From Escherichia phage vB_EcoM_G5211: DNA of 64,000 bases. The stretch lies in sequence record MK327947.1, one strand, 5' to 3'. The translations under genes and the position numbers were made by a program. The notes beneath the pieces were generated by a model. The model was not told the DNA's origin. It ran no database searches and was given only the letters and a program-made list of their open reading frames with translations. How positions within the stretch are numbered: position 1 is the first letter of the stretch; every line of letters starts with the position of its first letter. Of this stretch, positions 1 to 64,000 are shown piece after piece.

Positions 1-373
1 CCGGCACTACGTTAGTTTTGTATGGTTGGAAGCGAACAAGCATCTGATTGCGTTTAGACCCTTCCTTAATCTTGATTTCCATCTGGATATTGTTGCCTAC
101 GTGAGCAACCGCAATTTCACCTTTATTCTCATAGACCCACTTGCTGGTAACGTCTCCAGCAAAAGCCTTAATAACTTGCAATGCTTCGTCGTATGCGGTA
201 GAGCTGTGAACTTTCAGAAGGCCAGCCGTAGCAAGACGGGAGCAGGTGATCGCCGGAGATTGCCAAACATCAACATTAATTTGCTCAATCAGAGTAACAC
301 CGCCCTGATCAACTGCTTTGAATGCTTCGAACATTGCCTTTTTCATTGCTACGTGGTTTTTACGGAATTTCAT
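1..373 (-). CDS. hypothetical protein, N-terminal part only (gene runs off window start)
   Basis: ATG at 373-371 with GAGGTGA RBS 7 nt upstream; frame open to window edge; track ORF 26..379(+) is its antisense shadow. Confidence 0.5.
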   Translation of the reverse strand, partial: MKFRKNHVAMKKAMFEAFKAVDQGGVTLIEQINVDVWQSPAITCSRLATAGLLKVHSSTAYDEALQVIKAFAGDVTSKWVYENKGEIAVAHVGNNIQMEIKIKEGSKRNQMLVRFQPYKTNVVP

Positions 374-419
374 AATTAGTCACCTCTATTGATTAGTTAT
401 TCAGAATATTAATTACAAA

Positions 420-695
420 TCAGGACATTGCCCGTTTGAATGCGTCCATTATAACAGTGTTATTTGGCTTGTCAACACGTTTTTGAACTTTATTTTTAAA
501 TTTTTTGTTGATGTGGTGTTTACGATAAACAACCTTTTCACGGTTGGCGTAAGCCTCGCGTGCATCTTTTACCATCAACCATGCCTTAGCCGCATCTTGT
601 CCGCTGATCCCGCCAATCTTTTTAGCAATATCAACAAAATTAAGACCGTGGTCTTCTCGTAGCATGTAAACCATTAACGCTGTTTTCTTGTCCAT
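420..695 (-). CDS. hypothetical protein (about 91 aa; track ORF extends to 803)
   Basis: ATG at 695-693 overlaps stop of upstream small ORF (ATGA coupling); longer track start would overlap neighbour in another frame. Confidence 0.45.
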   Translation of the reverse strand: MDKKTALMVYMLREDHGLNFVDIAKKIGGISGQDAAKAWLMVKDAREAYANREKVVYRKHHINKKFKNKVQKRVDKPNNTVIMDAFKRAMS

Positions 696-892
696 CACTT
701 CGCCCCATTGACGATTAACAGGATAGTGATCAGCACCGGAAACTGGATCATGATAGTGCCAATAAACCGGATAAACGCATTTTCTGACTTCCACACATGA
801 CATGCGACTAGCTGATATACCATTGTTGCCACCAAAGCCAGAAAATACATCTCGATTGGTGTTTCTTTGATCAATCGTACAATCTCATTCAT
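695..892 (-). CDS. small hydrophobic (membrane) protein
   Basis: GAGGTGA RBS upstream of ATG; hydrophobic stretches. Confidence 0.5.
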   Translation of the reverse strand: MNEIVRLIKETPIEMYFLALVATMVYQLVACHVWKSENAFIRFIGTIMIQFPVLITILLIVNGAK

Positions 893-1061
893 ACTTCACC
901 TCATACATTCATAAACACAACAACGAATAATACAGTAACAGTTATCAACGCCATTTTCAACCCCACATTCATAATATTTTCTTCGCCTCACTATGGACAG
1001 TAGCATGTCGATGTGTGCCATTATAGGCATCTAAATCGCTCTGTCAAGCACAAAAACAAAA

Positions 1062-1081
1062 AAGCCACCCCGAAGGATGGC
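1062..1081 (-). terminator. hairpin + U-run after hoc
   Basis: AGCCATCCTTCGGGGTGGCT followed by TTTTTTGTTTTT on minus strand. Confidence 0.6.
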
Positions 1082-1093
1082 TGATATATTTCA

Positions 1094-2308
1094 TTAAGCA
1101 GGATGCATTTCACGAATGCGTAGAACTCGCTCTAACGTCTCTCGGTCCAGTTTATGTAACTCTTTGGAATGATACATGAAACCATTGCGAGATTCCATGC
1201 AAGTGCAATCACTATATTTTTCTTCCGCTGCCGCGATTGTCTCCAGATCTTTGGCGTACTTGCTGGTTGAATAAACTTCTCGATCACGCCACTCTAACCC
1301 AGCCTCATTGAATTTAACAATCTCGTCAAATACCCACCATCCAATGTAGATAAATGAAGTTTTGCGCCACGGGATCGGGTGTACGTAACGAAACATTTTA
1401 ACAACTTCCATTGAACATTTTCGGCTTGTACTTGCTGCAACTTCTACTGTTTCATCTTCGATCTGTTGATATAGTTTAGCAACACACCAGAATTTGGCTG
1501 TGTCATCGTAAGTAGCACTCTCTTTGAACAGATGACCGTCTGGCATGATAGAAAATCCTTCCAGTGCTTCGCCGGCCTCACTACCGATTAGAGTCGGTGA
1601 CGGTTGCCCTTCGCGCTGCAAATACCAGTTATATTTGATCGTCAAATTAGGCATACCGCTAGAATCGCCTACAATGTCCTCTGACACAACATAATTAAGT
1701 GATATCTCATTACCTAGTGCCACGGTCTTTGATTCCACCACATCCTGATCTACGTTCATTGTTGCCAGCATGATTTTAGTCGATGCGCTAGCGGCTGAAT
1801 CTTCCGACTCACCCCACACTTTTACAGTATACAAGCCGTTTTTATCTGCTGTAAATTCTCGGATTGTAATATCCTGTTTTGTGTCTATAACGTCTTCGCC
1901 CTTACTCCAACTATAATGTAGTTCATAGTCGTCTGCTGGAGTCTTCCCACCAGAAAATTTTACTGTTGCATGTAATTCTACGTCTTTTTGTGATGATACG
2001 TAAAAATGCTGCGGTTCGGTGATATTTACGATTAATTCAGCTTCTTCCATGAGGAAAACTTCAGATTCTACTGATTCCGTCGTATCGGTATCTTGTACCG
2101 TTACTTTATAGCTACCCGCATTTTCACTTGTTGCGTCTGCTACAGTTAGCGTAGCTGTGTTATTTTCATGCGGTTGGTCGTCTTTTGTCCATGTATATGT
2201 CAAATTGCTGGGTAATGGTTCGTCACCCGCTACAGTCGCCGTTAAGGTGAAACCATCTCCAGCAAGAAAACATCTTTTGTTAGATTGTATTGATACTGTG
2301 AAAGCCAT
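1094..2308 (-). CDS. hoc: Hoc, outer capsid decoration protein
   Basis: N-terminal tandem Ig-like repeats; C-terminal capsid-binding region with GWWV...ESRNG motif as remembered from T4 Hoc; position upstream of inh/segD/uvsW. Confidence 0.8.
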   Translation of the reverse strand: MAFTVSIQSNKRCFLAGDGFTLTATVAGDEPLPSNLTYTWTKDDQPHENNTATLTVADATSENAGSYKVTVQDTDTTESVESEVFLMEEAELIVNITEPQHFYVSSQKDVELHATVKFSGGKTPADDYELHYSWSKGEDVIDTKQDITIREFTADKNGLYTVKVWGESEDSAASASTKIMLATMNVDQDVVESKTVALGNEISLNYVVSEDIVGDSSGMPNLTIKYNWYLQREGQPSPTLIGSEAGEALEGFSIMPDGHLFKESATYDDTAKFWCVAKLYQQIEDETVEVAASTSRKCSMEVVKMFRYVHPIPWRKTSFIYIGWWVFDEIVKFNEAGLEWRDREVYSTSKYAKDLETIAAAEEKYSDCTCMESRNGFMYHSKELHKLDRETLERVLRIREMHPA

Positions 2309-2477
2309 ATAAAGCCACTCCCATCGAAAATCCGAATTTAATTAATTGAAATAGTTGATTGTCATCAACCAGATAACCATTGCGAGATTCCAATACATGA
2401 GTATTAGAATAGTGATGCAACGAGGCCGAAATAGTATCGATCTCGTCTGGGTATTTGTTCTGTTTGATGTAATACAT
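2280..2477 (-). pseudogene. hoc C-terminal domain paralog fragment
   Basis: 65-aa ORF aligns to Hoc C-terminus (shared ESRNG motif; shared nucleotide string accattgcgagattcca); no RBS at its ATG, while a good RBS+ATG at 2493 opens a different frame. Confidence 0.4.
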
Positions 2478-2573
2478 TGATTTTGTTAGACATGTAGTAT
2501 CCTCTTTTTAATTGCATAACGGAACTACAATTAAAATTATAACAAATATTTCACAACTTTTATCACCCAAAAA

Positions 2574-3302
2574 TTACTTGAGTGTGTGGAATTGGCTATG
2601 TTTAGTCTCTCGCACCTTGACAGACCCATCGCGTTTGATATAATAGATCAGTGACTTGAGGGTGTCGTGTACATACGCGTGCGGGAAACGCTCTGGATAC
2701 TTCTTCCAATCTGGAGTATTAACGATCCAGTCGAAAATCCACCACGGGCAGGAGTAGTAACCACGACCGCCACCGATCAAGCAAATGGTTGGACGGAAGC
2801 CGGTAAGATCGCAAAATGAATCAGTGTCATGTGCTGGGGAACGATGTTCTGCTTCGTCAGATAAAATGTTGGCTACCTGAGATTCCACTTTAACTTCCGG
2901 TACAACCACAATTTCAACTGGTACTGTGTGTGGTTTGGCTTCTTCTACAACTGTAACTGTAACTGTAATTGGTTCTTCTTTTTGTTCTGGTTCTTTCATT
3001 GCTTCAACCAGAGACGGATCAACTTCGTCGAATACTACTTTATCATCTGCGGTATCTGCTGCCAGAATAAGATCGTTAATACTGGTTCCTTCTGCCGGAG
3101 TTTCTTCTTCCATTTCGGATGCCAGTTTAGTTAATTCTGTTTCTACGAACTCGATCATGTTCTCTAGTGATAGCGTCTTTTTGACCTTGATGTCAAATTG
3201 TTTTGCGTAGTCCGCTAATTCTGTTTTAGCGGCTTTCTGTGCTTCTTTGTCGTCGGACGCCGCAATAGCGCGGAGTTCTTCGAAATATTCTTTATCAAAC
3301 AT
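2574..3302 (-). CDS. acidic protein at the position of T4 inh (prohead protease inhibitor); assignment by synteny only
   Basis: 242 aa, AGGAG RBS; sits between hoc and segD-like as inh does in T4. Confidence 0.4.
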   Translation of the reverse strand: MFDKEYFEELRAIAASDDKEAQKAAKTELADYAKQFDIKVKKTLSLENMIEFVETELTKLASEMEEETPAEGTSINDLILAADTADDKVVFDEVDPSLVEAMKEPEQKEEPITVTVTVVEEAKPHTVPVEIVVVPEVKVESQVANILSDEAEHRSPAHDTDSFCDLTGFRPTICLIGGGRGYYSCPWWIFDWIVNTPDWKKYPERFPHAYVHDTLKSLIYYIKRDGSVKVRETKHSQFHTLK

Positions 3303-3328
3303 GTTATTCTCCTGATTGGGGGTGTTTG

Positions 3329-3336
3329 TATAAATA
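3329..3336 (+). promoter_or_regulatory. late promoter TATAAATA
   Basis: exact TATAAATA upstream of segD-like/uvsW. Confidence 0.5.
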
Positions 3337-3374
3337 TTTGTATACTGTATTTATTGCATACGGAGATTTTTACT

Positions 3375-4106
3375 ATGGCTAAAAGATTTCATTATGTTTA
3401 TGAGATAAAGAATCTTGTAAACGGCAAGCTGTATATAGGTAAACATTCTACTAACAATATGCATGATGGATATATGGGGTCTGGTGACCTTCTTCGTGCT
3501 GCATTTGAAAAATATGGCATTGAGAACTTCGAGAAGCGCATATTAAAAATGTTTGATACCGAGCAGGATGCTTACCTATACGAGAAAGAACTTGTCACTG
3601 TTGACATTGTAAAAGATCCCAATTATTATAATGTAGTTACTGGCGGTCGTTATGACGGAGACCAGGTATACTCAGACTCTGTACGCGCTAAAATGTCTTC
3701 TTCTGCCAAAGAGCGCGTAGAACGTGATATGAAAACTGGAAAACTAAAAAAAGCAATAGTAGGTATGCGAGAGAGTGTTTCCGGTAGCTCATGGTATAAT
3801 GACGGTGTTAAATCTATACGAGTTCGAGATGGAGAAACTCCACCTGACGGATTCGTCAAGGGTAATTTACATGCTGGGTGGGACCATATAGAATGGACGG
3901 AGGAACGCAAAGCCGCTAACAGGGAAATATGTCTAAGACAAGTCCAAAAGGATCGTGAGTCCGGTGCTCTCGCCGAGCGTGTAGCAAGGCTTAACGATTT
4001 TCATACTGGCAGTAAGTGGTATAACAACGGGGTAGTTAATAAGGTCGTGAAACGCGGTGACACCCCTCCTGATGGTTTTGTTCTTGGAAAACTTGTTAAA
4101 AGGTGA
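3375..4106 (+). mobile_element. GIY-YIG homing endonuclease, SegD-like
   Basis: N-terminal GIY-YIG motif (HYVYEIKN...KLYIGKH); two C-terminal WYNxGV...TPPDGFV repeats; position as T4 segD. Confidence 0.75.
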
Positions 4107-4110
4107 TGTG

Positions 4111-5613
4111 ATGCAAGATATTCATGTGCATTTTATGAATTATAGTTTTGTTAAAATTGAATGTTCTGATTCAATATCTATGGAATTACGAGACTATTTT
4201 TCTTTTGAGATTGAAGGTGCAAGATTTAATCCTCGTTATCGCTACGGGCAATGGGATGGGCGAATCCGGCTATTTACCTATGAAAACACTCTTCCTATCG
4301 GACTGATCAAAACTTTGGGTATCTTTGCTAAGAATATGAGCTATTCTGTTTGGATTGATCCCCGTCTTCTGGAAAAGGAGAAAATCACTAAAGAAGATAT
4401 TGATAGTTGGATCGGTTCGTTGGCGATATATTCTGGCGCTAATAAGATCACCCCTCATTGGTATCAAAGTGAAGCTGTATTTCAGGGTATACATAATCGT
4501 CGTAGAATGTTAGTTTTGCCTACTTCTGCTGGTAAAAGTTTGATTGCTTGTTTATTATCTCGATGGTATCTGGAAAACTACGAGGGAAAGGTACTAATCA
4601 TCGTTCCAACTACTTCTCTTGTTCTCCAGATGCGTGATGACTTTATTGATTATAGGCTATTCCCTTTTGAGGCTATCCATACAATGATGAGTGGTAGCCA
4701 AAAACATCCAGGGGAACGATTGATAACTGTTTCAACTTGGCAATCTGCGTGTAAGATGCCTAAAGAGTGGTTCCAGCAATACGGAATGGTTATTGTCGAT
4801 GAATGTCACAAAGCAACCGCCAAAAACCTTCAAAATATTGTAAATGATATGACTCATTGCCAATTTAAGATTGGTATGACTGGTTCACCTCGTGACGGTA
4901 AGTGTAATGCTTTACAATATGTTGGATTATTTGGCGATATATCTAGGATCGTAAGTATTGATCGTCTTATGGATGAAGGACAAGTTACAAAACTGAAAAT
5001 TAACTGTCTATTCCTAAAATATACTGACGATGAATGTACGTCGATTAAGGGGAAAGAATACGCGGAAGAGATCAAATATATAACTTCACACGGTAGACGG
5101 AATAAGTTTGTGTGTAATTTGGCACTAAAACTAGCTAAGAAGGGCGAAAACGTATTCCTGATGTTCCGCAATACTAAGCACGGAAAACTTATGTATGACG
5201 CGTTACAGAAGGTACACGACAAGGTTTATTATATTGACGGTGGAGTTAAGACAGAAGAACGTGATGAATTTAAGAAATTAGCGGAAGGGGAAACAGGGAT
5301 CATTTGTGTTGCTTCCTATGGTGTTTTCTCTACTGGTGTTTCAATTAAGAATTTGCACCATGTTATTTTCGGTCATCCCGTGAAGGAATCAACTATCGTT
5401 CGTCAGAGTATCGGTCGTGCATTGCGTAAACATGGTTCTAAGGATATTGCAACGGTCTGGGATCTTATAGATCATCTGGCGGTGAAGACAAAGAGCAATA
5501 ATGCTAAGAAACAGTTTAGCCACCTTAATTATGCTCTTAAACATGCGCTTGAAAGAATAAAAATTTACAACACCGATCGATTCGAATATGTCACGAAAAC
5601 AATCGAGATTTAA
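4111..5613 (+). CDS. uvsW: UvsW DNA/RNA helicase
   Basis: Colinear similarity to T4 UvsW incl. Walker A LPTSAGKS and DECH box; AGGTGA RBS before ATG 4111. Confidence 0.85.
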   Translation: MQDIHVHFMNYSFVKIECSDSISMELRDYFSFEIEGARFNPRYRYGQWDGRIRLFTYENTLPIGLIKTLGIFAKNMSYSVWIDPRLLEKEKITKEDIDSWIGSLAIYSGANKITPHWYQSEAVFQGIHNRRRMLVLPTSAGKSLIACLLSRWYLENYEGKVLIIVPTTSLVLQMRDDFIDYRLFPFEAIHTMMSGSQKHPGERLITVSTWQSACKMPKEWFQQYGMVIVDECHKATAKNLQNIVNDMTHCQFKIGMTGSPRDGKCNALQYVGLFGDISRIVSIDRLMDEGQVTKLKINCLFLKYTDDECTSIKGKEYAEEIKYITSHGRRNKFVCNLALKLAKKGENVFLMFRNTKHGKLMYDALQKVHDKVYYIDGGVKTEERDEFKKLAEGETGIICVASYGVFSTGVSIKNLHHVIFGHPVKESTIVRQSIGRALRKHGSKDIATVWDLIDHLAVKTKSNNAKKQFSHLNYALKHALERIKIYNTDRFEYVTKTIEI

Positions 5614-5656
5614 TAAATAGGGGCTTTAATGCCCCTTTATTCTACGGAGATTAAAA

Positions 5657-5893
5657 ATGATTAGCTTTAAACGTTTTTTGGTTGAGGCCGCTATTGACGG
5701 TTTCATGCGTAAGATTTATTCTTGTAATACTATCGAGGGATTAAATGAACTTGAGGCATATTATGAGAAGCGCAAGAAAGAAACAGAATTGAAACCTGCT
5801 GATGATATTTCGATCCGTGATGCCATCGCTGGACGCCGTAAGCAATTGGAAGCGGACAACGAGCCAGAAGAGGAGCCGGAAGAGGATTTTTAA
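5657..5893 (+). CDS. UvsW.1-like small acidic protein
   Basis: 78 aa directly after uvsW as in T4. Confidence 0.5.
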   Translation: MISFKRFLVEAAIDGFMRKIYSCNTIEGLNELEAYYEKRKKETELKPADDISIRDAIAGRRKQLEADNEPEEEPEEDF

Positions 5894-5904
5894 GATATAA
5901 AAAA

Positions 5905-5923
5905 GCCCCATCAATGATGGGGC
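5905..5923. terminator. hairpin between convergent uvsW.1 and uvsY-side genes
   Basis: GCCCCATCAATGATGGGGC flanked by A/T runs. Confidence 0.5.
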
Positions 5924-5956
5924 AAAATAAACCAATTAAAATCGGTTATCAACAAA

Positions 5957-6133
5957 TTACATTAACAGCATTGTTTGCTCTACGAGTTGTTCTTGTTCTT
6001 CGCCGTTCGCATCTTCACTAATCGAACGTTCTGTTACTAGCTGTAAGCAGTAGCCAGTGTGAACAACGCCGTTTTCTGTCTGGACGGATAACGCATCCTC
6101 GACAGGTTGTTTACAACAAATACAGATTTTCAT
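5957..6133 (-). CDS. small Cys-rich protein (58 aa)
   Basis: AGGAGG RBS; hand-translated MKICICCKQPVEDAL...; below track size cutoff. Confidence 0.5.
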   Translation of the reverse strand: MKICICCKQPVEDALSVQTENGVVHTGYCLQLVTERSISEDANGEEQEQLVEQTMLLM

Positions 6134-6154
6134 AAAAATTCCTCCTGCATGTAT

Positions 6155-6562
6155 TTAGCGACCAGATTCCAGCATACGCAATTCTATAGCATTCTTGATC
6201 GCAAATCCACGAGATTTAACGATATCAAGTGCGCGACCAGCGAAATCCATTACCATCTGGTAATATGCAATTTTCGTATCAAGCGGTAAGATCTCGTCGT
6301 CTGCTGCCATGACAACTTTCAATTCTGATTTCTCATATTCAGCACGACACCAGTCATCACTACGGTTAGTGTAAAAGTCAAGACGATTTTTCATAGCCTT
6401 TTTCTTTTTAGCCTCAAGAGCAATCGTCTCTCTTTTCGCCTCGCTGTAAATCCTTAACCACTTTGAGTATACTACCGGATTATTCAGCGCCTCCCATTGC
6501 AACTTAGTCGCATCGATCTTCATGTCAGCTTCTAATTGTTCTTTCAAATCGTTTAGGTCCAT
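6155..6562 (-). CDS. uvsY: UvsY recombination mediator
   Basis: Colinear similarity to T4 UvsY incl. C-terminal KSRGFAIK. Confidence 0.85.
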   Translation of the reverse strand: MDLNDLKEQLEADMKIDATKLQWEALNNPVVYSKWLRIYSEAKRETIALEAKKKKAMKNRLDFYTNRSDDWCRAEYEKSELKVVMAADDEILPLDTKIAYYQMVMDFAGRALDIVKSRGFAIKNAIELRMLESGR

Positions 6563-6609
6563 AATATCCCCTTATTCACACTAAGACCTATATCATATCA
6601 CACACAAAA

Positions 6610-7008
6610 TCACTTTGCAAGTCTTATGCGTAGTTGTTCAAGATCATCTGGGTTATCTATTACTGAAAAGTAGATTGATACTATGATTGAGTTATCGTCG
6701 TACTGCGGGGTTACTTCTACTGTCAGGTTTCGGACCCGTGGTTCATAGTTTCGGATCGCCTCATTGATGTTTTTTGATAAGGTATCCACTGTCAGTGGGT
6801 TCATGTTCTCAAACAGTGATTTATTGAGATCGCATCCAAACAGTGGATCAAATGGACGAGATCCCTTGCGAGTAGTCACGATCAGTAGAATAGAATCCTT
6901 AACCGCTTTAATCCCTATGTTCTTTTTAACGTCGTTATTCCACGATCTGGATATATTGAGATCCAAATCAGTATACATCTGATTAATAGTTGCCATGTTA
7001 TACCTCAA
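6610..7008 (-). CDS. 25: gp25 baseplate wedge protein
   Basis: TTRKGSRPFDPxFGCDL and SVIDNPDD motifs as in T4 gp25; same length (132 aa). Confidence 0.85.
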   Translation of the reverse strand: MRYNMATINQMYTDLDLNISRSWNNDVKKNIGIKAVKDSILLIVTTRKGSRPFDPLFGCDLNKSLFENMNPLTVDTLSKNINEAIRNYEPRVRNLTVEVTPQYDDNSIIVSIYFSVIDNPDDLEQLRIRLAK

Positions 7009-7634
7009 AGAATTTTAAGGAAACTGGATAGACCTGATAATGAATATACACCAGATTCCCCGCATTCGCACTTGATCGGTACTGCCAGTGTGATTTGATT
7101 TCTTGTTAGCTCGTCGATCACTTCTTCCACTTTATCCGTGGTAAGCATATCCAGCACGCGGTCAAAGTCCTGTGCGTTCAGGTCGTCTATATTGAATTGC
7201 TGATCGCCTATCACGATATATTCGATACATGCAATTACCATCTGCATAATATCAACATCTTCTGTAAACTTAGGTTGACGAAATTTGATTTTTACTTGCC
7301 CTAAGTCCAGAATATACGGTTCAACTTCTGGTATCTGTGTGCGTGAAACATCAAGAGAGTATACTTTCTCTTTATTGCATACACCACACACCCAAGTAGC
7401 ATCAATTTTCATCTTATTGAGGCTGTGACACCATAAGAGAAGAAAAATATATTCTGCTTCGCATTTCTCTAGCTCTAATGCATTGATCCCCGTACATTCA
7501 TGTATGATCTCTATAACAACCTCTGACAGCTTGCCAGTCTCTTTTGCTGCTACCAGTTTTTGAAATTCGCCGAAGGTGAAAGCACGGGCGTGTATCAACT
7601 TTTCGCCTAATTGGATCTTGAAAAAGTATTGCAT
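7005..7634 (-). CDS. 26: gp26 baseplate hub protein
   Basis: Size and position; paralogous to the divergently transcribed gp51. Confidence 0.65.
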   Translation of the reverse strand: MQYFFKIQLGEKLIHARAFTFGEFQKLVAAKETGKLSEVVIEIIHECTGINALELEKCEAEYIFLLLWCHSLNKMKIDATWVCGVCNKEKVYSLDVSRTQIPEVEPYILDLGQVKIKFRQPKFTEDVDIMQMVIACIEYIVIGDQQFNIDDLNAQDFDRVLDMLTTDKVEEVIDELTRNQITLAVPIKCECGESGVYSLSGLSSFLKIL

Positions 7635-7676
7635 AATAAAACACCCTTTATAAACACATAGAATTATTTAGTATTT

Positions 7677-7684
7677 TATAAATA
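7677..7684 (+). promoter_or_regulatory. late promoter TATAAATA for baseplate hub operon
   Basis: exact TATAAATA 20 nt upstream of gene 51 start. Confidence 0.55.
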
Positions 7685-7704
7685 CCCGAAAGGGGGATTA
7701 TACC

Positions 7705-8475
7705 ATGAATATTATCAGAATAAAACTACCGGAAGGTGTGCAGAGATTTAAACCATTCACGGTAAAAGATTATAGAGATTTCCTTCTGGTGTCAACTGAA
7801 ATTAAGATGAATCCAGAAGAAGAACAAACGATTCTTGATGAGCTATTAGAAGAAATATATCCAGACGTAGATCCGGCATTTCGTGAATATATTTTCCTGA
7901 ATGTCTTTACTAGTTCAATTGGTAAAACTAAAATACCTCTTTGTTTTACTTGCCCGACTTGCAACAAAGAAAGAAAAATGTTGCTTAACTTACAGGTTGA
8001 AGCACTAAAACCAATCGTTCTAGAGGCCGCAGGGCTTAAAATAACTTTCCGGTATGTTAAACCATCAACCGACTATGCAAAAACGTTTCTGGATGCGATA
8101 GAGCGTGTATCTGATGGTATTAATGATTATCTATGGACTGAATTACCGGAAGAAGTTAGAGAACAGGTTATCGATTCAATCTCATTTGCTGAATTTGAAG
8201 AAGTTGTTAAGCAGATGCACACAATCAAGATCGAACAAAAGATATCTTGTTGTGAAAGTCATGACCTGAAATACATAGGTCTTCTTCCATTATTCAAATT
8301 GTTGTTGAATCCAGATGAGTTATTCATCTTTTATCGAATAAACCATCTATTGGCAAAATCAAATTATTCTATCAGTGATCTTATGGATATGTTACCGGTC
8401 GAGAGAAACATTGCACTGACACTGGTCGAGAAAGACGTAAAAGAGGCAAATAATGCAAAGAACGGGGTTTCCTAA
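7705..8475 (+). CDS. 51: gp51 baseplate hub assembly protein
   Basis: Size and synteny. Confidence 0.65.
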   Translation: MNIIRIKLPEGVQRFKPFTVKDYRDFLLVSTEIKMNPEEEQTILDELLEEIYPDVDPAFREYIFLNVFTSSIGKTKIPLCFTCPTCNKERKMLLNLQVEALKPIVLEAAGLKITFRYVKPSTDYAKTFLDAIERVSDGINDYLWTELPEEVREQVIDSISFAEFEEVVKQMHTIKIEQKISCCESHDLKYIGLLPLFKLLLNPDELFIFYRINHLLAKSNYSISDLMDMLPVERNIALTLVEKDVKEANNAKNGVS

Positions 8476-9562
8476 TGTCTCAATAAAACTTTATCAGGAT
8501 TATGAGGCATTTCTAAATCATCGCTTTATAGAATTGGGTGCTACCTTTGTTACAATGACTCTGCGTGATTCGATTCGTGGGGTGAACGAAGGATTGTTGC
8601 AATTCTATGATAATAAGGCGATGCATACAAAATTAAACGGGAGAGAGATCATTCAGATTTCGCTATCAACTGCTAATACAGATGAAGTGTTTAACCGAAT
8701 CTATGGGATCTCTCATAGTAATGTAACAATTGACCAAAAATCCGACAACATTTTAACATTCCAGTTAAAGAGCTATCACGAAACACTAAACCTTAAATTT
8801 TCCCGCTCATTGACAAATAACGCTGTTAATAACGTAACTAGCATGATTGATGCCATCTATAAGGAAGTTCCTTTATGGAAACCTACTATAAAGGGTGATA
8901 ACGTTGTTATTCCTCGTTGTCCGTGGGTTAGTACCATAAATGACTATATGGATTTTGTGAGGGCATACGGGCAAAGCGTAGAAACAGAGTCTTTCGTGTA
9001 TTGCTGGGAAGATTTTGATGGTATAACGATCGCTGGACACGATACAATATTAAAAAATGAGCCAATACCAGCTATAATCTGTGAGCCTAGACTCATGGGG
9101 CAATTTATTGATATGTCGCCTAATCTGATGGTTTTTAATTTCGAGTGGAAGACTAAGAGCAATGCTAAAGTTAAAAATTCATTTAGCAATGTGACATACA
9201 CAACTATTGATTTTGTTACTAAGCAGTATAATAAAATTATTGTTGGTAATGGGGATAATATTGCACACTTTGCTCATGGTGGCGCTTATGGCGATTTAAC
9301 TTATAAGAATGCGTTTTTGGAAGGTTCTAAACTTGCCACAATAGAACAATATGATTCATATGCTACCGCCGTGTGTCACGGTAATTTTTCGTTGCGCCCC
9401 GGTATGGTTATTCGATTCTTTGATGAGAAGCAACAAGCACGCAATGATTTTATTGTTGACGAAGTGGTGCATGAAATTAGCCGAGAGCAATCATTAACTC
9501 ACCTGTATATGATCGGTAACAGCGAAGAATTACAGGAAGTCAAATTTGAAGGTAAGATATAA
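8453..9562 (+). CDS. 27: gp27 baseplate hub subunit
   Basis: Size and synteny (51-27-28-29-48-54). Confidence 0.7.
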   Translation: MQRTGFPNVSIKLYQDYEAFLNHRFIELGATFVTMTLRDSIRGVNEGLLQFYDNKAMHTKLNGREIIQISLSTANTDEVFNRIYGISHSNVTIDQKSDNILTFQLKSYHETLNLKFSRSLTNNAVNNVTSMIDAIYKEVPLWKPTIKGDNVVIPRCPWVSTINDYMDFVRAYGQSVETESFVYCWEDFDGITIAGHDTILKNEPIPAIICEPRLMGQFIDMSPNLMVFNFEWKTKSNAKVKNSFSNVTYTTIDFVTKQYNKIIVGNGDNIAHFAHGGAYGDLTYKNAFLEGSKLATIEQYDSYATAVCHGNFSLRPGMVIRFFDEKQQARNDFIVDEVVHEISREQSLTHLYMIGNSEELQEVKFEGKI

Positions 9563-10080
9563 TGACAGAAACTAAACCTATGTTAAAATTTGTTGTTCCT
9601 GTAAAAAAATTAGAGATAAACGGGAAACATATCAAGATCCCAAAAATGGGGATTAAGCAACATCGATTATTAAAAGATGTTCGTAGCTGTGATGAAACAT
9701 TAAAGATTCTTCTTGATTCAATCTGTCCTGGGTTAAACGCTGCCGAGTCTGAATTGGTTATGCTTAACCTTTGTGCGTTTAATGGTAAGTGTCTGGAAGA
9801 AAAAGATGGTCTTAAGCTGTCTGATGTGTATATTTGTACAGAGACTGAATTTACTTTAAATGGTAAAGTCTTTAAATTTAAAAATCCAATGTACACTTCT
9901 GACCCCATTATCGATGACGCTGATTTCTTGAGTCATCATTATCACGATCCTAGTGTAGACTTCCATGATTTCCCAGCTTTTATTATGGATTGGGCTACAG
10001 GATTAAGAAAAACTATTGCGCTGGATACACCGGAAGGTACTATCTATGGTGGAATTAACATATTGGATCGCCTATCATGA
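9562..10080 (+). CDS. 28: gp28 baseplate hub distal subunit
   Basis: Size and synteny. Confidence 0.65.
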   Translation: MTETKPMLKFVVPVKKLEINGKHIKIPKMGIKQHRLLKDVRSCDETLKILLDSICPGLNAAESELVMLNLCAFNGKCLEEKDGLKLSDVYICTETEFTLNGKVFKFKNPMYTSDPIIDDADFLSHHYHDPSVDFHDFPAFIMDWATGLRKTIALDTPEGTIYGGINILDRLS

Positions 10081-11810
10081 ATGACGCATTAACATCATTT
10101 CGCGGGATGCGCAAGGAAGCGGAAGAAAACCCGATTGATAAACTTAACAAATTAGATAAACTTGATTCTATTGATAATTTGCAAGCCGCTACCGAATTGG
10201 TGGCAGAGACAGTAGAACAAAAATCTAATGAAGTTGTTGGTGCGGTAGAGGATAACACCGCAGCCAATGAATTGACGGCAGAAAATACACAATCTACCGC
10301 TGGCAATACCCAAAAAACTTATGAAGAATTGCAAAAACTCAATAATTTCTCTTCTCAGATGAATGAGAAATTACGTGGTTTTGGTGTTATGATGGAACGT
10401 AGATTTGGTGTTGTCAGTAAAATGGCTAGCGGTATTGGTGCGATTGAAGAAGCACTGAAAAAACCGGAACAACCGCAAACAATGCCATCACCTCAGCCAG
10501 TTTTGCCTACTGTACCGGAACAGCCTAATAATGACAACTATCAAGGTCTTCCAAAGAAAAAACCGGATGTTGAGGAACGGAAGAAAAAGAACGCCGCAGA
10601 TAAGCGCAATGCAGATTCTATGGAAAATCTTCTTAAAGTTGTTCGTGGAGGATTTAAAGAAACCATAGGTATCTCTAATAAGGTCTTAGGGATGTTATTT
10701 AAGATCACCTTGACCGCTATGGCAGAAGCCGCAAAATGGGGCGCTATTTTGATGGGTATTGTTTTTGCCATTGATACCCTTATGATTCATTTCAGATATT
10801 GGAGTGATTTATTCGAAACAAAATTTGATGAATTTATGGATAAAGCCGGAGAATGGGCTGGACCAATTAGTGATATTCTAACAACTATTCGTCAAGTTCG
10901 AGATTATTGGTCTAAAGGCGAATATGGAGAGTTAATTAAATCTCTTGTTATGGGTATTGGTGATGCATTCTATAAAACCTTTATCCAACTTGATCGAATT
11001 ATCACTACTGGTATTGCTAAAATTCTTCGCATGATCCCTGGTATGGGTGATTATGCCGATAAGTTAGAATATGGTGCTTTAAAATCTGCTGTCGCTCAAG
11101 GCTATACGCCAAATGAAAGAGAACTCGAATTAATGGATAAGGTCGAGTCTGAACACGAAGAGGACAAATACGGGGAGCGTACTGGTTGGACCGGAAAAGC
11201 CCGTGATATTGGTGAGGCTATCGGTGACTCCATTAAAGATAAAGTTAACGAGGGTCTTGTTAGTCTGGGTTGGAGAGATCAAAAGGATGTTGACGCAGAG
11301 AAACGACAAGAAGAATTAAAACGCGGGGAATATAAGTCTGTTTCTGCTGAACAACGATCTGCTAGTCGTAAACTTAGAATTAAAAGCGAGGGCGCGATCA
11401 ATAATATTAATGAAGTTATGGAGAATTTGAGCGGTGACTATGACAAAGAAAGAATGGAAGAGTTGAAAAAGGATATTGATGTTTACCGTGAGCAAGTTCA
11501 AGATCCTACATTAGTTGAAAGTGATCGTTCTCAGTTAGAGCGTCTTATTGAAAAATTTGATGAGATGTATGCTGATAAAACTAAGGGTGCGGTTCCAACT
11601 AATCCTGTTCCTGCAACTGAAACGGAAACAGCAAAACAAGCGGAACGTACTGAACAAATGCAGAAACAAGCTGCAATCCAGCAACAAACGACAAATCAGA
11701 CCTCAAACGTAAATAATACACAAATTGTAACAAACAATAGAACTATTAAACAGGGTGCACCAACAACTAGAATTGATGCCCCCGGTACAATTAATATGGG
11801 GAACTTTTAA
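10077..11810 (+). CDS. 29: gp29 baseplate hub / tail length determinant
   Basis: Size and synteny; coiled-coil rich. Confidence 0.7.
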   Translation: MNDALTSFRGMRKEAEENPIDKLNKLDKLDSIDNLQAATELVAETVEQKSNEVVGAVEDNTAANELTAENTQSTAGNTQKTYEELQKLNNFSSQMNEKLRGFGVMMERRFGVVSKMASGIGAIEEALKKPEQPQTMPSPQPVLPTVPEQPNNDNYQGLPKKKPDVEERKKKNAADKRNADSMENLLKVVRGGFKETIGISNKVLGMLFKITLTAMAEAAKWGAILMGIVFAIDTLMIHFRYWSDLFETKFDEFMDKAGEWAGPISDILTTIRQVRDYWSKGEYGELIKSLVMGIGDAFYKTFIQLDRIITTGIAKILRMIPGMGDYADKLEYGALKSAVAQGYTPNERELELMDKVESEHEEDKYGERTGWTGKARDIGEAIGDSIKDKVNEGLVSLGWRDQKDVDAEKRQEELKRGEYKSVSAEQRSASRKLRIKSEGAINNINEVMENLSGDYDKERMEELKKDIDVYREQVQDPTLVESDRSQLERLIEKFDEMYADKTKGAVPTNPVPATETETAKQAERTEQMQKQAAIQQQTTNQTSNVNNTQIVTNNRTIKQGAPTTRIDAPGTINMGNF

Positions 11811-12868
11811 TGAAAATTAGTGTTATCAATGATGCCGTTGATAGCTTTAAAGCGGGGGTTAAAACCTCCGCTGGTTTTACCTCAAAAAATAAAGGGAAAA
11901 CATTAACCGCTCAATTCCCCGCTGAACGTGCTAGCGGTAATGATGCTAGCGGTTATTATATCAACGACTTATATAATAATGGTCTGTTATTCACTGCATA
12001 CGATTATACATCTCGTACTACCGGATCGTTGCGTGATTTCAGGAAAAAGAAAAATGTTGCTAGCGGTTTTGGTGGTAGCGTTAATATCGCTGGTTTTGAT
12101 TTAAATTTGGGTGGGAGAAATGCTGCATTTGACCGAGAGGCAATTGCTAATATTCTTCTTCCTCGTAGTCAATCTGACGTTGACGCTGCTAGCCATAAGT
12201 TTAATGATGTTGGTGAATCTGTCATTTCTCGCGGCGGTGGTACTTTAGGCGGTGCTCTTTCTAATATGGCATCTACTGCCGTTTTTGGTGGTATCGAAAG
12301 TATTACTGGTGGATACCTTGCCGACCACGGTGAACAGATTTATAATACTGCGCGAAGCATGTATGCGGGTGCTGACGCACGAACTAAAAACTACGTATGG
12401 CATTTAACCCCACGTAGTATTGAAGACCTTCGCAATATTCTGATCATATACGAAACGTTTTTAGAATTGTCTTATGGATCTAGTGGTATTTCCAGCACCG
12501 CAAAAGAATTAAAAGCGGAAGTTGATGCGTGGTATAAAAATACACTATTGAGAAAATCCACCCCAGAGGAAGCGAAGAGAAATGATACTCTGTTTGAAGG
12601 GATCACCGATTTTCTATCAAACGCAATTACTGTATCTAACCCGACAATATGGATGATCTCTAACTTCGGTAAGCGTACATCGTTTGAAGGGCGTAGCGAT
12701 GCATTTGGTCCCGCTCAGATCTCAAGTGTACGTCTGGACAAGTCGCCTGATGGTAAGTTTAATGGTCTTGCTATTTCTCCTAACTTGCCTAGTACATTTG
12801 TTCTGGAAGTATCATTTAGAGAGATCTTGACACTTTCCCGTGGTACTATATTTGGGAGTGCGGCATAA
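11810..12868 (+). CDS. 48: gp48 baseplate tail-tube junction protein
   Basis: Size and synteny. Confidence 0.7.
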   Translation: MKISVINDAVDSFKAGVKTSAGFTSKNKGKTLTAQFPAERASGNDASGYYINDLYNNGLLFTAYDYTSRTTGSLRDFRKKKNVASGFGGSVNIAGFDLNLGGRNAAFDREAIANILLPRSQSDVDAASHKFNDVGESVISRGGGTLGGALSNMASTAVFGGIESITGGYLADHGEQIYNTARSMYAGADARTKNYVWHLTPRSIEDLRNILIIYETFLELSYGSSGISSTAKELKAEVDAWYKNTLLRKSTPEEAKRNDTLFEGITDFLSNAITVSNPTIWMISNFGKRTSFEGRSDAFGPAQISSVRLDKSPDGKFNGLAISPNLPSTFVLEVSFREILTLSRGTIFGSAA

Positions 12869-13800
12869 TGTTTGATTTAAATGACTTTAACGAACAAGCC
12901 GCTAACCTTGACTTTCAGCGATCTAACTTATTCAGCGTGGCATTTGCCACCACTCCAAGTAATAAGACACAAGCGATCCTAGAAAGTATGGGCGGTGCGG
13001 TATATGATATTATACCAAATGCATTAAATGACTATTTCGGGATTACTCGTGGTGATTATACTGACGCATTAACAAATCTTGCTGTACAGGGTGTTAGGCG
13101 TGCTGTTGATTCATCCGGTGTCAAAAAGTATCTTTTAGGTGCAATGTCATCCCGCGTAGTTCAATCTCTTCTGGGGCAATTTGATGTTGGTACATATGCG
13201 CTTGACTGGTTCAATATGGCATATAAGACAAGCGGTCTTCTGGTGTATGCTGTTAAGGTTCCAGAAAACAGATTGAATTATGAAATGGACCGTAACCACA
13301 ATGCGCCAAACATTCGAATTACCGGACGTGATTTTGATCCGCTTGTATTGAGCTTTAGAATGGACTCTAGCGCATCAAACTATAGAGCAATGCAGGATTG
13401 GGTTAACTCAGTAGAAGACCCCGTGACAGGGCTTCGTGCGCTTCCTGTTGACGTTGAAGCAGATATTCAGGTTAACTTACATAACCGAATGGGAGTTCCT
13501 CACACAATCATGATGTTTAATGGTTGTGTTCCTGTTGGTGTGAGTGCACCGGAATTAACCTATGAAAACAACAACGAAATTACAACATTCGATGTTACTT
13601 TTGCGTATAGGACTATGCAAACTGGTGCTGTAGGAGAGCAAGCCGCGCGAGAATGGATTGAGGATAAGGCAATAAACGCAATAACAAACACTTTCGGCAA
13701 TAATTTACTTGATAGTGGGTTATCTGCTGCTGGTAATGCTTTATCGCGTCTAAATGGCGTTGGTGGGCGTGTGGTGAATACTGTCACTAACTGGTTCTGA
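12868..13800 (+). CDS. 54: gp54 baseplate tail-tube initiator
   Basis: Size and synteny. Confidence 0.7.
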   Translation: MFDLNDFNEQAANLDFQRSNLFSVAFATTPSNKTQAILESMGGAVYDIIPNALNDYFGITRGDYTDALTNLAVQGVRRAVDSSGVKKYLLGAMSSRVVQSLLGQFDVGTYALDWFNMAYKTSGLLVYAVKVPENRLNYEMDRNHNAPNIRITGRDFDPLVLSFRMDSSASNYRAMQDWVNSVEDPVTGLRALPVDVEADIQVNLHNRMGVPHTIMMFNGCVPVGVSAPELTYENNNEITTFDVTFAYRTMQTGAVGEQAAREWIEDKAINAITNTFGNNLLDSGLSAAGNALSRLNGVGGRVVNTVTNWF

Positions 13801-13809
13801 TAAGCGAAA

Positions 13810-13833
13810 GGCGGGGATTATCCCCGCCTTTTT
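13810..13833. terminator. bidirectional terminator between gene 54 and lipoprotein gene
   Basis: GGCGGGGATTATCCCCGCC + TTTTT. Confidence 0.6.
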
Positions 13834-14317
13834 ATTTTGCTAAATCATTGCAATATTTTAGTGCCTTAGTTTGAAATTCTGCGCTGTTAAGTTCTTCATA
13901 ACGGTCATAATCACCGTTTAATGCTGCTTTTCTTGCTTCTTGCTCTATCTGCATGTCAGACATGATAATACAGCGATCCCGCGCTTTCATCTTCTCAAGT
14001 TGTATAGACTCTTCTTTCTGCTTGCGCAATTCTTCTTGACGCTTCTTTTCTTCTTGTGCTTTCTCTTCCCGCGCTTCTTTGATTGCATCCTTGAACATCT
14101 GCGTTTGTGGTGCTAAACCAACTTTAACTCGATCTACGTCTCGACGTTCCATTTTAGAAATAAAGCATGATTCGATCTGATCATCACTTGCATATGCTGC
14201 TTTACATTCACGAAGCAAGAAAACCGGATCTGATTTAGCATTCATCATAGCTTCCATGTTGGCACAACCAGTAAGCATGAATGCAGCCGCAAGACCAATC
14301 AGTTTAATCATTTTCAT
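13832..14317 (-). CDS. predicted lipoprotein with coiled-coil region
   Basis: Signal peptide with lipobox LTGC; charged K/E-rich middle. Confidence 0.6.
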   Translation of the reverse strand: MKMIKLIGLAAAFMLTGCANMEAMMNAKSDPVFLLRECKAAYASDDQIESCFISKMERRDVDRVKVGLAPQTQMFKDAIKEAREEKAQEEKKRQEELRKQKEESIQLEKMKARDRCIIMSDMQIEQEARKAALNGDYDRYEELNSAEFQTKALKYCNDLAK

Positions 14318-15138
14318 TTAGTCACCTCACCGAAAATTGTAAATTGTCTACGATTCTCATCGCCGAAAGATTCTACTACGTCGTTTACCTTGACGCAAGT
14401 CCCGCGCGGTAAAATTACTTCACATTCGCAAGGGTTCCATGCAATGGACCCAACAACAAAACCTTTATGATCTTTTACATCAATCACCCATGATACATTA
14501 CAAGAATGTTGCATCTTTCCGGTCATGGATTCATATCGATTCTCACAATAAAGGCTAGTGCTGTTTGATAGCCAGCCTCCAAAGATGATCGGTGTCATGC
14601 TGGTCGATACAAAGTTTTTAAAGGTAAACTCCTTATCTTCAATGATACGCTCTATTGTCTGAATGTCAAGATGTTGACCGCGATAAAGAGTACCGTTTAA
14701 CTTTTCGGTTTTATCCATGACGCAATCCATCAAATCGACAATCTCTGATATCTCATCGGTCATGTCTTCTTCCCCTAAGAGAGCACCATTTACCCATTCG
14801 TATTGCTCAGACACATAATCACAGATTGCATTATATTCTGCTGGGGTTATGTTGTTATGTTTGTAATGTTTGAATACATTATCTCCAAAGTCTTCGGAGT
14901 GTACTTCATACATCACATTAATGATTTTCTTGACAAATCCATAATCTTGTGTCTCACGCTCAAGGAAGCGGATAACCTTCACATAATCATCAAAGTTAAT
15001 CTGATCGCTGATCATCTCAGTGATCATGTAACCATTAATACCCTCAATGTCATATGTTTCGATGTAATTATCCATACGTTCCATCATTGATTCGCGTGAT
15101 TCTTCTGAAAGACGAAAATCCTGTAATTTCTTGAACAT
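14314..15138 (-). CDS. ADP-ribosyltransferase, short Alt-like paralog (catalytic domain only)
   Basis: LYRG...FVSTS...CECEVILPRG (R, S-T-S, E-x-E motifs) aligning with the C-terminal part of the adjacent Alt. Confidence 0.75.
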   Translation of the reverse strand: MFKKLQDFRLSEESRESMMERMDNYIETYDIEGINGYMITEMISDQINFDDYVKVIRFLERETQDYGFVKKIINVMYEVHSEDFGDNVFKHYKHNNITPAEYNAICDYVSEQYEWVNGALLGEEDMTDEISEIVDLMDCVMDKTEKLNGTLYRGQHLDIQTIERIIEDKEFTFKNFVSTSMTPIIFGGWLSNSTSLYCENRYESMTGKMQHSCNVSWVIDVKDHKGFVVGSIAWNPCECEVILPRGTCVKVNDVVESFGDENRRQFTIFGEVTK

Positions 15139-15162
15139 TTTAAACCTCCCATATAACAGAAA

Positions 15163-15190
15163 ACGGGGCTAGTATAAAACTAGTCCCCGT
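15163..15190 (-). terminator. hairpin between alt and Alt-like gene
   Basis: ACGGGGACTAGTTTTATACTAGCCCCGT palindrome, U-rich tail on minus strand. Confidence 0.4.
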
Positions 15191-15216
15191 TTGAGTCAAC
15201 CATTATTTCTTAAAAA

Positions 15217-17268
15217 TTACATTTTAAATTTATCTGGCATTGCGTCTACAGATACCAGATCAGCGATAAGCTGACGTAGAGTTGCCTTATCTGCTTTCTT
15301 ACGTTCGGTTTTAGCTTCGCTAATGAAGCTGGAGAAAGACAGGTCAGAAGCAGGTTTAATAACACCTTCACGGATGAATGCATCACCGTCCGCGATCATC
15401 TCGCCAGATTCTTGTAATGCTGCCAGTTCATTTTTGTTCATAATATGTGCCTCAATGTAATAAGTTTCTTGTGAATCCGTCGATGCCGTAGCACGAGTTA
15501 CCGTATCAAAGGATAACACAACACCGCGAGGAAGTAAAATCTCGCATTCTTTGTAAGCAAATGCTTTGTTACCTACTGGCAATACAGGGATGTTTTCCGC
15601 GCCAGCAATGGAGAAAGCAACATTAGCGCCACCTTCACCGCGAGAGCCAGCCATAGAATCAACACCAGCAACGGCACTAGCCACGTTTGCATTCCAGCCG
15701 CCAAAAATGTTAGGTGCAAGGGAAGTGCTCACATAGTTTTTAAAGTAAAACGCTTTTTGCTTACGTGCAGTTTCCCACATTTGCGACCGGAAGTCCATAC
15801 CACGATACAGAATAGTACCCGGATCAAGTTTAACGCCATAGTTGGAGAAGGCATTATCCAGTGCATCGCACATCTTGACCAATTCTTCTGGATCTGCGAT
15901 GCCTTCAAACTCTTCCAGCTTACGGTCGGTTAGGAAGTTGTTCATATTGATGTATGCTGCATCGGCATATTCGCTCAACACAAAACCTTCCGCGCCCGGC
16001 AGATCAAGATCAATATCTGCCATCATTTCACCCATGTTGCTAGCAATTGCTTCAAACATACCGGAAGCAACATTACGTAGGGCATCGGTTTTAATCTGGG
16101 TGATGTGACTACGCAGCATTTCAGCTTTTACATCTGCTGGCATAGACTGGTCTACTCGATCCATTGCCAGGGCGGTGATCTTGTTTTCGAATACTTCCTC
16201 GCTCATGATTTCTTTTAAGCGTTTGATTGATGCTGCGATAACTTCCGCAGACAATGGATCATATTGATCCTGAACTTTTACCAGTTCGCTTACTGCGTAT
16301 TTTGCATCGGCTTCGCTTTCAAAAATAGTACGCATGAAACCATAGCGAGTGATAATATCACTTGTCCAGTCATTCAGAGAACGGGCGGTTGAACGTTCTA
16401 AGGCTTGACGATCAATCAGAGTATTAAACTGTTTCTTAGGTTCGGCTTCGGTGATATCTTCTTCCGGTTTAAGATTAATTTTTTCTGGATGATTCACATA
16501 GTCGCTGTTATAGGTCGCTTGAGTTTTCAGCATTTCTTCTTTAGTCAAACGAGATTTAGCCGCTACGCGTTGTTCTGCTTCCGCGTTTCGTTCTTCTTCT
16601 GACACAAGACTAGCCGCATATGCCTCATCTTTAGTCAGAGATTCACCAGTAGCCTTAGATACCCAGCGATCACCTAAATCACTTTCTACTTTAGTGAACA
16701 AGGATTCATCAAGTTTAATCCCTTTAATCTTATCAATCGCCATCCCGCGACGCTTGACAACAACTAAAGCGATCTTTTTGCTGGTCATTACTTCCTGCTG
16801 GAATACTTCAAACTTCGGTGTACGACGCACCAAACGCTCTATAACGCGCTTAACCAGTTCGGTCTTACCTTTCATGCGGGATACGTTAAAACGGAACATA
16901 ACAGCGTCTAATTGCGCTTTACGGGCTGTTTCCATAACCACATCAAAAGCACTTGACATAACTGCAATCGGGTTATCGCCTAGACCATTTTTAAGCTGTA
17001 CAATACGACCGCTTTTGTTCATTTCGCACAGTACAACATGTGCGGTCTTGTCACCCATACGAATGATTTTAGGTGTTTTGTTGGTGAAGTTACAAAGACG
17101 GACAATCACATCTTTATCGCGTGTCTGTACTGCAAAAAGCTGTTTAGGATTCTGCTTAGGCTTTAAGCACTGTACCGGAGCAATACTGCCAAAGTTTTCT
17201 TCCTCTTCCGTCAACAGCCATTTCTCGAAAGATTCAATCATTAGATCGTCGATTTCTAAGTTAAACAT
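15217..17268 (-). CDS. alt: Alt ADP-ribosyltransferase
   Basis: 683 aa; C-terminal ART motifs YRG, STS, ECEILLPRG; position after gene 54. Confidence 0.8.
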   Translation of the reverse strand: MFNLEIDDLMIESFEKWLLTEEEENFGSIAPVQCLKPKQNPKQLFAVQTRDKDVIVRLCNFTNKTPKIIRMGDKTAHVVLCEMNKSGRIVQLKNGLGDNPIAVMSSAFDVVMETARKAQLDAVMFRFNVSRMKGKTELVKRVIERLVRRTPKFEVFQQEVMTSKKIALVVVKRRGMAIDKIKGIKLDESLFTKVESDLGDRWVSKATGESLTKDEAYAASLVSEEERNAEAEQRVAAKSRLTKEEMLKTQATYNSDYVNHPEKINLKPEEDITEAEPKKQFNTLIDRQALERSTARSLNDWTSDIITRYGFMRTIFESEADAKYAVSELVKVQDQYDPLSAEVIAASIKRLKEIMSEEVFENKITALAMDRVDQSMPADVKAEMLRSHITQIKTDALRNVASGMFEAIASNMGEMMADIDLDLPGAEGFVLSEYADAAYINMNNFLTDRKLEEFEGIADPEELVKMCDALDNAFSNYGVKLDPGTILYRGMDFRSQMWETARKQKAFYFKNYVSTSLAPNIFGGWNANVASAVAGVDSMAGSRGEGGANVAFSIAGAENIPVLPVGNKAFAYKECEILLPRGVVLSFDTVTRATASTDSQETYYIEAHIMNKNELAALQESGEMIADGDAFIREGVIKPASDLSFSSFISEAKTERKKADKATLRQLIADLVSVDAMPDKFKM

Positions 17269-17334
17269 TTTATATCCTCTAGTTGATAACCTATAAACCT
17301 ATATTTATGAAAAGGGGGCTTAACGCCCCATTTA

Positions 17335-17547
17335 TTATAATGCACCATCGAGCAATTGCTCTAAGGTGTATCCTGAATAGTCTTTTTCAATCAGGATATA
17401 TTTTCCTACTCGTTTAATACAACCACGCATTTCAACGTATTCTGCGTAGTTGATGGTACGAGTTGTTCCATCTTCCAGTAATGCAGTACCGATTTCGTTA
17501 ATGCGGTCATAAGTTACGTCGGTAATGATGATTTCGATGTTAGCCAT
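17335..17547 (-). CDS. hypothetical early protein
   Basis: ORF preceded by early promoter/leader cassette. Confidence 0.5.
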   Translation of the reverse strand: MANIEIIITDVTYDRINEIGTALLEDGTTRTINYAEYVEMRGCIKRVGKYILIEKDYSGYTLEQLLDGAL

Positions 17548-17550
17548 TTG

Positions 17551-17615
17551 ATACTCCTTAGTAGTTCGTTTCGGTATGGGTGTATTATGATATACACCCT
17601 CTGTTATGTCAACAA
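17551..17615 (-). promoter_or_regulatory. early promoter/leader cassette
   Basis: TTGACA, ~17-nt spacer, CATAAT, conserved leader, GGAG SD. Confidence 0.55.
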
Positions 17616-17618
17616 CTT

Positions 17619-17798
17619 TTAGAACATTTTTGAAATTAATTCTGCTTTGATTTCGCAGAGAACATCTAAAGATTTCTCGTCACCCGCTTTTGCTGCTTCT
17701 GCTTGCATTTTTGAAATGGCTTCAATGTCAGTGCAATTATAAGCCGCTTGAACTTTAGCGATTGCGATGATTGCCGATTCGATGGTTAAGTGTTTCAT
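17619..17798 (-). CDS. hypothetical small early protein (59 aa)
   Basis: Hand-translated MKHLTIESAII...; preceded by cassette. Confidence 0.45.
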   Translation of the reverse strand: MKHLTIESAIIAIAKVQAAYNCTDIEAISKMQAEAAKAGDEKSLDVLCEIKAELISKMF

Positions 17799-17868
17799 GT
17801 TTGATTCTCCTTTCGTTTCGGTATGTGTGCATTATAGGGGATCTCCGACCCCCCTGTCAACAACTTTT
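17799..17868 (-). promoter_or_regulatory. early promoter/leader cassette with GC palindrome in spacer
   Basis: TTGACA 17855-17860, TATAAT 17831-17836, palindrome GGGGGGTCGGAGATCCCC between them, GGAGAATC SD. Confidence 0.55.
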
Positions 17869-18422
17869 TAGTTATTTTTTAATTGCTCATCTTGCAATAG
17901 GGCAATCACATGCTGGCGATGTTCTTCCGATTGAGGAACACCGAAAAAGTTTGTTTTGTAGAAATACTCTAATCGGTCTTCTCGTGTGCTCTCTTCCATC
18001 ATGATCGCGGGTAGTCCGAGATTTCGGAAACGTCGCTTTTCTGCTGGCGTAAAATCACTGTAATACAACATAGAATCATCATTACCAGCAATGCTAAACT
18101 CATCATTCATGAAGGAGAATATTGCGTTTAAACGCTGTTTACCGTCCACGATTTCGATCTCATAGCGAGAGCCATCATCAATCTTAGCCATTGCGATAGC
18201 ACCAACCGGAAAATCATTAATCAGGTTTTCGATAAACATACGTTTGTTTTCGGTGTCCCATACCAAAGGACGCTGATAATCTGGGTTCATGTTGATATAG
18301 CCATCTTCTAACCATGCATCATAAACAGAGATGACAAAGTTTTTAGTATTGGTATAGTAACGGCGTTTAGGCGTTAAACGGTTCATGTTATAGTCTCCTG
18401 AATGGATCATCACGTAAATCAA
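17868..18422 (-). CDS. DUF262 (ParB-like / GmrS N-terminal-like) domain protein
   Basis: PDYQRPLVWD ... FPVGAIAMA ... IVDGKQRLNAI matches the DUF262 signature (DGQQR-type motif). Confidence 0.6.
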   Translation of the reverse strand: MIYVMIHSGDYNMNRLTPKRRYYTNTKNFVISVYDAWLEDGYINMNPDYQRPLVWDTENKRMFIENLINDFPVGAIAMAKIDDGSRYEIEIVDGKQRLNAIFSFMNDEFSIAGNDDSMLYYSDFTPAEKRRFRNLGLPAIMMEESTREDRLEYFYKTNFFGVPQSEEHRQHVIALLQDEQLKNN

Positions 18423-18717
18423 TATCTTTTAAGAACTCATCCCATGAATGGCGGATATTGTTCTTAATTCTCCAGATAAGCGCAGGGATTGAACGCTCTC
18501 CCATCTGGAAGTAAGGATCATATGATCCGTATGCCCAATATGCTACTACAATTCCACAGTCAGCGCAATAGTATTCTATTTCACTTGCTGGCGACCAAAG
18601 TCCATCAATATGATCAGTGATCTTGCTTTCGATGTTATGACTATGACAATCAGGGCAACGGATGCAATGACCTTGTTTATCGTAATTTGACGTTAGAGAA
18701 TACTTAAACAATCTCAT
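18388..18717 (-). CDS. zinc-ribbon protein
   Basis: CIRCPDCH ... CADCG cysteine pairs; ATG overlaps upstream stop (TAATG). Confidence 0.5.
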   Translation of the reverse strand: MRLFKYSLTSNYDKQGHCIRCPDCHSHNIESKITDHIDGLWSPASEIEYYCADCGIVVAYWAYGSYDPYFQMGERSIPALIWRIKNNIRHSWDEFLKDIDLRDDPFRRL

Positions 18718-19433
18718 TATAGATCCTTATTGGCTTCAAATACTGCCTTTGCGAATCCTCGCGGGGTAAGTGACCTGATAGTCTTTGTTCTGGTTCCTTT
18801 CCCGCCTAGCTTAGAATGCTGTTTACTGTACCCTTTATTAATCTGCAACGGTTTCTTTTCTGGCATTATAAAGCCTTGTCCGGTCCATAAGCAAGTCTTT
18901 TTCGGGTACATATCACGGGCGGCAATATACTCAGGAAACGTAGGATGCTTATCATCTTCCGGCAAATAACCGCCATATTCCCACGGATGGAACATGTAAT
19001 CAGGCTTACGCCACATACTAGAGATAACGCTTACAGGATTCTCTATCATGTAGGGAACTCCTAGCCATTCACCCAAATAAGCGGTTATTTTAGCTGTCCG
19101 TACATCATGAACTTGAATCAATGGTCCTTGTTCTCGTTTCTTTCGTTCAAAGTGTGCAGCGCCACTAACAGCTAAATTGGTGCACGGTGGGAATGCAAAG
19201 ATAATATCCGGTTTCCCCCATTCAAGGTCCATTGCTCTTTCCAGCCAGTTCAAATCAATCCAGGTGTTTACATAAGTAATGTTTGGATGTTCAAATCTGG
19301 TATTATACTTTTTGTATGTACCGTGGTCGGCGTCATCCGCATTAAAGCAGACTACCTTATGACCTGCTTTAGCCCATTCTAGCCCCATTATCCCCGATCC
19401 GTCAAAGTTGCAGAATATTAATTTTTGTTTCAT
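18717..19433 (-). CDS. compact DNA C5-cytosine methyltransferase-like protein
   Basis: Motif I-like FCNFDGSGIMG, catalytic-type FAFPPC, ENP (ENV-like), C-terminal R-LTPR motif IX-like; only 238 aa. Confidence 0.5.
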   Translation of the reverse strand: MKQKLIFCNFDGSGIMGLEWAKAGHKVVCFNADDADHGTYKKYNTRFEHPNITYVNTWIDLNWLERAMDLEWGKPDIIFAFPPCTNLAVSGAAHFERKKREQGPLIQVHDVRTAKITAYLGEWLGVPYMIENPVSVISSMWRKPDYMFHPWEYGGYLPEDDKHPTFPEYIAARDMYPKKTCLWTGQGFIMPEKKPLQINKGYSKQHSKLGGKGTRTKTIRSLTPRGFAKAVFEANKDL

Positions 19434-19671
19434 ATACCACCCTTTAACCCAGCACAGATTTTAGTCGGTTCTTTACCGTGCCACATTAAGTAAAGTCCGT
19501 TAATGCGACCTTGTTTTGTGTGTGATTCTTTTCTAATCTTCTTATAGTGTCGTGCTTCCTCAACTTATTGTTTAGAATACCAATCATAAAGGAAGAGGCA
19601 CAAAGGCCAACCATTAGCGGCCTTAATGCAGTTATTAAGAAATTCCTTATTGCGTTTAATTAATTTTCTTT

Positions 19672-19923
19672 TCACGCTACCCCCATTGGTTTGATAGTAA
19701 CAGAATCTAAAAGACCTTTGTTAGCCAGTTCGCGGCAAGTTTTCAGATCCGCAACTTCCCAGCCAGCCGCAATCAGGTTATCAATCAGGCTGTTAGCAAC
19801 TTCTTCGCTCATGAAAGAGCACTGTTTGCCGATGGTGTAGCGCACACGCTGTAATTTCAGTTTACGGAAGCCTTTAACGTTCAGGTCTTTAGCGATTTTC
19901 TTTGCGGTTTCGATGTTAGCCAT
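19672..19923 (-). CDS. hypothetical early protein
   Basis: ORF preceded by cassette. Confidence 0.5.
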   Translation of the reverse strand: MANIETAKKIAKDLNVKGFRKLKLQRVRYTIGKQCSFMSEEVANSLIDNLIAAGWEVADLKTCRELANKGLLDSVTIKPMGVA

Positions 19924-19998
19924 TGTTTGATTCTCCTAAGTGGTATCTCGTCTTGATGGTTGTATTGTAGGGGAGTTATCCTCCCCTGTCAACACTTT
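19924..19998 (-). promoter_or_regulatory. early promoter/leader cassette with GC palindrome
   Basis: TTGACA 19987-19992, palindrome GGGGAGGATAACTCCCC, TACAAT, GGAGAATC. Confidence 0.55.
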
Positions 19999-20006
19999 TT
20001 ATAAAA

Positions 20007-20174
20007 TTATTTGTTAATTTCTGGTGCGTTGCTAGGATAGTAACCTTCTTTAACTCCGAGGTATTTCGCAACCATCCCTACAATCTTCTGTGCTACTACA
20101 ATGTCAAATTTCAGATAATCTTCGCCGTGGGTTTCAATGATATATGCTTCACATGCTGCTTTAGTCTCGAACAT
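20007..20174 (-). CDS. 55-aa conserved small protein, copy 1 of duplicated gene
   Basis: Hand-translated MFETKAACEAYIIETHGEDYLKFDIVVAQK...; near-identical to copy at 23273..23440. Confidence 0.55.
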   Translation of the reverse strand: MFETKAACEAYIIETHGEDYLKFDIVVAQKIVGMVAKYLGVKEGYYPSNAPEINK

Positions 20175-20242
20175 TTTGATTCTCCTATTTCGTTTCGGTA
20201 TGTGTGTAGTATAGGGGATCTCCCGATCCCCGTCAACAACTT
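20175..20242 (-). promoter_or_regulatory. early promoter/leader cassette with GC palindrome
   Basis: TTGACG, palindrome GGGGATCGGGAGATCCCC, TATACT, GGAGAATC. Confidence 0.5.
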
Positions 20243-20250
20243 TTTTAAAA

Positions 20251-20532
20251 TTATTCGTGATTAGTTTCGATATTGTGCATTTTGCACCAGTTCAGCCAAT
20301 CGCCCAGATCTTTATAGTTGATGCTTTTATCTGCTGCCATCGTTTTTGTCTTGATACCCATATGTGCGTTATGAGTAAGCATTTTTACAGTGAACTCAAT
20401 TTTATCGCCTTTAGCTTTAACATCAACCAGTTTGGTCCACTGGCTACCAGCGCCGCGAATGTTCATACCAACGATGTTTCCGATGTATGCTTCTTTGTTT
20501 TTCAGGATTTCGGTTGCTTTGATGAATTTCAT
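20251..20532 (-). CDS. hypothetical early protein
   Basis: ORF preceded by cassette. Confidence 0.5.
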   Translation of the reverse strand: MKFIKATEILKNKEAYIGNIVGMNIRGAGSQWTKLVDVKAKGDKIEFTVKMLTHNAHMGIKTKTMAADKSINYKDLGDWLNWCKMHNIETNHE

Positions 20533-20600
20533 TTTTGATTCTCCAGTTCGTTTCGGTATGGGTGTATTATGCTATGTTCTTACTTTGGTGTCAACAACTT
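20533..20600 (-). promoter_or_regulatory. early promoter/leader cassette
   Basis: TTGACA, CATAAT, conserved leader. Confidence 0.55.
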
Positions 20601-20602
20601 TT

Positions 20603-20872
20603 TTAGATATTTTCAGAAATAAATTTTAAAACTTGACGTAAATGTTTCTCATCTTTGATAGTCGCCGGAAGTTCTTCTTTTACTTCCTGTGCAAGATAGA
20701 TATTTCCGTTCCAAGTGAAAGATCCGTCTTTGTTTACGCGATAGCTGAACATCCACTCGCAATCATTTTCGATTTCATATACACACAGAAGGGTGTAATC
20801 GTTAAAGCTATTGATTTCAAGGTCGAAGCCGTGACGTTTTGCAAAGTTGGTAGTGGTTTTAGTCAGTGCCAT
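20603..20872 (-). CDS. hypothetical early protein
   Basis: ORF preceded by cassette. Confidence 0.5.
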   Translation of the reverse strand: MALTKTTTNFAKRHGFDLEINSFNDYTLLCVYEIENDCEWMFSYRVNKDGSFTWNGNIYLAQEVKEELPATIKDEKHLRQVLKFISENI

Positions 20873-20948
20873 TGTTTGATTCTCCTAAGTGGTATCTCGT
20901 TTCGATGGGTGTATTATGCTATAGGCTAGATCAGGTGTCAACAACTTT
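20873..20948 (-). promoter_or_regulatory. early promoter/leader cassette
   Basis: TTGACA 20936-20941, CATAAT, GGAGAATC. Confidence 0.55.
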
Positions 20949-20971
20949 TTTAATTTTTTGGAAATAAAAAA

Positions 20972-20991
20972 AGCCGACACTAAGGTCGGCT
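20972..20991 (-). terminator. hairpin + U-run
   Basis: AGCCGACCTTAGTGTCGGCT + TTTTTTT on minus strand. Confidence 0.6.
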
Positions 20992-20998
20992 AATAAAA

Positions 20999-21307
20999 TC
21001 ATTTAGACAAATAATCATTCTGTGCAATCCGGTCGGCGTATGCTGGTGTTATGTCAATCGCCAGCACTTTAACGCGTGCTTTCTTGCGACCTGTGTTTTC
21101 TCGTAACCAGTGCTCATGACCGTGAACATTTTTATACTGCGATGCTTCTTCGAAGGTACGGATCGGACCTGGATAATCTGCGTAAAGGATCTCTAGGTCT
21201 TCGGTGATGTAAAAATATACATCATAATTACTGTTCTCTAGTTTAAGCAGAGACTTTCGGAACATTGGGAGATTTTCGCGGGTAAATTCAAAGATATTAT
21301 CTTTCAT
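20999..21307 (-). CDS. small His-motif family protein, member 1
   Basis: Shares Y-x-Y...HxHxHW...(V)LA(I/V)D pattern with 21727..22005, 22020..22328, 22738..23016. Confidence 0.5.
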   Translation of the reverse strand: MKDNIFEFTRENLPMFRKSLLKLENSNYDVYFYITEDLEILYADYPGPIRTFEEASQYKNVHGHEHWLRENTGRKKARVKVLAIDITPAYADRIAQNDYLSK

Positions 21308-21335
21308 AGTATTATCCTCAATAGTTGGATGAAAA

Positions 21336-21352
21336 GGGGGCTTAACGCCCCC
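21336..21352 (-). terminator. hairpin + U-run
   Basis: GGGGGCGTTAAGCCCCC + TTTT; same hairpin as at 17314-17329. Confidence 0.5.
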
Positions 21353-21357
21353 ATATA

Positions 21358-21645
21358 TTAAAACAGACCTTCCTGTACACCGTAGTAGAGTTCATCGCTG
21401 ATAATTTCATTAATGCGACGGTGTGCATATTCCTGATTTGCGAAGTTGTCAGCAAGTTCTACTTTAGTTTCGCCGTCATGAGTCCATTTAGTGATAACTT
21501 TACCATCTGCAAATTTGAAGTTGAACTCTTTAGCTACCGCATCGCGTACCAGACGTGCAAACTTATTGTTGCGGATTGCATTGTCGGTTTCGTGTGCAGC
21601 GTGAGCGAATTTGTTAACTTTCAGAGTGATAGTAATGTATGCCAT
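21358..21645 (-). CDS. hypothetical early protein
   Basis: ORF preceded by cassette. Confidence 0.5.
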   Translation of the reverse strand: MAYITITLKVNKFAHAAHETDNAIRNNKFARLVRDAVAKEFNFKFADGKVITKWTHDGETKVELADNFANQEYAHRRINEIISDELYYGVQEGLF

Positions 21646-21728
21646 AATTTGATTCTCCTAGTTAGAAAGTGTATCTCGTTTCGATGGGTGTATTATGCTA
21701 TACACCCAACCTCATGTCAACACTTTTT
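21646..21728 (-). promoter_or_regulatory. early promoter/leader cassette
   Basis: TTGACA 21715-21720, CATAAT, GGAGAATC. Confidence 0.55.
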
Positions 21729-22005
21729 ATAAAATAATTTTTTGATATTTTTCTATGATGTTCGTGTAATTCACATCAACCGCTAGCACCGTTGCTTCGA
21801 ATCCACCGTTTAGCCAATGGCTATGATCGTGATCGTGAAAGAAACCTAGACCAGTACGAAGACCTTCTTTATATTCGGCGCGTACATTTAGATCATCATC
21901 GATAAACAGATAAAACCATGAATTTTTACTAGGATTGATGATACAACCTTTCAGATTCGGGAGAATATCACGACTAAGAATAAACTTATCACCTACTTTG
22001 AACAT
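21727..22005 (-). CDS. small His-motif family protein, member 2
   Basis: FHDHDHSHWL ... VLAVDV. Confidence 0.5.
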   Translation of the reverse strand: MFKVGDKFILSRDILPNLKGCIINPSKNSWFYLFIDDDLNVRAEYKEGLRTGLGFFHDHDHSHWLNGGFEATVLAVDVNYTNIIEKYQKIIL

Positions 22006-22019
22006 AATATTTTCCTCAC

Positions 22020-22328
22020 TTATAAAGTTTGACCGTTGTTTTTCGCATAATGCTTAATGCGTGCTTGATCTGCTTCCGCTGGTGATAGATTCCATGCAAC
22101 CACTACAACTTCTGACGCATCGTCATCCGTTTCTGATACCCAATGGTTGTGATTCATACAGTTATTTGCTATCGAGTGAGCAAATGATTTCATCACTGGA
22201 GACGTATAATCATAGTAACGGATTTTCAGATTTTCATCAACATACAAGTAGATCGTATAAGGTTTATATTCAGTAACCAGTAACAGACAGTTACGCAATT
22301 CTGGGAAAATCTTTTTAGTTAATTTCAT
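22020..22328 (-). CDS. small His-motif family protein, member 3 (track ORF extends to 22409)
   Basis: MNHNHWV ... VVVAWN; GAGGA RBS before internal ATG at 22328. Confidence 0.45.
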   Translation of the reverse strand: MKLTKKIFPELRNCLLLVTEYKPYTIYLYVDENLKIRYYDYTSPVMKSFAHSIANNCMNHNHWVSETDDDASEVVVVAWNLSPAEADQARIKHYAKNNGQTL

Positions 22329-22329
22329 T

Positions 22330-22551
22330 TTATAATCCTCGGTCGCGGCTATAGTACACGGTACGCCATACAATTTCATGTTTCGTGTCGCTCCAGCACA
22401 CGATCTCATTTACTCTTAAATCTTTGTTATCAACAAAAGATGAACATTGTGACGCTTCTTTCATCATTTTATCTGCTGTTTTCTCATCAAATACAGCACA
22501 GATTTCTTTATACACTCGATAATCTTTAAACTTGCTCATAATTAACACCAA
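22330..22551 (-). CDS. MSKFKDY-family small protein, copy 1
   Basis: Tandem paralog of 22542..22757. Confidence 0.5.
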   Translation of the reverse strand: MVLIMSKFKDYRVYKEICAVFDEKTADKMMKEASQCSSFVDNKDLRVNEIVCWSDTKHEIVWRTVYYSRDRGL

Positions 22552-22757
22552 TCAAGAGTTTTTGAGAAAACCTCTATCCATTGTTGAGTATATGCGGTTT
22601 CTTTCCATGATACAATACCAGTAGAATAATGGTTTTTGTTTCCAGAAAATGACGGGCATTTTGATGCATCTTCCATCATCTTTTCGGCGAACTCTGGTTC
22701 GTATACTCGCAAGATCTGTTGATATGCTTTATAATCTTTAAATTTGCTCATAATCAT
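22542..22757 (-). CDS. MSKFKDY-family small protein, copy 2
   Basis: Tandem paralog of 22330..22551. Confidence 0.5.
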   Translation of the reverse strand: MIMSKFKDYKAYQQILRVYEPEFAEKMMEDASKCPSFSGNKNHYSTGIVSWKETAYTQQWIEVFSKTLDWC

Positions 22758-23016
22758 TCACTACCTTATCAGCTTCTTTTGTTGTTTTTACATCAACTGC
22801 GATAACCCGTAAAGGTTCGTCATGGTTCCACCAATGATCGTGAATATCGGCTTGTGATTTATCACCAAAGGAATCACGAATATCATTTTTACTTTTATAG
22901 CTAATGTGACCGTCATAGTCAACATAAAGGTAATTATCGAAAATCGGCGTTTTTAAGATCATGCCGAAAAATCTTTCTTTGTGTGTCTTATCCAGCGTTG
23001 CAGTAATTCGCATCAT
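22738..23016 (-). CDS. small His-motif family protein, member 4
   Basis: IHDHWWNH ... VIAVDV. Confidence 0.5.
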   Translation of the reverse strand: MMRITATLDKTHKERFFGMILKTPIFDNYLYVDYDGHISYKSKNDIRDSFGDKSQADIHDHWWNHDEPLRVIAVDVKTTKEADKVVNDYEQI

Positions 23017-23028
23017 AATATATTCCTC

Positions 23029-23208
23029 TTAGAAAGGGATGGTCATTTCTTGAGCTTGTACATTCTCGTTAGGATTAAACTTCATCCAACCAATATTGTC
23101 TACCAGCATATGCACATTTTTATCATATCCTACGTGAGTAGTCAACACTAAATGTGATTTACCTTCAACGATGATTTCCATGTACTTCTGAACTTCGATA
23201 GCTTTCAT
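23029..23208 (-). CDS. hypothetical small early protein (59 aa)
   Basis: Hand-translated MKAIEVQKYMEIIVEG...; preceded by cassette. Confidence 0.45.
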   Translation of the reverse strand: MKAIEVQKYMEIIVEGKSHLVLTTHVGYDKNVHMLVDNIGWMKFNPNENVQAQEMTIPF

Positions 23209-23272
23209 TTTGATTCTCCGTTTGTTGTCTTGATGGGAGTATCTTACTACTCCCTTTAATCATTGTCAACTA
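23209..23272 (-). promoter_or_regulatory. early promoter/leader cassette
   Basis: TTGACA 23264-23269; GGGAGTAGTAAGATACTCCC palindrome spanning TAAGAT -10; GGAGAATC. Confidence 0.5.
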
Positions 23273-23440
23273 TTATTTGTTAATTTCTGGTGCGTTGCTT
23301 GGATAGTAACCTTCTTTAACACCCAGATATTTTGCAACCATTCCGGTGATCTTCTGTGCTACTACGATATCGAATTTCAGGTAGTCTTCACCGTGTTTTG
23401 CTACAATGTATGCTTCGCATTCTGCTTTAGTCTGGAACAT
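23273..23440 (-). CDS. 55-aa conserved small protein, copy 2 of duplicated gene
   Basis: Hand-translated MFQTKAECEAYIVAKHGEDYLKFDIVVAQK...; paralog of 20007..20174. Confidence 0.55.
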   Translation of the reverse strand: MFQTKAECEAYIVAKHGEDYLKFDIVVAQKITGMVAKYLGVKEGYYPSNAPEINK

Positions 23441-23520
23441 TTTTGATTCTCCTATATCTCGTTGGTATGTGTGTATTATAGGGGATCTCCCGATCCCCTG
23501 TCAACAACTTTTTTGAATTA
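23441..23520 (-). promoter_or_regulatory. early promoter/leader cassette with GC palindrome
   Basis: TTGACA 23509-23514, GGGGATCGGGAGATCCCC, TATAAT, GGAGAATC. Confidence 0.55.
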
Positions 23521-23994
23521 TTTTTCTTGATGCTCGCGCTCGTACTTTTCGAAATAAAATTCTACTGGCTGGTCATGAATTGACAGCAAGCCAAAGCGTT
23601 TAGCCGCTCGCAATCCCATATTGCGCTGAATGTACTTCTGGAAGTTCTCGCGTATACACTTACGCCAGTATTCTAAGCCCATACAGCTTTTATAAAGATT
23701 GCATTGTACACACGCCGGATTCATGTTATCAAGTATATCATGTTCCGGTTTATGCATTCCTACAACCTTATACTTCCACGACCCATCATCATTACGGGCA
23801 ATTCGTCCATTTTCATCATAGACTACCTTTGAGCGTCGCAATACTGGTTTGATATGGTCTGCGTGCCAGCGATCCCCTAGTTCCTCGCCACAATAGGCAC
23901 AACGCCCACCGTATTTCATTTTCAGGATCTGGCGTTGCTCTTTCTTTGACAATTTTTTAGGTTTAGGGGCTTTCGCCCCTTCATTATCACACAT
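23518..23994 (-). CDS. HNH endonuclease
   Basis: CAYCGEEL...HADHIKPV...NMNPACVQCN HNH/zinc-finger motif; overlaps 3' end of ligase gene. Confidence 0.65.
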   Translation of the reverse strand: MCDNEGAKAPKPKKLSKKEQRQILKMKYGGRCAYCGEELGDRWHADHIKPVLRRSKVVYDENGRIARNDDGSWKYKVVGMHKPEHDILDNMNPACVQCNLYKSCMGLEYWRKCIRENFQKYIQRNMGLRAAKRFGLLSIHDQPVEFYFEKYEREHQEK

Positions 23995-25483
23995 CGAATA
24001 CCTCTTTTACTGTATTTGCCGTGGTCTTGTCGTAGCGAATACGTTTGATGATTGGGAGAAATAAAGAGAACTCCGGTTCATCTTCTTTACGTGATTTGCT
24101 GCGGATATACCCGTTGCATGTCATCTCAATGACTTTTCCAATCAGGTTATGACGGTCAGCCCATAACATTTCTCGGTCGAGTTCATTTCGACGATCGAAC
24201 GGAATTACACGTTCGATACCATCATCACCTTTTTCGGTTGTGGTGTCGGTTAATCCCGATCCGGTGTTAGTCATCATTCGTCCGCACGCACTACGGACAG
24301 TAAAACCGCCTACCTTATTGGGGTCTTTACTATGCGGATATACATCAACAATTTCCGCGTCGAAGTCAATAACTTCTTTAAATTTAACCTGATCTTTACT
24401 GCGACGATCTTCAAATACACCATGTAAATTTTTAAGGATAATACCTTCTAAGCCCATGTTTACATAGCGATGATATACTTCGCGAGCTTCATCGATATTG
24501 TTAACTACAGTGTTTTCGATTATCTGAACACGAGGATCGTTAAGTTCTTCAACAATCTGTTTTAGTTCTTCGAATCGATCTTTATATTGCTTCGTTGCTT
24601 TCTCGTTTCCGTAATACACATCACGGTCGATAACATCCCAGACAGTGTAAACAATACATTGGGCTTCTTCTTTTGGAATAGTTCCTTTCAGTGATTTGTT
24701 GAGGATACCATTTCCGGTCTGACGATCTGCAACAACGGATTCTTTCACTGCTTCCGCTACTGGCGTTAATGGCATTTCATCTTCTTCAAATATCCATGAC
24801 AGAGTACCATCATAAACGCTCTCAACGAAGTTCTGCGCTGGTGTTTGCGAAAGGGTAGGCATATATACCAATTCGCCATCTAGAACAATTCCACGGCCTC
24901 GTAGACGCTCTAAAACCACAAACAAATCATCAAGCCCTTGATAGGTATTACCTGAACGGGTATAGATTGCTAATGTTTCCCCGTCAATATCAGCCATCCC
25001 ACGAGCGCCATCGCTTTTAAGTTGTGCATACGCCGGATATTTGATATTGGCAATGGTCTTATCAGAACATGACGATGCAAGGTGGCACGGCTGCTGAGGA
25101 ATCAGTTTCTTCCATACCTTGTTTGCGGTGGTAGCGGAACAACCGCATTCTAGGTCTCGATTCAGGACCATCATTGCAACTTTAGCATCGTCTTCCGACA
25201 AGCAAGTCAGAGTATCGGTAACTAGCTGTAATGCTGCATTACCAGTTATTTGACGCGTGGCAAGTTTATTTTTAAAGACCTGTAATGCGCCAGATAAAGA
25301 CAATACAGATGAATAACGCGACGGTTTATCGTATTTCTTTACGCCAAACGTAACCTGTTTGCAATATGCCAGATAAAAGCATTCTTTCAGCGTTTCATTG
25401 CTTGCAGATTCTTTCAGGATCTTTTCTTTCAGCGATGTTTTGTCTGTTGCTGCAAGCTGATTAATGATATTAAGAATTGACAT
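23987..25483 (-). CDS. 30: ATP-dependent DNA ligase gp30
   Basis: Colinear with T4 DNA ligase (FPAYAQLKSDGAR..., DGELVY, NKSLKGTI, EGIILKN); probable ATG at 25483 with GAGGTGA RBS (track start 25489 is GTG). Confidence 0.85.
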   Translation of the reverse strand: MSILNIINQLAATDKTSLKEKILKESASNETLKECFYLAYCKQVTFGVKKYDKPSRYSSVLSLSGALQVFKNKLATRQITGNAALQLVTDTLTCLSEDDAKVAMMVLNRDLECGCSATTANKVWKKLIPQQPCHLASSCSDKTIANIKYPAYAQLKSDGARGMADIDGETLAIYTRSGNTYQGLDDLFVVLERLRGRGIVLDGELVYMPTLSQTPAQNFVESVYDGTLSWIFEEDEMPLTPVAEAVKESVVADRQTGNGILNKSLKGTIPKEEAQCIVYTVWDVIDRDVYYGNEKATKQYKDRFEELKQIVEELNDPRVQIIENTVVNNIDEAREVYHRYVNMGLEGIILKNLHGVFEDRRSKDQVKFKEVIDFDAEIVDVYPHSKDPNKVGGFTVRSACGRMMTNTGSGLTDTTTEKGDDGIERVIPFDRRNELDREMLWADRHNLIGKVIEMTCNGYIRSKSRKEDEPEFSLFLPIIKRIRYDKTTANTVKEVFDV

Positions 25484-25949
25484 TTTCACCTCGTTTTGTT
25501 AAACGTTCACGAATATCATTGAGGATACTACAAAATTCCGATTCAGTCAATATAGTCTTTAACGGATCAGTTCCACCTATGCTATGACGTAATTTCTTAT
25601 TTCCGGTAGCGAGTAATGCTTTACAAAATTCTGGGTTATTCCGTGCCATCGTAACAAATGCCAGATGTACCAGTCTGTAATAATGCTCACTCATTCGATG
25701 AATAGGGCGACCCTGAAAATATAACATGTGATTCTCAATCTTTTCAGTTCTTCCGGTTCTTTTTGCTTTGCCACCGTGCATCAAAAAGATTTCTCTTTGT
25801 CTCTGAGGGTTCTTAAATCTTAGCCCCTGTAAAAATCCTTCTGTGCTGTTAATATCGCAACCAAATAGACGGAATGGTCTTTTATTGAAATTGCTCAATT
25901 CACCCGATGGATAAGGTCCACCCGCATAGATATCAATTTCAGAAGTCAT
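25470..25949 (-). CDS. NADAR (YbiA-like, DUF1768) domain protein
   Basis: Aligns by eye to E. coli YbiA: ELSNF...STEGFLQGLRF (cf. FSNF...TSEHYFQAQKF) and CKALLATGNKKLRHS (cf. LRALLLATAPAKLVEHT). Confidence 0.6.
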   Translation of the reverse strand: MTSEIDIYAGGPYPSGELSNFNKRPFRLFGCDINSTEGFLQGLRFKNPQRQREIFLMHGGKAKRTGRTEKIENHMLYFQGRPIHRMSEHYYRLVHLAFVTMARNNPEFCKALLATGNKKLRHSIGGTDPLKTILTESEFCSILNDIRERLTKRGENVNS

Positions 25950-26124
25950 TGAAACTAATCTCGCTAATCAGAGAGAACGGATCATAATCGTCATTAGGAA
26001 TATCGATAGTAATCGAATGAGGATTTACCCATACACCAAACTGGCCTTCTTCGGTGAATACTTCGGTATGGATTTCGTGGATGTTTACATTCATAGTTTT
26101 CATAATAAATTCCTTAATAATCAA
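25939..26124 (-). CDS. hypothetical protein
   Basis: ORF only. Confidence 0.4.
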   Translation of the reverse strand: MIIKEFIMKTMNVNIHEIHTEVFTEEGQFGVWVNPHSITIDIPNDDYDPFSLISEISFNDF

Positions 26125-26154
26125 TAACTTACAAAATCATATAGCCAAAATATA

Positions 26155-26173
26155 GGCGGGATTATTTCCCGCC
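26155..26173 (-). terminator. hairpin after gene 31
   Basis: GGCGGGAAATAATCCCGCC then U-rich. Confidence 0.5.
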
Positions 26174-26184
26174 GTTTAAAATCA

Positions 26185-26508
26185 TTAACCGTAAACTACC
26201 ACAATATTCTGTTTGTGTGTTACAGTCCATTTCAGGTCGATCTCTTCTTCCTTCTTAACGCCATTAATAACGTCTGGATGAGGAACTTTATTCATCTTGC
26301 CATGTGGCAGTAAAACAGTTTTACCCAGCAATTCTTTATCTACCGTTTCACCAATATCAATAATCTTACCTACCAGCGGAATCTCACCCATAGTGCGCTT
26401 TTGCTCAATAATGATCCCCATAGAGCTTTTTACTTCGGTCCCTGCGCTTTCTGCTTTAGCTTCGATAATTACATAATCACCAAGTGCTTTAGGAGTTTTA
26501 ACGGTCAT
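26185..26508 (-). CDS. 31: gp31 co-chaperonin (GroES-like)
   Basis: Size, VPHP motif, GEIPLVGK mobile-loop-like region, position near cd. Confidence 0.7.
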   Translation of the reverse strand: MTVKTPKALGDYVIIEAKAESAGTEVKSSMGIIIEQKRTMGEIPLVGKIIDIGETVDKELLGKTVLLPHGKMNKVPHPDVINGVKKEEEIDLKWTVTHKQNIVVVYG

Positions 26509-26549
26509 AATTTTATTACCTCTTCAAATCAATACAGTTTAATGATGAA

Positions 26550-26870
26550 TTATTTATAAATTTCGACGATCTGCTCTGTAGTCAGCCCGTCTACATTAAT
26601 CAGACTATCAAGCCCAAAACTACGGAAACCTTCAACTGCAATTTCATATACTGGCAAAGATGTTTCTGATTCTTTACGCGGTTTTTCAACATTCGGAACT
26701 AACCACTTTTCGTATGTTTCAAACGGCATCAGTGCCGGATCTCGCGTGGCGATCATCTCACAGACAGTACCATCTTTCTTAGTAAACTGCAAAGAGTGAG
26801 TACCGACCGAAAACATTTTCTTTAGTGCTTCACGAAGTGCGATATTATCAACTTGTTCAGTCATTATCAA
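26550..26870 (-). CDS. hypothetical protein
   Basis: ORF only. Confidence 0.45.
   Translation of the reverse strand: MIMTEQVDNIALREALKKMFSVGTHSLQFTKKDGTVCEMIATRDPALMPFETYEKWLVPNVEKPRKESETSLPVYEIAVEGFRSFGLDSLINVDGLTTEQIVEIYK
26551..26558 (-). promoter_or_regulatory. late promoter TATAAATA upstream of gene 31
   Basis: exact TATAAATA on minus strand about 40 nt upstream of ATG. Confidence 0.5.
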
Positions 26871-27363
26871 TACCCTTCAAATCAGTCAATAATGCTTTTG
26901 GAATACGCGTGATCGTAATATCTGCATTATTCAGAATATCAGCCCAATCACGCCCACCATTTCGATCATATGTGTCGCAATAGTATAGATGTTTAATACC
27001 ACTGTTTGCAATTGCTTTAGCGCAATCTGGACACGGTGAAGCAGTACACCACATACTAGCGCCTTCAATCGATACACCGCTACGGGCAGCAAACAAAATA
27101 GCATTTAATTCAGCATGGATCTCGTTTTTCTGTGACCATGCACTATGCTCTGGTCGTTTTTCTGGGATCATTTTGCCGTCATCATCCAGCCAACCGTTTT
27201 TATGTGCATGACAGCTACAATTTACTTGCCCTGCTGGAGTTCCGTTAAATCCAGTAGAAATGATTCGCCCGTCTTTTTCGATCAGTGCGCCTACCTTCCA
27301 CGAAACACATTTAGAGTTCTTTGCGATCAGATAGGCGATCTGCATGTAAGTTTGTGACAACAT
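26857..27363 (-). CDS. cd: dCMP deaminase
   Basis: Zinc-binding CHAE...PCxxC deaminase motifs (HAELNAI, SPCPDCAKAI). Confidence 0.85.
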   Translation of the reverse strand: MLSQTYMQIAYLIAKNSKCVSWKVGALIEKDGRIISTGFNGTPAGQVNCSCHAHKNGWLDDDGKMIPEKRPEHSAWSQKNEIHAELNAILFAARSGVSIEGASMWCTASPCPDCAKAIANSGIKHLYYCDTYDRNGGRDWADILNNADITITRIPKALLTDLKGIDND

Positions 27364-27384
27364 AATATAATCCTCACATAGTAA

Positions 27385-27588
27385 TTAACCGTATACGCGA
27401 AAGTATTCTACTGATCCGTCGCTATACTGTTTTACATTGAATGTATTCACACCATGATTATTTCTCATGATGACATATACACTGCGACGTTCATCGCTAA
27501 ACGGCATAACTGGCGCTGGTTCAATATCAACACTAAAACCACGTTTAGCAAGTGCTTCGCCTAATTGCTTGAGTTTATCGGTAAACAT
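27385..27588 (-). CDS. hypothetical protein
   Basis: ORF only. Confidence 0.4.
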   Translation of the reverse strand: MFTDKLKQLGEALAKRGFSVDIEPAPVMPFSDERRSVYVIMRNNHGVNTFNVKQYSDGSVEYFRVYG

Positions 27589-28487
27589 TAAAATTCTCCG
27601 TAGTTAACCTGAAAACATTCTACACCAATTGAGCGGTACATGTCAACCACTTGATCACGGTCATCTACCGCCAAAACAACATGATAACGCGGTGCAATTT
27701 CAGAGAAGAAGATCTCTTTCTTCACTTCATGATCAGGACGACGATCATTAGTTTCACGTTGAAAGTGATCACTAGGTTCAATACCCTGTTCACGCAACCA
27801 TTGCAGAGTATCTTCTTCGCAAACATCCTCACGCCCTGAGCATGTGATGATACGATAGCCATTATCACGATACAGTTTAAGCATTTCGACCACTTGCGGA
27901 CGCGGTTTATCTTCTTTGACCTTTGTCCAGTCAAACGGATGACGACCGCCCTTATCCGCTAATGTCCCATCAATATCAAAGATCACTGCCTTTGGCAGCA
28001 TGGTATTCGGTTTGTATACTTCTTGACCCATATATTCCTGCATCAGATAAAATTGGTTGCGCAAATGAGAAAGTGGAATTGCTTTCTCGCCGCGATAGAA
28101 ATTACGTTTCTTTAGTGTCTCAAATGATTCATTGAACACTTGTTCAGTATACACCGCGTTAAATTCTTTTGCAAGTTCTTTGTAGAATACACGATGTTTT
28201 TCTTTCAGGTTGGTATCGGAGATAATGATACTCAATCCGCGTGATAGAGTCTCACGAGCAATCATTCTCTGAATAGACTCTACCAGCTTTTCTTTTTCCT
28301 TAGTATACTTGTATTTCAAATGTGAGTCAACACCAAACAACATAAGACGAAGATCATCACGATTCACATTACGATAATTACTAAACCGTTTACACGTTTC
28401 CATAGCCCATGTAGTTTTACCGGACCCAGAACAACCAACGGTTAAAATCACTTCACATTTCGGCATTATTTCTCCTTCGGTTTGCAC
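27588..28487 (-). CDS. pseT: polynucleotide 5'-kinase / 3'-phosphatase
   Basis: N-terminal P-loop GCSGSGKTTWA; C-terminal HAD motif VIFDIDGTLA; colinear with T4 Pnk. Confidence 0.85.
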   Translation of the reverse strand: MQTEGEIMPKCEVILTVGCSGSGKTTWAMETCKRFSNYRNVNRDDLRLMLFGVDSHLKYKYTKEKEKLVESIQRMIARETLSRGLSIIISDTNLKEKHRVFYKELAKEFNAVYTEQVFNESFETLKKRNFYRGEKAIPLSHLRNQFYLMQEYMGQEVYKPNTMLPKAVIFDIDGTLADKGGRHPFDWTKVKEDKPRPQVVEMLKLYRDNGYRIITCSGREDVCEEDTLQWLREQGIEPSDHFQRETNDRRPDHEVKKEIFFSEIAPRYHVVLAVDDRDQVVDMYRSIGVECFQVNYGEF

Positions 28488-28918
28488 CGTTCCTCATTAA
28501 GTTCTTTTCGATAATAACACATGATCAACTTACTTTCAAGTGTATATCTCTTAATATCCGCAAGCCAGACTCTGAATTTTTGGGAGTCCTCCCACGACAT
28601 AGAAACTCTAGGTTTACCGTCTATTGTATCCACTTTCAGGTCAATGTCAACTTTTTCTATTGGTGCTGGTAGTTGAGGATGTAATTTCGGTTCCTGTGAA
28701 TACTGGTCCATTGTACACGAAGAAAGAGCAAATACAATAGGTACAGCGAAGACATGGATTATGGCGGTCTGAAAATTCTTATGTGCTTTCTTAAACATCC
28801 AGTGTATCACGAAAATTGAAAACACCATCAGGATAATAATGCTTGCACCTATCCCCAGATAATCAACCAGATTAAAATTGCTTATCTGCTCTTGCGTAGG
28901 CAATATTTCTATGCTCAT
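28466..28918 (-). CDS. membrane/lipobox protein, possible o-spanin (start ambiguous)
   Basis: Hydrophobic N-terminus, lipobox-like LSSC, Pro-rich mature part; coupled (ATGA) to upstream gene. Confidence 0.35.
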   Translation of the reverse strand: MSIEILPTQEQISNFNLVDYLGIGASIIILMVFSIFVIHWMFKKAHKNFQTAIIHVFAVPIVFALSSCTMDQYSQEPKLHPQLPAPIEKVDIDLKVDTIDGKPRVSMSWEDSQKFRVWLADIKRYTLESKLIMCYYRKELNEERCKPKEK

Positions 28919-29238
28919 TTAGTAGCCTCCTTTAATTCTTCGGTAAACTCCTTAAATGAATCATTAAGCTGTTTCTCTACCAACTTGGGTTTTTGTGCTA
29001 CTACATAGCCTCGTGTAGCGTCTTTCATTGCTTTGTTTTGTTCTTCTGCAAACTTAGTTCTTATTCCGTACATATCCTTTTGTAGTGAGTCTACGACCTT
29101 CATCTTTTCATCTGTCTTTTTCTTATACTCTGTAAATTCCTGATTCAGTCGGTCTACCTCCTTTTTATTTTCCCACCACATATTACCACCTACCCCTAGC
29201 AACACAGAGATGATAACAATGTATATCAGCTTTGACAT
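28915..29238 (-). CDS. N-terminal TM + coiled-coil protein, possible i-spanin
   Basis: MSKLIYIVIISVLLGVGG TM then charged coiled coil; track ORF extends to 29289. Confidence 0.35.
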   Translation of the reverse strand: MSKLIYIVIISVLLGVGGNMWWENKKEVDRLNQEFTEYKKKTDEKMKVVDSLQKDMYGIRTKFAEEQNKAMKDATRGYVVAQKPKLVEKQLNDSFKEFTEELKEATK

Positions 29239-29257
29239 ATTACCCCCAACGACAAAA

Positions 29258-29276
29258 GGCGGGGAACTAGCCCCGC
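29258..29276 (-). terminator. hairpin + U-run after rnlA
   Basis: GCGGGGCTAGTTCCCCGCC + TTTT. Confidence 0.55.
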
Positions 29277-29282
29277 TTATTA

Positions 29283-30452
29283 TTACCAATCAATCTTATC
29301 AGCCGGAATAAGTTTCTTATAATTCCGTAGATAGTAAGTTTTCATTGAATCCAGAATACGGTCATAATCAAGACCATCAAATGCAATCATCAGACACATG
29401 AAAATATATGCTTGTGCATCACCATGTTTACTTGATTCGATAGTCGCATTTGATGCATATGTCTTTCTGTCTTCTCCCGCGTGTGCGTTATAAAATTCTG
29501 TTGCTGTCGTGAAGGCATTGCGAAGAATAGACCTGAATGCTTCCTCGAATAGCTCGATTCGTTCCAGTGCTTCCGGTTCGCCTTCATATGCAGCACGCAA
29601 ATCATCGGTTTCGCTTTCTACGACATAGTAGATCAGGTTATTAGGAAACATCGATGTGTTTTTAATGTTATGCACACCAATATACCATTCACTCTTCACT
29701 TTGAACATTTGACCGTCTTTAGTGCGTGCAACAATTCCTTCGATACCTTCTGCGGTCCGAACTTCATCAAGAATATTGCTAAAACGCGCTGAATCAACCT
29801 GTAACGCATTTACCAGATGAGGACGTAGGATTGCGTCCGCAAATAGCATTTGATGCGGTACGTACTCTCCTGTGACGTTATGACGTACATTCAGAAGTGT
29901 TAGCGACGGTTCAGAATATTCTACAACAATTCGGTTGCTGGGCGCTGTATATTCAAAGTTGAAAGTATAATCAGACCCAATATCAGCAATCTTAGCGCGT
30001 AGATCCGCATACTTCTCTGAATACAGAAGACCGTTTGCTCTCTCTGCCTGGCTTGAGTACAAGGCCGCTTTAGACTTCAACTGAACATAGCCGTTATCAA
30101 TGTAGGTGCTTACTAGACTACCGTCCATTTTGTCCATGACCATTTCCACATCTTCCGGCTTAAAGCGAGCGCGATCATTCTCGCCTAAATTAAAAAACTT
30201 CTCCATAGGACGAGATGCAATGCGGACCGGACGACCTTTATCGTCAATTTCAAACATGATCCCGCGACACTCTAACGCATCTGGTTTATTCCACATTTCA
30301 GGTTTGCTCAAGTACAGATAACTAAAAATGCGCATACGGGTTTGCATCGCCGTAATTTCATCTTTGTAATAGAACGTATCAGATCCGTCACATAGTGCCA
30401 TCAGATTTTTGAACAATGCTAAAACTTTTTTGTTGTTTTCTTTTGTTGACAT
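29283..30452 (-). CDS. rnlA: RNA ligase 1
   Basis: Colinear with T4 Rnl1 (RIFSY, DALECRGIMFE, RIASRPMEKFFNL, KxDGSLVSTY). Confidence 0.85.
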   Translation of the reverse strand: MSTKENNKKVLALFKNLMALCDGSDTFYYKDEITAMQTRMRIFSYLYLSKPEMWNKPDALECRGIMFEIDDKGRPVRIASRPMEKFFNLGENDRARFKPEDVEMVMDKMDGSLVSTYIDNGYVQLKSKAALYSSQAERANGLLYSEKYADLRAKIADIGSDYTFNFEYTAPSNRIVVEYSEPSLTLLNVRHNVTGEYVPHQMLFADAILRPHLVNALQVDSARFSNILDEVRTAEGIEGIVARTKDGQMFKVKSEWYIGVHNIKNTSMFPNNLIYYVVESETDDLRAAYEGEPEALERIELFEEAFRSILRNAFTTATEFYNAHAGEDRKTYASNATIESSKHGDAQAYIFMCLMIAFDGLDYDRILDSMKTYYLRNYKKLIPADKIDW

Positions 30453-30849
30453 AATTTGTGTTCCATTCTGGTTTAAATTTGGTGATCAAAACAGGTTCTT
30501 CGATATCGGCAGTGCTTATAATATCTTTACCCGTTGGATTCTCAATATATAACTCAAAGCACTGGCGGTAATAGAATGTTACTGTCTTACCTTCCTCTAG
30601 CGCCTTATGAATATTCTTACTCTTGCGAGTATCCGCTGTTGGTGTTTGTCTGTTAATGCTAGTCCGGTAATAATTGATCCGCTTTCTGAGATTGACAGTC
30701 TGACCAATGTATACCAGTTCATCATCAACAACAATAGCGTAAAGAACATTTAAACGGTTCTTCTGAGGCGGCAGAATCACATCACCATCTTTACACTCTA
30801 AACATGAATATTTAACGAATCCATAGTTTTCTATTAGCTCATTAATCAT
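30388..30849 (-). CDS. denA: endonuclease II (GIY-YIG)
   Basis: NVLYAIVVDDELVYIGQT-NLRKRINYYRT matches T4 EndoII closely. Confidence 0.85.
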   Translation of the reverse strand: MINELIENYGFVKYSCLECKDGDVILPPQKNRLNVLYAIVVDDELVYIGQTVNLRKRINYYRTSINRQTPTADTRKSKNIHKALEEGKTVTFYYRQCFELYIENPTGKDIISTADIEEPVLITKFKPEWNTNYVNKRKQQKSFSIVQKSDGTM

Positions 30850-30874
30850 TATCCTTTCCTCACGTCACAACAAA

Positions 30875-30892
30875 GGCGGGATTTCTCCCGCC
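30875..30892 (-). terminator. hairpin
   Basis: GGCGGGAGAAATCCCGCC. Confidence 0.45.
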
Positions 30893-30899
30893 CACCTTA

Positions 30900-31298
30900 T
30901 TAACTTTCCAGAATATCGCGAGCTTCGTTACGCTCCTTGATGATTTTCAGGACAAATTCCAGTTTTTCTTTGTTTAGTGTTCCGTTTTCCATTGCTTCTT
31001 TGACGGTAAACACTCCGCCACCTTGCCCGTATACAGTGACAGTGATTTCACCTAACATCGTGGTGTGAAAACCGCCAATTTTCGGTGATTCGAAAGAAAC
31101 AATTACCTCGCGGACAGTATTACCGTCGTTGATTTCTGAGAGGGTAATGTCGTTTTTGTAGGCGGTTGCTTTAACCATACGGATCAGCATAGTCTGATCT
31201 GGGGAGATGGTCATTTTGTCCATTGCATGTTGCAATGCAGCGTAACCGAAAACTTTAACGAAGTCCAGAACGTCTTTGCGAGTTTGAAATTTAATCAT
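30900..31298 (-). CDS. hypothetical protein
   Basis: ORF preceded by cassette. Confidence 0.5.
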   Translation of the reverse strand: MIKFQTRKDVLDFVKVFGYAALQHAMDKMTISPDQTMLIRMVKATAYKNDITLSEINDGNTVREVIVSFESPKIGGFHTTMLGEITVTVYGQGGGVFTVKEAMENGTLNKEKLEFVLKIIKERNEARDILES

Positions 31299-31368
31299 CT
31301 TGATACTCCTTAGTTGTTTTGGTATGGGAGTATCTTACTACTCCCGTGATATGCTGTCAACTGCTTTT
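31299..31368 (-). promoter_or_regulatory. early promoter/leader cassette
   Basis: TTGACA 31355-31360; GGGAGTAGTAAGATACTCCC palindrome over -10. Confidence 0.5.
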
Positions 31369-31518
31369 TTATGCAACCGCAAACATCAACATTTGAACAT
31401 TCTTGGCTGTCTGGCTTTCAAAGTTCTGACATTCTTTGATAATGTCCTCTACTTTCTCGCCGGAGATCTCCGCGTAAGTTTCGATTGCCATTTTCAGTAC
31501 CGCGTCAAAGTTGTTCAT
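31369..31518 (-). CDS. hypothetical small protein (49 aa)
   Basis: Hand-translated MNNFDAVLKMAIETYAEISG...; preceded by cassette. Confidence 0.4.
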   Translation of the reverse strand: MNNFDAVLKMAIETYAEISGEKVEDIIKECQNFESQTAKNVQMLMFAVA

Positions 31519-31592
31519 TTGATTCTCCTTAAAGTGTATTTCGTTTCGATGGGGGTATATTACTACCCCCGTTTCATGCTGTCAACTACTTT
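31519..31592 (-). promoter_or_regulatory. early promoter/leader cassette
   Basis: TTGACA 31580-31585; GGGGGTAGTAATATACCCCC palindrome. Confidence 0.5.
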
Positions 31593-31804
31593 TTAATGAC
31601 AAGTTCGAATTTTGCTACCTTGCGTCCTCGTTTATTGAAAGCAACCCACGGACGGTTTTCAATGTAGAACAATTCTTCGCCAATAATGAATACTGGCTGA
31701 TTGTAAAGGCGACCCATCAGGTCACGCTGGCGAATGGTAGTAGATTCGTATACTTCGCCTACTACAAAGTGCTTGCTGATAGAGTCGGTGCAAGTAAATT
31801 TCAT
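31586..31804 (-). CDS. hypothetical early protein
   Basis: ORF preceded by cassette. Confidence 0.5.
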   Translation of the reverse strand: MKFTCTDSISKHFVVGEVYESTTIRQRDLMGRLYNQPVFIIGEELFYIENRPWVAFNKRGRKVAKFELVIKK

Positions 31805-31875
31805 TTTGATTCTCCTTTGTTTCGTTTCGATGGGGGTATATTACTACCCCCCCGTTATTCAGTGTCAACTACTTT
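31805..31875 (-). promoter_or_regulatory. early promoter/leader cassette
   Basis: TTGACA 31863-31868; palindrome over -10. Confidence 0.5.
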
Positions 31876-32094
31876 TTACTTGTTGTATTCATTCCACCAT
31901 TGGGTTAGCTTATCAATTATTTTTGTGTTTCTATCCAACTTCTCCCACCGTTTTCTAGGGTTTATCAACCGGAATAGGTAAGGTGTACTTGTTAAGTGAA
32001 CTCGGTCAATGTAGTGATTGATGTACTGCTTTTCGATTCTAAGTTTCATCTTTTTACGATGAAAATATGCAATGACTTGTTCTTCTGTTTCCAT
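31876..32094 (-). CDS. hypothetical early protein
   Basis: ORF preceded by cassette. Confidence 0.5.
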   Translation of the reverse strand: METEEQVIAYFHRKKMKLRIEKQYINHYIDRVHLTSTPYLFRLINPRKRWEKLDRNTKIIDKLTQWWNEYNK

Positions 32095-32152
32095 ATGTTC
32101 CTCCGTTTCGATGTGCGTATTATGCTATGGCAAGATCAGATTGTCAACACCC
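32095..32152 (-). promoter_or_regulatory. early promoter/leader cassette
   Basis: TTGACA 32142-32147, CATAAT. Confidence 0.5.
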
Positions 32153-32163
32153 AATAACAAAAA

Positions 32164-32183
32164 AGTCGCCACTATGGGCGACT
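32164..32183 (-). terminator. hairpin + U-run
   Basis: AGTCGCCCATAGTGGCGACT + TTTTT. Confidence 0.55.
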
Positions 32184-32194
32184 TTGAACAAACA

Positions 32195-32671
32195 TTAATC
32201 ATGACCGTGATTTGCAATATCCGCTCGCGTCTTATCTTTGTGATTTCCTACGTCAAAGACACGATAACCATTTTCACGCAAAACTTTAATCACTTCTGGG
32301 TTATCCTCAAAGACTCCGACAACTTCATCTTTATCAAAGGATTTAATTACCTCTAATTTGATGTGATAGTCTTTACGGGAATCGGTACGGCCTCTCATAA
32401 AGATTTTATCAAAACACACCCCGTTAGAAATTAACCAATCAATTGTTTCCATGTAAGCATGTGAACTTCGTCCGGTGAGGATGTAAATCAAATGCCCGTT
32501 GTCGGAAAGAGCATTAATAACACGAATTACATCGTAAATGGGGGAATCTCCCCCACATGCCTTGTTATATTCGATCCATGACTCGACTTTATCAAGATTT
32601 TCGGTTGGCATCTTTGCTAGTCGATGCGTTGGATCTGTGATCGTAAAATCTAAATCGACAAAATATATCAT
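32195..32671 (-). CDS. HAD-superfamily phosphatase (nucleotidase / 3'-phosphatase-like)
   Basis: Motif I FVDLDFTIT (DxDxT), motif II ILTGR, C-terminal acidic motif GVFEDN. Confidence 0.6.
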   Translation of the reverse strand: MIYFVDLDFTITDPTHRLAKMPTENLDKVESWIEYNKACGGDSPIYDVIRVINALSDNGHLIYILTGRSSHAYMETIDWLISNGVCFDKIFMRGRTDSRKDYHIKLEVIKSFDKDEVVGVFEDNPEVIKVLRENGYRVFDVGNHKDKTRADIANHGHD

Positions 32672-33855
32672 AGATATTTCCCGAATCGGTTGTAGTCTTC
32701 GTCTGTTAAATCGGTATTAACCTGAGATACCAGATACATGATCTCTACTTCTTGCGCCGCGTTTTGAACTTCGTCAGAGTTTAACCACTTACGCATCCAC
32801 GGTAAAGGATGACGACGAACACTAAACGGGCTTTTCAGTCCGGCAGCACGCATACGGGAATCTGCCAGGTATTCTACATAGGTTTTCAGAATTTCCGGTG
32901 ACAGGTTAGGAATTGCCCCCATTGCGAATAGGTGGTCTACCCATTCTTTTTCTTGCTCGACAACATCCAGAAAGATTTTCGTTGCTTCGCCTTCAAGTTC
33001 TTCCGCAATCTGTTTCCACTCATCACCATCAGCCCCCGTTTGCCATTGACGAATAATGTATTGTGTGCCTTTTAAGTGAAGTTGTTCATCACGCGCAATA
33101 AATTTCATGATCTTCGCGTTACCTTCCAGTAAACCACGTTCGGCAAAGCTGAAAGTACATGCAAAGGACACATAAAAACGGATTGCTTCCAGTGCATTGA
33201 CGCAGTGTACACACAGATAAATCGAAGCCATCAGATCTCGTTTTGTATCTTCAAAAAATCTTCTTGCATCATCTAATTCTGTCTGATCGTCTCGTTCTTC
33301 CCAATAGTGGTGGAGAACTTCTTCTTCCCAATAGCGGAGATCTTCTTTTGCATTCTCATACTTACGAATCCAATAGAGAACATCATCATAATATTGCCCG
33401 ATAGATTCCGCTCGCTTCATGATAGCAGGGTTATCGATGATCTGGTCAAACTCACTAGCCGGATCAATAAAACAGTTACGCATAATGTGTGTATAGCTTC
33501 TGCTATGAATCGTTTCGCTGAATGTCCATGTTTGCAACCATGTATCAAGAGTTGGATCAGATACAATTGGACCAAATACACGGGCTGGCGCTCTGCCTTG
33601 AATCGAATCTAGCAAAGTTTGATAACGTAAGTTCTCGGTGAAGAAACGCTTTTCAACATCGCTCATATTCAGATATTGAATGCGGTCAGTTGCAAGTGAA
33701 ATCTCTTCTGGACGCCAGAAAAATGACAACTGCTTCTCGATCAACTCTTCAAATACTTGATGACGCTGAATATCATAACGGGCAATCCCTAAATCACTAC
33801 CAAAAAACATCGGTTCGGTCATAATATCAACATGTTCACGATTAAATACGCTCAT
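32668..33855 (-). CDS. nrdB: ribonucleotide reductase small subunit (class Ia), uninterrupted
   Basis: Iron-centre and tyrosyl-radical regions (FSETIHSRSY, EAIRFYVSF, ARDEQLH); no intron. Confidence 0.85.
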   Translation of the reverse strand: MSVFNREHVDIMTEPMFFGSDLGIARYDIQRHQVFEELIEKQLSFFWRPEEISLATDRIQYLNMSDVEKRFFTENLRYQTLLDSIQGRAPARVFGPIVSDPTLDTWLQTWTFSETIHSRSYTHIMRNCFIDPASEFDQIIDNPAIMKRAESIGQYYDDVLYWIRKYENAKEDLRYWEEEVLHHYWEERDDQTELDDARRFFEDTKRDLMASIYLCVHCVNALEAIRFYVSFACTFSFAERGLLEGNAKIMKFIARDEQLHLKGTQYIIRQWQTGADGDEWKQIAEELEGEATKIFLDVVEQEKEWVDHLFAMGAIPNLSPEILKTYVEYLADSRMRAAGLKSPFSVRRHPLPWMRKWLNSDEVQNAAQEVEIMYLVSQVNTDLTDEDYNRFGKYL

Positions 33856-33857
33856 CA

Positions 33858-34397
33858 CTATTCTCCATCAATTTTGTTTATATTGTAGCCCATGTTGCCT
33901 TTTTCTATTTCTCTCAACGCAACTGAATTAAACGCTCTTGCCGCATCTTGTTCGCTATCAAATCTCCCTATATGAACACTCTTTCCTTGTATATTAATAT
34001 GAACTAGCCATCTATTTGTGTACTTACACCAACTTACCCCGTTATATTTTGATGATGCACCTTTAAATTTAGTTCTGTTTCTATTATTGACAGAATAATC
34101 AGTACCTCGTAAATTTTCTATATGATTGTTCAGCTTGTTTCGGTCGATGTGATCTATAACTTTAGGCTTATGCCCGTGAAACATATGATAAATCACATGA
34201 TGTATTAACTTCTTTCTATTGTCTACTGTTAGTTGAAGATATCCCCCATTATGTGGACTTCCAACCTCATCACCAACTTTAACTTTATTGCTTGTTGAAA
34301 CCTTTCTGAAAAGTTTACCATCTTCGTATTTAAATAGATAATGATACCTTTCGTAAAGTATTCGGTCCTCTTCCGTATAATGTATTACCTCATACAT
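33858..34397 (-). mobile_element. HNH homing endonuclease with AP2 DNA-binding domain, MobE-like
   Basis: HHVIYHMFHGHK...DHIDRNKLNNHIENLR HNH motif; C-terminal AP2-like domain; lies between nrdA and nrdB as T4 mobE. Confidence 0.7.
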
Positions 34398-34407
34398 AAT
34401 ATTTTAC

Positions 34408-34575
34408 TCACTTTTTAACACAAAATAACTTAGTATTTCTGTTTACTTCGCTATCCCGCTGCAATTCCTGCACAGCTTCAAAACAATTTTGATATGATGA
34501 AAACTCTACGCTGGTAACAGTTCCTTTATTATATACGCCTACGCTAACGGAAAGCAATAACCATAATGTAGCCAT
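34408..34575 (-). CDS. small protein (55 aa), paralog pair member
   Basis: Hand-translated MATLWLLLSVSVGVYNKG...; ATG overlaps upstream stop (TAATG). Confidence 0.4.
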   Translation of the reverse strand: MATLWLLLSVSVGVYNKGTVTSVEFSSYQNCFEAVQELQRDSEVNRNTKLFCVKK

Positions 34576-34748
34576 TAGTTCACCTTTTGTTTTTCAACGC
34601 AATATAGATTCATAAAGCGTTTATTGTCTTCGCTGATAATCTCGCGAGCTTTAACGCAATCCTGCTTTGTTGCAAACTCAATGCTTGACATATTTCCGTA
34701 ATTATACATTGAATTGCTTATTGCAATCAATAACCATACAGTAGCCAT
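34575..34748 (-). CDS. small protein (57 aa), paralog pair member
   Basis: Hand-translated MATVWLLIAISNSMYNYG...; TAATG coupling on both sides. Confidence 0.4.
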   Translation of the reverse strand: MATVWLLIAISNSMYNYGNMSSIEFATKQDCVKAREIISEDNKRFMNLYCVEKQKVN

Positions 34749-34915
34749 TATCCGACAACCTCAAAACATTTATCATCAGGAAGAATCGCCCATTCTACAC
34801 CGTATTCATCCTCGACGTAGTAGCAAGTCCCATCATGTCGAGCATCATATTCATCACCAACAACAAAGCTATCAGCTAGTTCAAAATCTACAGCAACACA
34901 TTTTAATTTGGTCAT
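34748..34915 (-). CDS. hypothetical small acidic protein (track ORF extends to 34978 from GTG)
   Basis: ATG at 34915 directly downstream of early cassette. Confidence 0.45.
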   Translation of the reverse strand: MTKLKCVAVDFELADSFVVGDEYDARHDGTCYYVEDEYGVEWAILPDDKCFEVVG

Positions 34916-34982
34916 AATAAAATCCTCACTTGTTTTTGATGGTTGTATTATAGCGGGGATTTCTCCCCGCGTCAACACTTAT
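34916..34982 (-). promoter_or_regulatory. early promoter/leader cassette with GC palindrome
   Basis: TTGACG, GCGGGGAGAAATCCCCGC, TATAAT. Confidence 0.5.
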
Positions 34983-34983
34983 T

Positions 34984-37227
34984 TTACAGCTTGCAAGATG
35001 AGCACTCGCTAGCGTCTTCCGTACCATCTGCACCGTCGCGAACGTTCGCATAATACAGGGTTTTCAGACCGTAATATTGAGCAAACAACATATCATCTAA
35101 TACATCAGCAATATCGACTTTACCAGTCTTATAAGTGCTTGGATCGTAGGATGTGTTGGAACTAATCGCCTGATCTACAAACTTCTGCATGATCGCTGCC
35201 AGTGTCAGATAAGGCTTGTTACCTTTCTTGATCAGTGTCCAAAGCAGGTCAATAACATCAGCATTATTCTCTACGTTCGGAATAACCTGATTAAATTGCC
35301 CTTCTTTCGATCCTTTAACCGATACAATACCGCGAGGCGGTTCAATACCGTTTGTGCTGTTAGATACCTGAGAAGACGACTCACAAGGCATCAGCGCCGA
35401 CAGTGTACTGTTACGAATGCCATATTTTTTCAGGTCTTCGCGCAGTTCTTCCCAATCCATCTCATACACCGGATCAACCAGTTCATCTACTGTCTTTTTG
35501 TACCAGTCGATAGGAAGTTCACCGCGACCATAGCGTGTTTCGTGCATCAGTTCGCAAGCACCCTTCTCTTTAGCCAGTCGCACACTAGCCTTAATCAGAG
35601 CATATTGCAAGCGTTCAAACGTTTTATGCGTAAACTCGTTAGCGTCTTCATATGTGAAGAAATTATCTGCTAGATATGATGCAAAGTTAGTAACACCAAC
35701 ACCCAGAGAGCGACGTTTTTTGGCTGTCAGAGCTTGTTCTACAGGATAATCCTGATAATCTAACAGGTTGTCAAGTGCACGCACCATAACCATAGCAATG
35801 CGTTCTACTTCTTCCATATTTTCGATATCGAAATTACCTAAAACATATGCTGCCAAAGTACATAGGCTAATTTCTGAATCATCACGCCCCATCGGTTTTG
35901 TTGGCAGAGCAATTTCACAACACAAGTTAGATTGTTTAATCGGTGCTACATTACGAATAAACGCCCCGTGATTGTTCATGTTGTCTGTGAACGTTGGGTA
36001 GATTCGACCAGTGTTAAAACGTTCAATTGCCACCGCTAAAAACAGGTCTTCGGCTTTAACACGAGTTTTACGAACACTCGGATCTTTTTCCAGTTTTTCG
36101 TAAAGCTGGCGGAAACCTTCCTCATCTCGGAAGTATAGATCCCACAACAAGCCACCCGCAACATCTGGACTAAACAGAGTAATGTAATCCCGTTTAAGGA
36201 ATCGCTCTACCATCAGGTTATTAATCTGTACGCCGTAGTCAAGATGGCGAATGCGGTTATCTTCCACGCCCTTATTGTTCTTTAACACAATCAGACTTTC
36301 AAACTCTAAATGCCACATTGGGTAATAGAGAGTCGCCGCCCCGCCACGAATGCCGCCTTGTGAGCATGACTTAACGGCAGTCTGAAAATGTTTCCAGAAT
36401 GGGATAACGCCAGTATGACGAACTTCACCATGCCCGATCTTAGATCCTTCCGCGCGAATCATGCCAGCGTTGATACCGATACCAGCACGCTTGCTAATAT
36501 ACTTGATGATTGCATTTGCTGTTTCGTTGATGCCCTGCAATGAGTCATCACTTTCAATCACCACACACGAACTAAATTGGCGTGTTGGGGTACGCACACC
36601 TGCCATAATCGGAGTAGGCAGAGAGATTTGCTTATTCGCAACAGCATTATAAAAATCAATCACATGTTCAAGTCGATTTTCTGTCTCTTCTTGATGCAAG
36701 CACATACCGATCAGCATATACGCAAATTGCGGTGTTTCGATGATTTTCTTAGTGCTGCGATCCTGAACAAGATATTTCTCTTTTAACTGCATCGCACCAG
36801 CATAGGTCATTTTAAAATCAAGTTTATGGTCGATGAATTTCTCCAGATATTCCACTTCTTCACGGGAATACTTTTGCAGAATTTCGCGATCATATTTTCC
36901 GGTTGCAATATTACGCTCAATATGGCTGTAAAAATCAATCGGTTGGAATTGACCGTATACTGATTTGCGAAGCGCGAACATTGCAAGGTTACTTGCTACA
37001 TATTGATAATCGGGCGTTTCTACCGTGATGTTATCTGCGGCGACCTTAATCAATACTTTCTGGATATCATTGGTAGACATACCTTCTGTCAGAAGTGGTT
37101 CAACCATATCAAACAATTCATATGGATCAACGTTATGACCTTCGGCTGCCGCTTCCAGAATTTTCATTACTTTTTCTTTTTCAAACGGAACAGTCAGACC
37201 GGAAGACTTAACAACATTTTTAATCAT
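34984..37227 (-). CDS. nrdA: ribonucleotide reductase large subunit (class Ia)
   Basis: N-terminal ATP-cone, catalytic Cys/Asn/Glu region (NLCCEI), C-terminal CxxC redox pair. Confidence 0.9.
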   Translation of the reverse strand: MIKNVVKSSGLTVPFEKEKVMKILEAAAEGHNVDPYELFDMVEPLLTEGMSTNDIQKVLIKVAADNITVETPDYQYVASNLAMFALRKSVYGQFQPIDFYSHIERNIATGKYDREILQKYSREEVEYLEKFIDHKLDFKMTYAGAMQLKEKYLVQDRSTKKIIETPQFAYMLIGMCLHQEETENRLEHVIDFYNAVANKQISLPTPIMAGVRTPTRQFSSCVVIESDDSLQGINETANAIIKYISKRAGIGINAGMIRAEGSKIGHGEVRHTGVIPFWKHFQTAVKSCSQGGIRGGAATLYYPMWHLEFESLIVLKNNKGVEDNRIRHLDYGVQINNLMVERFLKRDYITLFSPDVAGGLLWDLYFRDEEGFRQLYEKLEKDPSVRKTRVKAEDLFLAVAIERFNTGRIYPTFTDNMNNHGAFIRNVAPIKQSNLCCEIALPTKPMGRDDSEISLCTLAAYVLGNFDIENMEEVERIAMVMVRALDNLLDYQDYPVEQALTAKKRRSLGVGVTNFASYLADNFFTYEDANEFTHKTFERLQYALIKASVRLAKEKGACELMHETRYGRGELPIDWYKKTVDELVDPVYEMDWEELREDLKKYGIRNSTLSALMPCESSSQVSNSTNGIEPPRGIVSVKGSKEGQFNQVIPNVENNADVIDLLWTLIKKGNKPYLTLAAIMQKFVDQAISSNTSYDPSTYKTGKVDIADVLDDMLFAQYYGLKTLYYANVRDGADGTEDASECSSCKL

Positions 37228-37274
37228 ATTACCTCACTTCATATTTTAGCAGGAACAAGTTTATCCTCCATATT

Positions 37275-37299
37275 GGGGGCTTTCGCCCCCCTTTTTTTT
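37275..37299 (+). terminator. hairpin + T8 oriented for plus-strand (antisense) transcription, between td and nrdA
   Basis: GGGGGCTTTCGCCCCCC followed by TTTTTTTT on plus strand; U-run overlaps td stop codon. Confidence 0.45.
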
Positions 37300-38518
37300 A
37301 TACTGCCATTTGAGCGGTGATCGCTGGATGGCTTTGATAGTTGTGAATTTTAAAGTCTTTAGGAGTTTTTGTCAATACCTCATCTAAAGATTTAAATTCC
37401 GGCAACTCAATTGTTGGTTTATCAAACGGAACACGGCTTAACTGTTCCATAACTTGGTCAAAATGGTTTTTGTAAATGTGAGTATCTCCACCAGAGAAAA
37501 TCAGTTCTCCTACCTCAAGATCACACATTTTCGCTATGATGTGAGTTAACAGCGCATAGCTGGCGACGTTAAAGGGCAAGCCCAAAAAGCTGTCTACGCT
37601 TCGCTGAAACCACATACAAGACAATTTACCTTCATTGACATAGAATTGCACGAAAGGATGACATACACCTAATACAGCATTATGTGTTCCTTGTACGTTC
37701 CATGAGTCAATAATGATCCGGCGATCCGTTGGATTGTTTTTAATTTGTTCAATCACGTTTTGTAACTGGTCTTCCCAAATCTTCGGGCGATAGACATATT
37801 CTTCATCGTCTTTAGTGCTTGATGTGTCTACGTCCATACTAACAAACATCGTGGTATCCGGTGCTATAATATCCCCACCCAGATAATCACTATCAAGCAG
37901 ATAACCGAAATAACCATCATCTACCCATTCCTGGAATCCCCACAAGCAATATGCATCATTAACAAAATTAGATTGAGTCTTCCAGTGGTCTGCTACCAGA
38001 ATATAATCAAACTCTTCATAACGCATACCACGCCAGATAGCACATAAACGGTCTTCTGTGTCATTGGTTGGCGTAAAGTCTTCTACCCACGGGTGCTTAA
38101 ATGTATGTGTATATTTGCTCTTAACGCGCTTAATTTTGATTTCACCATGTGGATGAATCGGTTTGCGTCGCCACGCCATACCATACATATTGCCGACATT
38201 ATAACCATTGAATCGCAAGGGATTCTTTTCTTTCATATCAAGACAGTTGCCGCGCCAAATATCAAAGGCTTCCTCGTCAAACTTGCCTCGTGTAATTTCC
38301 TGTAAGCGACGGCGGTCAAGTGATCCCTCCATAAACCATAGCAATTCGCCAATTACAGAGGCTGTAGCCATCTTTTTAGTGGTAAGTAAGGGGAAACCCT
38401 TGCTTAAGTCAATTCGCATCTCTGCGCCGAATTTAGATAGCGTACCTACCCCCGTGCGGTCTTCACGAGGCCAGCCATTATCAAGAACATCATGCAACAG
38501 TTTCAAATATTCTTTCAT
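37298..38518 (-). CDS. td: thymidylate synthase with ~125-aa internal insertion, no intron
   Basis: TS N-terminus and core incl. catalytic-Cys region VCHPFVQFYV and RSVDSFLGLPFNVASYALL; insertion between WRRKP and IWEDQ vs E. coli/T4 TS. Confidence 0.8.
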   Translation of the reverse strand: MKEYLKLLHDVLDNGWPREDRTGVGTLSKFGAEMRIDLSKGFPLLTTKKMATASVIGELLWFMEGSLDRRRLQEITRGKFDEEAFDIWRGNCLDMKEKNPLRFNGYNVGNMYGMAWRRKPIHPHGEIKIKRVKSKYTHTFKHPWVEDFTPTNDTEDRLCAIWRGMRYEEFDYILVADHWKTQSNFVNDAYCLWGFQEWVDDGYFGYLLDSDYLGGDIIAPDTTMFVSMDVDTSSTKDDEEYVYRPKIWEDQLQNVIEQIKNNPTDRRIIIDSWNVQGTHNAVLGVCHPFVQFYVNEGKLSCMWFQRSVDSFLGLPFNVASYALLTHIIAKMCDLEVGELIFSGGDTHIYKNHFDQVMEQLSRVPFDKPTIELPEFKSLDEVLTKTPKDFKIHNYQSHPAITAQMAV

Positions 38519-38786
38519 CCCACATCACCTTTTTCTTATTGATTGCTTTCTTACGCAGTTTTGCTACTGTCTCGTCAATATCGATAAAGACAACTCCACG
38601 GTCGAATATAGTAGCAGGTCTTGAGATATCGCTATTTTCCTGTACTGGAAGCCATGATGCGCTCGCTTCATCATAGAGATATTGTAAACCGTAATAATCT
38701 ACGGCTACTGCGTAGTTTTCACTGGTAGCTGACCATAATTGAATAATACCGACTTTCATTATTGTTCCCGTCCGCAATGTAAACAC
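38490..38786 (-). CDS. hypothetical protein
   Basis: ORF only; overlaps td start by 29 nt. Confidence 0.4.
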   Translation of the reverse strand: MFTLRTGTIMKVGIIQLWSATSENYAVAVDYYGLQYLYDEASASWLPVQENSDISRPATIFDRGVVFIDIDETVAKLRKKAINKKKVMWDERIFETVA

Positions 38787-38852
38787 CGACTACCAGCAAA
38801 CATCAAAGATTCACCACAATGTTTGCACTCATAATCTGTCAGAATTTTCATG

Positions 38853-39422
38853 TTACGCCTTCTTACGTTCTAAAATTTGTTCGCTGATCAGGTAATCATC
38901 AAGGAAGTAATTATGTTCTTCTTTTGTTGCAAAGTCAAAATATAATTCCTGAATCATTTCCTTAGAGATGCCAACATCATATTCAAACGGATCATTAATT
39001 CCTGATCGTTGAACATACGTTAACACAATACGGTCCGCAAAGTCAACTGCTTTTTCAATCAGGGAAGGTCCGCCAATAACGCTTACCAAACCTTGCGTTT
39101 TCTCTAGGGCTTTTAACAGATCCTTCAATTCAATTCCAGTATACACATCAGGTTGGTCGCCGTTTTTAGCTTTCGGTTCTGGCTTGCTGGTATCGGTGCT
39201 AATAACCACATTCAAACGTCCCCAAAGTGCTTTAGGCAGACTTTCAAAGGTATTACGTCCCATTACTACCGCAGCAAAATCAACCTCGCCAATAGTGCGG
39301 ATTTTAAAGTTTTCCATATCTTTTTTGATTGGACGCCCCCACGGTAAACCGCCTTTAAAACCAAAAGCCCAATTTTCATCCGACATTTTAGTGTCACCAA
39401 TCGCAAATACACATTGAATCAT
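38853..39422 (-). CDS. frd: dihydrofolate reductase
   Basis: GLPWGRP...FKxRT...MGRNTFESLP DHFR motifs; position next to td. Confidence 0.8.
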   Translation of the reverse strand: MIQCVFAIGDTKMSDENWAFGFKGGLPWGRPIKKDMENFKIRTIGEVDFAAVVMGRNTFESLPKALWGRLNVVISTDTSKPEPKAKNGDQPDVYTGIELKDLLKALEKTQGLVSVIGGPSLIEKAVDFADRIVLTYVQRSGINDPFEYDVGISKEMIQELYFDFATKEEHNYFLDDYLISEQILERKKA

Positions 39423-39437
39423 AATATAAATCTCCTA

Positions 39438-39767
39438 TCAAATCAGTTTAAAGAAGTTTTCGTTTACATTTTCTTCTGTGATTGCTGTCTTAAATTCTTG
39501 ACCGTTATCCGGTGTGATGAAATAACGGTCAGAATAATCACGAAAACGTTTTAAGTGAGATACCCCAACATTAACACCATTTTCCCAAAAACGAAAGGTA
39601 ATCATTTTTGGTTCATATCGATAGTCGCTGGTTAACACAGTACCATCACCACGACGGGCTTCATAAACCGTAATACATTCACGATTAGCGGCTTTAAGGC
39701 ATTCTTCAATAGTGCCGCACGAGATAATACTTACTTTTTCATCTACGATTTGTTCTACAGTCCACAT
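39438..39767 (-). CDS. hypothetical protein
   Basis: ORF preceded by cassette. Confidence 0.5.
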   Translation of the reverse strand: MWTVEQIVDEKVSIISCGTIEECLKAANRECITVYEARRGDGTVLTSDYRYEPKMITFRFWENGVNVGVSHLKRFRDYSDRYFITPDNGQEFKTAITEENVNENFFKLI

Positions 39768-39832
39768 AATATAATCCTCTCTTTGTTTTGATGTTTGTAT
39801 TATACACTATTGCGTTACGCTGTCAACCTTTT
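39768..39832 (-). promoter_or_regulatory. early promoter/leader cassette
   Basis: TTGACA 39821-39826, TATAAT. Confidence 0.55.
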
Positions 39833-40152
39833 TGTTCCATGAAAAGCGGTGCTGTTTCTTCTTTCAGTTTAATAACTAGCGCGGAAACTTCATCAAGAAA
39901 ATCTTTTTCCATATGAGCAAGCATTGATTTAGAATCTTTGATGACTTTCAAAGAATATTCACTTAGATTTCCTTGTCCTAACAATAATGCAGGATACACA
40001 CTATGTGGGATCTCGATTTCATGATATTCGCTCATATTATAATATTTGTGAATTTTTAAATCTATATTTCTTCGTTGTACGTCCACATCAGCAATGACAT
40101 ACAGAAGTTCGATTTTATCACTTTTCTGGGAAAGGGTAGCATTCAAAAACAT
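39823..40152 (-). CDS. hypothetical protein
   Basis: ORF preceded by cassette. Confidence 0.5.
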   Translation of the reverse strand: MFLNATLSQKSDKIELLYVIADVDVQRRNIDLKIHKYYNMSEYHEIEIPHSVYPALLLGQGNLSEYSLKVIKDSKSMLAHMEKDFLDEVSALVIKLKEETAPLFMEQKG

Positions 40153-40215
40153 TGTTAATCCTCCGTTGTTTCGATGAGTTCATTATACATTACCTCGCCA
40201 ACATGTCAATACATT
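40153..40215 (-). promoter_or_regulatory. early promoter/leader cassette
   Basis: TTGACA 40204-40209, TATAAT. Confidence 0.55.
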
Positions 40216-40239
40216 TTCATAAAATTTTAGGCAATAAAA

Positions 40240-40261
40240 AAGCCTCCCCGAAGGAAGGCTT
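40240..40261 (-). terminator. hairpin + U-run after gene 32
   Basis: AAGCCTTCCTTCGGGGAGGCTT + TTTTATT. Confidence 0.65.
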
Positions 40262-40270
40262 TAAAATTCA

Positions 40271-41245
40271 TTACATCCCTAACAGAGCGTCAAGATCATC
40301 CAGATCAGAAGCGGAGGAAGTACCGCCACCCAGATCCAGCGATGCCATCAGGTCATCAGCGGAAGAATCTAACGCCGTGCTAGCTGCGTTAATACCAACT
40401 ACAGTGCTAGCTGCGTTAATACCAGAATCGAATGCATTCATCTGTGCGTCAAAATCGTCAAGCTGGCTGTTAATCGCTGCCGCAGCACTGGAAGCCGCAG
40501 CACCAGCTACCATAGAAACGCCCATAGTTTTCTTAAATTTGGTTTCCAGTTCATCGAACGGTTTAAACTGGCTAGGCGCTACAATCTCACTCAGGTCAAC
40601 CATGTTTTCCATCAGATATTTCTGATATGCTTCGTCTTCAATTTTCGGAAGCTGTGATTGCTGCATGAAACGAGAATCATCATAGTTCTGGTGTTTATCA
40701 ACCTTCTTAGCTTTCAGGAGGAAGTTAGCACCGGAGAACACACAAGTTACATCTACCGGAACTTCGCCCATGTCGGTATTCACGTTCACCATTGCAACGA
40801 TCTTATCATAAATTTTCTGACCGAAGCGGAATTTGAATACCTTACCTTCATTTTCTGGTGATTGAGGATCTTTCAGTACCAGAATATTTGCGTAGTAAGA
40901 CGCTTTACGCTTAATCAGTTGCCATTCGGTTTTATCGGTATTGTACAGGTCTTTTTCGTTAATATATTTGCACACAGGGCAAGAATCAAAATCACCGTGG
41001 GTGCTGGAGCAGTTTTCCCAATACCATTTGCCATTAACTTTGAAGGAATGGTTTACCAGTTTCACAATCGGCAGACCGTCTTCTGTCTTAGACGGCAGGA
41101 AGCGAATCAGGGCTTCACCGTTACCTGCTGCATCAGTCTTAATCTTCCACTCTTTTGGATCTTCTTTGGAGAAACCGTTGCCACCTTTCAGTGCGGCCAG
41201 TTGAGCTTGCAGTTTGGAAGAATCTTGGCGTTTAAACATATTCAC
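40271..41245 (-). CDS. 32: gp32 single-stranded DNA-binding protein
   Basis: Colinear with T4 gp32 ([38 protein letters not shown]); acidic C-terminus. Confidence 0.9.
40377..40430. repeat. 27-bp tandem direct repeat (2 copies) inside gene 32 C-terminal region
   Basis: GTGCTAGCTGCGTTAATACCA at 40377 and 40404; encodes duplicated INAAST. Confidence 0.7.
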
Positions 41246-41310
41246 TATTCCTTCTTTTGATTAATTTACTAGACTATTATACAGATTTAAGTTTACTTGT
41301 CAACTATTTG
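41246..41310 (-). promoter_or_regulatory. sigma70-type promoter upstream of gene 32
   Basis: TTGACA 41298-41303, 17-nt spacer, TATAAT 41276-41281. Confidence 0.55.
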
Positions 41311-41980
41311 TTTCGGATTTTAATTGAGATATTTCTTTACACTCTTTAACTACTTTAACAAATAATGCTCTTGCTTTTGCGGCGTCAATAACAAGTAGTT
41401 TCTTGTACGCCTTCATTTTAACACTATAAGTTTGCCAAATCAAGTCTTTGGCTACCTTGTCGTGTTCGTCGATTATATTTAGAAAGCTATCTAACAACAT
41501 AAACGACTCAAACGATATAATCCGATTTTGCAGTAGTTTAAAGATACCGCTAGTTTCGGTTGCGGGATTGTATGTAATTAGCTCTTTAAGAGTAACCCCG
41601 CGTTTCTCGGAGAAGTATACCAGACTTTTAATGTCATCGTCAAATCTTGTTGCTGCATCGGTTATCTTTCCTATGTATTCCATATAAAAGCCGTATGCGT
41701 CAACATCAGTGATTTCACCTACCCATGCATCGGTATTAGCTACCAGATTGCTTAGGAATAGGAAGTATAGTTCTCTTAGATTGTACTTTTCCGCTAATTT
41801 TGCGAAATAATACTTATCTCTGCGTTTATTGAATGCGGCATCAGACAACCGCATCCTCCAATTGTATTTTACGCAATCATAACGCCCGTTCATATGAGCT
41901 TTCATCATGCAATATAACATATACACAGATTTAGCATTAATTCGCATATCTGGATCTGGAGGAAGACGGTTTCTGATCAT
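41300..41980 (-). CDS. 59: gp59 helicase loader
   Basis: Colinear with T4 gp59 (KSVYxLY, HMNGxYD, KYNW, SDAAxxKRRDKY, LSNLVAN). Confidence 0.85.
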   Translation of the reverse strand: MIRNRLPPDPDMRINAKSVYMLYCMMKAHMNGRYDCVKYNWRMRLSDAAFNKRRDKYYFAKLAEKYNLRELYFLFLSNLVANTDAWVGEITDVDAYGFYMEYIGKITDAATRFDDDIKSLVYFSEKRGVTLKELITYNPATETSGIFKLLQNRIISFESFMLLDSFLNIIDEHDKVAKDLIWQTYSVKMKAYKKLLVIDAAKARALFVKVVKECKEISQLKSETNS

Positions 41981-41989
41981 ACATACCCC

Positions 41990-42259
41990 TTAAATATCGA
42001 GAGTGTTGGTCGGTTCGTCGATCACTCCCTTCCTGAGCGTTCTATTTACTATACATTCTTGTGTGATCTTGTCAATAATGGACACCGGAATATACTTCTG
42101 ATAGTGACCATATTCGATAGAGTTTTCCTCTACAAACTGCGTTGTCGCTTCAAGATAAGTCAATCCCTCTTCAACAACCAGTTTTTCGATTGCAAGACCG
42201 TTTGCTGTTTTGTTCGCGGCTTTTACCGCATGTTCATTAAGCATTGAACACCCGATCAT
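41990..42259 (-). CDS. 33: gp33 late transcription co-activator
   Basis: Similarity to T4 gp33 core (EKxVEExGxxYLEATTxFxEENSI); position. Confidence 0.7.
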   Translation of the reverse strand: MIGCSMLNEHAVKAANKTANGLAIEKLVVEEGLTYLEATTQFVEENSIEYGHYQKYIPVSIIDKITQECIVNRTLRKGVIDEPTNTLDI

Positions 42260-42512
42260 AGAGTTCTACCGCTTCATCGCGTTCTGCTTCGAAGGTTTCG
42301 CGCTGTTGCTGGTGATACAGTTTAAACAGAATGCCCCACATTTTACCATCTACGCCTAATTCTTCTTTAGCACGCTGTTTGATCTCTTTGATCTTATCGC
42401 CATATGCTTCTTGAATGGTTTTCTGATCGCTGGCTTCTTTAATCAGTTGTGCCAGGGTATTTCCGTGTACATTTTCGTCAAATACTACTTTTTCTTTTTT
42501 CTGTTCAGTCAT
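42237..42512 (-). CDS. dsbA: DsbA-like dsDNA-binding protein
   Basis: Size (91 aa) and position between 33 and rnh. Confidence 0.55.
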   Translation of the reverse strand: MTEQKKEKVVFDENVHGNTLAQLIKEASDQKTIQEAYGDKIKEIKQRAKEELGVDGKMWGILFKLYHQQQRETFEAERDEAVELYDRVFNA

Positions 42513-42516
42513 AATA

Positions 42517-43113
42517 TTAACCCTCTTTCGTCATTAATTGAAAACCACGTTCAGCTTTTGAAATTTCGCTAGGACTTAAATCGTCACCCACATATTCTAG
42601 CATCATTTCTCGGATAATGTCAAGTGCTTTTTCATCACCTGATTTTAACTCGAACTCAAGTTCATAGTGAGCATCTCCCATGACTTTGCCGACTTTGCAA
42701 TAATAGAAAGTGTCTTTGCACATTTCCACTATAGCACCCTCAAGGTCAAGTGTCAATGACTTGCGGTATGTCATTACTTGCAATAAAGGAACGATAAGGT
42801 CGGAGTTTACGCCTAGACTATCAACATAGTGATAGAAATCATCCATTGTTGAAAAAGTAATTTCTTCTCGGTTGAATAGTCCAGATTCACCATCACCTAT
42901 TTTGACCATGATCAATGATCTATTAACGTCAAGTCGAGCATAAATTCCTTTTCGACGCAGTGCATGATCTTCGGTATCATAATAAAATTCGTGTTTTAGA
43001 ATGTTATCTCGGTCTACGAGATTGTACCCGTCATACATTGCTACCCACAAATCACAGATGGTTTCGACGCCAATTTGTGAGTGTGCATAGTATTTTAATT
43101 CAAGTTCTTTCAT
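42517..43113 (-). CDS. CYTH-like (triphosphate tunnel metalloenzyme / CyaB-like) domain protein
   Basis: N-terminal ELELKY (ExExK), LRRKGIYARLD (R-x-R strand), C-terminal YELEFELK; 198 aa; no counterpart at this position in T4. Confidence 0.55.
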   Translation of the reverse strand: MKELELKYYAHSQIGVETICDLWVAMYDGYNLVDRDNILKHEFYYDTEDHALRRKGIYARLDVNRSLIMVKIGDGESGLFNREEITFSTMDDFYHYVDSLGVNSDLIVPLLQVMTYRKSLTLDLEGAIVEMCKDTFYYCKVGKVMGDAHYELEFELKSGDEKALDIIREMMLEYVGDDLSPSEISKAERGFQLMTKEG

Positions 43114-43123
43114 ATGTCAACCC

Positions 43124-44071
43124 TTAGAACTCACCAATTTTCTGCAACATTTTAACTAACGCATTTGTTACAAAATAGTTATAAATTTTACCGCGTGGTG
43201 CTGGTTTAGATTTTTCCCATGACGCCAGAATCTGATTCTGAATATTGTCTGGGATGTAATCGAAATCAATAAGTTCGCGGTTTTCGTCAAAACGTCGTGC
43301 TTCTTCCTCTGTCATCAAAGACTTTGGATCTTCGGCATCGAAAATTTGCTCTAACCATTTGGTTGCAATTGGTTTAGCTCGTTCCCCTTCCAGTCGAGAG
43401 ATAATGAAATCACTACGACACTTGACAGAAGCCACACCGTCTTTTGCGTCACCCTTAACACATTTTACCATAAGGTCTTTGTAAGGGCTACCATATTTGC
43501 ATTTCTTCCATGCTTTCTGTACTGGCGCCCACTGTTTCACATTTTTGTATTTGTGTAACTGTGTGTAGTCACCATCGCCGGAGTTGATTAGCACCTGACG
43601 ACCTTCTACAGAAAACTTTTTAGTTAACACAGCGATTATATCATCTGCCTCAACTTTGTCAACCTTAATAACGTGATAAGGCATGTTCTCTTTAAACTCT
43701 TCGGTGATCTTATTGATCGCAGCAAAGATCATCTCCCAATCACGCGGATCTGCGTCTCGTTTTTCCTTACGGTTGCGTTTATAGTAAGGGGCGATATCAC
43801 GTCGCCAGTAACCTTTGCTTGAATCGAATGCAAGTACCGTTATTGGGTATTGCTCTTTGAATTTTGTCATATTATAACGCATGGTGTCAAGAATAAGATG
43901 ACGGATCATGCCTTCATTAATAGGATCTTCCGGTTTAAATGTATGAGAGATAGTAGCAATCATAAGCTGTGACATATCAATCAAATGCACACCTTCCGGT
44001 AGTTTATCTTCTGGATCATCGAAGAAATCATTAAGTGTAGCGGTAGTTTTTGTAAACGGGTTATACGTCAT
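43124..44071 (-). CDS. rnh: RNase H / 5'-3' exonuclease
   Basis: Colinear with T4 RNase H (GYWRRD, YKxNR, MPYxV, EADDxIAVL, SxDGDxTQLHKYxNVKQW, IDFDYIPDNI, PRGKIY). Confidence 0.9.
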   Translation of the reverse strand: MTYNPFTKTTATLNDFFDDPEDKLPEGVHLIDMSQLMIATISHTFKPEDPINEGMIRHLILDTMRYNMTKFKEQYPITVLAFDSSKGYWRRDIAPYYKRNRKEKRDADPRDWEMIFAAINKITEEFKENMPYHVIKVDKVEADDIIAVLTKKFSVEGRQVLINSGDGDYTQLHKYKNVKQWAPVQKAWKKCKYGSPYKDLMVKCVKGDAKDGVASVKCRSDFIISRLEGERAKPIATKWLEQIFDAEDPKSLMTEEEARRFDENRELIDFDYIPDNIQNQILASWEKSKPAPRGKIYNYFVTNALVKMLQKIGEF

Positions 44072-44073
44072 AA

Positions 44074-44259
44074 TTAAGTTCTCTCCACTCTCACAACAAC
44101 ATATTCGCCAAACGAGTTAGATACTTCACGATCATACCCGTATTTCTCCATAACTCGCAGAATTGCATTGTTTAATTCGGCACGGAAATAATTGTAATCC
44201 TTATCAGGGATTCTGTCAACTACCCATTTTGCACCATCTGACAAATCAAATTTAACCAT
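44074..44259 (-). CDS. hypothetical small protein
   Basis: ORF only. Confidence 0.4.
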   Translation of the reverse strand: MVKFDLSDGAKWVVDRIPDKDYNYFRAELNNAILRVMEKYGYDREVSNSFGEYVVVRVERT

Positions 44260-44297
44260 AATATATCATCCTCTTTTGTTTCTATCAAGCCTTATTT

Positions 44298-44305
44298 TAT
44301 AAATA
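44298..44305 (+). promoter_or_regulatory. late promoter TATAAATA for gene 34
   Basis: exact TATAAATA about 30 nt upstream of ATG, followed by AAGGAG RBS. Confidence 0.6.
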
Positions 44306-44333
44306 TGAACATACTATAAAAGGAGACCCAATA

Positions 44334-47300
44334 ATGGCAGATTTTTCTCAACATTTCAAGGCCACATTTGGCTTTGACGCTGGTAATGAAAAGGTCGTCA
44401 ATGTAGCATTGGCTGATAAGAATGTCAACACCGATGCGGTCAACGTTGAATTTTTCAATTACCATAATGGTATTACTCAGTATGACGCAACTCGCGGTTA
44501 TGATCAATACGGCACTACAATCTATCAAAACCGTCCGTATTATGCAAAAGAAGATATCACAAAACCAGCAGGTGATTTTGACCCGACTAAATGGCAAGCA
44601 CTGCGCACGGACCCACGTTGGGATTATGTTGCAGCAACTTCCGGCGATACTCCTTTAAAGTCCGGTGATTATATCGCAGCGGACTGTCAGTTTGCAAACT
44701 TGACATTCTCAATGCCTACAAATCCGGTAGAGGGCGACAATATAACAGTAAAAGATATCGGTGGCAAGTGCGGTGTTAATGAGTTATCGTTCCTTTCGGT
44801 TGGTCATGAGTTCTATCATAATGGTGTGGTAAACAACCGCAAATGGTACTGTACTACCCCTTATGCAATGAACTACTTCATTTTTGTTCGCAATCGCTGG
44901 CACGTTTACCAGACGGGAACGGAGCCACGCGGGGTATATGCACAACCATCTATCGACCCGATCCAGATGCAAAACGGTGATCAGGTATTCCGCCGTAGTT
45001 CTTTGGGTAACATTGTTTTGATGCTTCCTAAGTTTGCTAATAACGGTGATATGATCCAGACTACCGATCTTGACGGATTGACTGCAACCAACCATGTTAC
45101 GGTAAAAGTGCATGAAGGTGCGCAAGAACAATCGATCGGTACTTTCGGGGTAAAAGAAATTGTTGGTAAGCGTAGCGGTCATGGTGTATTCATATTTGAC
45201 AAACCGGAAAACTTATGGCGTTTGTGGGATGGTGATCAGTCTGTTCGCTTGAATCCTATCATTAGTGATACTCGCTTGTCCCCCAATAGCTATGTTGCAG
45301 TATTTGGTGATCGTGATGTTACCTTGACTTTACCGACCAGCGTCGAGCATGGTGATCGTATCCAAATTTCTATGCAGTATATGCACGGAAACCAGAATTG
45401 CCGAATCGTTACCGCAGAAGAGGATACAAAAATCCTTATGCAGAAAAACATGGTTCAGTTTCCTAAGCGTAGCGAGTACCCGTTCAATGGGACCGATACA
45501 TGGAAGGAAGTGTCTGAATTGTCTTTCAACGCTGCAAATGATTATGTACCTTATCTGGAGTTCTCTTATTCAGAAGGTGATGATGGTAAGAAACACTGGT
45601 TGGTAGCACATGCTCACCCGATCGTAGAACGAGTAGATCCGACTCGTAAAGAGCGTGTTGGTGTTATTGCGCTTGCAACACAGGACGAAACCAACAAAAA
45701 CCATGAAGATAATCCTAGCGACGAAGTTGCAGTAACGCCAAAAATGCTTGCCAATAAGACTGCAAACGAAACGCGTCGAGGTATTGCTAGAATCGCTACT
45801 CAAGAAGAAACGCACCAACATACAGGGGCAAATTTTCTTGATGATGTGATCGTAACTCCTAAAAAACTAAATGCGTGTGTTGCTTCCGAAGAACATCGAG
45901 GCGTGTTGGAGATTGCAACTCAGGAAGAAACCAACGTAGGTTTAGACGATACACGCGCAATCACCCCTAAGAAATTAGAGGAACGTCGCGCGTCGGAAGA
46001 CCTTGCTGGTATCGCTGAAATTGTTCAGATGGGTGGTAGTGCTGCCGCTCGACGTGGCGAAGCTGGTACAGGGGTCTATAACATCAATGACCATGCTAAA
46101 ATCGTTACACCACAAAACATCAACGAAGTTAAGGCGACCGAAACTTCCCGTGGTGTTGGTTATCTGGCAACTGACGCGGAAGTGCAAGGGGCTACAGAAG
46201 CAACCCCGCAAGATGCAATGCTGATCACTACTCGCACGTTAACCAAGCGTACTGCTACCGAATCGCGTACTGGTATCGCTGAAATTGCTACGCAGGAAGA
46301 AACTAACTTAGGCCAGAGTGATAACCATATCATCACGCCTAAAAAGCTGCATACTCGCCGCGCAACTGAAACTTTACATGGTTTAGCAGAAATTGCAACT
46401 CAGCCGGAATTTGACGCAGGTCGTGACGATGCTCGCATTTCTACTCCATTGAAGATTAAAACCTTCTTTGAGAAAGCACAGCGTTTGAGAGTAGATCCGA
46501 ATCAGGGGCTTAACCTTACGGGTGATTTATGGCAAGGTATCACGATCAGCGGTCTTGATGCAACCGAAGATACAAAAGGTGTCGCGAAAGTTGCTACTAG
46601 TCAGCTTACCGATGTGGGAGAAGATGACGCCACGATCATTACTCCTAAAAAGCTGCAAGGCAAAAAGGCCACCGAAGATAAAGAAGGTATTATCAGAGTT
46701 GGTACTCAAGCCGAAACCGTCGCTGGTGCACTGGACAATGTAGCAATTTCTCCGAAGAATTTCAAATATGTTGTCCAGACAGAGGATACATGGAAAGCAA
46801 CCGAAGCGCGTCGTGGATTCTTGAAAGTTGCTACTCAGGAAAACTGTTTTGTTGGCGATAATCTGCAAGGTTCTACTCAAGAGCTTGATGAATATCAGCA
46901 TGATGGGATTGCGGTAACTCCGAAAGGATTAAACTACGCACTTGCTAATTTCTTACCTAAAATGGCAACCGCTCAGAATAGTTTGAAATTGGGTAACGTA
47001 GAGGCCGCTAAATGGGCGCGCAGAGACATTGACCAGACCATTGAGAGCAATTACACGTTTAATAAAAACGTTAACGTGAAGGGCGATTTAGAGTGCTTAA
47101 AATCCGGTTCCTTTGAAACTCTGTTTGTGACTAAGAACTCGACTGACGATCCGAGTAATGGTCATCTGGTATTGGGTGAGCGTGGAGTTGACGGTCACAC
47201 CGGAATTACTCTGCATGGCACAACCTTGTCAGAAGGTATGGAAAACTCATGGTCTATTATCGTTGGTGGCACTGGAACGGCGCAAGCAGTTAATAGTGAT

Positions 47301-48074
47301 GCTATCGCTTTCTGTAAGATTGACGATTCTGGATCTGTTGAACATTATGCCTTTGCTATGGAACGTGACGGCGATGCGTTAGCATATAGAGACTTCATAG
47401 CAGGTCGTAACCTGTATGCGAAGCAAGGCGGTTTATATATTGTAGACCACTCCAATCCGGCAATGACTCGCTCTCCAGACGGTATGTTGAATATCGGTCA
47501 CGGTGGAAGTGTTAACATCAAAGCAGGTTATCAGAATCTGACTACAGAGATCGCTGGGCAGAAATATCAGATCGTACACGCAGGAAACGCTGACGAAGTT
47601 CTTAACCGTCAGTTTGTTAAGAATGCTGGCGATACAATGGTCGGTAAGCTGATTATGGATAATGCGCCTATTGTTTCTGTTAAGCATGAAGCTAGCGCGG
47701 CAACCGCTCCGGCAATCGGTAACATCGGTTTCTGGAACATGCGAGTAACTACCCAAAACATCAAAGAAACCTATCCAGAGAAGAAAAACGGCACATTGAT
47801 GCAATGGGGTACTGATGAAAACGGCCTTACCCAAATCTGGTCACCTGATGGTACTCATAAGCATTATATCCGTTCCGGTACAGATGGTCAATGGACCGCA
47901 TGGGGCGAAATTTACACCAAACAGAACAAGCCTACCGCTCAGGAAATCGGGGCAGTGGTTGCCGAAGGTGGTTTGATGAACTCTATGACGGTTCGTGACT
48001 GGATCAAGGTTGGTAATGTTAAAATTATTGCCAATAATCTGACTCGTACCGTAGATTTTATCTGGGAAGACTAA
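44334..48074 (+). CDS. 34: gp34 long tail fiber proximal subunit
   Basis: Colinear with T4 gp34 (N-terminal RGY/NVALAD, repeated ATxExRRGIAxIATQxE motifs, C-terminal WIKVGNVKI). Confidence 0.9.
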   Translation: MADFSQHFKATFGFDAGNEKVVNVALADKNVNTDAVNVEFFNYHNGITQYDATRGYDQYGTTIYQNRPYYAKEDITKPAGDFDPTKWQALRTDPRWDYVAATSGDTPLKSGDYIAADCQFANLTFSMPTNPVEGDNITVKDIGGKCGVNELSFLSVGHEFYHNGVVNNRKWYCTTPYAMNYFIFVRNRWHVYQTGTEPRGVYAQPSIDPIQMQNGDQVFRRSSLGNIVLMLPKFANNGDMIQTTDLDGLTATNHVTVKVHEGAQEQSIGTFGVKEIVGKRSGHGVFIFDKPENLWRLWDGDQSVRLNPIISDTRLSPNSYVAVFGDRDVTLTLPTSVEHGDRIQISMQYMHGNQNCRIVTAEEDTKILMQKNMVQFPKRSEYPFNGTDTWKEVSELSFNAANDYVPYLEFSYSEGDDGKKHWLVAHAHPIVERVDPTRKERVGVIALATQDETNKNHEDNPSDEVAVTPKMLANKTANETRRGIARIATQEETHQHTGANFLDDVIVTPKKLNACVASEEHRGVLEIATQEETNVGLDDTRAITPKKLEERRASEDLAGIAEIVQMGGSAAARRGEAGTGVYNINDHAKIVTPQNINEVKATETSRGVGYLATDAEVQGATEATPQDAMLITTRTLTKRTATESRTGIAEIATQEETNLGQSDNHIITPKKLHTRRATETLHGLAEIATQPEFDAGRDDARISTPLKIKTFFEKAQRLRVDPNQGLNLTGDLWQGITISGLDATEDTKGVAKVATSQLTDVGEDDATIITPKKLQGKKATEDKEGIIRVGTQAETVAGALDNVAISPKNFKYVVQTEDTWKATEARRGFLKVATQENCFVGDNLQGSTQELDEYQHDGIAVTPKGLNYALANFLPKMATAQNSLKLGNVEAAKWARRDIDQTIESNYTFNKNVNVKGDLECLKSGSFETLFVTKNSTDDPSNGHLVLGERGVDGHTGITLHGTTLSEGMENSWSIIVGGTGTAQAVNSDAIAFCKIDDSGSVEHYAFAMERDGDALAYRDFIAGRNLYAKQGGLYIVDHSNPAMTRSPDGMLNIGHGGSVNIKAGYQNLTTEIAGQKYQIVHAGNADEVLNRQFVKNAGDTMVGKLIMDNAPIVSVKHEASAATAPAIGNIGFWNMRVTTQNIKETYPEKKNGTLMQWGTDENGLTQIWSPDGTHKHYIRSGTDGQWTAWGEIYTKQNKPTAQEIGAVVAEGGLMNSMTVRDWIKVGNVKIIANNLTRTVDFIWED

Positions 48075-48080
48075 TTAAAA

Positions 48081-48098
48081 GGGGGGCGAAAGCCCCCT
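48081..48098 (+). terminator. hairpin after gene 34 (weak U-tract)
   Basis: GGGGGGCGAAAGCCCCC. Confidence 0.35.
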
Positions 48099-48109
48099 AT
48101 GGGGTTATT

Positions 48110-49249
48110 ATGACACAAGAAATAGAATTACGCAATACTGGAATTAAGTTTGCGCATTTCGACGAAGACTCCGCGACATTTACAAGCATTTCAGAAAACA
48201 ACTCTGTGATGTATAAGCTGGAAGTGCGCGGATCTAATGCGGATTCTTCCAAACCAGCAAGGATTAGATTTAATGGAGTGGAGATCGTCGGGACTGGCTA
48301 TGAGACTGGCCTAAACTTTAAAGTTTTTACTCCAACTGGACAATTGCACGAAGAAAAGGTATTCTATGGTCGTGGTGCTGTATTGGCAATGCGTGATTAT
48401 CTTTATTTGCTGAAAGGCGACTATATCATTGCGATGGCAACGCATGGAGAATTGTTTGCAGATCCGATAAGTGATGATATATTTTCTAAGCTGGGATCTG
48501 TATCATTCCCGAATCACATTTTGTTACAGCAAATGCCTCGTGTGTCATATGCTGCAATTTATTCTACTAAAATGGGTAAAATTGTGTGCGAAGGGATGCA
48601 AGCAACGCACGGAGAAGGTCAAGATTCGTCTATACAAATTGAGAAGGTTTATGATACTATAGATGATCTTGCGGTCACAGGAACACCACAACGATTTTTA
48701 GATTATCCGGTTGAGTATGTTAGCGAAGATGCCGAACATTTCGAGCTAATACAATGGCCTCATGATGAGATCAGCGCACCACTTGAATATTTTAACATAA
48801 AGGCAGGTGACAAACTATCAATATCCTTTGAATTGTTCCGTGATAGTGCCGCAGCCGCAGCCAACGTAACAGCGCGTTTCTATCACAACTACTTCACTGA
48901 TGGACAATATCAAACTGGCGTTCGTTATAATGCCAGCCAGAAAGATCAATGGGAAAAGTTTGAAGCCGTCTATACCGTACCGGAAGGAGTTGATAGTGTA
49001 GTAACTGGTTGTATCAGATATCCAACCAACTCCAATGAAGGTGTTGTTAAGGTTAGAAACATACTAATAACGCCGATCAGTGGAGTCGTCAAAACTACTG
49101 GTCCTACTTCATTTGGTGTTAATGGTGTTAGAACAACTCATATTCAGGATAACGGTGATTTTACTAACCCTGTAATGAGTCTTCTTAAACTGCCTAGAGA
49201 TAATAAACACATCACATCCAACAACTTTAAAGAGTTCGATGTTGATTAA
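48110..49249 (+). CDS. 35: gp35 long tail fiber hinge
   Basis: Size and position between 34 and 36. Confidence 0.7.
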   Translation: MTQEIELRNTGIKFAHFDEDSATFTSISENNSVMYKLEVRGSNADSSKPARIRFNGVEIVGTGYETGLNFKVFTPTGQLHEEKVFYGRGAVLAMRDYLYLLKGDYIIAMATHGELFADPISDDIFSKLGSVSFPNHILLQQMPRVSYAAIYSTKMGKIVCEGMQATHGEGQDSSIQIEKVYDTIDDLAVTGTPQRFLDYPVEYVSEDAEHFELIQWPHDEISAPLEYFNIKAGDKLSISFELFRDSAAAAANVTARFYHNYFTDGQYQTGVRYNASQKDQWEKFEAVYTVPEGVDSVVTGCIRYPTNSNEGVVKVRNILITPISGVVKTTGPTSFGVNGVRTTHIQDNGDFTNPVMSLLKLPRDNKHITSNNFKEFDVD

Positions 49250-49260
49250 CATTTTTAACA

Positions 49261-49283
49261 AGCCGATCCATGTGGTCGGCTTT
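49261..49283 (+). terminator. hairpin + T-run after gene 35
   Basis: AAGCCGATCCATGTGGTCGGCTT + TATTTTT. Confidence 0.6.
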
Positions 49284-49410
49284 ATTTTTATACAGTTGGT
49301 TAAAACATAACCAAAACGAAGAAAGATCTTTAGAATAATAGAAAATTTGTTTCGGCTAAAAAATAGTCAGTGCCTACGGCACGTCGCGAAGCGATATTTT
49401 GTTAACATTC

Positions 49411-49418
49411 TATAAATA
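49411..49418 (+). promoter_or_regulatory. late promoter TATAAATA for genes 36-37
   Basis: exact TATAAATA 34 nt upstream of gene 36 ATG. Confidence 0.6.
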
Positions 49419-49451
49419 CTCGGAACTATAACTAATTTTTGAGGTTACTTT

Positions 49452-50942
49452 ATGGCAGATTTGAAACATGGATCTACTGTAGGCGGATCTCCCATTTGGA
49501 CGCAAGGAAACTTGACGATCCAGCCAGCGGGTGATCAGCTTTTCTACAAAGGTCATAAAATCTATACCGCTTTTGATAAACCTTCGGCTGCCGATTTTGA
49601 TGCTGTTAGTGCATCCGAAGGGGGTACATTTCAGAAACTGGTCCATTTTGAGGAAGGTTTAAGCGTAGGTAGCGCATCCGGTGGAGAAACCAAAAAGAAC
49701 GGGATCTTTAAAGGCAATAGTGATGCGGCTAACTTTGACGGTGTAAGTTGGGGTTTGCATTCGTGGAAATCTATTGGTTTTGTTAATGCTCGTGATGATG
49801 TTATCATGGCTTATATTGACACTACCACAGGTGATTTTAAAACTAAAGGGACCATCGAAGGGACAACCATTAAAGACACAGGTCAACGCGTCTATAGCCC
49901 TGTTAATAAACCAACGAATAATGATTTAGATTTGGTGTCTCGTCGCGGTGATACCCTCACAGGAACATATAATTTAAACACTGTCACTGTTAAACTATCG
50001 GTTGATTCGAAATTAATTGCAAGGGAACGTGATTTAATTAATTTTGATGCGACTAAGATCTATTATGGTAACGTTCTTGATACGTTGGTCTTCCGAAGTA
50101 AAGATGAGCCTACCATTTTTGTTAATGGCAGAGAAGGTCGTTTTTATCACACCAACAATAAACCAACTAAAGCCGATGTTGGGCTAGGCAATGTCACCAA
50201 TGATGCACAGGTTAAACGTGCTGGTGATATTATGGAAGGTAACTTGCAAGCGCCTAGAATGTTGGCGACAAACGATCCGGCTGGTCCTAATGAATTGGTT
50301 CGTTTGAGCTACTTTGAGAAAAAATCAATGGTAGCAAATCCAACCATCATAGGAAACGTTGATTGGAACACTCTTATTAATCGCGGTATCTATCGTGTGG
50401 AAAATGCTGGGTCAGGTACTAATAAACCGTCTGATAGCTATTATAACGGCGTTTTGATGGTATATCGCCCAGAAGATGCGGTCGGTACTCGTCGAATTGT
50501 TCAGGTATACTATCCTGAATCTATTGATCATCCGATGTGCTGGCGTTCTTGTTCTAATGAATCATGGACTGCATGGAACTATGTAGATCACCGTAAATTG
50601 GCTGATATTCGCTATGTTAACGTCACTGGCGATACCATGACAGGACCGTTAACTGTTCCGGCGGCAAATGGCGTTCATACCGCAGAAGCTAACTATAATG
50701 GTGATAATTGCTACGCTGGACTTAATAGCTTAAATGGCACAGCAATGATTCATCGTGTTAGTGATATTAAAGCGCACGAGAAACTAGGCATCACACATGA
50801 TTCTAAAATTATTTTCGTTAAATCACGCAACAATACTCAGGACACCGATACATTTGAATTATACCACGAAGGACACAAACCAACTCCTGATGATGTTGGC
50901 GCTGTTCCGCTTAATGCGGTAATTGATTTTGGTACTTTCTAA
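49452..50942 (+). CDS. 36: gp36 long tail fiber distal connector (enlarged, 496 aa)
   Basis: N-terminus MADLKxGSTxGGSxIWxQGN as in T4 gp36. Confidence 0.8.
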   Translation: MADLKHGSTVGGSPIWTQGNLTIQPAGDQLFYKGHKIYTAFDKPSAADFDAVSASEGGTFQKLVHFEEGLSVGSASGGETKKNGIFKGNSDAANFDGVSWGLHSWKSIGFVNARDDVIMAYIDTTTGDFKTKGTIEGTTIKDTGQRVYSPVNKPTNNDLDLVSRRGDTLTGTYNLNTVTVKLSVDSKLIARERDLINFDATKIYYGNVLDTLVFRSKDEPTIFVNGREGRFYHTNNKPTKADVGLGNVTNDAQVKRAGDIMEGNLQAPRMLATNDPAGPNELVRLSYFEKKSMVANPTIIGNVDWNTLINRGIYRVENAGSGTNKPSDSYYNGVLMVYRPEDAVGTRRIVQVYYPESIDHPMCWRSCSNESWTAWNYVDHRKLADIRYVNVTGDTMTGPLTVPAANGVHTAEANYNGDNCYAGLNSLNGTAMIHRVSDIKAHEKLGITHDSKIIFVKSRNNTQDTDTFELYHEGHKPTPDDVGAVPLNAVIDFGTF

Positions 50943-50946
50943 TTCT

Positions 50947-50965
50947 AGCGGGGATTATCCCCGCT
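50947..50965 (+). terminator. hairpin + T-run after gene 36
   Basis: AGCGGGGATTATCCCCGCT + TTTCT. Confidence 0.5.
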
Positions 50966-51009
50966 TTTCTAAATAATATTATTCTAACAACCGTTAAGGA
51001 TTTTATAAA

Positions 51010-53790
51010 ATGGCAGATTTACAGAGAATCCAATTTAAAAGAACAAGTACGGCAGGTCGCAAGCCGGATGCGAATATTCTAACTCCGGGTGAACTTGCTA
51101 TTAACCTAGCGGATCGAGAACTATATACAAAAGATGACAGCAATAATGTAATTACTTTGGGACACTTTCGCGGTGAGTTGCCATCTGATGCAAATTTAGA
51201 TAATTATGGACCTACTGGTAAATTTACTGGCGTTTGGTCTAAATCAACTTCAACAAATGCGCAGCCAGCAAATAAATTCCCAGAAGAGAATGCTGTAGGT
51301 GTATTAGAAGTATTTGTGGCTGGTCAATTTGCTGGCACTCAGCGTTATACTGTTCGGTCTGGTAACGTTTATATCCGTTCTTTGTCTGCGAAATGGAATG
51401 GCGTAGATGGTCCATGGGGTCCGTGGCGCAATATTCAAACTGGCACACGTCCACTATCAACTACACTAGACTTGAATACTTTAGGTGATGCTTCTCATTT
51501 TGGGTTATGGCGAAATAGTTCAAGTTCCATTGCATCATTTTCTCGAAATTACCCAGAAGAAGGTGGTCTCGCGCAAGGTCTTTTAGAAATTTATGAAGGT
51601 GGTAACTATTCTCGCACGCAACGTTATACTACCCGAATGGGTGTTGTATATGTTCGTTGTCTTGCTGGTGCATGGGATCCAGAAGCTCCGAATTGGGGAC
51701 CGTGGCAACAAGTAGGTATGGTTACTCCCAACACATTCTATGACGGGGATCTTAATAATTTTCGTTCTCCTGGCTTATATAATATTTTAGGCACTGATGC
51801 CGTTATTAACCGTCCAGTTGCAGAAGGTGTTCCGGTTGAGATGACCGGATTGCTTGAGGTTAAACAGCGTGCTTCCGGTGGCGCTATTTTCCAACGTTTC
51901 ACTACCGCAGGAACGGGATCTACTACCCGTGGTCGTGTTTTTGAACGTGCAATGACAAATAATATCTGGGGAAATTGGCATGAAGTATATACATCTTATT
52001 CTCTGCCAATTACTTTGGGTATGGGTGGTATTAAAACTCAATTAGCGGAGCTAGATTGGCAAACATTTGATTTTGTTCCTGGTAGTATGTTTAGCGTTCC
52101 TTTGAACAAAATAAAGAACATGCCAGCAAATATGGATTGGGGTGCGATTGACGGAAACTTGGTTATGTTTTCTGTCGGTCCTAGCGAACACACTAGCACA
52201 GGGCGTACTGTTCAGGTTTGGCGTGGTACTGTATCCCAGACAAACTACCGTTATTTTGTCGTTCGTGTGTTCGGTAATTCTGGAAATAGAACTTGTACAG
52301 TTCGCCGTGTTGTTCTTGAAGACGGATCACATACTTGGACTGCTAAACAAGATTTTAATGGTGCTGTCAACTTTGGTGGTTCGACAACTTTTAAGTCCAC
52401 TACAACTTTTAACACAGAAGTTAAATTCCGTTCATCCAATGCATTTAAAATGTATGGCGGTAATTTTGGCACAATTTTCCGTAATGATGGTGAAAGTCTT
52501 TATATTCTTTCCACCGACGAAAATGATCAAGATGGAAACTTTAATACAAATAGACCTTTCCGCTATCAATTAAAAACTGGCGATGTTACTTTGGGTGGCA
52601 CTAGCGGTGCTAACGCTTTAGTATTAAAAGGCGGTTCTCTTGCTGCTACCTTTAGCGGTGATGTTAATTTAAGTAAAGGTACGCTGACGTTTGAAGCGGG
52701 TGGTAAGCAATCACGCGATTATTTCCGGTTTAATCATTGGGGTGATAGCAATAACGCTCGTGATAACATTATTCAGTTAGAAGATAGTAAAGGCGCTCAT
52801 TTTTCCACTGAACGTACTTTAGCGACTGGTGCAATTAAAACTAAATTCTTTGGTGAAGTTGAATCAACTGGTCGATTGACTATTAAACGTCCGGGTGGTG
52901 CTATTGTATTATCGACTACAGCCAGCAACGCTTTGCATATTCGCGGTGACGTAGACGGGAATGGTAACTGGTATATTGGTAAAGGTGGTGCTGATAATTC
53001 GCTAGCATTTTATAGCTATGCTACTCAGGCGGCAGTACATATAACAAACAATGGTGAGATTGCGTTAAACCCGCAAAATACCTTAATGGTTAACGTTAAC
53101 CGCGATCGTATGTATATCAATGGTGCAAGTTGGGTTGCCAGACAACCAGGTGATTGGGGCAACCAATGGCGAGTAGAAGCTCCATTATTCGTTGATCATG
53201 GTTATGTTGGTCAAGATAGTTATTATCCTATTCTTAAAGCAAGAAGCGTTATAACCAATCAAGGATATAGCACCGCTGTTGACTTTGGTATGCGTCGTAT
53301 TCCATCACAGTGGGGGCAAGCAATCATTCGTGTCGGATCCACGGAGGCTTCTCCTGATGCTGGACACCCACAAGCTGTGTTTGAATTCCATCATGATGGG
53401 TTCTTTTATACACCAGGAAATGGTAGCTTTAGCGATGTGTATATTCGTTCTGACTCCCGTCTTAAGATTAATAAAGAAGAGTTAGAAAACGGAGCACTTG
53501 AAAAAGTATGCCGTCTGAAAGTTTATACTTACGATAAAGTTAAGTCTATTAAAGATCGTAGTGTGATTAAACGTGAAGCTGGTATTATTGCTCAGGATCT
53601 TGAAAAAGAATTGCCGGAAGCTGTATCTAAAGTTGAAGTTGATGGATCTGATGTTCTGACAATTTCTAACTCGGCAGTGAATGCTCTTTTAATTAAGGCT
53701 ATTCAGGAAATGAGTGAAGAAATTAAAGAATTGAAAACTCCTTTCTTTACTAAAATTGCTCGCAAAATTAGTAAATATTTTAAATTCTAA
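51010..53790 (+). CDS. 37: gp37 long tail fiber distal subunit with C-terminal intramolecular chaperone domain
   Basis: N-terminus MADLQRIQFKR..GELAINL..TKDDS like T4 gp37; C-terminal ~113 aa carries SDxRLK ... AGIIAQDLEKELPEAV (peptidase S74-type chaperone signature). Confidence 0.85.
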   Translation: MADLQRIQFKRTSTAGRKPDANILTPGELAINLADRELYTKDDSNNVITLGHFRGELPSDANLDNYGPTGKFTGVWSKSTSTNAQPANKFPEENAVGVLEVFVAGQFAGTQRYTVRSGNVYIRSLSAKWNGVDGPWGPWRNIQTGTRPLSTTLDLNTLGDASHFGLWRNSSSSIASFSRNYPEEGGLAQGLLEIYEGGNYSRTQRYTTRMGVVYVRCLAGAWDPEAPNWGPWQQVGMVTPNTFYDGDLNNFRSPGLYNILGTDAVINRPVAEGVPVEMTGLLEVKQRASGGAIFQRFTTAGTGSTTRGRVFERAMTNNIWGNWHEVYTSYSLPITLGMGGIKTQLAELDWQTFDFVPGSMFSVPLNKIKNMPANMDWGAIDGNLVMFSVGPSEHTSTGRTVQVWRGTVSQTNYRYFVVRVFGNSGNRTCTVRRVVLEDGSHTWTAKQDFNGAVNFGGSTTFKSTTTFNTEVKFRSSNAFKMYGGNFGTIFRNDGESLYILSTDENDQDGNFNTNRPFRYQLKTGDVTLGGTSGANALVLKGGSLAATFSGDVNLSKGTLTFEAGGKQSRDYFRFNHWGDSNNARDNIIQLEDSKGAHFSTERTLATGAIKTKFFGEVESTGRLTIKRPGGAIVLSTTASNALHIRGDVDGNGNWYIGKGGADNSLAFYSYATQAAVHITNNGEIALNPQNTLMVNVNRDRMYINGASWVARQPGDWGNQWRVEAPLFVDHGYVGQDSYYPILKARSVITNQGYSTAVDFGMRRIPSQWGQAIIRVGSTEASPDAGHPQAVFEFHHDGFFYTPGNGSFSDVYIRSDSRLKINKEELENGALEKVCRLKVYTYDKVKSIKDRSVIKREAGIIAQDLEKELPEAVSKVEVDGSDVLTISNSAVNALLIKAIQEMSEEIKELKTPFFTKIARKISKYFKF

Positions 53791-53794
53791 CAAC

Positions 53795-53813
53795 AAGGGG
53801 GCGTTGCCCCCTT
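53795..53813 (+). terminator. hairpin after gene 37
   Basis: AAGGGGGCGTTGCCCCCTT. Confidence 0.5.
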
Positions 53814-53826
53814 TGGAGTATAAATT

Positions 53827-53940
53827 ATGGCAGTAGTTGGTGTTCCTGGTTGGATTGGAAGTTCAGCCGCAAATGAAACAGGACAACGATGGATGAGTCA
53901 AGCGGCTGGTCAATTAAGATTGGTGTTCCTTGCTGGATGA
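53827..53940 (+). other. 38: out-of-frame N-terminal coding segment of gp38 (apparent -1 frameshift)
   Basis: GGAG RBS then ATG 53827 encoding [32 protein letters not shown], ending at TGA 53938; downstream gp38 body is in the -1 frame. Confidence 0.6.
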
Positions 53941-54626
53941 GTCAATTTGCAGGTCGCTCGCGAGAAATTATTCATACTGTAGGAGCAAACCACAATTTTA
54001 ATGGTCAGTGGTTCCGTGATAGATGCTTTGAAGCTGGCGGTGCACCTATTGTATTCAATATTGTTGGTGATATCGTTTCTTATTCTAAAGATGTACCGCT
54101 TTTCTTTATGTATGGTGACACTCCTAACGAATACGTTGTCCTTAATATTCATGGTGGTGTCCATATGTGGGGTCGAGGTGGTAATGGTGGATACACTCAC
54201 TCAGGTGGAGATGGTAACGGTACACAAGGCGGTCATGTTATTCAAAATGATATCGGTGGACGGCTTCGTATTTGGAACTACGGTGTTATAGCTGCTGGCG
54301 GTGGTGGCGGTGGTGGTATTGCATATCGTCCACACTCAGGGGCAAACTGGCAAGATATCGGTGGCGGTGGCGGTCGACCTTTCGGTGGTGCTGGCGGTGG
54401 CGGTTATTCCGGTGGTGCTGCTTCTTATGAAGGTCCGGGTGGTGGTTACAACTATGGTAACGCACACTCCGGCGCGGGTGGTAATGCTGGCGCTGCTGGT
54501 CAGAATGCATGGTCTGATGGCGGTAAAGTTCTTAAAGTTGGTGTTGGTGGTGCTTCTGGTCATGCCGTGTTTGGATCTTCTCCAACTTGGGGCGCTGTAG
54601 GGACAATTTATGGACCTTACATTTAA
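53889..54626 (+). CDS. 38: gp38 receptor-binding adhesin, T2-type (glycine-rich motifs); N-terminus as drawn is probably not native
   Basis: Multiple poly-Gly tracts ([21 protein letters not shown]) separated by variable segments; conserved [13 protein letters not shown]...[15 protein letters not shown] attachment region. Confidence 0.75.
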
Positions 54627-54685
54627 CCGTTAAAAAAGAATTAAGGAAAAATCCCAGGGAAGGGAACTACTAAGGAGAAACGGCT

Positions 54686-54925
54686 ATGGTCTATAATATC
54701 GTCATTGGTGCTTTGTCTAATTTCGGAATGAAATTATTGTCAAAGTTAATTAGTGAAAAGATGCTCACTAAAATTTTCTTCTATTGCGCTCGTCGTCTTG
54801 CGGCTTATACCAATACGCCAATTGATGATCGTTTTGTGGAAGAACTTTATAAGGAGTTTAATAAAGATCAGTCAGAAGATAGTAACGAGCAAGATAAACC
54901 TAGTGATAGTCAACTACCTAAATAA
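54686..54925 (+). CDS. hypothetical protein
   Basis: AAGGAGA RBS; 79 aa. Confidence 0.5.
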   Translation: MVYNIVIGALSNFGMKLLSKLISEKMLTKIFFYCARRLAAYTNTPIDDRFVEELYKEFNKDQSEDSNEQDKPSDSQLPK

Positions 54926-54958
54926 GAGTACACTGTCATAGTTATCTTAGGGCATTAT

Positions 54959-55615
54959 ATGCAAGTTTCTGAAAAAGGGAAAGACTTTGCTATCTCAAAT
55001 GTCCTGCGCGCTATTTTCACAACTAAAAGCACGGAGTTGCTCGTACTTCGTGTTTTTGCTGCCGTCGTGTTGTCCATATTAGCATTTGTCGTTTATAGTA
55101 AAAACGAGTTATTTGCGCTTTATAAAGAGACTCGTTATGAGACTTATGCTCACATTCTCCAGGTAGAGAAAGACCGCAATTTTGATAATGCAGCACAGGA
55201 GCAGTTACAGATAGTTCATGTGTCGGCTGATGCCGATTTTTCTGCTGTTTTTAGTTTTCGTCCGAAAAACCTAAACTATTTTGTTGATTTGGTGGCATAT
55301 GAAGGAAAGTTACCGCATACAATCGATGAAAAAAATTTAGGCGGATTCCCTATCAATAAAACGAGTGAAGAATATCGTAGGCATCTTTTAGGTAAATCAT
55401 ATTTTACCGATAAAGATTTCCAGTATATTCCATCAAGAGAAAAGAAATTAGAGAATATCGATATAGGGTTTATGTATTCTTGCCCTATATTCAATCTCGA
55501 TAATGTCTATTCTGGTAGTATCGCCATTGCATGGAAGAATAAACCGGATATTGACATTGAGAATTTAGATACTCTTTGCAATCAATCTGCCAGAATCCTC
55601 GGAAGGATTAGATAA
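54959..55615 (+). CDS. t: holin T
   Basis: Colinear with T4 holin T (single N-terminal TM, LQIVHxSADADFSAVxSFRPKNLNYFVDxxAYEGKLP, MYSCPxFNLDN, ARILGR). Confidence 0.9.
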   Translation: MQVSEKGKDFAISNVLRAIFTTKSTELLVLRVFAAVVLSILAFVVYSKNELFALYKETRYETYAHILQVEKDRNFDNAAQEQLQIVHVSADADFSAVFSFRPKNLNYFVDLVAYEGKLPHTIDEKNLGGFPINKTSEEYRRHLLGKSYFTDKDFQYIPSREKKLENIDIGFMYSCPIFNLDNVYSGSIAIAWKNKPDIDIENLDTLCNQSARILGRIR

Positions 55616-55620
55616 CTTAA

Positions 55621-55644
55621 AGGGGAAGCCTTTCGGCCTCCCCT
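55621..55644. terminator. bidirectional hairpin after t
   Basis: AGGGGAAGCCTTTCGGCCTCCCCT + CTTTTTATT. Confidence 0.55.
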
Positions 55645-55649
55645 TCTTT

Positions 55650-55898
55650 TTATTGGCGCATAGAAGCCCCTGAATCACATTTTGACGCTGTATGATGAAA
55701 ACAGGTAGCGTACCAGTCATCGGCTTGTTTGTCTTCGTCAGAAAACGCGTAATTGCGTTGTATGCCGTTTTCTACTTTGACCAGTGCAATAGCTGTTTCT
55801 GGAAGATCAATCAATCGGACAAAATCACCATCTTCCCACTCTACACGAGCAATATCATAGCCCATCTCAACGTATACAATCGCTTGTTCTAATTTCAT
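55650..55898 (-). CDS. hypothetical protein
   Basis: ATG overlaps upstream stop (ATGA). Confidence 0.45.
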   Translation of the reverse strand: MKLEQAIVYVEMGYDIARVEWEDGDFVRLIDLPETAIALVKVENGIQRNYAFSDEDKQADDWYATCFHHTASKCDSGASMRQ

Positions 55899-56218
55899 TC
55901 TGGAAACTTCCCGTAAACATTCTCTGCCAGCTTACGTGCATCTTTTACAATATCTTTCATGTAATGACTATAATTTTTAGCTAGATCAATGATACAATCA
56001 ACAAAGAAGTAATAGCGTCGCAGTGCTACCAGCCCAACATCTTCAAGATGACCATTTTCTCCAATCGCTGAAATGTGTTTAAATTCCTTTCGGATCGCGT
56101 CCATCGCTACATTAACTTCTTTTATAATATCTTTAGTATTATATGCACCTCGACTAATCAAAATTTTGGTTAGGTCTTCTGCTTTTTCGTGAAAGTTGTC
56201 AATTTCAAACTCGATCAT
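55895..56218 (-). CDS. hypothetical protein, tandem paralog A
   Basis: Similar to 56333..56665 (shared ...ENVYGKF / ...ENIFGKF C-termini); GAGGTGA RBS. Confidence 0.5.
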   Translation of the reverse strand: MIEFEIDNFHEKAEDLTKILISRGAYNTKDIIKEVNVAMDAIRKEFKHISAIGENGHLEDVGLVALRRYYFFVDCIIDLAKNYSHYMKDIVKDARKLAENVYGKFPE

Positions 56219-56332
56219 AATCACCTCTCATAATTTCACGCTGTTGTTTCAACATTTTTTCGTGGTTTGCTAATTCTATACCTTGTAATAGCATAACCAG
56301 TGCAATTTTCAATGATTCATCATCTTTCATAA

Positions 56333-56665
56333 TCAAAATTTACCGAAAATATTCTCTGTCATAATTCTTGCTTCGTCGATTATTTTCGTCATGTTCATGG
56401 TGTAGTTATGATCATTTAGTGCCTTAATGACAACGAGCAAGGAATCTAAAAACACTCGATACCGTGTATATTCTACGCTATTTGTGAATACCGATGTTTT
56501 CTCTACTTTATCGATCAGATAGCCTAAAACCGATAGCGCCTCGTTGACTTCCCTTGTTACTTTATCGGCGCTAAACAGCACCGGATAAAGACGCGGTGTG
56601 ATTAACCGCGCTGCCTCTTTCAATTCGGTCGCTTTCCATGATTCATATTTGTCATAGTTAAACAT
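56333..56665 (-). CDS. hypothetical protein, tandem paralog B
   Basis: Paralog of 55895..56218. Confidence 0.5.
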   Translation of the reverse strand: MFNYDKYESWKATELKEAARLITPRLYPVLFSADKVTREVNEALSVLGYLIDKVEKTSVFTNSVEYTRYRVFLDSLLVVIKALNDHNYTMNMTKIIDEARIMTENIFGKF

Positions 56666-56677
56666 TGTATAATCTCC

Positions 56678-57010
56678 TTACAGATGAAAACCTGTTACAA
56701 TAACCGCATCGATCATACCGCTAGGAATAAACGGTTCGCCCTCTTTTATTTCAACTTTGAATTGATGCCATTTCGCTAATACTTCTTCCGGTACACCCAG
56801 CGATTCGGCGTCTGCTTTAGTTTCATCCATAATCCAACTAGGCTGCATGAGAGCATAGTTTACATAGTCCATTTCTGGGGTCATGTCATCAATGTTAATA
56901 TATTTGCAGTTGACGCGTTTCAGAATTTCAAATTCTTTATTATCAACCTGTACCATGTATAATTCAGTAGTTTCTGGAATCAGTTCCCACACAATCAGTA
57001 CATTTTTCAT
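56678..57010 (-). CDS. hypothetical protein
   Basis: ORF only. Confidence 0.45.
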   Translation of the reverse strand: MKNVLIVWELIPETTELYMVQVDNKEFEILKRVNCKYINIDDMTPEMDYVNYALMQPSWIMDETKADAESLGVPEEVLAKWHQFKVEIKEGEPFIPSGMIDAVIVTGFHL

Positions 57011-57018
57011 AGTTCACC

Positions 57019-57387
57019 TCACTTAACAAAGATTTTCTTTAATGCTTTCAGGATCGTTGCTTCCGGCGCTTCTTCCGGTGGAGGGAGCAATTCTACCACT
57101 TCCTCTTCCAACTCGATATAGTCTACCAGATATTCTACATAGAATGCAAGTGCTTCCATGAAATTAGATGCTACATCCGATTCACCACACGCGCCTACAT
57201 GCATTGTATAAACATCACTGCGATCAAGTTTGTGGATGCTTCCCAGATAGTTCCGGTTATACCAGACTTCCCACACTTTCAGCTTTCCGGTTTTGGTTGA
57301 TGTTTTATAATCGGTTTCGTAATGATGCAATTGACGTTGCAGATCATTGATAATAACACATTTTTCGTAATTGTTTTGAATTTCCAT
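57019..57387 (-). CDS. hypothetical protein
   Basis: ORF only. Confidence 0.45.
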   Translation of the reverse strand: MEIQNNYEKCVIINDLQRQLHHYETDYKTSTKTGKLKVWEVWYNRNYLGSIHKLDRSDVYTMHVGACGESDVASNFMEALAFYVEYLVDYIELEEEVVELLPPPEEAPEATILKALKKIFVK

Positions 57388-57397
57388 GATGCAATCC

Positions 57398-57589
57398 TCA
57401 CTTATCGTTCAGAAGTTCTAAAACTTTCTGTCGTACTTTGTCAATATTAGTTGATTCAAAAACTGTACGGTATCCCCAGCTTTGACCGTATGAGCGGTTG
57501 CAATCTCCATATCCCCATTGTTCAACCTGATAGTATTCAAGGAATGGATGCTGTCGAACTATGATACCATCGCGATTAAAAATTACCAT
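57398..57589 (-). CDS. hypothetical protein
   Basis: ORF only. Confidence 0.4.
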   Translation of the reverse strand: MVIFNRDGIIVRQHPFLEYYQVEQWGYGDCNRSYGQSWGYRTVFESTNIDKVRQKVLELLNDK

Positions 57590-57612
57590 AATATAATCCT
57601 CACGTCAACAAC

Positions 57613-57900
57613 TTATTTTCGGTTGTGGTCACGATATGTTTTAAAATATCCCTCGTACCACGGTAAAACATCTGGATTTTTACCACTATACAGACCTTTA
57701 ACCATCATGTCAATAAGGCCATCCGGTGTTTGATAGTTTCCAGCTTTTATAAGCTCTCTGATTAAAATCTCTCTGTATATGTCTTTCGGATCTTCGTAAT
57801 CAACTTGTATTGTGGTTGTGGTCTCATTCAATTTGGTTTCTGGAGTATCTCGCATCACATCCCACCAATCTTTTGTGATCTTCATGTTATTGAATTGCAT
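57613..57900 (-). CDS. hypothetical protein
   Basis: ORF only. Confidence 0.45.
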   Translation of the reverse strand: MQFNNMKITKDWWDVMRDTPETKLNETTTTIQVDYEDPKDIYREILIRELIKAGNYQTPDGLIDMMVKGLYSGKNPDVLPWYEGYFKTYRDHNRK

Positions 57901-57911
57901 AATTTAACCTC

Positions 57912-58670
57912 TTACTTGCAAACGTATTGATCTACATCAATTGCGCCACCGAATGTAGGATGACGTTTTTCAAATCTAATAGTTCCGTCGTTTGGTTCGA
58001 AAACGGAGTATTCATATAGATCTTTCTTGCCAACATTCTTATAAAACCCGCCTTTAGTCATAACGGTTTCTTGTACGTTTGCTTTGTGTACGTTGTATTC
58101 GTCAATGTATACAAAATCAACCATCTTCCCATTTTTAATGGTTACTTTAAGATCTCCTGGTTGATTTCCATATTTTGCATACAGTGGCGCTTCTTTAATT
58201 TTTGTGGAAATTCCATCTTTCATACTCCACTCATAACGAACGGTGCATTGATAGGTAAAAGTTTCGACCTTCGGTTCTTCTACCACTTTTGCTTCCTGTT
58301 TCGGTTGTTCTTCTTCAACCTTCGCAGAAGTCTCTGAATCGCTTTCTGACGCGGTTTCTTCTTTAGGTAATACGTTCATCAAGTTTTGGATTTGAGCGTT
58401 GTATACAGCCTCCAGTGGCTGAATCTGCCCGATATTGATCATTGTATCACGAACAGTTTTATTCCAGTTTCGTTGCTCTTGTTTCAGAGACGGATCAATC
58501 TTAACAGCCTTAACATACACCTCATGAAGTTTAGAGTCCAGTGCGGAGATAGACTCATTAGCACAAATAAACTTCTCTGATTTGGTAGTAGCTTTAGCGC
58601 AATCAAAGGACGCAGCGTTAGCACCGAAAGCAGTAGCAGAAAGAACGATAGCAGCGATAATGTTTTTCAT
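57912..58670 (-). CDS. secreted DUF1311 (LprI-like) domain protein
   Basis: Signal peptide MKNIIAAIVLSATAFGANA; FDCAKATTKSEKFICANESISALDSKLHEVY...QRNWNK matches the DUF1311 pattern. Confidence 0.55.
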   Translation of the reverse strand: MKNIIAAIVLSATAFGANAASFDCAKATTKSEKFICANESISALDSKLHEVYVKAVKIDPSLKQEQRNWNKTVRDTMINIGQIQPLEAVYNAQIQNLMNVLPKEETASESDSETSAKVEEEQPKQEAKVVEEPKVETFTYQCTVRYEWSMKDGISTKIKEAPLYAKYGNQPGDLKVTIKNGKMVDFVYIDEYNVHKANVQETVMTKGGFYKNVGKKDLYEYSVFEPNDGTIRFEKRHPTFGGAIDVDQYVCK

Positions 58671-58740
58671 AATATATTCCTCAGTGTTTTGTCTTGATGG
58701 GAGTATCTTACTACTCCCTTAATCCGGTGTCAACTACTTT
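58671..58740 (-). promoter_or_regulatory. early promoter/leader cassette
   Basis: TTGACA 58728-58733; GGGAGTAGTAAGATACTCCC palindrome. Confidence 0.5.
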
Positions 58741-58896
58741 TTAAATTTCTTCTACAGTAAAGTCTTCAATGTTGTTGTGCTCGGCGAACGTTGCCAGACC
58801 AGCATTCCATGCATCATCCTCAGAGAAGAATACACCGTAACGTTCATATCCTTTAGCGCCTTCAAATTTAACCATTAATTTGTGAGTATGTTTCAT
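58741..58896 (-). CDS. hypothetical small protein (51 aa; track ORF extends to 58959)
   Basis: ATG 58896 directly downstream of cassette. Confidence 0.45.
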   Translation of the reverse strand: MKHTHKLMVKFEGAKGYERYGVFFSEDDAWNAGLATFAEHNNIEDFTVEEI

Positions 58897-58962
58897 TTTG
58901 ATTCTCCTTCGTTGTCTTGATGAGTTTAGTATAGGGGATCGCCGATCCCCTGTCAACAACTA
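58897..58962 (-). promoter_or_regulatory. early promoter/leader cassette with GC palindrome
   Basis: TTGACA 58951-58956, GGGGATCGGCGATCCCC, TATACT. Confidence 0.5.
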
Positions 58963-58966
58963 TTTT

Positions 58967-59179
58967 TTAATTTTTACCCGCTCGTGCATTAATACGCATT
59001 TTCTGCATAGCCATGATCTGGCTTACTGCTTCTTCTTTACGTTCTTGCGTGATAACGTGACCAGATTCCGCAAACTCTCCCGCAACTTCTTCTACGATCT
59101 CGCGAATTTGAGAACGTCCAAAGATGCGGTTTCCTTCGTAGCCCATAAACTCGGTTACTACTTGCTCGATAGATTTCAT
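58967..59179 (-). CDS. hypothetical small protein (70 aa)
   Basis: ATG 59179 downstream of cassette. Confidence 0.45.
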   Translation of the reverse strand: MKSIEQVVTEFMGYEGNRIFGRSQIREIVEEVAGEFAESGHVITQERKEEAVSQIMAMQKMRINARAGKN

Positions 59180-59243
59180 GTGATTCTCCTTTCGTTTGGT
59201 ATGGGAGTATGTTACTACTCCCATTTCTTTACGTCAACAACTA
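59180..59243 (-). promoter_or_regulatory. early promoter/leader cassette
   Basis: TTGACG 59232-59237; GGGAGTAGTAACATACTCCC palindrome. Confidence 0.5.
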
Positions 59244-59402
59244 TTTTAAATTATTTTCGACCTTCATCCATTCCGCGTATTCTTGCGCGGCTACTTTCGG
59301 ATTTAGTCCATCTTCGTACATTGCTTCAAGTAATTCTTTGTCGGTGGGCTTATACCCTAGATAAGCCTCCACCTGATTTTTCCAAATTTTATACCAGTTC
59401 AT
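59241..59402 (-). CDS. hypothetical small protein (53 aa)
   Basis: Internal ATG 59402 with GGTGA RBS; track ORF extends to 59471. Confidence 0.4.
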   Translation of the reverse strand: MNWYKIWKNQVEAYLGYKPTDKELLEAMYEDGLNPKVAAQEYAEWMKVENNLK

Positions 59403-59406
59403 ATTA

Positions 59407-59679
59407 TCACCAATCAAGAGCGCGTGTCTCTGCGTCTTCCCATGCTTGACCCATAACAGCCTTGAAAACATATTCTAGAGTATCATCTTTAGAGAATCCG
59501 AAGACCTTAGACGGGATATCTTCAATTGCTACTCCCGCAACTTCTGCATTGCGCGCTTGGCAGTAATGCAACTCTAAGTTATCGAGATAGCGACCGCCTA
59601 ATTTCTCCATATCATCCCAGCATTTCCAGTAACCTACTTTATCTGCAATTGCTAACACTTTGCTGTTTTTGTTGCTCAT
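59407..59679 (-). CDS. hypothetical protein (90 aa)
   Basis: ATG 59679 downstream of cassette. Confidence 0.45.
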   Translation of the reverse strand: MSNKNSKVLAIADKVGYWKCWDDMEKLGGRYLDNLELHYCQARNAEVAGVAIEDIPSKVFGFSKDDTLEYVFKAVMGQAWEDAETRALDW

Positions 59680-59752
59680 CTTTGATTCTCCTTTTGTTTG
59701 GTATGTGTGTATTATGCAATGATGGATTATGGAAGTCAACAACTTTTTAAAA
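59680..59752 (-). promoter_or_regulatory. early promoter/leader cassette
   Basis: TTGACT 59744-59749, CATAAT, GGAGAATC. Confidence 0.5.
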
Positions 59753-59757
59753 TAAAA

Positions 59758-59780
59758 AAGCCGACCACAAGGATCGGCTT
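59758..59780 (-). terminator. hairpin + U-run
   Basis: AAGCCGATCCTTGTGGTCGGCTT + TTTTATTT. Confidence 0.6.
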
Positions 59781-59789
59781 AATAATCAG

Positions 59790-60182
59790 TTACTTACTAA
59801 ATTTCTTTTTGGCTTCGTCTACTGCATGAGATGCCAGTACCGCTGCCGCATGTGCACTTTTATCTGTGTTGCAGAGAACACCCAGATAAACATCACGCCA
59901 AAGTTTAATCATCTCGTAGATCATATCAATATCATTTTCTTGTTTGTTGGTGATGCTATTCGTCGTTATCTGGTAAGGTAACGGCTTAATCTGTACTGGT
60001 TCCGCCATCGGGCTAAACGGTTTCTGATCAGTCATCGGATTAATTGGTGGCGATGTTTTCCATACGCCATTATTCCACGGTTTAACCGTTGTGTCGTAAA
60101 GTTTATAAGGATTTTTGTCTGGGTCAACCATCCATGCATGATGAGTACCCAAACCATTTGAAGTGATGCGTCGTTCAGTCAT
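59790..60182 (-). CDS. hypothetical protein
   Basis: ORF only. Confidence 0.45.
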   Translation of the reverse strand: MTERRITSNGLGTHHAWMVDPDKNPYKLYDTTVKPWNNGVWKTSPPINPMTDQKPFSPMAEPVQIKPLPYQITTNSITNKQENDIDMIYEMIKLWRDVYLGVLCNTDKSAHAAAVLASHAVDEAKKKFSK

Positions 60183-60185
60183 AAT

Positions 60186-60389
60186 TTATTTCCTCTCTGA
60201 AAATTCTTTCATCAAGCTGTCGATCTTTGCTCTGTGTTCTGGCGTGTTTGTCATCTCTGCTAATTTGCTCAGAGATTCACTGGTGATCCGGTTGGATTCT
60301 TCCAGTGTTTCAACGACAATTGGCACAATCTTTTTATTGTTGTACAGAAATGCAATATAACCGCCTTCTGGATATTCTTTCATAATCAA
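60186..60389 (-). CDS. hypothetical small protein
   Basis: ORF only. Confidence 0.4.
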   Translation of the reverse strand: MIMKEYPEGGYIAFLYNNKKIVPIVVETLEESNRITSESLSKLAEMTNTPEHRAKIDSLMKEFSERK

Positions 60390-61765
60390 CCCTTCTTAAG
60401 TTCTTTAAGATCTTTCTTATATTCCTTCATTGCGGTCGTCTTTGTCCAATACTCATATTCACTATGATGTTTCTCGGCATCTTTGACCAGTCGATCATAC
60501 TCTTCTTGAGTAACGCTATACAATGGCATAGAAACTAGCTTATCGGCGTATGGAAGCAGTTTTTCATGTCCATTGATGGATTGTATTACCTCGGCCTTTT
60601 TCTTTCCCTGTAGCTCGATTTCGCCCTTAATTACGCGATCGATAAATTCGGCTTTAGCCATTGCATAATTGTATGCTTCCAGCGTTTCCGCTTGCATCAA
60701 TTCAATGCGTTTATCGACATACCCTAATCGGATTTCGACGAATCGACGGATCAGATCGCTCGCTTTCTCGAATACTTCAACTAAACCACGTTCGTTAACT
60801 ACTACGATATTCTGGGCTACTAACTGTGTTAGTTTAAAATCCTTCATGATTTGCTCATGTCGAGCGGATTCATCTTCGCTTTTGAAATAATCGCGTTTCA
60901 GTGTTACTTCAAATCTGAATCCGTCCTTAGAGCAACGGTCATTATATGAGACAATCAGATCTTTTTCTTCCAGTGCATCCAGTACCGCTACATATTCTTC
61001 ACGGTCGAACTTATAAGGAACTTCTGATATTGTCAGTTTAGTCTTGCCGTTTAGTTCATATGTACCCTCAAGAATCACACCATCGCGATCATCTCGCGGG
61101 ATAACTTTACCCGTGAATTTCGGGAATTGAACACTAGGTTCTTTATCCAGTTTTCCGGCAAGTGCTAGCTCTGTGCATTCAATGAGGCTTTCCAGTGAAT
61201 GCGGTAAAATGTCAGTTTTATACCCTGTAGCAATACCACTAATACCATTAGCCAATACCATTGGCACAACTGGCAAGTAGAACGCTGGCGGGATGTGTTC
61301 CAGATCTTCGTGCTTGGGTGCGCAATTCATATCTTTATAGATTTTAAAGAAGTTTTCATGCACGCGAGCAAAGATATAACGTGCCGCACCTGCTTTCTGG
61401 ACTAAACGCGATCCGAAGTTACCTTGACCGTCAAGCAGTGGAGTATTATTGCTCCATGTATTCGCCATGAGTGATCCGGCTTCTACGGCATTAGTTTCCC
61501 CGTGGTGATAACCCAACTCAGCAACACCAGATCCAATATCTGCCATCTTACGGAATTTCTTACGGTCGCCTTTACTCTTTTGTAAAGCACATTCCATAAC
61601 AAAGCGTTGCACTGGTTTAAGCCCATCCACTAATTGAGGAATCCCGCGTTCCTCGGCAGAATAGATCGCATATTCCTTAGCTTCATTATGTACAATGCTT
61701 TCAAGGCTGCGGTAAGTAAATGTGTTTACAATTTGACTAATTTTATCCATCTTCACCTCATACAC
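60386..61765 (-). CDS. 52: gp52 DNA topoisomerase II medium subunit (GyrA-like)
   Basis: IPQLVDGLKPVQRFV and GxxGIATGY topoisomerase IIA motifs; size ~T4 gp52. Confidence 0.85.
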   Translation of the reverse strand: MYEVKMDKISQIVNTFTYRSLESIVHNEAKEYAIYSAEERGIPQLVDGLKPVQRFVMECALQKSKGDRKKFRKMADIGSGVAELGYHHGETNAVEAGSLMANTWSNNTPLLDGQGNFGSRLVQKAGAARYIFARVHENFFKIYKDMNCAPKHEDLEHIPPAFYLPVVPMVLANGISGIATGYKTDILPHSLESLIECTELALAGKLDKEPSVQFPKFTGKVIPRDDRDGVILEGTYELNGKTKLTISEVPYKFDREEYVAVLDALEEKDLIVSYNDRCSKDGFRFEVTLKRDYFKSEDESARHEQIMKDFKLTQLVAQNIVVVNERGLVEVFEKASDLIRRFVEIRLGYVDKRIELMQAETLEAYNYAMAKAEFIDRVIKGEIELQGKKKAEVIQSINGHEKLLPYADKLVSMPLYSVTQEEYDRLVKDAEKHHSEYEYWTKTTAMKEYKKDLKELKKG

Positions 61766-62120
61766 GCTTACAAATCACATTCTTTACTTTATCAGATTTA
61801 TCAGCCCAATCCAATAGCCATTTTAACGGAAGGATTGACACAATAAACGGGGCAGCAATCAAAGCAAACATGATACACCTGATAATCAGGAAAACGCAAG
61901 TGACAAAACTAGCGATAGTGATCCCGACAAAACAAAATACCATAGAAAACAGAGTAATGATATAGAAAGGCCAGAATACCCACTCCCGCATCTTAACGCC
62001 TTTGTATTCTCTGAATTGCTTAAAATCTACAAACAACTCTCGGATAGACGCGTACAGGACCGAAAAATCATCTTTCATTGCTCTGAATGAGCAATCTTCT
62101 ATTTTAGAATGACCTAGCAT
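61758..62120 (-). CDS. membrane protein
   Basis: Two long hydrophobic segments. Confidence 0.5.
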   Translation of the reverse strand: MLGHSKIEDCSFRAMKDDFSVLYASIRELFVDFKQFREYKGVKMREWVFWPFYIITLFSMVFCFVGITIASFVTCVFLIIRCIMFALIAAPFIVSILPLKWLLDWADKSDKVKNVICKRV

Positions 62121-62122
62121 TA

Positions 62123-62416
62123 TTAACCGCCTTTCATCATTGATACTGGAATTGTTTTCTGATTTGTGTATAACTGGCCTACTTCAATTTTTTCTTGAAT
62201 CACCACGACGTTACAATATCCACTGTCTTTAAGTTTTCTGATAATAACTCGCTTTTGTTCGTCGGTGATAGGATTGACTGTTCTCACCAATTCACCGCAA
62301 ATAATAGCACCATCTTTACAATTACCAGTAACTTTCATGCTACGACCGTGAACAACAACCACATCACCGTAAATCACATTTTCGTCGTCGTATTTGGTAA
62401 TAACCGTGACCGTCAT
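62123..62416 (-). CDS. hypothetical protein
   Basis: ORF only. Confidence 0.45.
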   Translation of the reverse strand: MTVTVITKYDDENVIYGDVVVVHGRSMKVTGNCKDGAIICGELVRTVNPITDEQKRVIIRKLKDSGYCNVVVIQEKIEVGQLYTNQKTIPVSMMKGG

Positions 62417-62462
62417 AATGTTATTCCCTCTAAGAAAGGCCGCGCAAAGCGGCCTATGTTTA

Positions 62463-62789
62463 TTATTGTTCTACAGTATAGCCGTTGTTTTCAAGCCATG
62501 CAATAACAATCTTTTCGCCAATTTCATCGAGCATTTCATCAGCGCCGTATTCTTTAATGAAAGTCGATGGATCATTATTGCTTACTACGTGCTGGATCAC
62601 AACATGTTCAGGAATTGCGTCTAGCAGTTCGCTATGATCATACTCATTAACGATATCTTCAACACTAACATTATTAACCAAATCAACATCATCCATAGTC
62701 ACAGTAACGCGACCGGACGGACGCAATGAATATTGGCTACTTTCAACTTCAACATGTGCACTTTCGCAAGTAACTTTCATATCAATCAT
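62463..62789 (-). CDS. hypothetical acidic protein
   Basis: ORF only. Confidence 0.45.
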   Translation of the reverse strand: MIDMKVTCESAHVEVESSQYSLRPSGRVTVTMDDVDLVNNVSVEDIVNEYDHSELLDAIPEHVVIQHVVSNNDPSTFIKEYGADEMLDEIGEKIVIAWLENNGYTVEQ

Positions 62790-62803
62790 AATTAATTCCT
62801 CTG

Positions 62804-63805
62804 TTAGTAATGGCTAAACCCTTCGGTTACATCTTCAATCACATAGTAACGATGACAGCGCATTTTGGCATTCGCATAATCTTTCGGGATACTTACAACG
62901 TGACGCGGATCAACTTTGCATTTAATGATTCGGCCTCGCCCACCGCCATAGTGCGGAATATAGTGTTTCGCTGCAACGTGGAGGCCATTAGAGCAAGTAC
63001 GGTCATCATCTGGGTCCACGTCTTTACGCTTCATTTTAACCGTGCGCCCTGGGCTATTATCAAACGTATGCGTAAAGAAATCTTTATAATCAACATCAAC
63101 ACGTTTCCATGCATAGAAACAACCATCTTCCCCGATCTCAATGTCGTTGTGCTCTAAGAAGTCAAATAGACGATCTACGGCCTTACGGCTAGGGTTTTTC
63201 TTGCACTTCTCAAAGAAGTTCAGATAGTGAGTATATGGCTTATTCTCTTTAATAGACTCAACAACTCGACGAGTCAGATTATTATCAAGAACAATATTAT
63301 GATAATACACAATACCATTTTCGATACGGAAAGCGCCGTGATAATATACTTCAACCGCTTTCTTAATGTCAATCAGCGTAATTGCTTTAATAAAATCATT
63401 CTGCTTAACTGCTTCCAGTGCTTCCTTAAAGTTAATATGTGATGGATCAGCAGTATAAACAATGTCACCGCATGTAATAGTAATAAACTTAGTTGAGGCT
63501 ATGGCTACGATTTTTGAGGTAGTAGTCACGGGCTTTTTTGCGCGTTCACCGCCTTTTCCTTTACTGGTTTTACGGCGTGCTTTACGTTTTTCTAGTGCCT
63601 TGCGACCTTCCGCTACTGCGTCTTTCTGAATCAGTAATACACGGGAGGCAGTACGACGAGATACCCCAAATGCTGCCGCAAGTGCTTCGCGGGTAGTAAA
63701 CTTACCTTCGCCCCACTGTTTAGCCAGTTTGATTTGTTTTGCAGAATCCAGGCATTGAACGTTACGGTCAGAGACGGTGATTTTTGCTTTAGTCATAGTA
63801 TTCAT
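62804..63805 (-). CDS. rIIB: rIIB protein
   Basis: Colinear with remembered T4 rIIB (NSPGxxVxMxR, CSxGLHV, PRxVVSIPxDYxxAKMR, EDVTExF); N-terminal HTH. Confidence 0.7.
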   Translation of the reverse strand: MNTMTKAKITVSDRNVQCLDSAKQIKLAKQWGEGKFTTREALAAAFGVSRRTASRVLLIQKDAVAEGRKALEKRKARRKTSKGKGGERAKKPVTTTSKIVAIASTKFITITCGDIVYTADPSHINFKEALEAVKQNDFIKAITLIDIKKAVEVYYHGAFRIENGIVYYHNIVLDNNLTRRVVESIKENKPYTHYLNFFEKCKKNPSRKAVDRLFDFLEHNDIEIGEDGCFYAWKRVDVDYKDFFTHTFDNSPGRTVKMKRKDVDPDDDRTCSNGLHVAAKHYIPHYGGGRGRIIKCKVDPRHVVSIPKDYANAKMRCHRYYVIEDVTEGFSHY

Positions 63806-63857
63806 TCCTCTGTTAGTGGGCGACTAACGCCGCCCGATTCACATCATTATACCAGAA

Positions 63858-63989
63858 TTATTTTGCTTCGACAACCTTGCGGATTGTGCGGTCTGATACA
63901 TTATAGATTCGTGCCAGTTCGCCTTTAGTCAAGCCGCGAGCGTATTGTTTACGGATGGTTTCTTTCTGGGTAGCGGTCAGTTTAGTCAT
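63858..63989 (-). CDS. small HTH protein (43 aa)
   Basis: GAGGTGA RBS + ATG; hand-translated MTKLTATQKETIRKQYARGLTKGELARIYNVSDRTIRKVVEAK. Confidence 0.4.
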   Translation of the reverse strand: MTKLTATQKETIRKQYARGLTKGELARIYNVSDRTIRKVVEAK

Positions 63990-64000
63990 AATATCACCTC

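Follow-up and report, generated by a model that had tools for sequence, protein, structure and literature searches.

The locus at positions 51010-54626 of Escherichia phage vB_EcoM_G5211 (MK327947.1) raises two questions: which kind of receptor-binding tip does it encode, and is this tip encoded intact? The window analysed is a 64,000-nucleotide stretch of this record, in which the original prediction had recognised a T2-type gp37-gp38 receptor module. This classification proved right in kind, but gp38 is not encoded here as a single intact gene. The features of the locus are collected in Table 1.

Table 1. Features of the gp37-gp38 locus (positions in the window)
Feature	Position	Strand	Evidence
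Gene 37, long tail fibre distal subunit, 926 aa + stop	51010..53790	+	ORF list; PHROG; Pfam
DVYIR codons, aa 809-813, predicted last strand of mature gp37	53434..53448	+	alignment with S16 gp37
C-terminal intramolecular chaperone domain (Peptidase_S74), aa 814-926	53449..53787	+	Pfam PF13884, alignment
GC hairpin GGGGGC-GTT-GCCCCC in the 36-nt g37-g38 spacer	53797..53811	+	sequence, RNA fold
5' fragment of gene 38, 37 codons + TGA	53827..53940	+	translation; Pfam Gp38_N
Main gene 38 ORF, 245 aa + stop	53889..54626	+	Pfam GP38, PHROG, PDB matches, AF2
Frameshift site, GG versus GGG in G2494 (1-nt deletion)	53922..53923	+	alignments with MK327935
gp38 specificity region, glycine-rich motifs alternating with hypervariable segments	54153..54560	+	Gly-run map; alignment with 14 adhesins

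Identity of the locus and proposed mechanism

With a probability of roughly 90%, the locus belongs to a Krischvirus-like E. coli phage and encodes the distal receptor-recognising tip of its T2/S16-type long tail fibre. Tip modules of this type are well studied and already known, and this one is a textbook T2/S16-type receptor-binding tip. The classification of the module is supported by all tests run: the S74 profile and its dyad, the GP38 profile, the layout of glycine tracts and hypervariable segments, the fold match to S16 and PP01, and the g37-g38-t gene order. In the window, this order reads g37 - g38 - orf79 - holin t, with g38 placed directly 3' of the chaperone-ended gp37 and upstream of t.

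The mechanism is established for the family, and autocleavage, docking and the receptor are assigned to this locus by homology. Folding of three gp37 chains into the fibre would be assisted by the 113-residue chaperone domain at the C-terminus of each. After trimerisation, Ser814, activated by Lys819, would cut between Arg813 and Ser814, and release of the chaperone would expose a triangular tip formed by three DVYIR strands. A single gp38 monomer would then dock by inserting W9, W22 and W37 (numbering of the intact protein) into three equivalent gp37 pockets, with each helix of the N-terminal gp38 bundle providing one of these tryptophans. Such a fit of three conserved tryptophans on gp38 helices 1-3 into three gp37 pockets has been described (PMC6851490 section 2.7). 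The remainder of gp38 would form a beta-helix bearing a polyglycine sandwich, whose hypervariable loops between the glycine tracts would bind an outer-membrane protein.

T4 has genes of the same names at the same genomic position, but in that phage gp38 is a chaperone unrelated to the adhesin and not part of the virion, and receptor binding is done by gp37 (PMC6851490). A T4-type arrangement here, in which gp38 is an assembly chaperone that leaves the fibre and the gp37 tip binds the receptor, is echoed by database records that name some homologues 'distal long tail fiber assembly catalyst'. This alternative is already effectively refuted: the protein matches the adhesin family PF05268 as well as the S16 and PP01 adhesin structures, the gp37 C-terminus is not a T4-like needle tip but an S74 chaperone, and gp37 has no significant match to T4 gp37 tip structures.

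The gp37 chaperone domain

Gp37 matches the PHROG family phrog_1699 'long tail fiber protein distal subunit' (E 7e-189) and carries the Pfam domains Gp34_trimer (aa 462-518) and Peptidase_S74 (aa 814-872). The S74 domain lies at the extreme C-terminus and takes up the last 113 of the 926 residues of this distal fibre subunit. Searches with PF13884 scored 45 bits for whole gp37 and 49.8 bits (E 4.3e-13) for the 113-aa tail alone, above the curated (gathering) cut-off of 22 bits, so that the HMM check suggested with the original prediction gave a clear match. The predicted C-terminal domain of ~113 aa, with SDxRLK and a second motif, was likewise found: counted from S814 (nt 53449, where its start had been placed), it has 113 residues and contains SDSRLK at aa 814-819 (Ser814 codon 53449-53451, Lys819 codon 53464-53466) and GIIAQDLEKELPEAV at aa 858-872 (nt 53581-53625).

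The Ser/Lys dyad, five residues apart in the pattern S-D-x-R-x-K (S814-D-S-R-L-K819), sits at the N-terminal edge of the domain. The residues D, R, K, G-IAQ and P do not vary when gp37 is aligned with S16 gp37, MyRF and the phage fibre 8jov. Endosialidase-type chaperones (PF13884; K1F endosialidase, T5 pb1, MyRF) share the profile, the S-D-x-R-x-K dyad and the G-x-IAQ motif, and are likewise found at the C-terminus of a trimeric fibre, but outside the core their sequence similarity to gp37 is only distant. Another difference is that release of the domain would here create a docking site for a second protein, which goes beyond simple fibre maturation.

Autocleavage is predicted between R813 and S814 (nt 53448|53449), where DVYIR^SDSRLK aligns with DLNVS^SDRRIKK of S16 gp37 (6F45_A). 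The S16 cleavage site and its 113-aa chaperone have been published (PMC7917993) and map onto DVYIR^SDSRLK. The same paper discusses the site DVYIR^SDGRLKI of the fPS phages, and the tip strand DVYIR in the window is identical to theirs. As cleavage is a step derived here from the sequence, the S74 domain might instead be a non-cleaving relic that stays on gp37. This is very improbable, since Ser814, Lys819 and the surrounding invariant residues are all intact, the domain is 93-96% identical among normally infecting phages (Sf21, KMB43), and in S16 the surface on which gp38 docks becomes accessible only once the chaperone has left (PMC7917993).

The gp38 adhesin body

The 245-aa ORF begins with 11 out-of-frame residues, followed by the third Trp motif, the beta-helix and the polyglycine sandwich with its receptor-binding loops. 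Its aa 26-244 match positions 1-217 of the 218 in the Pfam GP38 profile (PF05268; E 1e-65, 222 bits), and its match to phrog_2056 covers profile positions 29-266 of 267. The AF2 model has a pLDDT of 86.8, falling below 50 over aa 1-22, and in Foldseek the only PDB matches with E <1 were 9V85 and 6F45_D (TM 0.77-0.87), which are the gp38 structures of PP01 and S16, respectively.

PP01 gp38 is the best solved-structure match, with a sequence E-value of 5e-62, 58% identity over the model alignment and a TM of 0.79-0.87 for its receptor-binding domain. Its hypervariable segments 1-4 nevertheless differ strongly from those of the window, and its receptor is OmpC of E. coli O157. The S16 gp37-gp38 tip (PDB 6F45; Dunne et al. 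2018) has the same architecture, in which a gp37 with a 113-aa autocleaved chaperone is joined by a gp38 monomer that comprises an attachment bundle with three Trp, a beta-helix and a polyglycine sandwich (sequence E 5e-36, model TM 0.77). Here too there are differences: gp38 identity is ~40%, the tip strand is DLNVS in S16 and DVYIR in the window, and the hypervariable loops are not the same. The receptor of S16 is Salmonella OmpC.

Glycine makes up 26.9% of the 245-aa ORF and 36% of its C-terminal 150 aa, compared with at most 10.5% in every other window ORF of at least 150 aa. The poly-glycine tracts that had been predicted to separate variable segments could be mapped as G7 (54297-54317), G5 (54360-54374), G4 (54393-54404) and G3 (54438-54446). 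In alignments of 15 and 45 sequences, the glycine columns are invariant and the stretches between them variable. The accompanying proposal that the loops between these tracts determine host range agrees with the view taken in the literature (PMC3157838, PMC12032242) and with the related Krischvirus KMB43, which differs exactly in the part of the specificity region at 54320-54545, where its sequence is replaced.

A frameshift at the start of gene 38

The closest relative of the module is found in vB_EcoM_G2494 (MK327935.1, Krischvirus; G2494_00257 and G2494_00258), hereafter G2494. Over 50412-55309 of the window (4,898 bp), a block that spans the gp36 C-terminus, gp37, gp38, orf79 and the start of the holin gene in the same order, the two phages are identical base for base except for one missing G. 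Outside this block, identity is only 86-98%.

Relative to MK327935, this missing G splits gp38 into two ORFs. The first, which opens at the annotated gp38 start of MK327935 (ATG 53827, preceded by GGAG) and closes at TGA 53938-53940, encodes attachment-domain helices 1-2 with Trp9 and Trp22 and ends in an out-of-frame VFLAG. It matches Pfam Gp38_N (PF21721) over profile positions 1-30 of 40 (E 3.6e-16). The long ORF opens at ATG 53889 in a different frame and is unable to extend upstream because of a TGA at 53874-53876. A Gp38_N search of its 245 aa gave no match, and it keeps the third conserved Trp only. In G2494, the intact 266-aa gp38 carries Gp38_N (E 1.5e-19) and GP38 in one polypeptide. 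The attachment domain is thus present in the DNA but out of frame, one base away from the intact domain of G2494. The Trp-rich attachment region expected of such a gp38 was therefore recovered at the level of DNA, but most of it is missing from the ORF as encoded, with two of the three conserved tryptophans in a separate ORF. The frameshift had been overlooked in the original prediction. Because W9 and W22 are cut off from the body of gp38 by the deletion, proper docking is not expected of the encoded 245-aa product.

The deletion probably reflects a sequencing, assembly or editing error, which is favoured over a genuine null mutation. The absence of any other difference from the 4,898-bp block points to an error or a very recent event. 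Both domains (Gp38_N and GP38) are present in 116 of the 120 gp38 homologues among the matches listed, and the four exceptions include no precedent for a short N-terminus. One of them, P0087 of FL18 (237 aa), has a mis-called start; it is the only exception that was checked in DNA, where the sequence is intact from an ATG upstream of the called start. The other three (P0038, P0086 and P0108) begin at an internal Met. The 34-38-mers bearing the deletion were absent from IMG/VR, metagenome and genome collections, while the intact version of the string occurs in one IMG/VR contig; an exact look-up of the 245-aa product found no record. No further gp38 copy at another site, as in RB49, that could serve as a backup was found in the window, and G2494 has a single matching place.

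That the deletion is real, and gene 38 a recent null or hypomorphic allele, is unlikely. The fibres would then lack an adhesin or carry a poorly attached 245-aa product of internal initiation at ATG 53889, which is preceded by a plausible Shine-Dalgarno sequence (AGGA, 5 nt upstream). Compared with G2494, gp38 is the only annotated gene with a broken frame in ~63 kb, and the remaining indels, checked over 16.7 kb, all lie between genes. The assembly is therefore not generally error-prone, and the care this suggests speaks for a real deletion. The affected run is GGG only, not a classic homopolymer error site, which counts against a simple error. The deletion also makes the third Trp motif (53920-53930) identical over 11 nt to the first (53837-53847), 83 nt upstream. 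Such quasi-repeats can template real frameshifts, but read mapping or polishing could just as well be misled by this one. Adsorption is not expected of a T2-type phage whose fibres have no docked adhesin, and such a genome should therefore not dominate a propagating stock. In addition, two of the three conserved tryptophans are missing from the 245-aa product, disorder is predicted for its first 22 residues, and the deletion is found in no other public sequence.

It is highly improbable that the frameshift is both genuine and tolerated, either with the product of ATG 53889 docking through a single Trp prong or with the 37-residue peptide and the 245-residue body reassembling non-covalently on the gp37 tip. 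If true, this would mean that a three-prong attachment bundle can function split or reduced. Programmed frameshifting was rejected, as no slippery heptamer is present in A-AGA-TTG-GTG, the sequence at the site, and transcriptional slippage would need a longer run than GG.

The significance of the finding is small outside annotation, and save for the missing G the module is already in GenBank base for base (G2494). Before this genome serves for purposes such as host-range prediction or phage therapy, its gp38 gene should carry a flag for the frameshift.

Receptor prediction

The type of the adhesin predicts an OmpA receptor, and OmpA is the most probable candidate. When the variable segments were compared with adhesins of known receptor, as had been suggested, by percent identity they grouped with those of FL08 and AV119, which are experimentally OmpA-dependent (PMC12032242), and not with the Tsx, OmpF, OmpC or type 2 OmpA groups. 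Over aa 116-266 (151 residues, G2494 numbering), identity to these two is 81-82%, against 41-50% to all other adhesins of known or different type compared and 46-50% to the T6, FL18 and M1 types. OmpA appears likely because the receptor-binding half is this close to adhesins of OmpA-dependent phages. The call is made by nearest neighbour, at ~81% identity. The R in IAYR(P/V)HS and an 11-residue segment are conserved with FL08/AV119.

A different receptor, such as Tsx, OmpC, OmpF or FadL, is a weaker alternative that still deserves weight. Identity to the OmpA type 1 adhesins is 81-82% and not 100%, the closest adhesins (Sf21 97%, wV7 83%) have no receptor assignment in the literature examined, and point changes in the hypervariable segments can switch the receptor, with single substitutions reported to do so (for example, RB68 Q206L; bioRxiv 10.64898/2026.04.02.716166). 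Against this, all four hypervariable segments are collinear with those of FL08/AV119, with nearly identical length and motif; one 14-residue segment closely matches IAYRVHSGANWKDI of these phages and a 13-residue segment is identical. Segments of the Tsx type (T6, KMB43) and OmpC type (PP01) are unalignable in places, and adhesin phylogeny has been found to predict receptor use (PMC12032242).

The type 1 OmpA-binding gp38 of FL08 and AV119 (Lutz et al. 2025, PMC12032242), whose hypervariable segments equal those of the window in length, differs in other respects. Its N-terminal attachment region is of a K3-like subtype (52-57% identity to the window type in aa 1-46), and it is paired with a different gp37 tip in a Tequatrovirus backbone.

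Mosaicism of the module

The module is mosaic, through modular exchange of a known kind. The gp37-gp38 module is 86% identical to a Tequatrovirus cassette and lies within a Krischvirus backbone. Gp37 residues 1-54 are specific to this backbone, and the cassette common to Tequatrovirus phages begins at about codon 55 (nt 51172), where the blastn boundary against Sf21 also falls. The locus shows exchange on three scales: transfer of the entire gp37-gp38 cassette between genera, sharing of a 4.9-kb block by two Krischvirus lineages, and replacement of hypervariable segments within gp38.

Spacer and promoters

A scan for sigma-70 promoters returned fewer sites than shuffled sequence. Matches to TATAAATA, the consensus of T4 late promoters, were found upstream of g34 (44298) and g36 (49411) and not before g38, and they are no more frequent in the window than expected by chance. 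RNA folding of the whole 121-nt spacer region gave a structure that is not unusually stable (z -1.24). A hairpin similar to that in the g37-g38 spacer is present at the same position in phage FL18.

The receptor module and its chaperone

A T-even long tail fibre module, recognised from the ORF list and from Pfam and PHROG matches, occupies the plus strand of the window at 44334-55615. The original prediction placed a T2-type receptor module within it, at 53449-54626, comprising a gp37 C-terminal chaperone domain and a glycine-rich gp38. The first of these positions is the first base of the gp37 Ser814 codon, and the last is the end of the gp38 stop codon.

Features of the tail fibre module and its surroundings (window positions)
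Feature	Position	Strand	Remarks
gp34	44334-48074	+
gp35	48110-49249	+
gp36	49452-50942	+	496 aa, unusually long
gp37	51010-53790	+	926 aa
gp38-like ORF	53889-54626	+	245 aa
Trp motif 1	53837-53855		attachment domain
Trp motif 2	53890-53911		attachment domain
Trp motif 3	53920-53955		attachment domain
79-aa ORF	54686-54925	+	between gp38 and holin t
Holin t	54959-55615	+
G2494-identical block	50412-55309		one indel; gp36 C-terminus, gp37, gp38, 79-aa ORF, holin start
TATAAATA, two copies	44298-44305; 49411-49418		just upstream of g34 and g36
GC hairpin	53797-53811		g37-g38 spacer
Tad2-like ORF	55650-55898	-	82 aa
LprI-domain ORF	57912-58670	-	252 aa

Peptidase_S74 (PF13884) matches gp37 at aa 814-872 with 45 bits for the whole protein, and the 113-residue tail alone scores 49.8 bits (E 4.3e-13), against a curated cut-off of 22. 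Both of the chaperone motifs named in the original prediction are present, SDSRLK at aa 814-819 and GIIAQDLEKELPEAV at aa 858-872. Aligned against this tail, the C-terminus of Salmonella phage S16 gp37 (PDB 6F45) gives E 2e-5, and a second phage fibre (8jov) and the autoprocessing domain of MyRF align less strongly. Residues conserved without exception in all four are the S-D Asp, the Arg, the dyad Lys, G-x-IAQ and one Pro. In S16 gp37, the last 113 residues form an autocleaved chaperone, cut at DLNVS^SDRRIKK, which has been aligned with DVYIR^SDGRLKI of other T-even phages (PMC7917993). The window reads DVYIR^SDSRLKI at the corresponding site, so the predicted cut lies between Arg813 and Ser814 (nt 53448 and 53449). 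Cleavage there would leave DVYIR as the mature tip strand and release a peptide of 113 residues.

A database protein from an E. coli assembly, outside the window (P0074, 303 aa), has the first ~155 gp38-adhesin residues fused to a gp37 tip and S74 chaperone (…NDVYIRSDRRLKIN…). Either recombination between g38 and g37 or misassembly would account for it.

The body of the 245-aa ORF is equally recognisable, matching Pfam GP38 (E 1e-65), PHROG 2056 'tail fiber protein; host specificity' (E 1e-92) and the solved structures of the PP01 gp38 receptor-binding domain (9V85, E 5e-62) and S16 gp38 (6F45_D, E 5e-36). Its AlphaFold2 model, built with 45 homologues as input, has a mean pLDDT of 86.8, and the only meaningful Foldseek PDB matches are again 9V85 (TM 0.79-0.87) and 6F45_D (TM 0.77). 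Glycine makes up 26.9% of the ORF and 36% of its C-terminal 150 residues, with mapped G7, G5, G4 and G3 tracts, compared with at most 10.5% in all other window ORFs of at least 150 aa. When 15 or 45 adhesins are aligned, the glycine columns do not vary, in contrast to the intervening stretches; Trojet et al. (PMC3157838) and Dunne and Leiman (PMC6851490) describe the same alternation of glycine-rich motifs with hypervariable segments. Given the S74 profile and dyad, the GP38 profile and the S16/PP01 fold match, the T2/S16-type reading was correct; the observation itself is real and lies far beyond chance. The system itself is already known, and an identical form is already in GenBank.

A frame break in the gp38 attachment domain

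One fact is new, and the original prediction missed it: in this copy, the loss of a single base disrupts the reading frame of the gp38 attachment domain. The closest public genome, Escherichia phage vB_EcoM_G2494 (MK327935, Krischvirus; 96.6% identity over 22 kb), has an annotated gp38 of 266 aa whose start ATG corresponds to window position 53827. Sequence alignment places the loss of one G of its GGG at 53922-53923. In the window, the frame from 53827 meets a TGA after 37 codons. The long ORF uses a different frame and opens no earlier than ATG 53889, a TGA at 53874-53876 blocking any upstream extension; its first 11 residues are unrelated, and the family sequence resumes after them. In Pfam, the intact G2494 gp38 hits Gp38_N (PF21721, E 1.5e-19) as well as GP38. 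Of the 40 Gp38_N positions, the window's 37-codon ORF retains 1-30 (E 3.6e-16); the profile does not match the 245-aa ORF.

In the S16 structure (PMC6851490), the gp37 trimer offers three symmetry-equivalent pockets, which receive three conserved Trp from the apex of helices 1-3. Here, W9 and W22 lie in the 37-codon ORF, leaving only W37 in the 245-aa ORF, the first 22 residues of which are predicted to be disordered in the AlphaFold2 model. The attachment domain is visible in the DNA as three quasi-repeats (53837-53955), each encoding one of the conserved Trp, in keeping with the three-fold symmetry of the gp37 tip.

The deletion is most readily read as an artefact (probability roughly 0.65). 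It is the sole difference from G2494 in a block of 4,898 bp, and both domains are present in 116 of the 120 gp38 homologues listed, the four exceptions being FL18, with a mis-called start (checked in the DNA), and three proteins starting at an internal Met. The deletion-bearing string was not found in IMG/VR, metagenome or reference-genome collections, and an exact protein look-up found no record of the 245-aa product. Moreover, phages of the T2 type are not expected to propagate unless an adhesin is docked. Each of these points speaks for either an error or a deletion that arose very recently. However, sloppy assembly is disfavoured: gp38 alone is frame-broken among the G2494-annotated genes over the ~63 kb compared, and base-by-base alignment of 16.7 kb places the other indels between genes. 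A real null or hypomorph is a possible but clearly less likely reading, and a deletion that is both real and functional is very improbable. The deletion makes the start of Trp motif 3 (53920-53938) match motif 1 over 11 identical nt, a quasi-repeat that could have templated a real slip or misled read mapping or polishing. Programmed frameshifting was ruled out, as the sequence has no slippery site. The frame break needs verification before the MK327947.1 sequence is used.

Mosaicism and the likely receptor

Against Tequatrovirus phage Sf21, the sole long nucleotide similarity in ~19 kb is 51172-54616 (86% identity), which begins at gp37 codon 55 and ends with gp38; of the neighbouring genes, gp34-36 and the holin barely align. 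This pattern indicates a cassette that crosses genera, the junction falling just after the gp36-binding gp37 N-terminus, which stays with the backbone. Outside the 4.9-kb identical block, identity to G2494 is only 86-98%, which suggests that two Krischvirus lineages recently exchanged the receptor module by recombination. Krischvirus KMB43 resembles the window throughout, save for the hypervariable segments at 54320-54545, which in KMB43 are of a T6/Tsx-like type.

Among the few genomes compared, the gp38 N-terminal subtype co-varies with the gp37 tip/chaperone subtype. The gp37 C-terminal 140 residues are 93-96% identical among the window, Sf21 and KMB43 (FL18, 34%), and the gp38 N-terminus 98-100% (FL18, ~28%). 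Such co-variation agrees with the lock-and-key pairing that Trojet et al. described (PMC3157838); the layers of exchange and the co-variation are known behaviour of this locus.

Over the receptor-binding part (aa 116-266 of intact gp38), the window adhesin is 97% identical to that of Sf21, 83% to wV7, 81-82% to FL08 and AV119, and 46-50% to T6 (Tsx), KMB43, FL18 (type 2 OmpA), M1 and Ac3. Receptor deletion mutants showed that FL08 and AV119, with 'type 1' adhesins, need OmpA, and receptor use followed adhesin phylogeny (PMC12032242). From this proximity, OmpA is the best guess and somewhat favoured as the receptor, with the caveat from the literature that single substitutions can switch receptors.

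Other features of the module and its neighbours

gp36 is more than twice as long as that of Sf21 (216 aa), the Pfam T4 gp36 profile matches it only over aa 62-153, and its N-terminus, over ~75 residues but chiefly the first 40-56, matches the N-termini of several gp37-type fibre PHROG families. The distal half-fibre is therefore divided differently in this genus. In gp37, aa ~70-330 (51220-52000) contain three tandem ~75-residue repeats with a pattern like G(L/V)LE(V/I)...QR(Y/F)T...W, which at aa 72-296 match a PHROG annotated as 'tail collar fiber protein'.

The T4 late-promoter consensus TATAAATA, no more frequent in the window than by chance, was not seen upstream of g37 or g38; its position before g36 suggests that g36-g37-g38 form one late transcription unit. 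Phage FL18 carries a hairpin similar to that of the spacer (GGGGGC-GTT-GCCCCC) in the corresponding place (L006 1414-1431). For the 79-aa ORF, the profile searches gave PHROG 402 (unknown function) but no Pfam family. T4 and Sf21 have nothing at this site. In RB49, a small unknown ORF was reported at the usual place of g38 (PMC3157838), and the 79-aa ORF may be that same backbone gene.

Just past the holin gene, the 82-aa ORF matches the Pfam Tad2-like (Thoeris anti-defence 2-like) domain (E 8e-7, 29.9 bits, cut-off 25), making it a candidate anti-defence gene. Further downstream, the 252-aa ORF carries a Pfam LprI (lysozyme inhibitor) domain (E 1.4e-5, 25.8 bits, cut-off 22) and a signal-peptide-like N-terminus.

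Follow-up and report, generated by a model that had tools for sequence, protein, structure and literature searches.

A one-base frame disruption in the gp38 adhesin gene in the sequence record of Escherichia phage vB_EcoM_G5211

The stretch of record MK327947.1 analysed here (64,000 nucleotides of Escherichia phage vB_EcoM_G5211, referred to as the window) holds two overlapping reading frames at the place of the gp38 adhesin gene, and the question raised by this locus is whether the split is an error of the record, a change in the phage itself or a site at which the frame is switched during expression. A preliminary description of the locus had put forward three options: an indel from sequencing or assembly, a genuine mutation, and translational frameshifting. 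The first two both survive the analysis reported here, whereas translational frameshifting does not, as it finds neither signals nor conservation on its side.

The general layout that had been described is borne out by both the sequence and the list of open reading frames. A GGAG ribosome-binding site (53815-53818, + strand) stands before ATG 53827-53829, the codon at which gene 38 truly starts, and the annotated gp38 of G2494, ECML-134, Sf21 and Ox2 all begin at the codon equivalent to this one. The ATG opens a short frame, ORF1 (53827-53940, + strand; 37 aa), which ends at TGA 53938-53940. ORF1 holds gp38 codons 1-32, that is helices 1 and 2 with W9 and W22, followed by five out-of-frame codons reading VFLAG and by the TGA. 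The gp38 body lies, as had also been stated, in the -1 frame relative to ORF1, which is confirmed by frame arithmetic (53889-53827 = 62; 2 mod 3). As mechanically called, this second frame (ORF2, + strand) extends from the internal ATG at 53889 to 54626 and has 245 aa, the first 11 of which are non-native, while the frame itself is open from 53877. The body proper, from G33 onward (53922-54626, + strand), comprises helix 3 with W37, a linker, the beta-helix and the polyglycine sandwich.

Profile searches divide the gene in the same way. ORF1 matches Pfam Gp38_N (PF21721; 3.6e-16) over profile positions 1-30 of 40, with the remainder of the domain continuing in a frame other than that of ORF1, and ORF2 matches Pfam GP38 (PF05268; 1e-65) over 217 of the 218 profile positions. 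Genes of the gp38 family consist of a single frame of about 256-268 codons, and in the window this frame is broken after codon 32. As the sequence stands, gene 38 is a disrupted copy of a member of the T2/S16-type gp38 family, with a corrected extent of 53827-54626 (+ strand) and the frameshift at 53922-53923.

The lesion site itself (53922-53923, + strand) is found between codons L32 and G33 and reads GG in the window and GGG in relatives. The window has TTGGTG where the four aligned relatives, G2494, ECML-134, Sf21 and Ox2, have TTGGGTG (4/4), and in the longer context AGATTGGTGTTCC of the window corresponds to AGATTGGGTGTTCC in all four. The loss of one G from the three-G run shifts the frame after codon 32, and this shift is what leaves the record with an N-terminal ORF of 37 codons, the body lying in the -1 frame. 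It had been proposed that one extra G in TTGGTG would fuse the two frames. This repair is exactly what the four relatives carry, and with the G restored a single ORF is regained which encodes a 266-aa protein identical to G2494 gp38. The recommended comparison with the gp38 genes of related phages gave a consistent answer, in that every relative examined keeps one frame and GGG is present in 4/4 of those aligned.

Internal imperfect direct repeats (53837-53955, + strand) encode the pseudo-threefold attachment domain of gp38 in this part of the gene. The repeat search returned two pairs, 53837-53855 with 53920-53938 (89%) and 53890-53911 with 53934-53955 (82%), and their spacings of 83 and 44 nt in the window become 84 and 45 nt, and in frame, if the G is restored. 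Tandem WMSQ-encoding copies had been reported at 53890 and 53934, and TGGATGAGTCAA is indeed present at both positions as matched 12-nt copies, 44 nt apart. The further suggestion that this duplication promoted slippage was not supported, since the lost base belongs to the GGG run, which lies outside the repeat, with the second WMSQ copy 11 nt further downstream. The deletion also renders the 11-nt TTGGTGTTCCT (53920-53930) identical to the upstream copy at 53837-53847.

The surroundings of the gene are those of an ordinary tail-fibre locus. Gene 37 (51010-53790, + strand) encodes the distal long-tail-fibre subunit of 926 aa, with Pfam matches to Gp34_trimer, Peptidase_S74 and gp37_trimer, and the Peptidase_S74 intramolecular chaperone domain is C-terminal (residues 814-872). 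The protein agrees with G2494 QBO63218.1 at every residue. It is a T2-type fibre that needs a gp38 cap, and the S74 domain is typical of such fibres. Gene 38 follows directly on this S74-bearing gene 37 and lies near holin T (54959-55615), which is the position expected for the family. Between genes 37 and 38 there is a GC-rich hairpin, AGGGGGC-GUU-GCCCCCU (53796-53812, + strand), conserved in relatives, with a folding energy of -12.9 kcal/mol (z = -1.94) and only TTT afterwards. The preliminary description had spoken of a gene 37 terminator at this point, but the hairpin fails the terminator scan and no terminator is annotated in G2494. An element directly before the gene 38 ATG, TATAAATT (53819-53826), is conserved in the four aligned relatives. 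Its letters are close to those of TATAAATA, the late-promoter box of T4; as a promoter, its position would put the transcript start inside the first codons of gene 38.

Among GenBank phages the best megablast match of the region 53780-54640 was Escherichia phage vB_EcoM_G2494 (MK327935.1), a Krischvirus, with 861 query bases aligned to 862 record bases at 99.9%. The window overall is about 97% identical to this phage. In a per-base comparison a block of 4.9 kb (50412-55309, + strand) was identical to G2494 save for the missing G. Beginning in the last part of gene 36, the block runs through genes 37 and 38 and a 79-codon ORF into the first part of the holin gene t, and the sequence flanking it differs from G2494 by 2-10%. 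Given this identity over 4.9 kb, the deletion either post-dates a very recent common ancestor of the module or is not real, and since there are no other differences across the surrounding 4.9 kb, gene 38 is without sign of decay. The block looks like a host-range module recently exchanged between co-circulating Krischvirus phages.

The gp38 of the window is of the T2/Ox2 type, and its gene has 99% nucleotide identity to that of the Tequatrovirus ECML-134 over 811 nt. The gp38 of the RB49-type Krischvirus phages JSE and Phi1 has only about 45% protein identity to that of the window, and an N-terminal sequence of the window type is also seen in the Krischvirus records kvi, FL20, phiS and LF73P4. 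The phage is an RB49-like coliphage which carries an ordinary T2/Ox2-type gp38 adhesin gene in the usual genomic place.

The deletion allele was looked for in other genomes with a 79-nt query centred on the site, and was present in 0 of 224 GenBank phage records; all of these aligned only with a gap, the best matches being 79 of 80. Exact-pattern scans of IMG/VR, metagenome contigs and genome contigs did not return it either, while the intact allele, serving as a positive control for these scans, was found in two IMG/VR and three metagenome contigs. A tblastn search with the repaired N-terminus matched 906 phage records; all 60 of those sampled were contiguous single-piece matches, and nearly all of them begin at residue 1. 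In the articles consulted on frameshifts in gp38, every mention of "frameshift" concerned host genes.

It had been pointed out that the picture would change if homologous gp38 proteins truly started at the position equivalent to 53889 and lacked the N-terminal segment. Such homologues were looked for in both proteins and DNA and none was found. When ORF2 was compared with 5.8 billion proteins, 116 of the 120 clusters listed combined Gp38_N with GP38 in a single protein of about 256-268 aa. The remaining four listed clusters are without Gp38_N, and inspection of the DNA for three of them revealed no genuine short form. The full-length gp38 frame is intact in FL18 (PP400780) and open in JGI contig Ga0495776_001669, and in both the start had been mis-called at an internal Met. 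Logan contig SRR31546768_3325 has a different lesion, a one-base insertion at codon 3 (GCAGTT to GCAAGTT). The fourth entry, P0090 (194 aa; protein only), starts further downstream, at an IHT motif and not at the equivalent of 53889. A natural short form of gp38 with an internal start was consequently rejected, as the three short entries represent mis-called starts or a different indel.

The consequence of the break for the protein depends on the attachment domain. In the crystal structure of the S16 gp37-gp38 complex, three conserved tryptophans fasten gp38 to the gp37 trimer; each of them stands at the apex of an attachment-domain helix and fills one of three equivalent pockets (PMC6851490). 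With both frames combined, the attachment domain encoded in the window has three Trp, W9, W22 and W37, and these are the residues to which the S16 tryptophans map when the repaired protein is aligned with 6f45_D. Conservation among 50 aligned family members is 49/50 for W9, 49/50 for W22 and 42/50 for W37, and none of the 50 lacks the N-terminal segment or has it out of frame. An AlphaFold2 model was available for an intact close homologue (P0001; mean pLDDT 87.9), the first 52 residues of which are the repaired window sequence. Helices are predicted in this model at residues 10-18, 23-29 and 38-41, each directly after one Trp, and the break in gene 38 would accordingly fall in the loop that joins helices 2 and 3 of the three-Trp domain. 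With the frame broken between these two helices, ORF1 holds two anchors and the body at most one.

Comparison with solved structures supports the assignment of these parts. The chain 6f45_D was matched at 9.9e-44 by sequence with the repaired protein and at 5.3e-20 by Foldseek with the P0001 model, and 9v85 at 3.4e-62 by sequence and at 1e-22 by Foldseek with the same model (TM 0.72-0.86). The latter structure is that of the PP01 receptor-binding domain, crystallised as a GFP fusion, and the alignment to it starts from residue 38, which indicates that the gp38 body can fold alone. By itself, this body would lack its normal attachment to the fibre. Gene 38 of the T2 type is essential, in that DT2(delta-g38) forms plaques only with gp38 supplied from a plasmid (PMC12892980), and a fixed null allele is for this reason hard to reconcile with a propagating phage.

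Of the explanations that may be offered, we favour, with moderate confidence, a lone consensus error over a real mutation. The gene would then be a gp38 gene of the ordinary T2/Ox2 type from which one G has been lost relative to every known relative, and nothing in its sequence would let ribosomes or RNA polymerase correct the lesion. The GG allele would have originated as a residual indel error in the consensus, or as a minority variant taken into the consensus, and would not represent the functional state of the phage. Four observations agree with an error: the short homopolymer in which the lesion sits, the uniqueness of the allele, the otherwise perfect identity of the 4.9 kb to G2494 and the essential nature of the gene. 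There are also observations that speak against it. A run of three bases is short for a homopolymer error, and the 11-nt identity to the upstream quasi-repeat is what would also be expected from a real templated mutation. Moreover, 92 of the 109 annotated G2494 genes were matched in the window in a single frame at a coverage of at least 93%; most of the genes without such a match have no counterpart in the window, and a few others diverge only towards one end or are matched by a paralog. When all 109 annotated genes are compared, gene 38 alone is divided over two frames. The gap list contains 46 indels relative to G2494; as we read it against the G2494 annotation, those other than the lesion fall between genes or at the ends of genes, have lengths divisible by three, or are compensated nearby. 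As the frame-changing indels relative to G2494 are otherwise nearly all intergenic, the sequencing platform was not producing many homopolymer errors. A generally poor assembly was rejected, since only gene 38 is split among the genes compared, and the explanation by a single error is thereby weakened, not removed.

The same clean background can be read in another way, namely that a real and very recent one-base deletion has inactivated the adhesin. We regard this as possible but on the whole unlikely. Such a deletion might have arisen on passage, might be carried by a defective sub-population alongside co-infecting wild type, or might mark an environmental genome not viable by itself, and virions made from this genome alone would then lack properly anchored gp38 and would not adsorb. 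That gene 38 alone is split in an otherwise clean assembly fits a real deletion, and the 4.9-kb identity with G2494 shows that the change, if it took place, was recent. The short G run and the created identity with the upstream quasi-repeat are ordinary mutational contexts, and the independent codon-3 insertion in the Logan contig is an indication that N-terminal indels do occur in sequence data. Fixation in a propagated stock is nevertheless not expected for a gene that is essential (PMC12892980), and the allele is in no other record or contig of the GenBank, IMG/VR, metagenome and genome collections searched.

One may also speculate that the mutation is real and that the adhesin works as two pieces, the 37-aa peptide with W9 and W22 and a separately translated body, reassembled on the three pockets of the gp37 tip. 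The body would be made either from ATG 53889, in which case W37 is kept, or by re-initiation at Met38. There are motifs in the window which could serve both routes, and no others are seen through which a genuine GG allele might still give rise to the body. The TGA of ORF1 (53938-53940) overlaps an ATG (53937-53939) that is Met38 in the body frame, so that an ATGA overlap is formed at 53937-53940 (+ strand), a possible re-initiation point of the gp38 body, and ATG 53889 has an AGGA 5 nt upstream. The ability of the gp38 body to fold in the absence of the attachment domain, as seen for 9v85 from residue 38, and the predicted position of the break in an inter-helix loop and not inside a helix are also in keeping with two pieces. 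The motifs are, on the other hand, by-products of normal coding sequence and are identical in intact relatives, from which it follows that both the ATGA and the AGGA-N5-ATG are accidental; as a stop-start overlap, the ATGA exists only through the deletion. The sequence upstream of ATG 53937 has no Shine-Dalgarno motif, and the split arrangement is in no relative. A two-piece adhesin is on these grounds highly improbable.

There is likewise only a very slight chance that the GG allele is genuine and the phage viable with it, be it via a reassembled two-piece adhesin or via a ribosomal bypass from the first TGGATGAGTCAA copy to the second, which would give gp38 minus one anchor repeat. Were this the case, the three-helix attachment domain would be shown to withstand division or reduction.

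It remains to consider whether programmed recoding could yield full or near-full gp38 from the GG allele, by -1 frameshifting, by transcriptional slippage or by a bypass like that of gene 60. A -1 shift anywhere in the overlap 53877-53937 would join the two frames. The copies of TGGATGAGTCAA could moreover provide matched take-off and landing sites of 12 nt, and a landing at the second copy restores the body frame. Bypassing is known in T4-type phages, from gene 60 of T4. The overlap 53877-53937 contains no slippery heptamer of the form X_XXY_YYZ, however, and runs of four or more identical bases are absent from 53827-53960, including any long A/T homopolymer at which transcriptional slippage might take place. 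The RNA of 53886-53960 folds no better than shuffled sequences (z = +0.54), and that of 53925-54010 reaches -18.9 kcal/mol (z = -0.67), with 50 of 200 shuffles folding as well. The first copy of TGGATGAGTCAA is not followed by a stop codon, as CAA is followed by GCG, and in relatives the repeat is ordinary in-frame coding sequence with a spacing of 45 nt. The two-frame arrangement is unique to the window and absent from every relative examined (0/224 GenBank records; 4 aligned). The candidates were rejected one by one: programmed -1 frameshifting on account of the missing heptamer, stimulatory structure and conservation in relatives, transcriptional slippage for lack of a homopolymer of at least 4 at the shift site, and a gene-60-like bypass between the copies, the geometry of which does fit, for lack of a stop, a take-off hairpin and conservation. 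With no heptamer, no homopolymer of that length and no stable RNA structure in the overlap, we are confident that the gene 38 lesion is not programmed, and the chance that recoding makes gp38 from this allele is practically negligible.

Several other features of the window were noted in the course of the comparison with G2494. The 79-codon ORF between gene 38 and holin t (54686-54925, + strand) is also present in G2494. Our own scan returned no Pfam match for it at E <= 0.01, and the label PF26925 (Phage_PM2_Gpl) stands as a precomputed Pfam assignment on the identical G2494 product. Among the counterparts of G2494 genes just one further internal stop is present, in that of G2494_00194, a hypothetical protein of 81 aa with a GTG start (19433-19675, - strand), where codon 37 is TAA in the window and TCG in G2494. 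This is a two-base substitution and for that reason unlikely to be a sequencing error; the counterpart is either a truncated small ORF or not a real gene. Two paralogous ORFs of 55 codons each, with a mutual identity of about 89%, are located in a region of small early genes (20010-20174 and 23276-23440, - strand), and the DNA around the two cross-matches at 84-87%. Several accessory genes of G2494 are missing from the window, among them eight consecutive small ORFs (124429-126589 of G2494), an ORF of 203 aa and the gene of an HNH endonuclease (144792-145388 of G2494), with insertion points around 23500 and around 41250-41330. This is the presence/absence variation typical of mobile and accessory genes. 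No tRNA genes were found in 1-64000, and the window agrees in this with the description of Krischvirus genomes as being without tRNAs (PMC6563267).

As written, the record yields a 245-aa "gp38" with a false N-terminus and an orphan 37-aa ORF. The main value of the present analysis is one of annotation, the entry to be noted being a gp38 adhesin gene at 53827-54626 with a one-base frameshift at 53922-53923. Nothing new is implied by this, as the gene belongs to the well-known T2/S16-type gp38 family and has a one-base disruption of its frame, and the lesion raises no new biological question. If the deletion is real, it matters for host-range work or therapy with the phage.

The locus may finally be set beside systems that are already known. 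The sites of dnaX and the G/GT sites of phage tail-chaperone genes likewise have two overlapping frames that a -1 shift can join; those in the window differ in having no heptamer, stimulatory structure or conservation. Gene 60 of T4, with its bypassing, resembles the window in outline only: short matched repeats, here 44 nt apart, are found in both, and in the window no stop follows the take-off site. The likeness to solved gp38 proteins is much closer, as the S16 tip complex (PDB 6F45) and the PP01 gp38 receptor-binding domain (PDB 9V85) share with the window the three-Trp domain, the beta-helix and the polyglycine sandwich, although these proteins are single chains and the frame of the window breaks between helices 2 and 3. 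Closer still are the Tequatrovirus adhesins, the gp38 of Ox2, T2, ECML-134 and Sf21, which belong to the same family, have the same domain order and N-terminal sequence, carry GGG at the site and have genes with 91-99% nucleotide identity to that of the window over most of the gene. They differ from the window in that gene 38 is followed by t within about 30 nt and in their hypervariable loops. In G2494, finally, gp38 (QBO63219.1) is encoded by the same DNA; start, stop and neighbouring genes (gene 37, the 79-aa ORF and holin t) all agree, and the two differ by a single base: GGG and one 266-codon ORF in G2494, GG and two ORFs in the window.

Follow-up and report, generated by a model that had tools for sequence, protein, structure and literature searches.

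The window analysed here, 64,000 nucleotides of Escherichia phage vB_EcoM_G5211 (MK327947.1), comes from a Krischvirus, an RB49-like relative of T4. Positions 54900-61800 align to RB49 over their full length (100%) at 98.0% nucleotide identity; 56 phage records each cover at least 80% of that segment. Holin gene t and gene 52, the flanks named in an earlier note on this DNA and borne out by their Pfam matches, enclose a 4.7-kb interval of small open reading frames (ORFs), all on the minus strand (leftward). The note had counted about 14; the ORFs are there and number 15, mapping one-to-one onto RB49p255-p268 plus p256.1. GC skew flips sign together with the coding strand, at ~55.5 kb. The features are as follows.

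54959..55615, plus strand: holin gene t, left boundary (Pfam Phage_holin_T, E 2e-61; 49% identical to T4 t)
55621..55652, unstranded: GC-rich hairpin AGGGGAAGCC-TTTC-GGCCTCCCCT then a T-run, between convergent t and orf1, read from the sequence
55650..55898, minus strand: orf1, 82 aa, acidic, DUF2829/Tad2-like by family membership (Pfam PF11195; phrog_1048)
55895..56218, minus strand: orf2, 107 aa, paralog A (phrog_9457, E 3e-56)
56205..56330, minus strand: orf3, 41-43 aa, annotated in RB49 as RB49p256.1 (phrog_17009)
56333..56665, minus strand: orf4, 110 aa, paralog B (phrog_9457, E 3e-43; dN/dS 0.04)
56678..57010, minus strand: orf5, 110 aa (phrog_4658; dN/dS 0.02)
57019..57387, minus strand: orf6, 122 aa, T4 Arn.4 homolog (BLASTP 29% over 62 aa, pairwise E 3e-9)
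57398..57589, minus strand: orf7, 63 aa (phrog_6957)
57613..57900, minus strand: orf8, 95 aa (phrog_15915)
57912..58670, minus strand: orf9, 252 aa, two-domain, predicted secreted
58741..58896, minus strand: orf10, 51 aa (phrog_19699)
58967..59179, minus strand: orf11, 70 aa, fast-evolving (phrog_14966)
59241..59402, minus strand: orf12, about 53 aa (phrog_8655)
59407..59679, minus strand: orf13, 90 aa (phrog_7287; dN/dS 0.02)
59790..60182, minus strand: orf14, 130 aa (phrog_15644, E 1e-88)
60186..60383, minus strand: orf15, 65 aa, starting 2 nt past the gene 52 stop (phrog_15105)
60386..61765, minus strand: gene 52, topoisomerase II medium subunit, right boundary (Pfam DNA_topoisoIV, E 1e-68; 51% vs T4 gp52)

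The hairpin at 55621..55652 is probably a terminator common to convergent t and orf1; a consensus terminator scanner made no call there. The tandem paralogs described in the earlier note (55895-56218 and 56333-56665) are real, though diverged: orf2 and orf4 share a PHROG family and align by BLASTP at 36% identity across their C-terminal 47 aa (E 8e-8), with 28-29% identity over full length. orf2 is only 50% identical to its ortholog in Shigella phage SSG23, and RB49p115, at another site in the RB49 genome, is distantly paralogous to orf12 (35% over 51 aa, E 1e-4).

Short ORFs (41-130 aa) without known domains, one of which (orf11) differs from its SSG23 counterpart by 12 non-synonymous changes and 1 synonymous change, might be taken for frames that are open by chance, in a spacer that is decaying or does not code for protein. 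It is exceedingly improbable that most of them are. Each of the 15 aligns with a PHROG family over its whole length, all lie on a single strand with tight or overlapping junctions, and those tested are kept in about 58 phage genomes. Relative to SSG23, dN/dS is 0.02-0.30 in 12 of the 15, with t and gene 52 at 0.04; the exceptions are orf2 (0.43, from a partial alignment), orf3 (0.45, from 3 substitutions) and orf11 (3.2). By these sequence measures the interval ORFs behave as real genes.

The earlier note had found no recognisable asiA, arn or motA in the interval, and every search bore this out. At a threshold of E<=0.1, neither the AsiA nor the MotA model of Pfam matched any interval ORF. 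T4 asiA, asiA.1, arn, arn.1-3, motA and motA.1 returned only noise from the window and the complete RB49 genome (tblastn, phmmer), in runs in which the positive controls t and 52 were recovered at E 1e-67 and E 1e-146. Profiles of our own for AsiA (14 sequences) and MotA (6 sequences), run against six frames of the window and complete RB49, gave best E-values of 0.36 and 0.07, respectively (T4 controls, 3e-45 and 6e-100). Profile searches of the individual ORFs, which the note had proposed, identified none as AsiA, Arn or MotA. Genome-wide absence was established on RB49 (98% identity over the interval), this isolate being covered by the 64 kb of the window.

The note had also allowed that these genes were relocated, which would place asiA and motA in the ~100 kb of phage genome beyond the window. 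This group does move genes: dmd and a gp38-like adhesin are placed differently in RB49 than in T4. Such a move is nevertheless very unlikely here, and is excluded as far as testable, given that the genome-wide homolog search suggested in the note, run on all six frames of complete RB49, was negative by tblastn, phmmer and both profiles, that neither gene is in the RB49 annotation, and that Mot boxes are nowhere enriched in RB49. The same annotation lacks arn, gene 42, a-gt and b-gt, and T4 gp42, a-gt and b-gt gave no phmmer match. Arn, the McrBC inhibitor, may be dispensable because this phage lacks the hydroxymethylcytosine pathway, as we infer. RB49-type phages have been described as lacking gene 42, with arn confined to the T-evens and CC31 (PMC2993671, Table 4). 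AsiA orthologs have been reported for RB69, 44RR, Aeh1 and KVP40, RB49 not being among these, and published searches found neither a motA ortholog nor a middle-promoter consensus in RB49 (PMC1524935). Hence the absence of asiA, motA and arn is correct but ordinary, having already been published for RB49/phi1 (PMC1524935, PMC2993671, PMC2839356); the inference drawn in the earlier note is supported as right but not new.

Promoter patterns agree with the suggestion that there is no MotA-dependent middle transcription. The Mot-box pattern TGCTTNA-N11-13-TANNNT, a search for which had been proposed, is not enriched in the window (1 found vs 2.9-3.1 expected) or in RB49 (5 in overlapping segments vs ~7.5 as the summed segment expectation), whereas T4 positions 1-50,000 hold 16 vs 4.4 +/- 2.4 expected. 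In T4, genes 43, 45 and 32 are middle-mode. The RB49 annotation gives genes 43, 45 and 32 early and late promoters, and its record has them paired at genes 45, 62/44 and 32/59. Only two promoter classes are said to have been reported in RB49, by Desplats in 2002.

One of the small ORFs could be an analog that works as AsiA or MotA do, as an anti-sigma factor or transcription co-activator, but without detectable sequence similarity to them, serving a cryptic middle mode. Thirteen of the 15 have neither a Pfam domain nor a known homolog, sequence and profile searches would be blind to a structurally unrelated sigma-binding protein among these, and some phages have AsiA without MotA (PMC1524935). 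The obvious candidate would be orf1, which is acidic, near AsiA in size (82 aa vs 90 aa), and sits beside t, the place of asiA in both T4 and phage PEi20. We consider an analog unlikely. The orf1 family scores an hhalign probability of 0.2% against AsiA, and the orf2/orf4 paralog family also scores 0.2%; orf1 lies above the Pfam cutoff for a different family; the sole MotA-sized ORF, orf9, is a predicted exported protein with a signal peptide; and both the Mot-box counts and the published RB49 searches speak against a middle mode.

The match of orf1 to PF11195 spans 71/73 profile positions and scores 29.9 bits (cutoff 25; E 8e-7). In 58/60 matching phage records orf1 is at least 95% conserved, and the overlapping features there are annotated as hypothetical only; its DUF2829/Tad2-like identity is new at the annotation level. 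Tad2 of SPO1, a DUF2829 protein, is an anti-Thoeris sponge for 1''-3' gcADPR, and orf1 is likewise a single-domain protein (82 aa vs 89 aa) (bioRxiv 10.1101/2023.05.01.538930). Pfam family membership may point to a comparable function. Comparison with solved structures, Tad2 chains included, by sequence and by a 5-sequence profile revealed no detectable similarity, and the structure model (pLDDT 45) was not usable. Among 1.8 billion representatives, the orf1 subfamily has just 4 related clusters of full length plus one fragment, which makes it very narrow.

The earlier note had called the ORFs unrelated to those of the T4 interval, which stands for 14 of them but not for orf6. The latter matches T4 Arn.4 in an extended 110-aa reading frame (six-frame match, E 7e-6), and the annotation note of RB49p259 cites the same T4 protein. 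With the annotated 68-aa T4 arn.4 as query, tblastn and phmmer returned only noise in the window and RB49. The T4 gene looks too short at its annotated start, an observation new at the annotation level. As orf6 is an Arn.4 homolog, and the sole gene common to this interval and the T4 t-52 interval, the two intervals are related to that extent.

The secreted DUF1311 protein of the earlier note, orf9, hits the LprI model of Pfam (25.8 bits, cutoff 22; E 1.4e-5) behind a Sec-type signal peptide, MKNIIAAIVLSATAFGANA/AS, identified by eye. A helical DUF1311/LprI domain follows, joined by an acidic, disordered linker to a beta-barrel at the C-terminus, which is flanked by Cys142 and Cys251. The N-terminal module is near-invariant, and the barrel is swappable and hypervariable (14-41% identity). 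The family is found also in rare E. coli chromosomes; this occurrence and the modular pattern are new at the annotation level. LprI of Mycobacterium tuberculosis, a lysozyme inhibitor, combines DUF1311 (family PF07007) with a MliC domain. The hypervariable C-terminal domain of orf9 would be unexpected in a conserved inhibitor of one enzyme, and there was no Pfam MliC or PliC match to orf9. Unrelated barrels (Cap15, lipocalins, FABPs and outer-membrane barrels) scored equally well or better. Any function assigned to orf9 would follow from Pfam family membership and fold.

Four cassettes at 58.67-59.79 kb share the motif AAAATAGTTGTTGAC and have the published anatomy of the PeSL (promoter-early/stem-loop) element, a type defined by Arbiol et al. 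(2010): an AT-rich stretch, -35 box, stem-loop, -10 box, ribosome-binding site and ATG (PMC2839356). They are listed here.

58671..58740, minus strand: PeSL cassette of orf9, -35 TTGACA, hairpin GGGAGTAGTAAGATACTCCC over -10 TAAGAT, then a ribosome-binding site
58897..58966, minus strand: PeSL cassette of orf10, TTGACA, GGGGATCGGCGATCCCC, TATACT (promoter match 11/12)
59180..59240, minus strand: PeSL cassette of orf11, TTGACG, hairpin ATGGGAGTAGTAACATACTCCCAT over the -10 box
59680..59789, minus strand: intrinsic terminator (hairpin 59758-59780 plus T-run), then the orf13 PeSL promoter TTGACT-17-CATAAT

The orf11 cassette hairpin is 95% identical to that upstream of orf9, and its promoter is a 9/12 sigma-70 site. 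All four of the best sigma-70 matches in the interval (10-11/12) are minus-strand sites; three lie directly upstream of ORF starts, with stem-loops, and the fourth (TTGACA-17-TATAGT, 57713-57685) lies inside orf8, upstream of orf7. Promoter-like sites overall are not above chance (18 vs a shuffle expectation of 21.9), and the promoter assignments therefore depend on where the sites lie, on their strand and hairpins, and on the PeSL element as published.

Taken together, the t-52 stretch is very probably a Krischvirus hyperplastic early region in which asiA, motA and arn are absent, not diverged or moved. Promoter, terminator and spacing patterns suggest that unmodified host sigma-70 RNA polymerase would transcribe its fifteen leftward accessory genes by three routes. 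Read-through from gene 52 would reach orf15 and orf14 and be halted by the terminator at 59758-59780, which closes this unit; the four PeSL cassettes would drive orf13-12, orf11, orf10 and orf9; and the closely spaced genes from orf9 through orf1 would form a run ending at the hairpin shared with t. The lineage would do without the MotA/AsiA sigma-appropriation step and Mot-box promoters. The cargo may consist of exchangeable host-interaction genes, including the Tad2-like protein, the polymorphic secreted DUF1311 and beta-barrel protein, the diverged paralog pair and the Arn.4 homolog.

The locus was earlier called a second variable early region, and within the genus it does vary, mainly at about 58.75-59.7 kb: alignment with SSG23 and kaaroe is interrupted only there, and orf10 has no match in kaaroe. 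The variable regions of RB49/phi1 are built from PeSL cassettes, and the phi1-specific ORF263.1, within the numbering of the t-52 region, maps to the sub-region variable here (PMC2839356). Recombination between PeSL repeats, a mechanism taken from the literature, could explain why the cassette sub-region differs among close relatives. The interval resembles the hyperplastic t-52 region of RB49/phi1/JSE (98% nucleotide identity, with all 15 ORFs shared and their order unchanged), with only allelic differences from RB49 (orf11-15 proteins 93-96% identical). The distal tail-fibre and adhesin module just upstream (51137-54633) is not homologous to that of RB49.

Like the T4 t-asiA-arn-motA-52 region, the locus has t and gene 52 as flanks, leftward early units, a convergent junction at t and an Arn.4 homolog; unlike it, it has 14 other ORFs in place of asiA, asiA.1, arn, arn.1-3, motA and motA.1, and no Mot-box promoters. 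Acinetobacter phage Konradin has a minimal form of the T4 arrangement, 52-motA-asiA-t.

Over positions 54900-61800, the window matches phage RB49 (NC_005066, 154913-161818) at 98.0% nucleotide identity along the full length, and at least 80% of the same stretch is covered by 56 phage records, nearly all named Escherichia, Shigella or Krischvirus. This match and the names of the relatives mark the phage as RB49-like and as belonging to the genus Krischvirus. Between holin gene t (54959-55615, plus strand) and gene 52 (60386-61765, minus strand), the ORF listing has 15 ORFs on the minus strand (orf1 to orf15, numbered from the t side), which encode 41-252 aa each and abut closely or overlap, and the switch of coding strand at about 55.5 kb coincides with a change of sign in GC skew. 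The same stretch of the RB49 record carries holin t, the hypothetical proteins RB49p255-p268 plus p256.1, and gene 52. All 15 ORFs match PHROG families end to end, every one of these families being of unknown function, and dN/dS against Shigella phage SSG23 lies at 0.02-0.30 in 12 of them (0.04 for both t and gene 52). Because of these family matches and low ratios, the interval ORFs are genes rather than chance frames. Higher values were obtained for orf2 (0.43, from a partial alignment) and orf3 (0.45, from three substitutions only). NCBIfam returned no meaningful match for the 10 interval ORFs searched. The substitution pattern of orf11 (58967-59179) is unlike that of its neighbours, albeit on small counts: 12 non-synonymous changes to 1 synonymous against SSG23, and 5 to 2 against kaaroe. 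This pattern suggests relaxed or positive selection.

In T4, the counterpart of this interval reads t-asiA-arn-motA-52, and the earlier note had recognised no AsiA-, MotA- or Arn-like ORF here. That observation holds in Pfam, tblastn, phmmer, profile and hhalign searches alike. No interval ORF matched the Pfam models of AsiA (PF09010) or MotA (PF09114, PF09158) at E ≤ 0.1. The window and the complete RB49 genome were searched by tblastn with the T4 proteins from t through denB.1; t (E 8e-67) and 52 (E 4e-146) alone were matched, and asiA, arn and motA reached E-values no better than 0.54, 1.8 and 0.11, respectively. The phmmer results agreed, with no match to T4 Arn in the window or RB49. A homology search with T4 AsiA recovered close relatives alone, none of them below 59% identity, and diverse AsiA sequences were therefore added from phage records, yielding a 14-sequence profile spanning T4 to Aeromonas phage 44RR2.8t, Serratia phage Muldoon, Cronobacter phage LPCS28, Acinetobacter phage Konradin and Edwardsiella phage PEi20. 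This profile was run with filters off against all stop-to-stop frames of 30 aa or more throughout the six frames of the window and RB49. The best frame reached E 0.36 and lies within a baseplate gene, while the T4 asiA control scored E 3e-45; for a MotA profile built from six diverse phages, the best RB49 or window frame was antisense (E 0.07), against E 6e-100 for the T4 motA control. In a Pfam scan of 220 RB49 ORFs, no strong AsiA or MotA match (E below about 1e-15) was found among the best 25 of about 60 families per scan. The numbers of phage records with a tblastn match were 1169 for AsiA and 1143 for MotA; both genes are easily found where they are present. The absence of asiA, motA and arn is thus demonstrated genome-wide, as far as homology can reveal it, for RB49, which is the window's 98.0% match over 54900-61800. 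Relocation of asiA and motA, offered in the earlier note as an alternative to their loss, is contradicted by the tblastn and profile searches across the complete RB49 genome. Finally, hhalign of AsiA against the orf1 family and against the family of the paralogs orf2 and orf4 gave a probability of 0.2% in each case; that an unannotated ORF of the interval encodes a sigma-binding protein unrelated to AsiA seems to us improbable.

The other proposal, that MotA-dependent middle transcription does not operate in this phage, is supported by these negative profiles and by the promoter search that the earlier note had suggested. The Mot-box pattern TGCTTNA-N11-13-TANNNT occurred once in the 64-kb window (2.9-3.1 expected) and five times in overlapping RB49 segments, for which the segment expectations sum to about 7.5. 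In positions 1-50,000 of T4, used as a positive control, it occurred 16 times against an expectation of 4.4 +/- 2.4. Since T4 is enriched for Mot boxes, the test works and the signal is absent from the window and RB49. Genes 45, 62/44 and 32/59 are middle-mode genes in T4, and in the RB49 record all of them carry annotated early promoters paired with late ones. Desplats and colleagues are reported to have found, in 2002, no more than two temporal classes of promoter in RB49. As for Arn, this protein shields DNA containing non-glucosylated hydroxymethylcytosine from McrBC, and would presumably be of no use to a phage with ordinary cytosine. The RB49 annotation contains neither gene 42 (dCMP hydroxymethylase) nor a glucosyltransferase, and T4 gp42 and glucosyltransferase proteins had no phmmer match in RB49.

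These conclusions have all been published before. A motA ortholog and a middle-promoter consensus were sought in RB49 and the attempts failed, and AsiA orthologs were given for RB69, 44RR, Aeh1 and KVP40, with RB49 not among these (Nolan et al., 2006; PMC1524935). In a later comparison, RB49-type phages are without gene 42, and arn is confined to the T-evens and CC31 (Petrov et al., 2010, Table 4; PMC2993671). Since 2002-2010, the literature has described RB49-type phages as conducting a T4-like infection without sigma appropriation by MotA and AsiA and without Arn, while keeping a variable region built of cassettes between t and 52. The observation is confirmed and its interpretation supported, and the finding is an ordinary one because both restate known RB49-type biology. 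The confirmation itself adds nothing new, although a real lineage-specific difference was recognised from sequence alone. Of modest value are three leads at the level of annotation: a Tad2-like orf1, the architecture and E. coli kinship of orf9, and the start of T4 arn.4.

The cassettes of the variable region resemble promoter-early stem-loops (PeSLs), for which the criterion is an intergenic AT-rich sequence with sigma-70 -35 and -10 boxes, a nearby stem-loop, and a ribosome-binding site with start codon, repeated in a variable region (Arbiol et al., 2010). On the minus strand, orf15 begins 2 nt after gene 52 and is followed by orf14 and then by a strong hairpin with a T-run (59780-59758). 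Four elements were found:

58671-58740, minus strand, predicted PeSL cassette driving orf9
58897-58966, minus strand, predicted PeSL cassette driving orf10
59180-59240, minus strand, predicted PeSL cassette driving orf11
59680-59789, minus strand, predicted PeSL cassette driving orf13-12

The four have hairpins, 9-11 of 12 promoter matches, and a common motif, AAAATAGTTGTTGAC, that contains the -35 box. In each, an AT-rich stretch and a stem-loop, placed between the promoter hexamers or over them, are combined with a -10 box, a ribosome-binding site of the AAGGAG type and a start codon, and in this anatomy they match the PeSLs defined by Arbiol et al. (2010). In RB49 and phi1, PeSLs are reported to be strong promoters, terminators and recombination sites that shuffle orphan genes; promoter and terminator activity, as well as mini-circle formation by recombination, were established experimentally for other PeSLs of those two phages, and a phi1-specific ORF263.1 was listed whose number falls within the t-52 region (Arbiol et al., 2010; PMC2839356). 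The run of genes from orf9 to orf1 is tightly packed with no further cassettes and ends at a GC-rich hairpin common to the convergent t. SSG23 and kaaroe are colinear with the window except at about 58.75-59.7 kb, where cassettes have been added, lost or replaced, consistent with the described shuffling. The early-type cassettes and the second variable early region reported in the earlier note are accordingly both there, and both had already been described (PMC2839356). A motif, AAATAAGTTGTTGAC, lies at 57597-57618 with its -35 box in the 23-nt gap before orf7, where there is no space for a -10 box; it looks like the remnant of a fifth PeSL.

Two of the small ORFs, orf2 (55895-56218) and orf4 (56333-56665), had been called a tandem paralog pair, and BLASTP bears this out (36% identity in a C-terminal stretch of 47 residues, E 8e-8). 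Along their full length, the two are 28-29% identical and have motifs in common, and both belong to phrog_9457; the duplication is real but old. The SSG23 ortholog of orf2 (997-1311 of the SSG23 sequence L010) is only 50% identical, and orf4 is nearly identical to its own SSG23 ortholog; the copies have been evolving asymmetrically since the duplication.

The description of the interval as about 14 unrelated small ORFs, with 15 counted here, was wrong in the word "unrelated" for orf6 (57019-57387, RB49p259), which has a T4 counterpart in the following frame:

T4 162627-162959 (2828-3160 of the T4 piece L002), minus strand, extended arn.4 frame of 110 aa

Pairwise comparison with this frame gave 29% identity over 62 residues (E 3e-9), and the two products have the motif W[ED][IV]WY..YLG[ST]I in common. 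Thus orf6 is an Arn.4-family homolog, syntenic between t and 52. The annotated T4 Arn.4 (NP_049872.2) has only 68 aa and gave a tblastn E-value of 6.8 against the window and RB49; the 110-aa frame starts further upstream and is the older "12.8 kDa protein in the asiA-motA region". A doubt over the note in the RB49 record that likens p259 to the T4 "12.8 kDa" protein was dropped, given the match to the extended frame. Since the conserved motif lies upstream of the annotated start, the current T4 arn.4 model seems to be too short; the gene probably starts earlier than annotated and corresponds to the 110-aa frame. By tblastn, orf6 is confined to Krischvirus, except for one weak match in a Citrobacter phage.

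The slot adjoining t, held by asiA in T4 and PEi20, is filled here by orf1 (55650-55898). Its product matches Pfam PF11195, "Tad2-like" (DUF2829), over profile positions 1-71 of 73 (E 8.3e-7; 29.9 bits, cutoff 25), which makes it a candidate member of that family. Tad2, a phage protein of 89 aa, counters Thoeris defence through sequestration of 1''-3' gcADPR; activity was seen in four of five homologs tested (bioRxiv 10.1101/2023.05.01.538930). Among 60 tblastn matches, 58 Krischvirus-type records conserve orf1 at 95% identity or more, and every feature that it overlaps there is annotated as hypothetical; the Tad2-like assignment is a lead for a gene hitherto hypothetical in these records. Searches of the PDB by phmmer with the single sequence and with a 5-sequence profile gave nothing at E ≤ 10, leaving orf1 with no direct link to a characterised Tad2, and a single-sequence AlphaFold2 model was unusable (pLDDT 45). 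Among 1.8 billion representatives, relatives comprised four full-length clusters and one fragment (8 matches in all). Three long matches in multiple stretches were taken as spurious; for P0016, the sole one checked, all PDB matches were proteins with fibronectin-III repeats.

The secreted DUF1311 protein of the earlier note is orf9 (57912-58670, 252 aa), in which a typical predicted Sec signal peptide precedes a match above cutoff to Pfam LprI/DUF1311 (PF07007) with the helical DUF1311 fold. Among 15 homologs, identity is 88-100% over residues 1-103 (signal peptide, DUF1311 and linker) and drops to 14-41% in the C-terminal beta-barrel, which two cysteines bracket. Roughly 44 Krischvirus records carry the full-length allele at 95% identity or more, and about 12 others, phi1, GEC-3S, MIZ3 and UPWr_E1 among them, have an overall identity of only 60-80%, as would fit a different C-terminal domain. 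Over its first 377 nt, which encode the signal peptide, DUF1311 and some of the linker, orf9 is 94-96.5% identical to a gene found on the chromosome in 26 of 5426 complete E. coli genomes, with DNA homology ending at about codon 124:

E. coli CP035865, 7995-8795 of the piece L008, chromosomal homolog of orf9

In one of these genomes, the gene is flanked on one side by hicAB and on the other by a stretch that includes an IS element together with a gene of the phage pRha family. The lead provided by orf9 is this constant-N, variable-C architecture in a family that also occurs in rare E. coli chromosomes. Support for a true MliC-type lysozyme inhibitor went no further than a generic barrel fold. 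Our guess is that orf9 is a periplasmic binder under diversifying selection. A broader reading, which we regard as unlikely, is that the locus holding asiA, arn and motA in T4 forms in Krischvirus a small island for anti-defence and exclusion, with orf1 as a working sponge of Tad2 type for Thoeris or CBASS signalling nucleotides and orf9 as a member of a polymorphic exported family with swapped disulfide-bracketed barrels, acting as a periplasmic binder or inhibitor. If so, orf9, itself under diversifying selection, could target the peptidoglycan hydrolases of rival phages, for example; orf1 would be a Tad2-type sponge in a T4-like coliphage, and the orf9 family one previously undescribed.

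In Acinetobacter phage Konradin, by comparison, the whole interval consists of 52-motA-asiA-t only (Konradin-v2 130490-131515). This arrangement could be the minimal and perhaps the ancestral one, with T4 having expanded it and Krischvirus having replaced it. Outside the interval, window positions 51137-54633 encode a gp37-like protein of 926 aa that carries a Peptidase_S74 chaperone domain at its C-terminus, and then a gp38 adhesin of T2 type (Pfam GP38, E 1e-65). The distal tail fibre of RB49 differs: these window positions mostly lack nucleotide homology to RB49 p251, with two patches of 74-79% identity, and the gp38-like gene of RB49 lies about 110 kb away, whereas in the window gp38 directly follows the gp37-like gene. 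Lastly, the Pfam matches listed for RB49 ORFs include Acb1, an anti-CBASS protein (E 1.5e-51), and a protein with a GmrSD_N domain (E 6e-20).

Follow-up and report, generated by a model that had tools for sequence, protein, structure and literature searches.

Superinfection exclusion among T4-type phages is understood for Imm and Spackle only. Spackle, the product of T4 gene 61.3, is an early protein with a cleavable signal peptide, a single disulfide-bonded helical bundle of 75 residues that keeps superinfecting phages out by inhibiting the tail lysozyme gp5. It is highly conserved, with 178 homologues in UniProt (PMC7677548). Also close to the protein described here are the bacterial proteins that carry the DUF1311 domain (LprI, PF07007). 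LprI of Mycobacterium tuberculosis combines a PF07007 domain with an MliC domain, and the latter has been reported to be sufficient for lysozyme resistance; for PF07007 itself there is no direct biochemical evidence of lysozyme inhibition (PMC7933661). ScwA of Salmonella, a soluble periplasmic PF07007 protein with functional disulfides, gives no protection against lysozyme; it raises the levels of MltD, and cells lyse when it is overproduced (PMC7933661). Other proteins with this domain are connected with immunity. Etsi4, a DUF1311 protein of EHEC, rescues the toxicity of Etse4 (PMC12981562), orphan immunities with LprI domains adjoin lysozyme-like effectors in Pantoea (PMC9796082), and the pesticin-domain effector Pse15 has a functional partner in Psi15, a protein with an LprI domain (bioRxiv 10.64898/2026.08.01.741415). 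For LprI-domain proteins, a role as immunity partners of periplasmic cell-wall toxins is a prediction that experiments support in two cases. The toxic domain of pesticin is a homologue of T4 lysozyme.

We analysed a stretch of 64,000 nucleotides (the window) from Escherichia phage vB_EcoM_G5211 (MK327947.1). This phage is a Krischvirus, that is, an RB49-like T4-type coliphage, and the window is the right-hand ~64 kb of its genome; the preliminary description, made from the letters of the window alone, had recognized a T4-like phage and was correct in this. The region studied is 99.2% identical at the nucleotide level to phage vB_EcoM_G2248 and 97.8% identical to RB49. It holds the orthologue of RB49p262, which the RB49 and G2248 records list as a hypothetical protein. 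The gene lies in the early hyperplastic region, with gene 52 (topoisomerase) on one side and the holin gene t, ~2.3 kb away, on the other. A Tad2-like anti-Thoeris gene is found in the same region, at 55650-55898 (Pfam E=8e-7). The 252-residue product with its signal peptide stands as the preliminary description had given it, on the open reading frame list and on inspection of the leader. The protein matches PHROG 14799 over its full length (E=2e-156); NCBIfam returned nothing meaningful for it, and no paralogue was found in RB49 1-100 kb or in the window. The features of the locus are as follows.

58699..58733, minus strand: PeSL cassette, with a -35 box TTGACA, a 17-nt spacer and a -10 box TAAGAT within the stem-loop GGGAGTA…TACTCCC
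58677..58682, minus strand: Shine-Dalgarno sequence GAGGAA, 6 nt 5' of the ATG, read from the sequence
57912..58670, minus strand: whole gene, orthologue of RB49p262, ATG start, 252 residues plus stop, from the open reading frame list
58614..58670, minus strand: Sec-type signal peptide, residues 1-19 (MKNIIAAIVLSATAFGANA), judged by eye from its n-, h- and c-regions and AXA site
58365..58613, minus strand: constant DUF1311/LprI-type helical domain, residues 20-102, with Cys24 and Cys36, from Pfam PF07007 and AF2 helices
58266..58364, minus strand: acidic low-complexity linker rich in E, K, P and Q, residues 103-135, with AF2 pLDDT below 50 for residues 104-131
57915..58265, minus strand: polymorphic C-terminal beta-barrel, residues 136-252, class A allele, with invariant Cys142 and Cys251
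57613..57900, minus strand: downstream gene, orthologue of RB49p261 (gene 261), 95 residues, without signal peptide, starting 11 nt past the stop

The element upstream of the gene reads TTGACA-N9-GGGAGTAGTAAGATACTCCC and scored 10 of 12 consensus matches in a scan for sigma70-like promoters. It matches the "promoter-early stem-loop" (PeSL) elements of RB49 and phi1 (PMC2839356), in that it joins a sigma70 consensus promoter to a GC-rich stem-loop and recurs in hyperplastic regions. Five copies of the 35-nt element occur in the window at no more than three mismatches, with none expected. Since the gene has its own sigma70-type PeSL promoter and a Shine-Dalgarno sequence, it is very probably an early gene.

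Both the DUF1311 annotation and the PeSL context were already known. Nolan et al. (2006) listed RB49 ORF260c, which is probably RB49p262 under an older numbering, with DUF1311 at E=0.2, and Arbiol et al. tabulated 23 genes that are less than 90% identical between phi1 and RB49, RB49p262 probably being among them. Our literature search found no paper that describes this phage protein, and none on its two-module architecture with an orphan polymorphic barrel, on the intragenic cassette bounds or on exchange with an E. coli prophage.

The front part of the protein is constant. In the signal peptide, cleavage is predicted by inspection between MKNIIAAIVLSATAFGANA and ASFDC, with K2 in the n-region, an A-N-A motif at the site and no lipobox; the hydrophobic core comprises 13 residues with a mean Kyte-Doolittle value of 2.28. 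The peptide is kept in all homologues. The DUF1311 pattern that had been noted by eye was borne out by a search with Pfam PF07007 (LprI), in which the protein scored 25.8 bits (E=1.4e-5; gathering threshold 22), with residues 24-76 aligned to positions 1-71 of the 106 in the profile. Four alleles (P0005, P0009, P0013 and P0019) also passed this threshold, as did divergent homologues in Klebsiella phage Marfa, Aeromonas phage CC2 and lambdoid phage ev099. These three homologues and the window protein share the motif FDC..A....E..IC.....S..D......Y...QR.W without variation, and C24, E32, I35, C36, D45, Y52, Q66, R67 and W69 are invariant in the homologue alignments. AF2 models of the protein, computed from shallow alignments of 13-20 sequences, place helices at residues 30-37, 39-58, 62-80 and 83-98 (block-mean pLDDT ~64-83), a predicted four-helix fold spanning residues 30-98 on which none of the best 50 Foldseek matches in the PDB fell. 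With the full-length alignment, the signal peptide and the linker are disordered (pLDDT <50) and the C-terminal domain is confidently all-beta. The linker varies in length, with a 12-residue deletion in P0002 and insertions in P0012 and P0016.

For the analysis of modules, 20 homologues were taken from a large protein collection and aligned. The signal peptide, DUF1311 domain and acidic linker (residues 1 to ~125) are at least 93% identical in amino acids in nearly all of them, a bound that falls to at least 83% when two outliers are included, namely phage UPWr_E1 and P0020, a metagenomic relative. For this part pN/pS is 0-0.15 in most pairs and reaches 0.30 at most, in pairs with UPWr_E1, at pS values of 0.08-0.20. 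The constancy of the N-terminal part is best attributed to purifying selection and not merely to a recent sweep, because synonymous divergence is appreciable while non-synonymous change is nearly absent. Searching a word index with the profile of the N-domain yielded no more than a few stand-alone DUF1311 proteins, ~100-150 residues long.

The second half of the protein had been overlooked in the preliminary description, and this polymorphic barrel is the protein's most distinctive feature. Between residues ~136 and 252 only Cys142, Gly153 and Cys251 are invariant across the 20 homologues. Clustering at no less than 60% identity separates at least eight C-terminal classes, and identity between classes is 15-59%; all barrel alleles were aligned to one framework with the same invariant cysteines. 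Modeled alone, the class A domain is predicted as an eight-stranded meander barrel (pLDDT 90.2, pTM 0.82) with Cys142 early in the first strand and Cys251 at the end of the eighth, so that the pair lies near the two ends of the domain. A HMMER search for remote homologues of the domain among 1.84 billion representatives recovered its own family and low-complexity noise only. Sequence searches of the PDB with this domain gave nothing credible (a match to PhoU at E=0.0016 was judged spurious), and Foldseek against the PDB gave no match at E≤1e-3. The fold matches of the barrel include the ligand-binding barrels LolA, YceI and lipocalins. In fold comparisons with inhibitors, the paired values were 7.2 and 2.5 for Brucella PhiA (7dpy), 6.4 and 2.7 for Neisseria ACP (6gq4), 6.2 and 2.5 for Brucella PliC (4mir; 19% identity), and 5.8 and 2.8 for Salmonella PliC (3oe3). 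These hydrolase inhibitors, MliC/PliC, ACP and PhiA, have the same general architecture as the barrel, and ACP is likewise a disulfide-stabilized eight-stranded barrel, according to its description (PMC5507604).

The barrel conforms to the MliC/PliC fold, being a small eight-stranded antiparallel beta-barrel, as predicted, closed by a cysteine pair at the terminal strands. The motifs of MliC are SxSGAxY and YxxxTKG. By eye, the stretch YQC…FVY…TKGGFY…YVCK resembles E. coli MliC; membership of the MliC/PliC family (PF09864) was rejected on sequence. The PF09864 profile had no match at E≤10 in 13 C-domain alleles, hhalign of the domain against an alignment of E. coli, P. aeruginosa and Brucella MliC/PliC gave a probability of 0.3%, and the two MliC motifs are not conserved in the phage barrel alleles. 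Thus, according to the models, the general fold alone is what the barrel has in common with MliC/PliC. M. tuberculosis LprI and the phage protein have the same order of modules (secretion signal, DUF1311, small beta-barrel). LprI, however, is a lipoprotein with a conserved MliC domain, whereas the phage protein is soluble and its barrel is hypervariable and without detectable sequence similarity to MliC.

The distribution of the classes among phages is uneven. Class A is carried by 44 isolated Krischviruses, 42 of them at 99% protein identity or more. A second class accounts for 11 records, which correspond to nine phages including Phi1 and GEC-3S, and a third is represented by UPWr_E1; these 12 records have ~36% identity to class A. 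JSE has a class that tblastn with the class A domain missed. By letter, RB49 and the window phage are class A, Phi1 is class C and JSE class E. Genomes that are otherwise near-identical carry different barrel classes. The DNA of the window is 88-100% identical (mostly at least 94%) to that of Phi1, JSE and UPWr_E1 until position ~58300, in the linker, and 23-62% identical through the C-domain. The left recombination breakpoint lies at ~58290-58300, where identity to these three phages and to the E. coli copies described below collapses. In a sliding profile, identity rises again in an island of ~50 nt at the junction with gene 261, the first ~50 nt of which form the right-hand conserved arm; the body of gene 261 is itself allelic. 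Judged by these profiles, the barrel exists as at least eight discrete, old alleles. Homologous recombination exchanges them, with the N-module plus linker as one conserved arm and the start of gene 261 as the second. Alleles that are discrete, old and stably maintained, and present in virulent and temperate phages alike, suggest specificity types under balancing selection.

The exchange may be compared with two described arrangements. The PeSL ORFan cassettes of RB49 and phi1 (Arbiol et al. 2010) lie in the same hyperplastic region, a canonical PeSL stands directly upstream of the gene described here, and RB49p262 differs sharply between RB49 and phi1. Those cassettes run from PeSL to PeSL, whereas the unit here is intragenic and takes in the 3' half of the gene, to which gene 261 may be added. 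Its limits are the repeats that code for the linker and the first 50 nt of the following gene, and it is also traded with a temperate prophage. Polymorphic toxin/immunity loci share with this gene a near-identical N-terminus, a sharp boundary, variable C-terminal alleles and the replacement of cassettes by recombination; the phage gene differs from them in being without a co-varying partner, and nothing points to toxicity. Gene 261, for which no Pfam family was found, was considered as the other half of a toxin-immunity pair and rejected: it has no signal peptide, it is identical for classes A and B', and it is reduced to a 26-codon remnant in prophages.

Co-variation of the barrel class with other components of the phage was likewise sought, and was negative for gp5, the holin, gp252 and the tail-fibre tip. 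Across all Krischviruses gp5 keeps at least 98.8% identity irrespective of the barrel class, and gp252 is 89-100% identical across the classes. The gp37/gp38 tail-fibre tips differ between the window phage and RB49, both class A, and gp37 is similar in RB49, Phi1 and JSE despite their classes A, C and E. For the holin, identity is 98-100% irrespective of the allele; lysis timing had been an option in the preliminary description, and a role in it by way of the holin found no support. Because none of these proteins co-varies with the barrel class, the target of the barrel is not the phage's own gp5, holin or tail-fibre tip.

The gene is also present in 26 of 5426 complete E. coli genomes, always on the chromosome. 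There it occupies the outermost gene position of a prophage that has integrated into hicB, beside hicA-yncJ-rlhA. The E. coli copies are 94-96.5% identical to the phage gene over the first ~380 nt, the identity to the virulent phage running from the ATG as far as the linker, and the PeSL promoter is apparently missing. Prophage contigs in IMG/VR carry classes D, F and B at the same prophage locus, with flanks that are 95-98% identical, and the class B and class D copies keep a remnant of 52 nt or 26 codons of the Krischvirus downstream gene. Because three classes share one locus and remnants of gene 261 persist, the comparison indicates gene flow from a T4-type phage into the prophage, with repeated replacement of the cassette for which the N-module and the start of gene 261 served as homology arms. 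The outermost cargo position is typical of accessory genes that protect the lysogen.

Spackle provides the most direct comparison of function. Like Spackle, the protein comes from an early gene of a T4-type phage and has a cleavable signal peptide and, putatively, disulfide bonds; it differs in its two-module build, and the sequences are unrelated. The best tblastn hit of T4 Spackle in RB49 1-100 kb and the window, through which the near-identical RB49 100-152 kb were covered, had E=0.049, fell inside gene 41 and was not credible; Spackle is present in 927 other phage records. Alignment of the N-domain to Spackle with hhalign gave a probability of 0.1%, and with both searches negative homology of the 252-residue protein to Spackle was rejected. 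Klebsiella phage Marfa has Spackle and an LprI-like 252-residue gene six genes apart; the two are not simple substitutes for each other, because Marfa carries both. The Krischvirus gp5 has a Phage_lysozyme domain (PF00959) of the T4-lysozyme type, and the RB49 endolysin is a Peptidase_M15_4 protein. An inhibitor of muramidases would spare the phage's own lysis, because this endolysin is an M15 peptidase. The proposal that the protein acts in the manner of Spackle thus stands in so far as RB49-like genomes are without detectable Spackle and have a gp5 with the lysozyme domain, and falls as regards homology and simple substitution.

The resemblance to Etsi4 and Psi15 extends to a signal peptide, a DUF1311 domain with an N-terminal cysteine pair, periplasmic location and the existence of orphan copies; both bacterial proteins are linked to the neutralization of cell-wall-degrading proteins that come from outside, as is proposed for the phage protein. 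They are described as LprI-domain proteins only, encoded beside the gene of the cognate effector, whereas the protein of the window is phage-borne, has no adjacent effector and bears an additional linker and polymorphic barrel. No effector-like gene was recognized beside the Krischvirus or prophage copies, where the neighbours are unannotated and most are without a Pfam match. With no adjacent effector, the gene would therefore have to be an "orphan" immunity gene. The description of the protein as lysozyme-inhibitor-like is retained in part: other DUF1311 proteins immunize against periplasmic cell-wall toxins, but the family name alone does not make a lysozyme inhibitor, because MliC alone is reported to suffice in LprI and ScwA is non-protective.

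On these analogies we tentatively propose, as the best-supported reading but one short of an even chance, that the protein is a periplasmic envelope-protection factor (for superinfection exclusion or as an orphan immunity) against incoming cell-wall hydrolases. It would be an early, soluble periplasmic protein of two modules, joined by a flexible acidic linker and with four conserved cysteines, that binds and neutralizes peptidoglycan hydrolases reaching the periplasm from outside. The hydrolases may be the gp5 lysozyme domains of superinfecting phages or muramidase toxins from bacterial competitors. As inhibitor or anchor, the constant DUF1311 module would address a conserved target, plausibly muramidases of the T4-lysozyme type, of which the gp5 of an arriving phage is one, or else a wall enzyme conserved in the host; the polymorphic barrel would contribute, or determine, specificity for a target that is variable and foreign. 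The signal peptide, the PeSL, the DUF1311 immunity analogues, the PF00959 domain of gp5, the lack of a detectable Spackle, the carriage by prophages and the discrete alleles argue for this envelope-protection role. Against it stand the failure of ScwA, a PF07007 protein, to protect from lysozyme, the constancy of gp5 across barrel classes, the presence of both genes in Marfa and the want of a neighbouring toxin gene. More doubtful is the fuller form of the proposal, in which the barrel comprises at least eight interchangeable specificity modules on a DUF1311 scaffold, each neutralizing a different foreign envelope attacker, with cassettes traded during infection between virulent T4-type phages and resident prophages. 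For one allele or another, such attackers would include the tail lysozymes of rival phages, the proteins that these phages eject, and muramidase toxins.

A different role for the constant module, modeled on ScwA, we regard as unlikely. Here DUF1311 would bind a host wall enzyme, for example the lytic transglycosylase MltD, and alter its level or activity; the protein would tune wall remodelling, lysis timing or resistance to lysis from without, and the barrel would recruit a host partner that varies among strains. ScwA offers a precedent, being a periplasmic PF07007 protein that raises MltD and lyses its overproducers (PMC7933661), the N-module is as extremely conserved as a conserved host target would lead one to expect, and the holin gene is close by. 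The architecture of ScwA is nevertheless different, with PF07007 at the C-terminus and the four cysteines placed otherwise. At least eight barrel alleles within one host species are left unexplained, the holin and gp5 are invariant, and prophage carriage favours protection over lysis.

Still less probable, in our estimate, is that the protein blocks phage entry as Llp, Cor or Imm do, the barrel masking some part of the host envelope on which other phages depend for DNA entry. Its partner would be a lipid-linked molecule, or a protein of the outer or inner membrane bound from the periplasmic side, and would differ from allele to allele. Receptor blockers encoded by phages, whether periplasmic or lipoproteins, are well known, T5 Llp and FhuA being an example (PMC9586334). 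The likeness of the barrel to LolA, YceI and lipocalins would suit such masking, the long flexible linker could bridge periplasmic distances, and the gene is common to virulent phages and prophages. The allele is, however, independent of the phage's own receptor-binding module (gp37/gp38), the protein is soluble and no lipoprotein, and the DUF1311 module would be left without an obvious role. Most improbable of all is an anti-defence or decoy factor directed at a host envelope-associated defence or sensor, with a barrel that diversifies to match defences or evade recognition: the gene shares its early hyperplastic region with the Tad2-like gene and discrete allelic replacement is common in anti-defence genes, but the position as outermost prophage cargo, apparently without PeSL, argues for a benefit to the lysogen, the PADLOC match is very weak (E=0.012), and few periplasmic defence targets are known.

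Returning to envelope protection, a secreted protein in which a constant module is joined to an allelic one is a candidate for exclusion or immunity in phages that are without detectable Spackle, and it is directly testable because swaps of alleles should change which phages or toxins are excluded. If the proposal is true, the widespread DUF1311 domain gains a phage-related function, and if the barrel is a polymorphic immunity module, the protein stands for a new class of modular superinfection-exclusion or immunity factor, with ongoing gene flow between virulent and temperate phages. The recombination between virulent phage and prophage is in any event documented here at the resolution of a single domain. 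Krischviruses such as phi1 and JSE have been used, or proposed, for phage therapy; allele-specific exclusion would affect the interference among phages within cocktails, and the resistance of lysogens that carry the prophage copy. The family name has already travelled with the gene into the databases, RB49p262 being entered in UniProt (Q7Y3G7) as [quoted passage not shown] and the E. coli copies being named "lysozyme inhibitor LprI family protein" by PGAP (NCBI).

The promoter-early stem-loop (PeSL) element (PMC2839356), TTGACA-N9-GGGAGTAGTAAGATACTCCC, was found five times in the window, with 0-3 mismatches in each copy, as against 0 copies expected by chance:

23235-23269, minus strand, PeSL copy
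31326-31360, minus strand, PeSL copy
31551-31585, minus strand, PeSL copy
58699-58733, minus strand, PeSL copy, directly upstream of the LprI-family gene
59203-59237, minus strand, PeSL copy

These five elements are the promoter/stem-loop cassettes already known from RB49 and phi1. On the other side of the LprI-family gene lies a small gene:

57613-57900, minus strand, RB49p261 orthologue (95 aa), downstream of the LprI-family gene

The RB49p261 orthologue is without a Pfam family. Proteins of this type share the conserved central motif LIKELI(K/R)AGNYQTP.GLID.MV and fall into at least two allelic types, the first comprising the window phage, RB49 and UPWr_E1, and the second Phi1 and JSE. The initial ~50 nt of the gene are conserved and persist as a remnant next to the E. 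coli prophage copies of the LprI-family gene. In E. coli O55:H7 DEC5A, the prophage that carries the LprI-family gene is integrated in the 3' end of hicB (L012 10034-10342, in the coordinates of that locus), which is annotated there as a truncated pseudogene, while the hicA toxin gene is still intact.

Klebsiella phage Marfa encodes both a homologue of Spackle, the secreted superinfection-exclusion protein of T4, and an LprI-like secreted protein of 252 aa. The two genes are only six genes apart and flank the primase gene, one on each side (L013 144-425 and 2501-3259). The C-terminal domain of the LprI-family proteins of Marfa, Aeromonas phage CC2 and lambdoid phage ev099 differs in type from the Krischvirus barrel and is probably PHROG 4675, yet it has two cysteines, as does the barrel. 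In ev099 the gene for this secreted LprI-family protein (L015 2501-3199) is bordered by an ea22-like gene on one side and by xis/int on the other, a further accessory position, in this case in a temperate phage.

In PADLOC, residues 54-111 of the window protein (57912-58670) matched PDC-S13, a candidate defence-system protein, very weakly. The E-value was 0.012 for the window protein and 0.0044 for P0019, the E. coli copy; the match is probably due to chance.

The 82-aa orthologue of RB49p255 (55650-55898, minus strand) adjoins the holin gene and shares a common early hyperplastic region with the LprI-family gene. Against the Pfam family Tad2-like (PF11195, Thoeris anti-defence 2) it scores 29.9 bits, where GA is 25, with an E-value of 8.3e-7. 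Its product is a probable anti-Thoeris sponge.

A further region holds tail-fibre genes:

51010-54626, plus strand, distal tail-fibre module, unlike its RB49 counterpart

Whereas RB49, Phi1 and JSE have a single gp37 of ~970-980 aa, the window phage has a gp37 of 926 aa followed by a separate glycine-rich gp38-type adhesin of 245 aa (53889-54626). This difference is a host-range module swap inside the genus.
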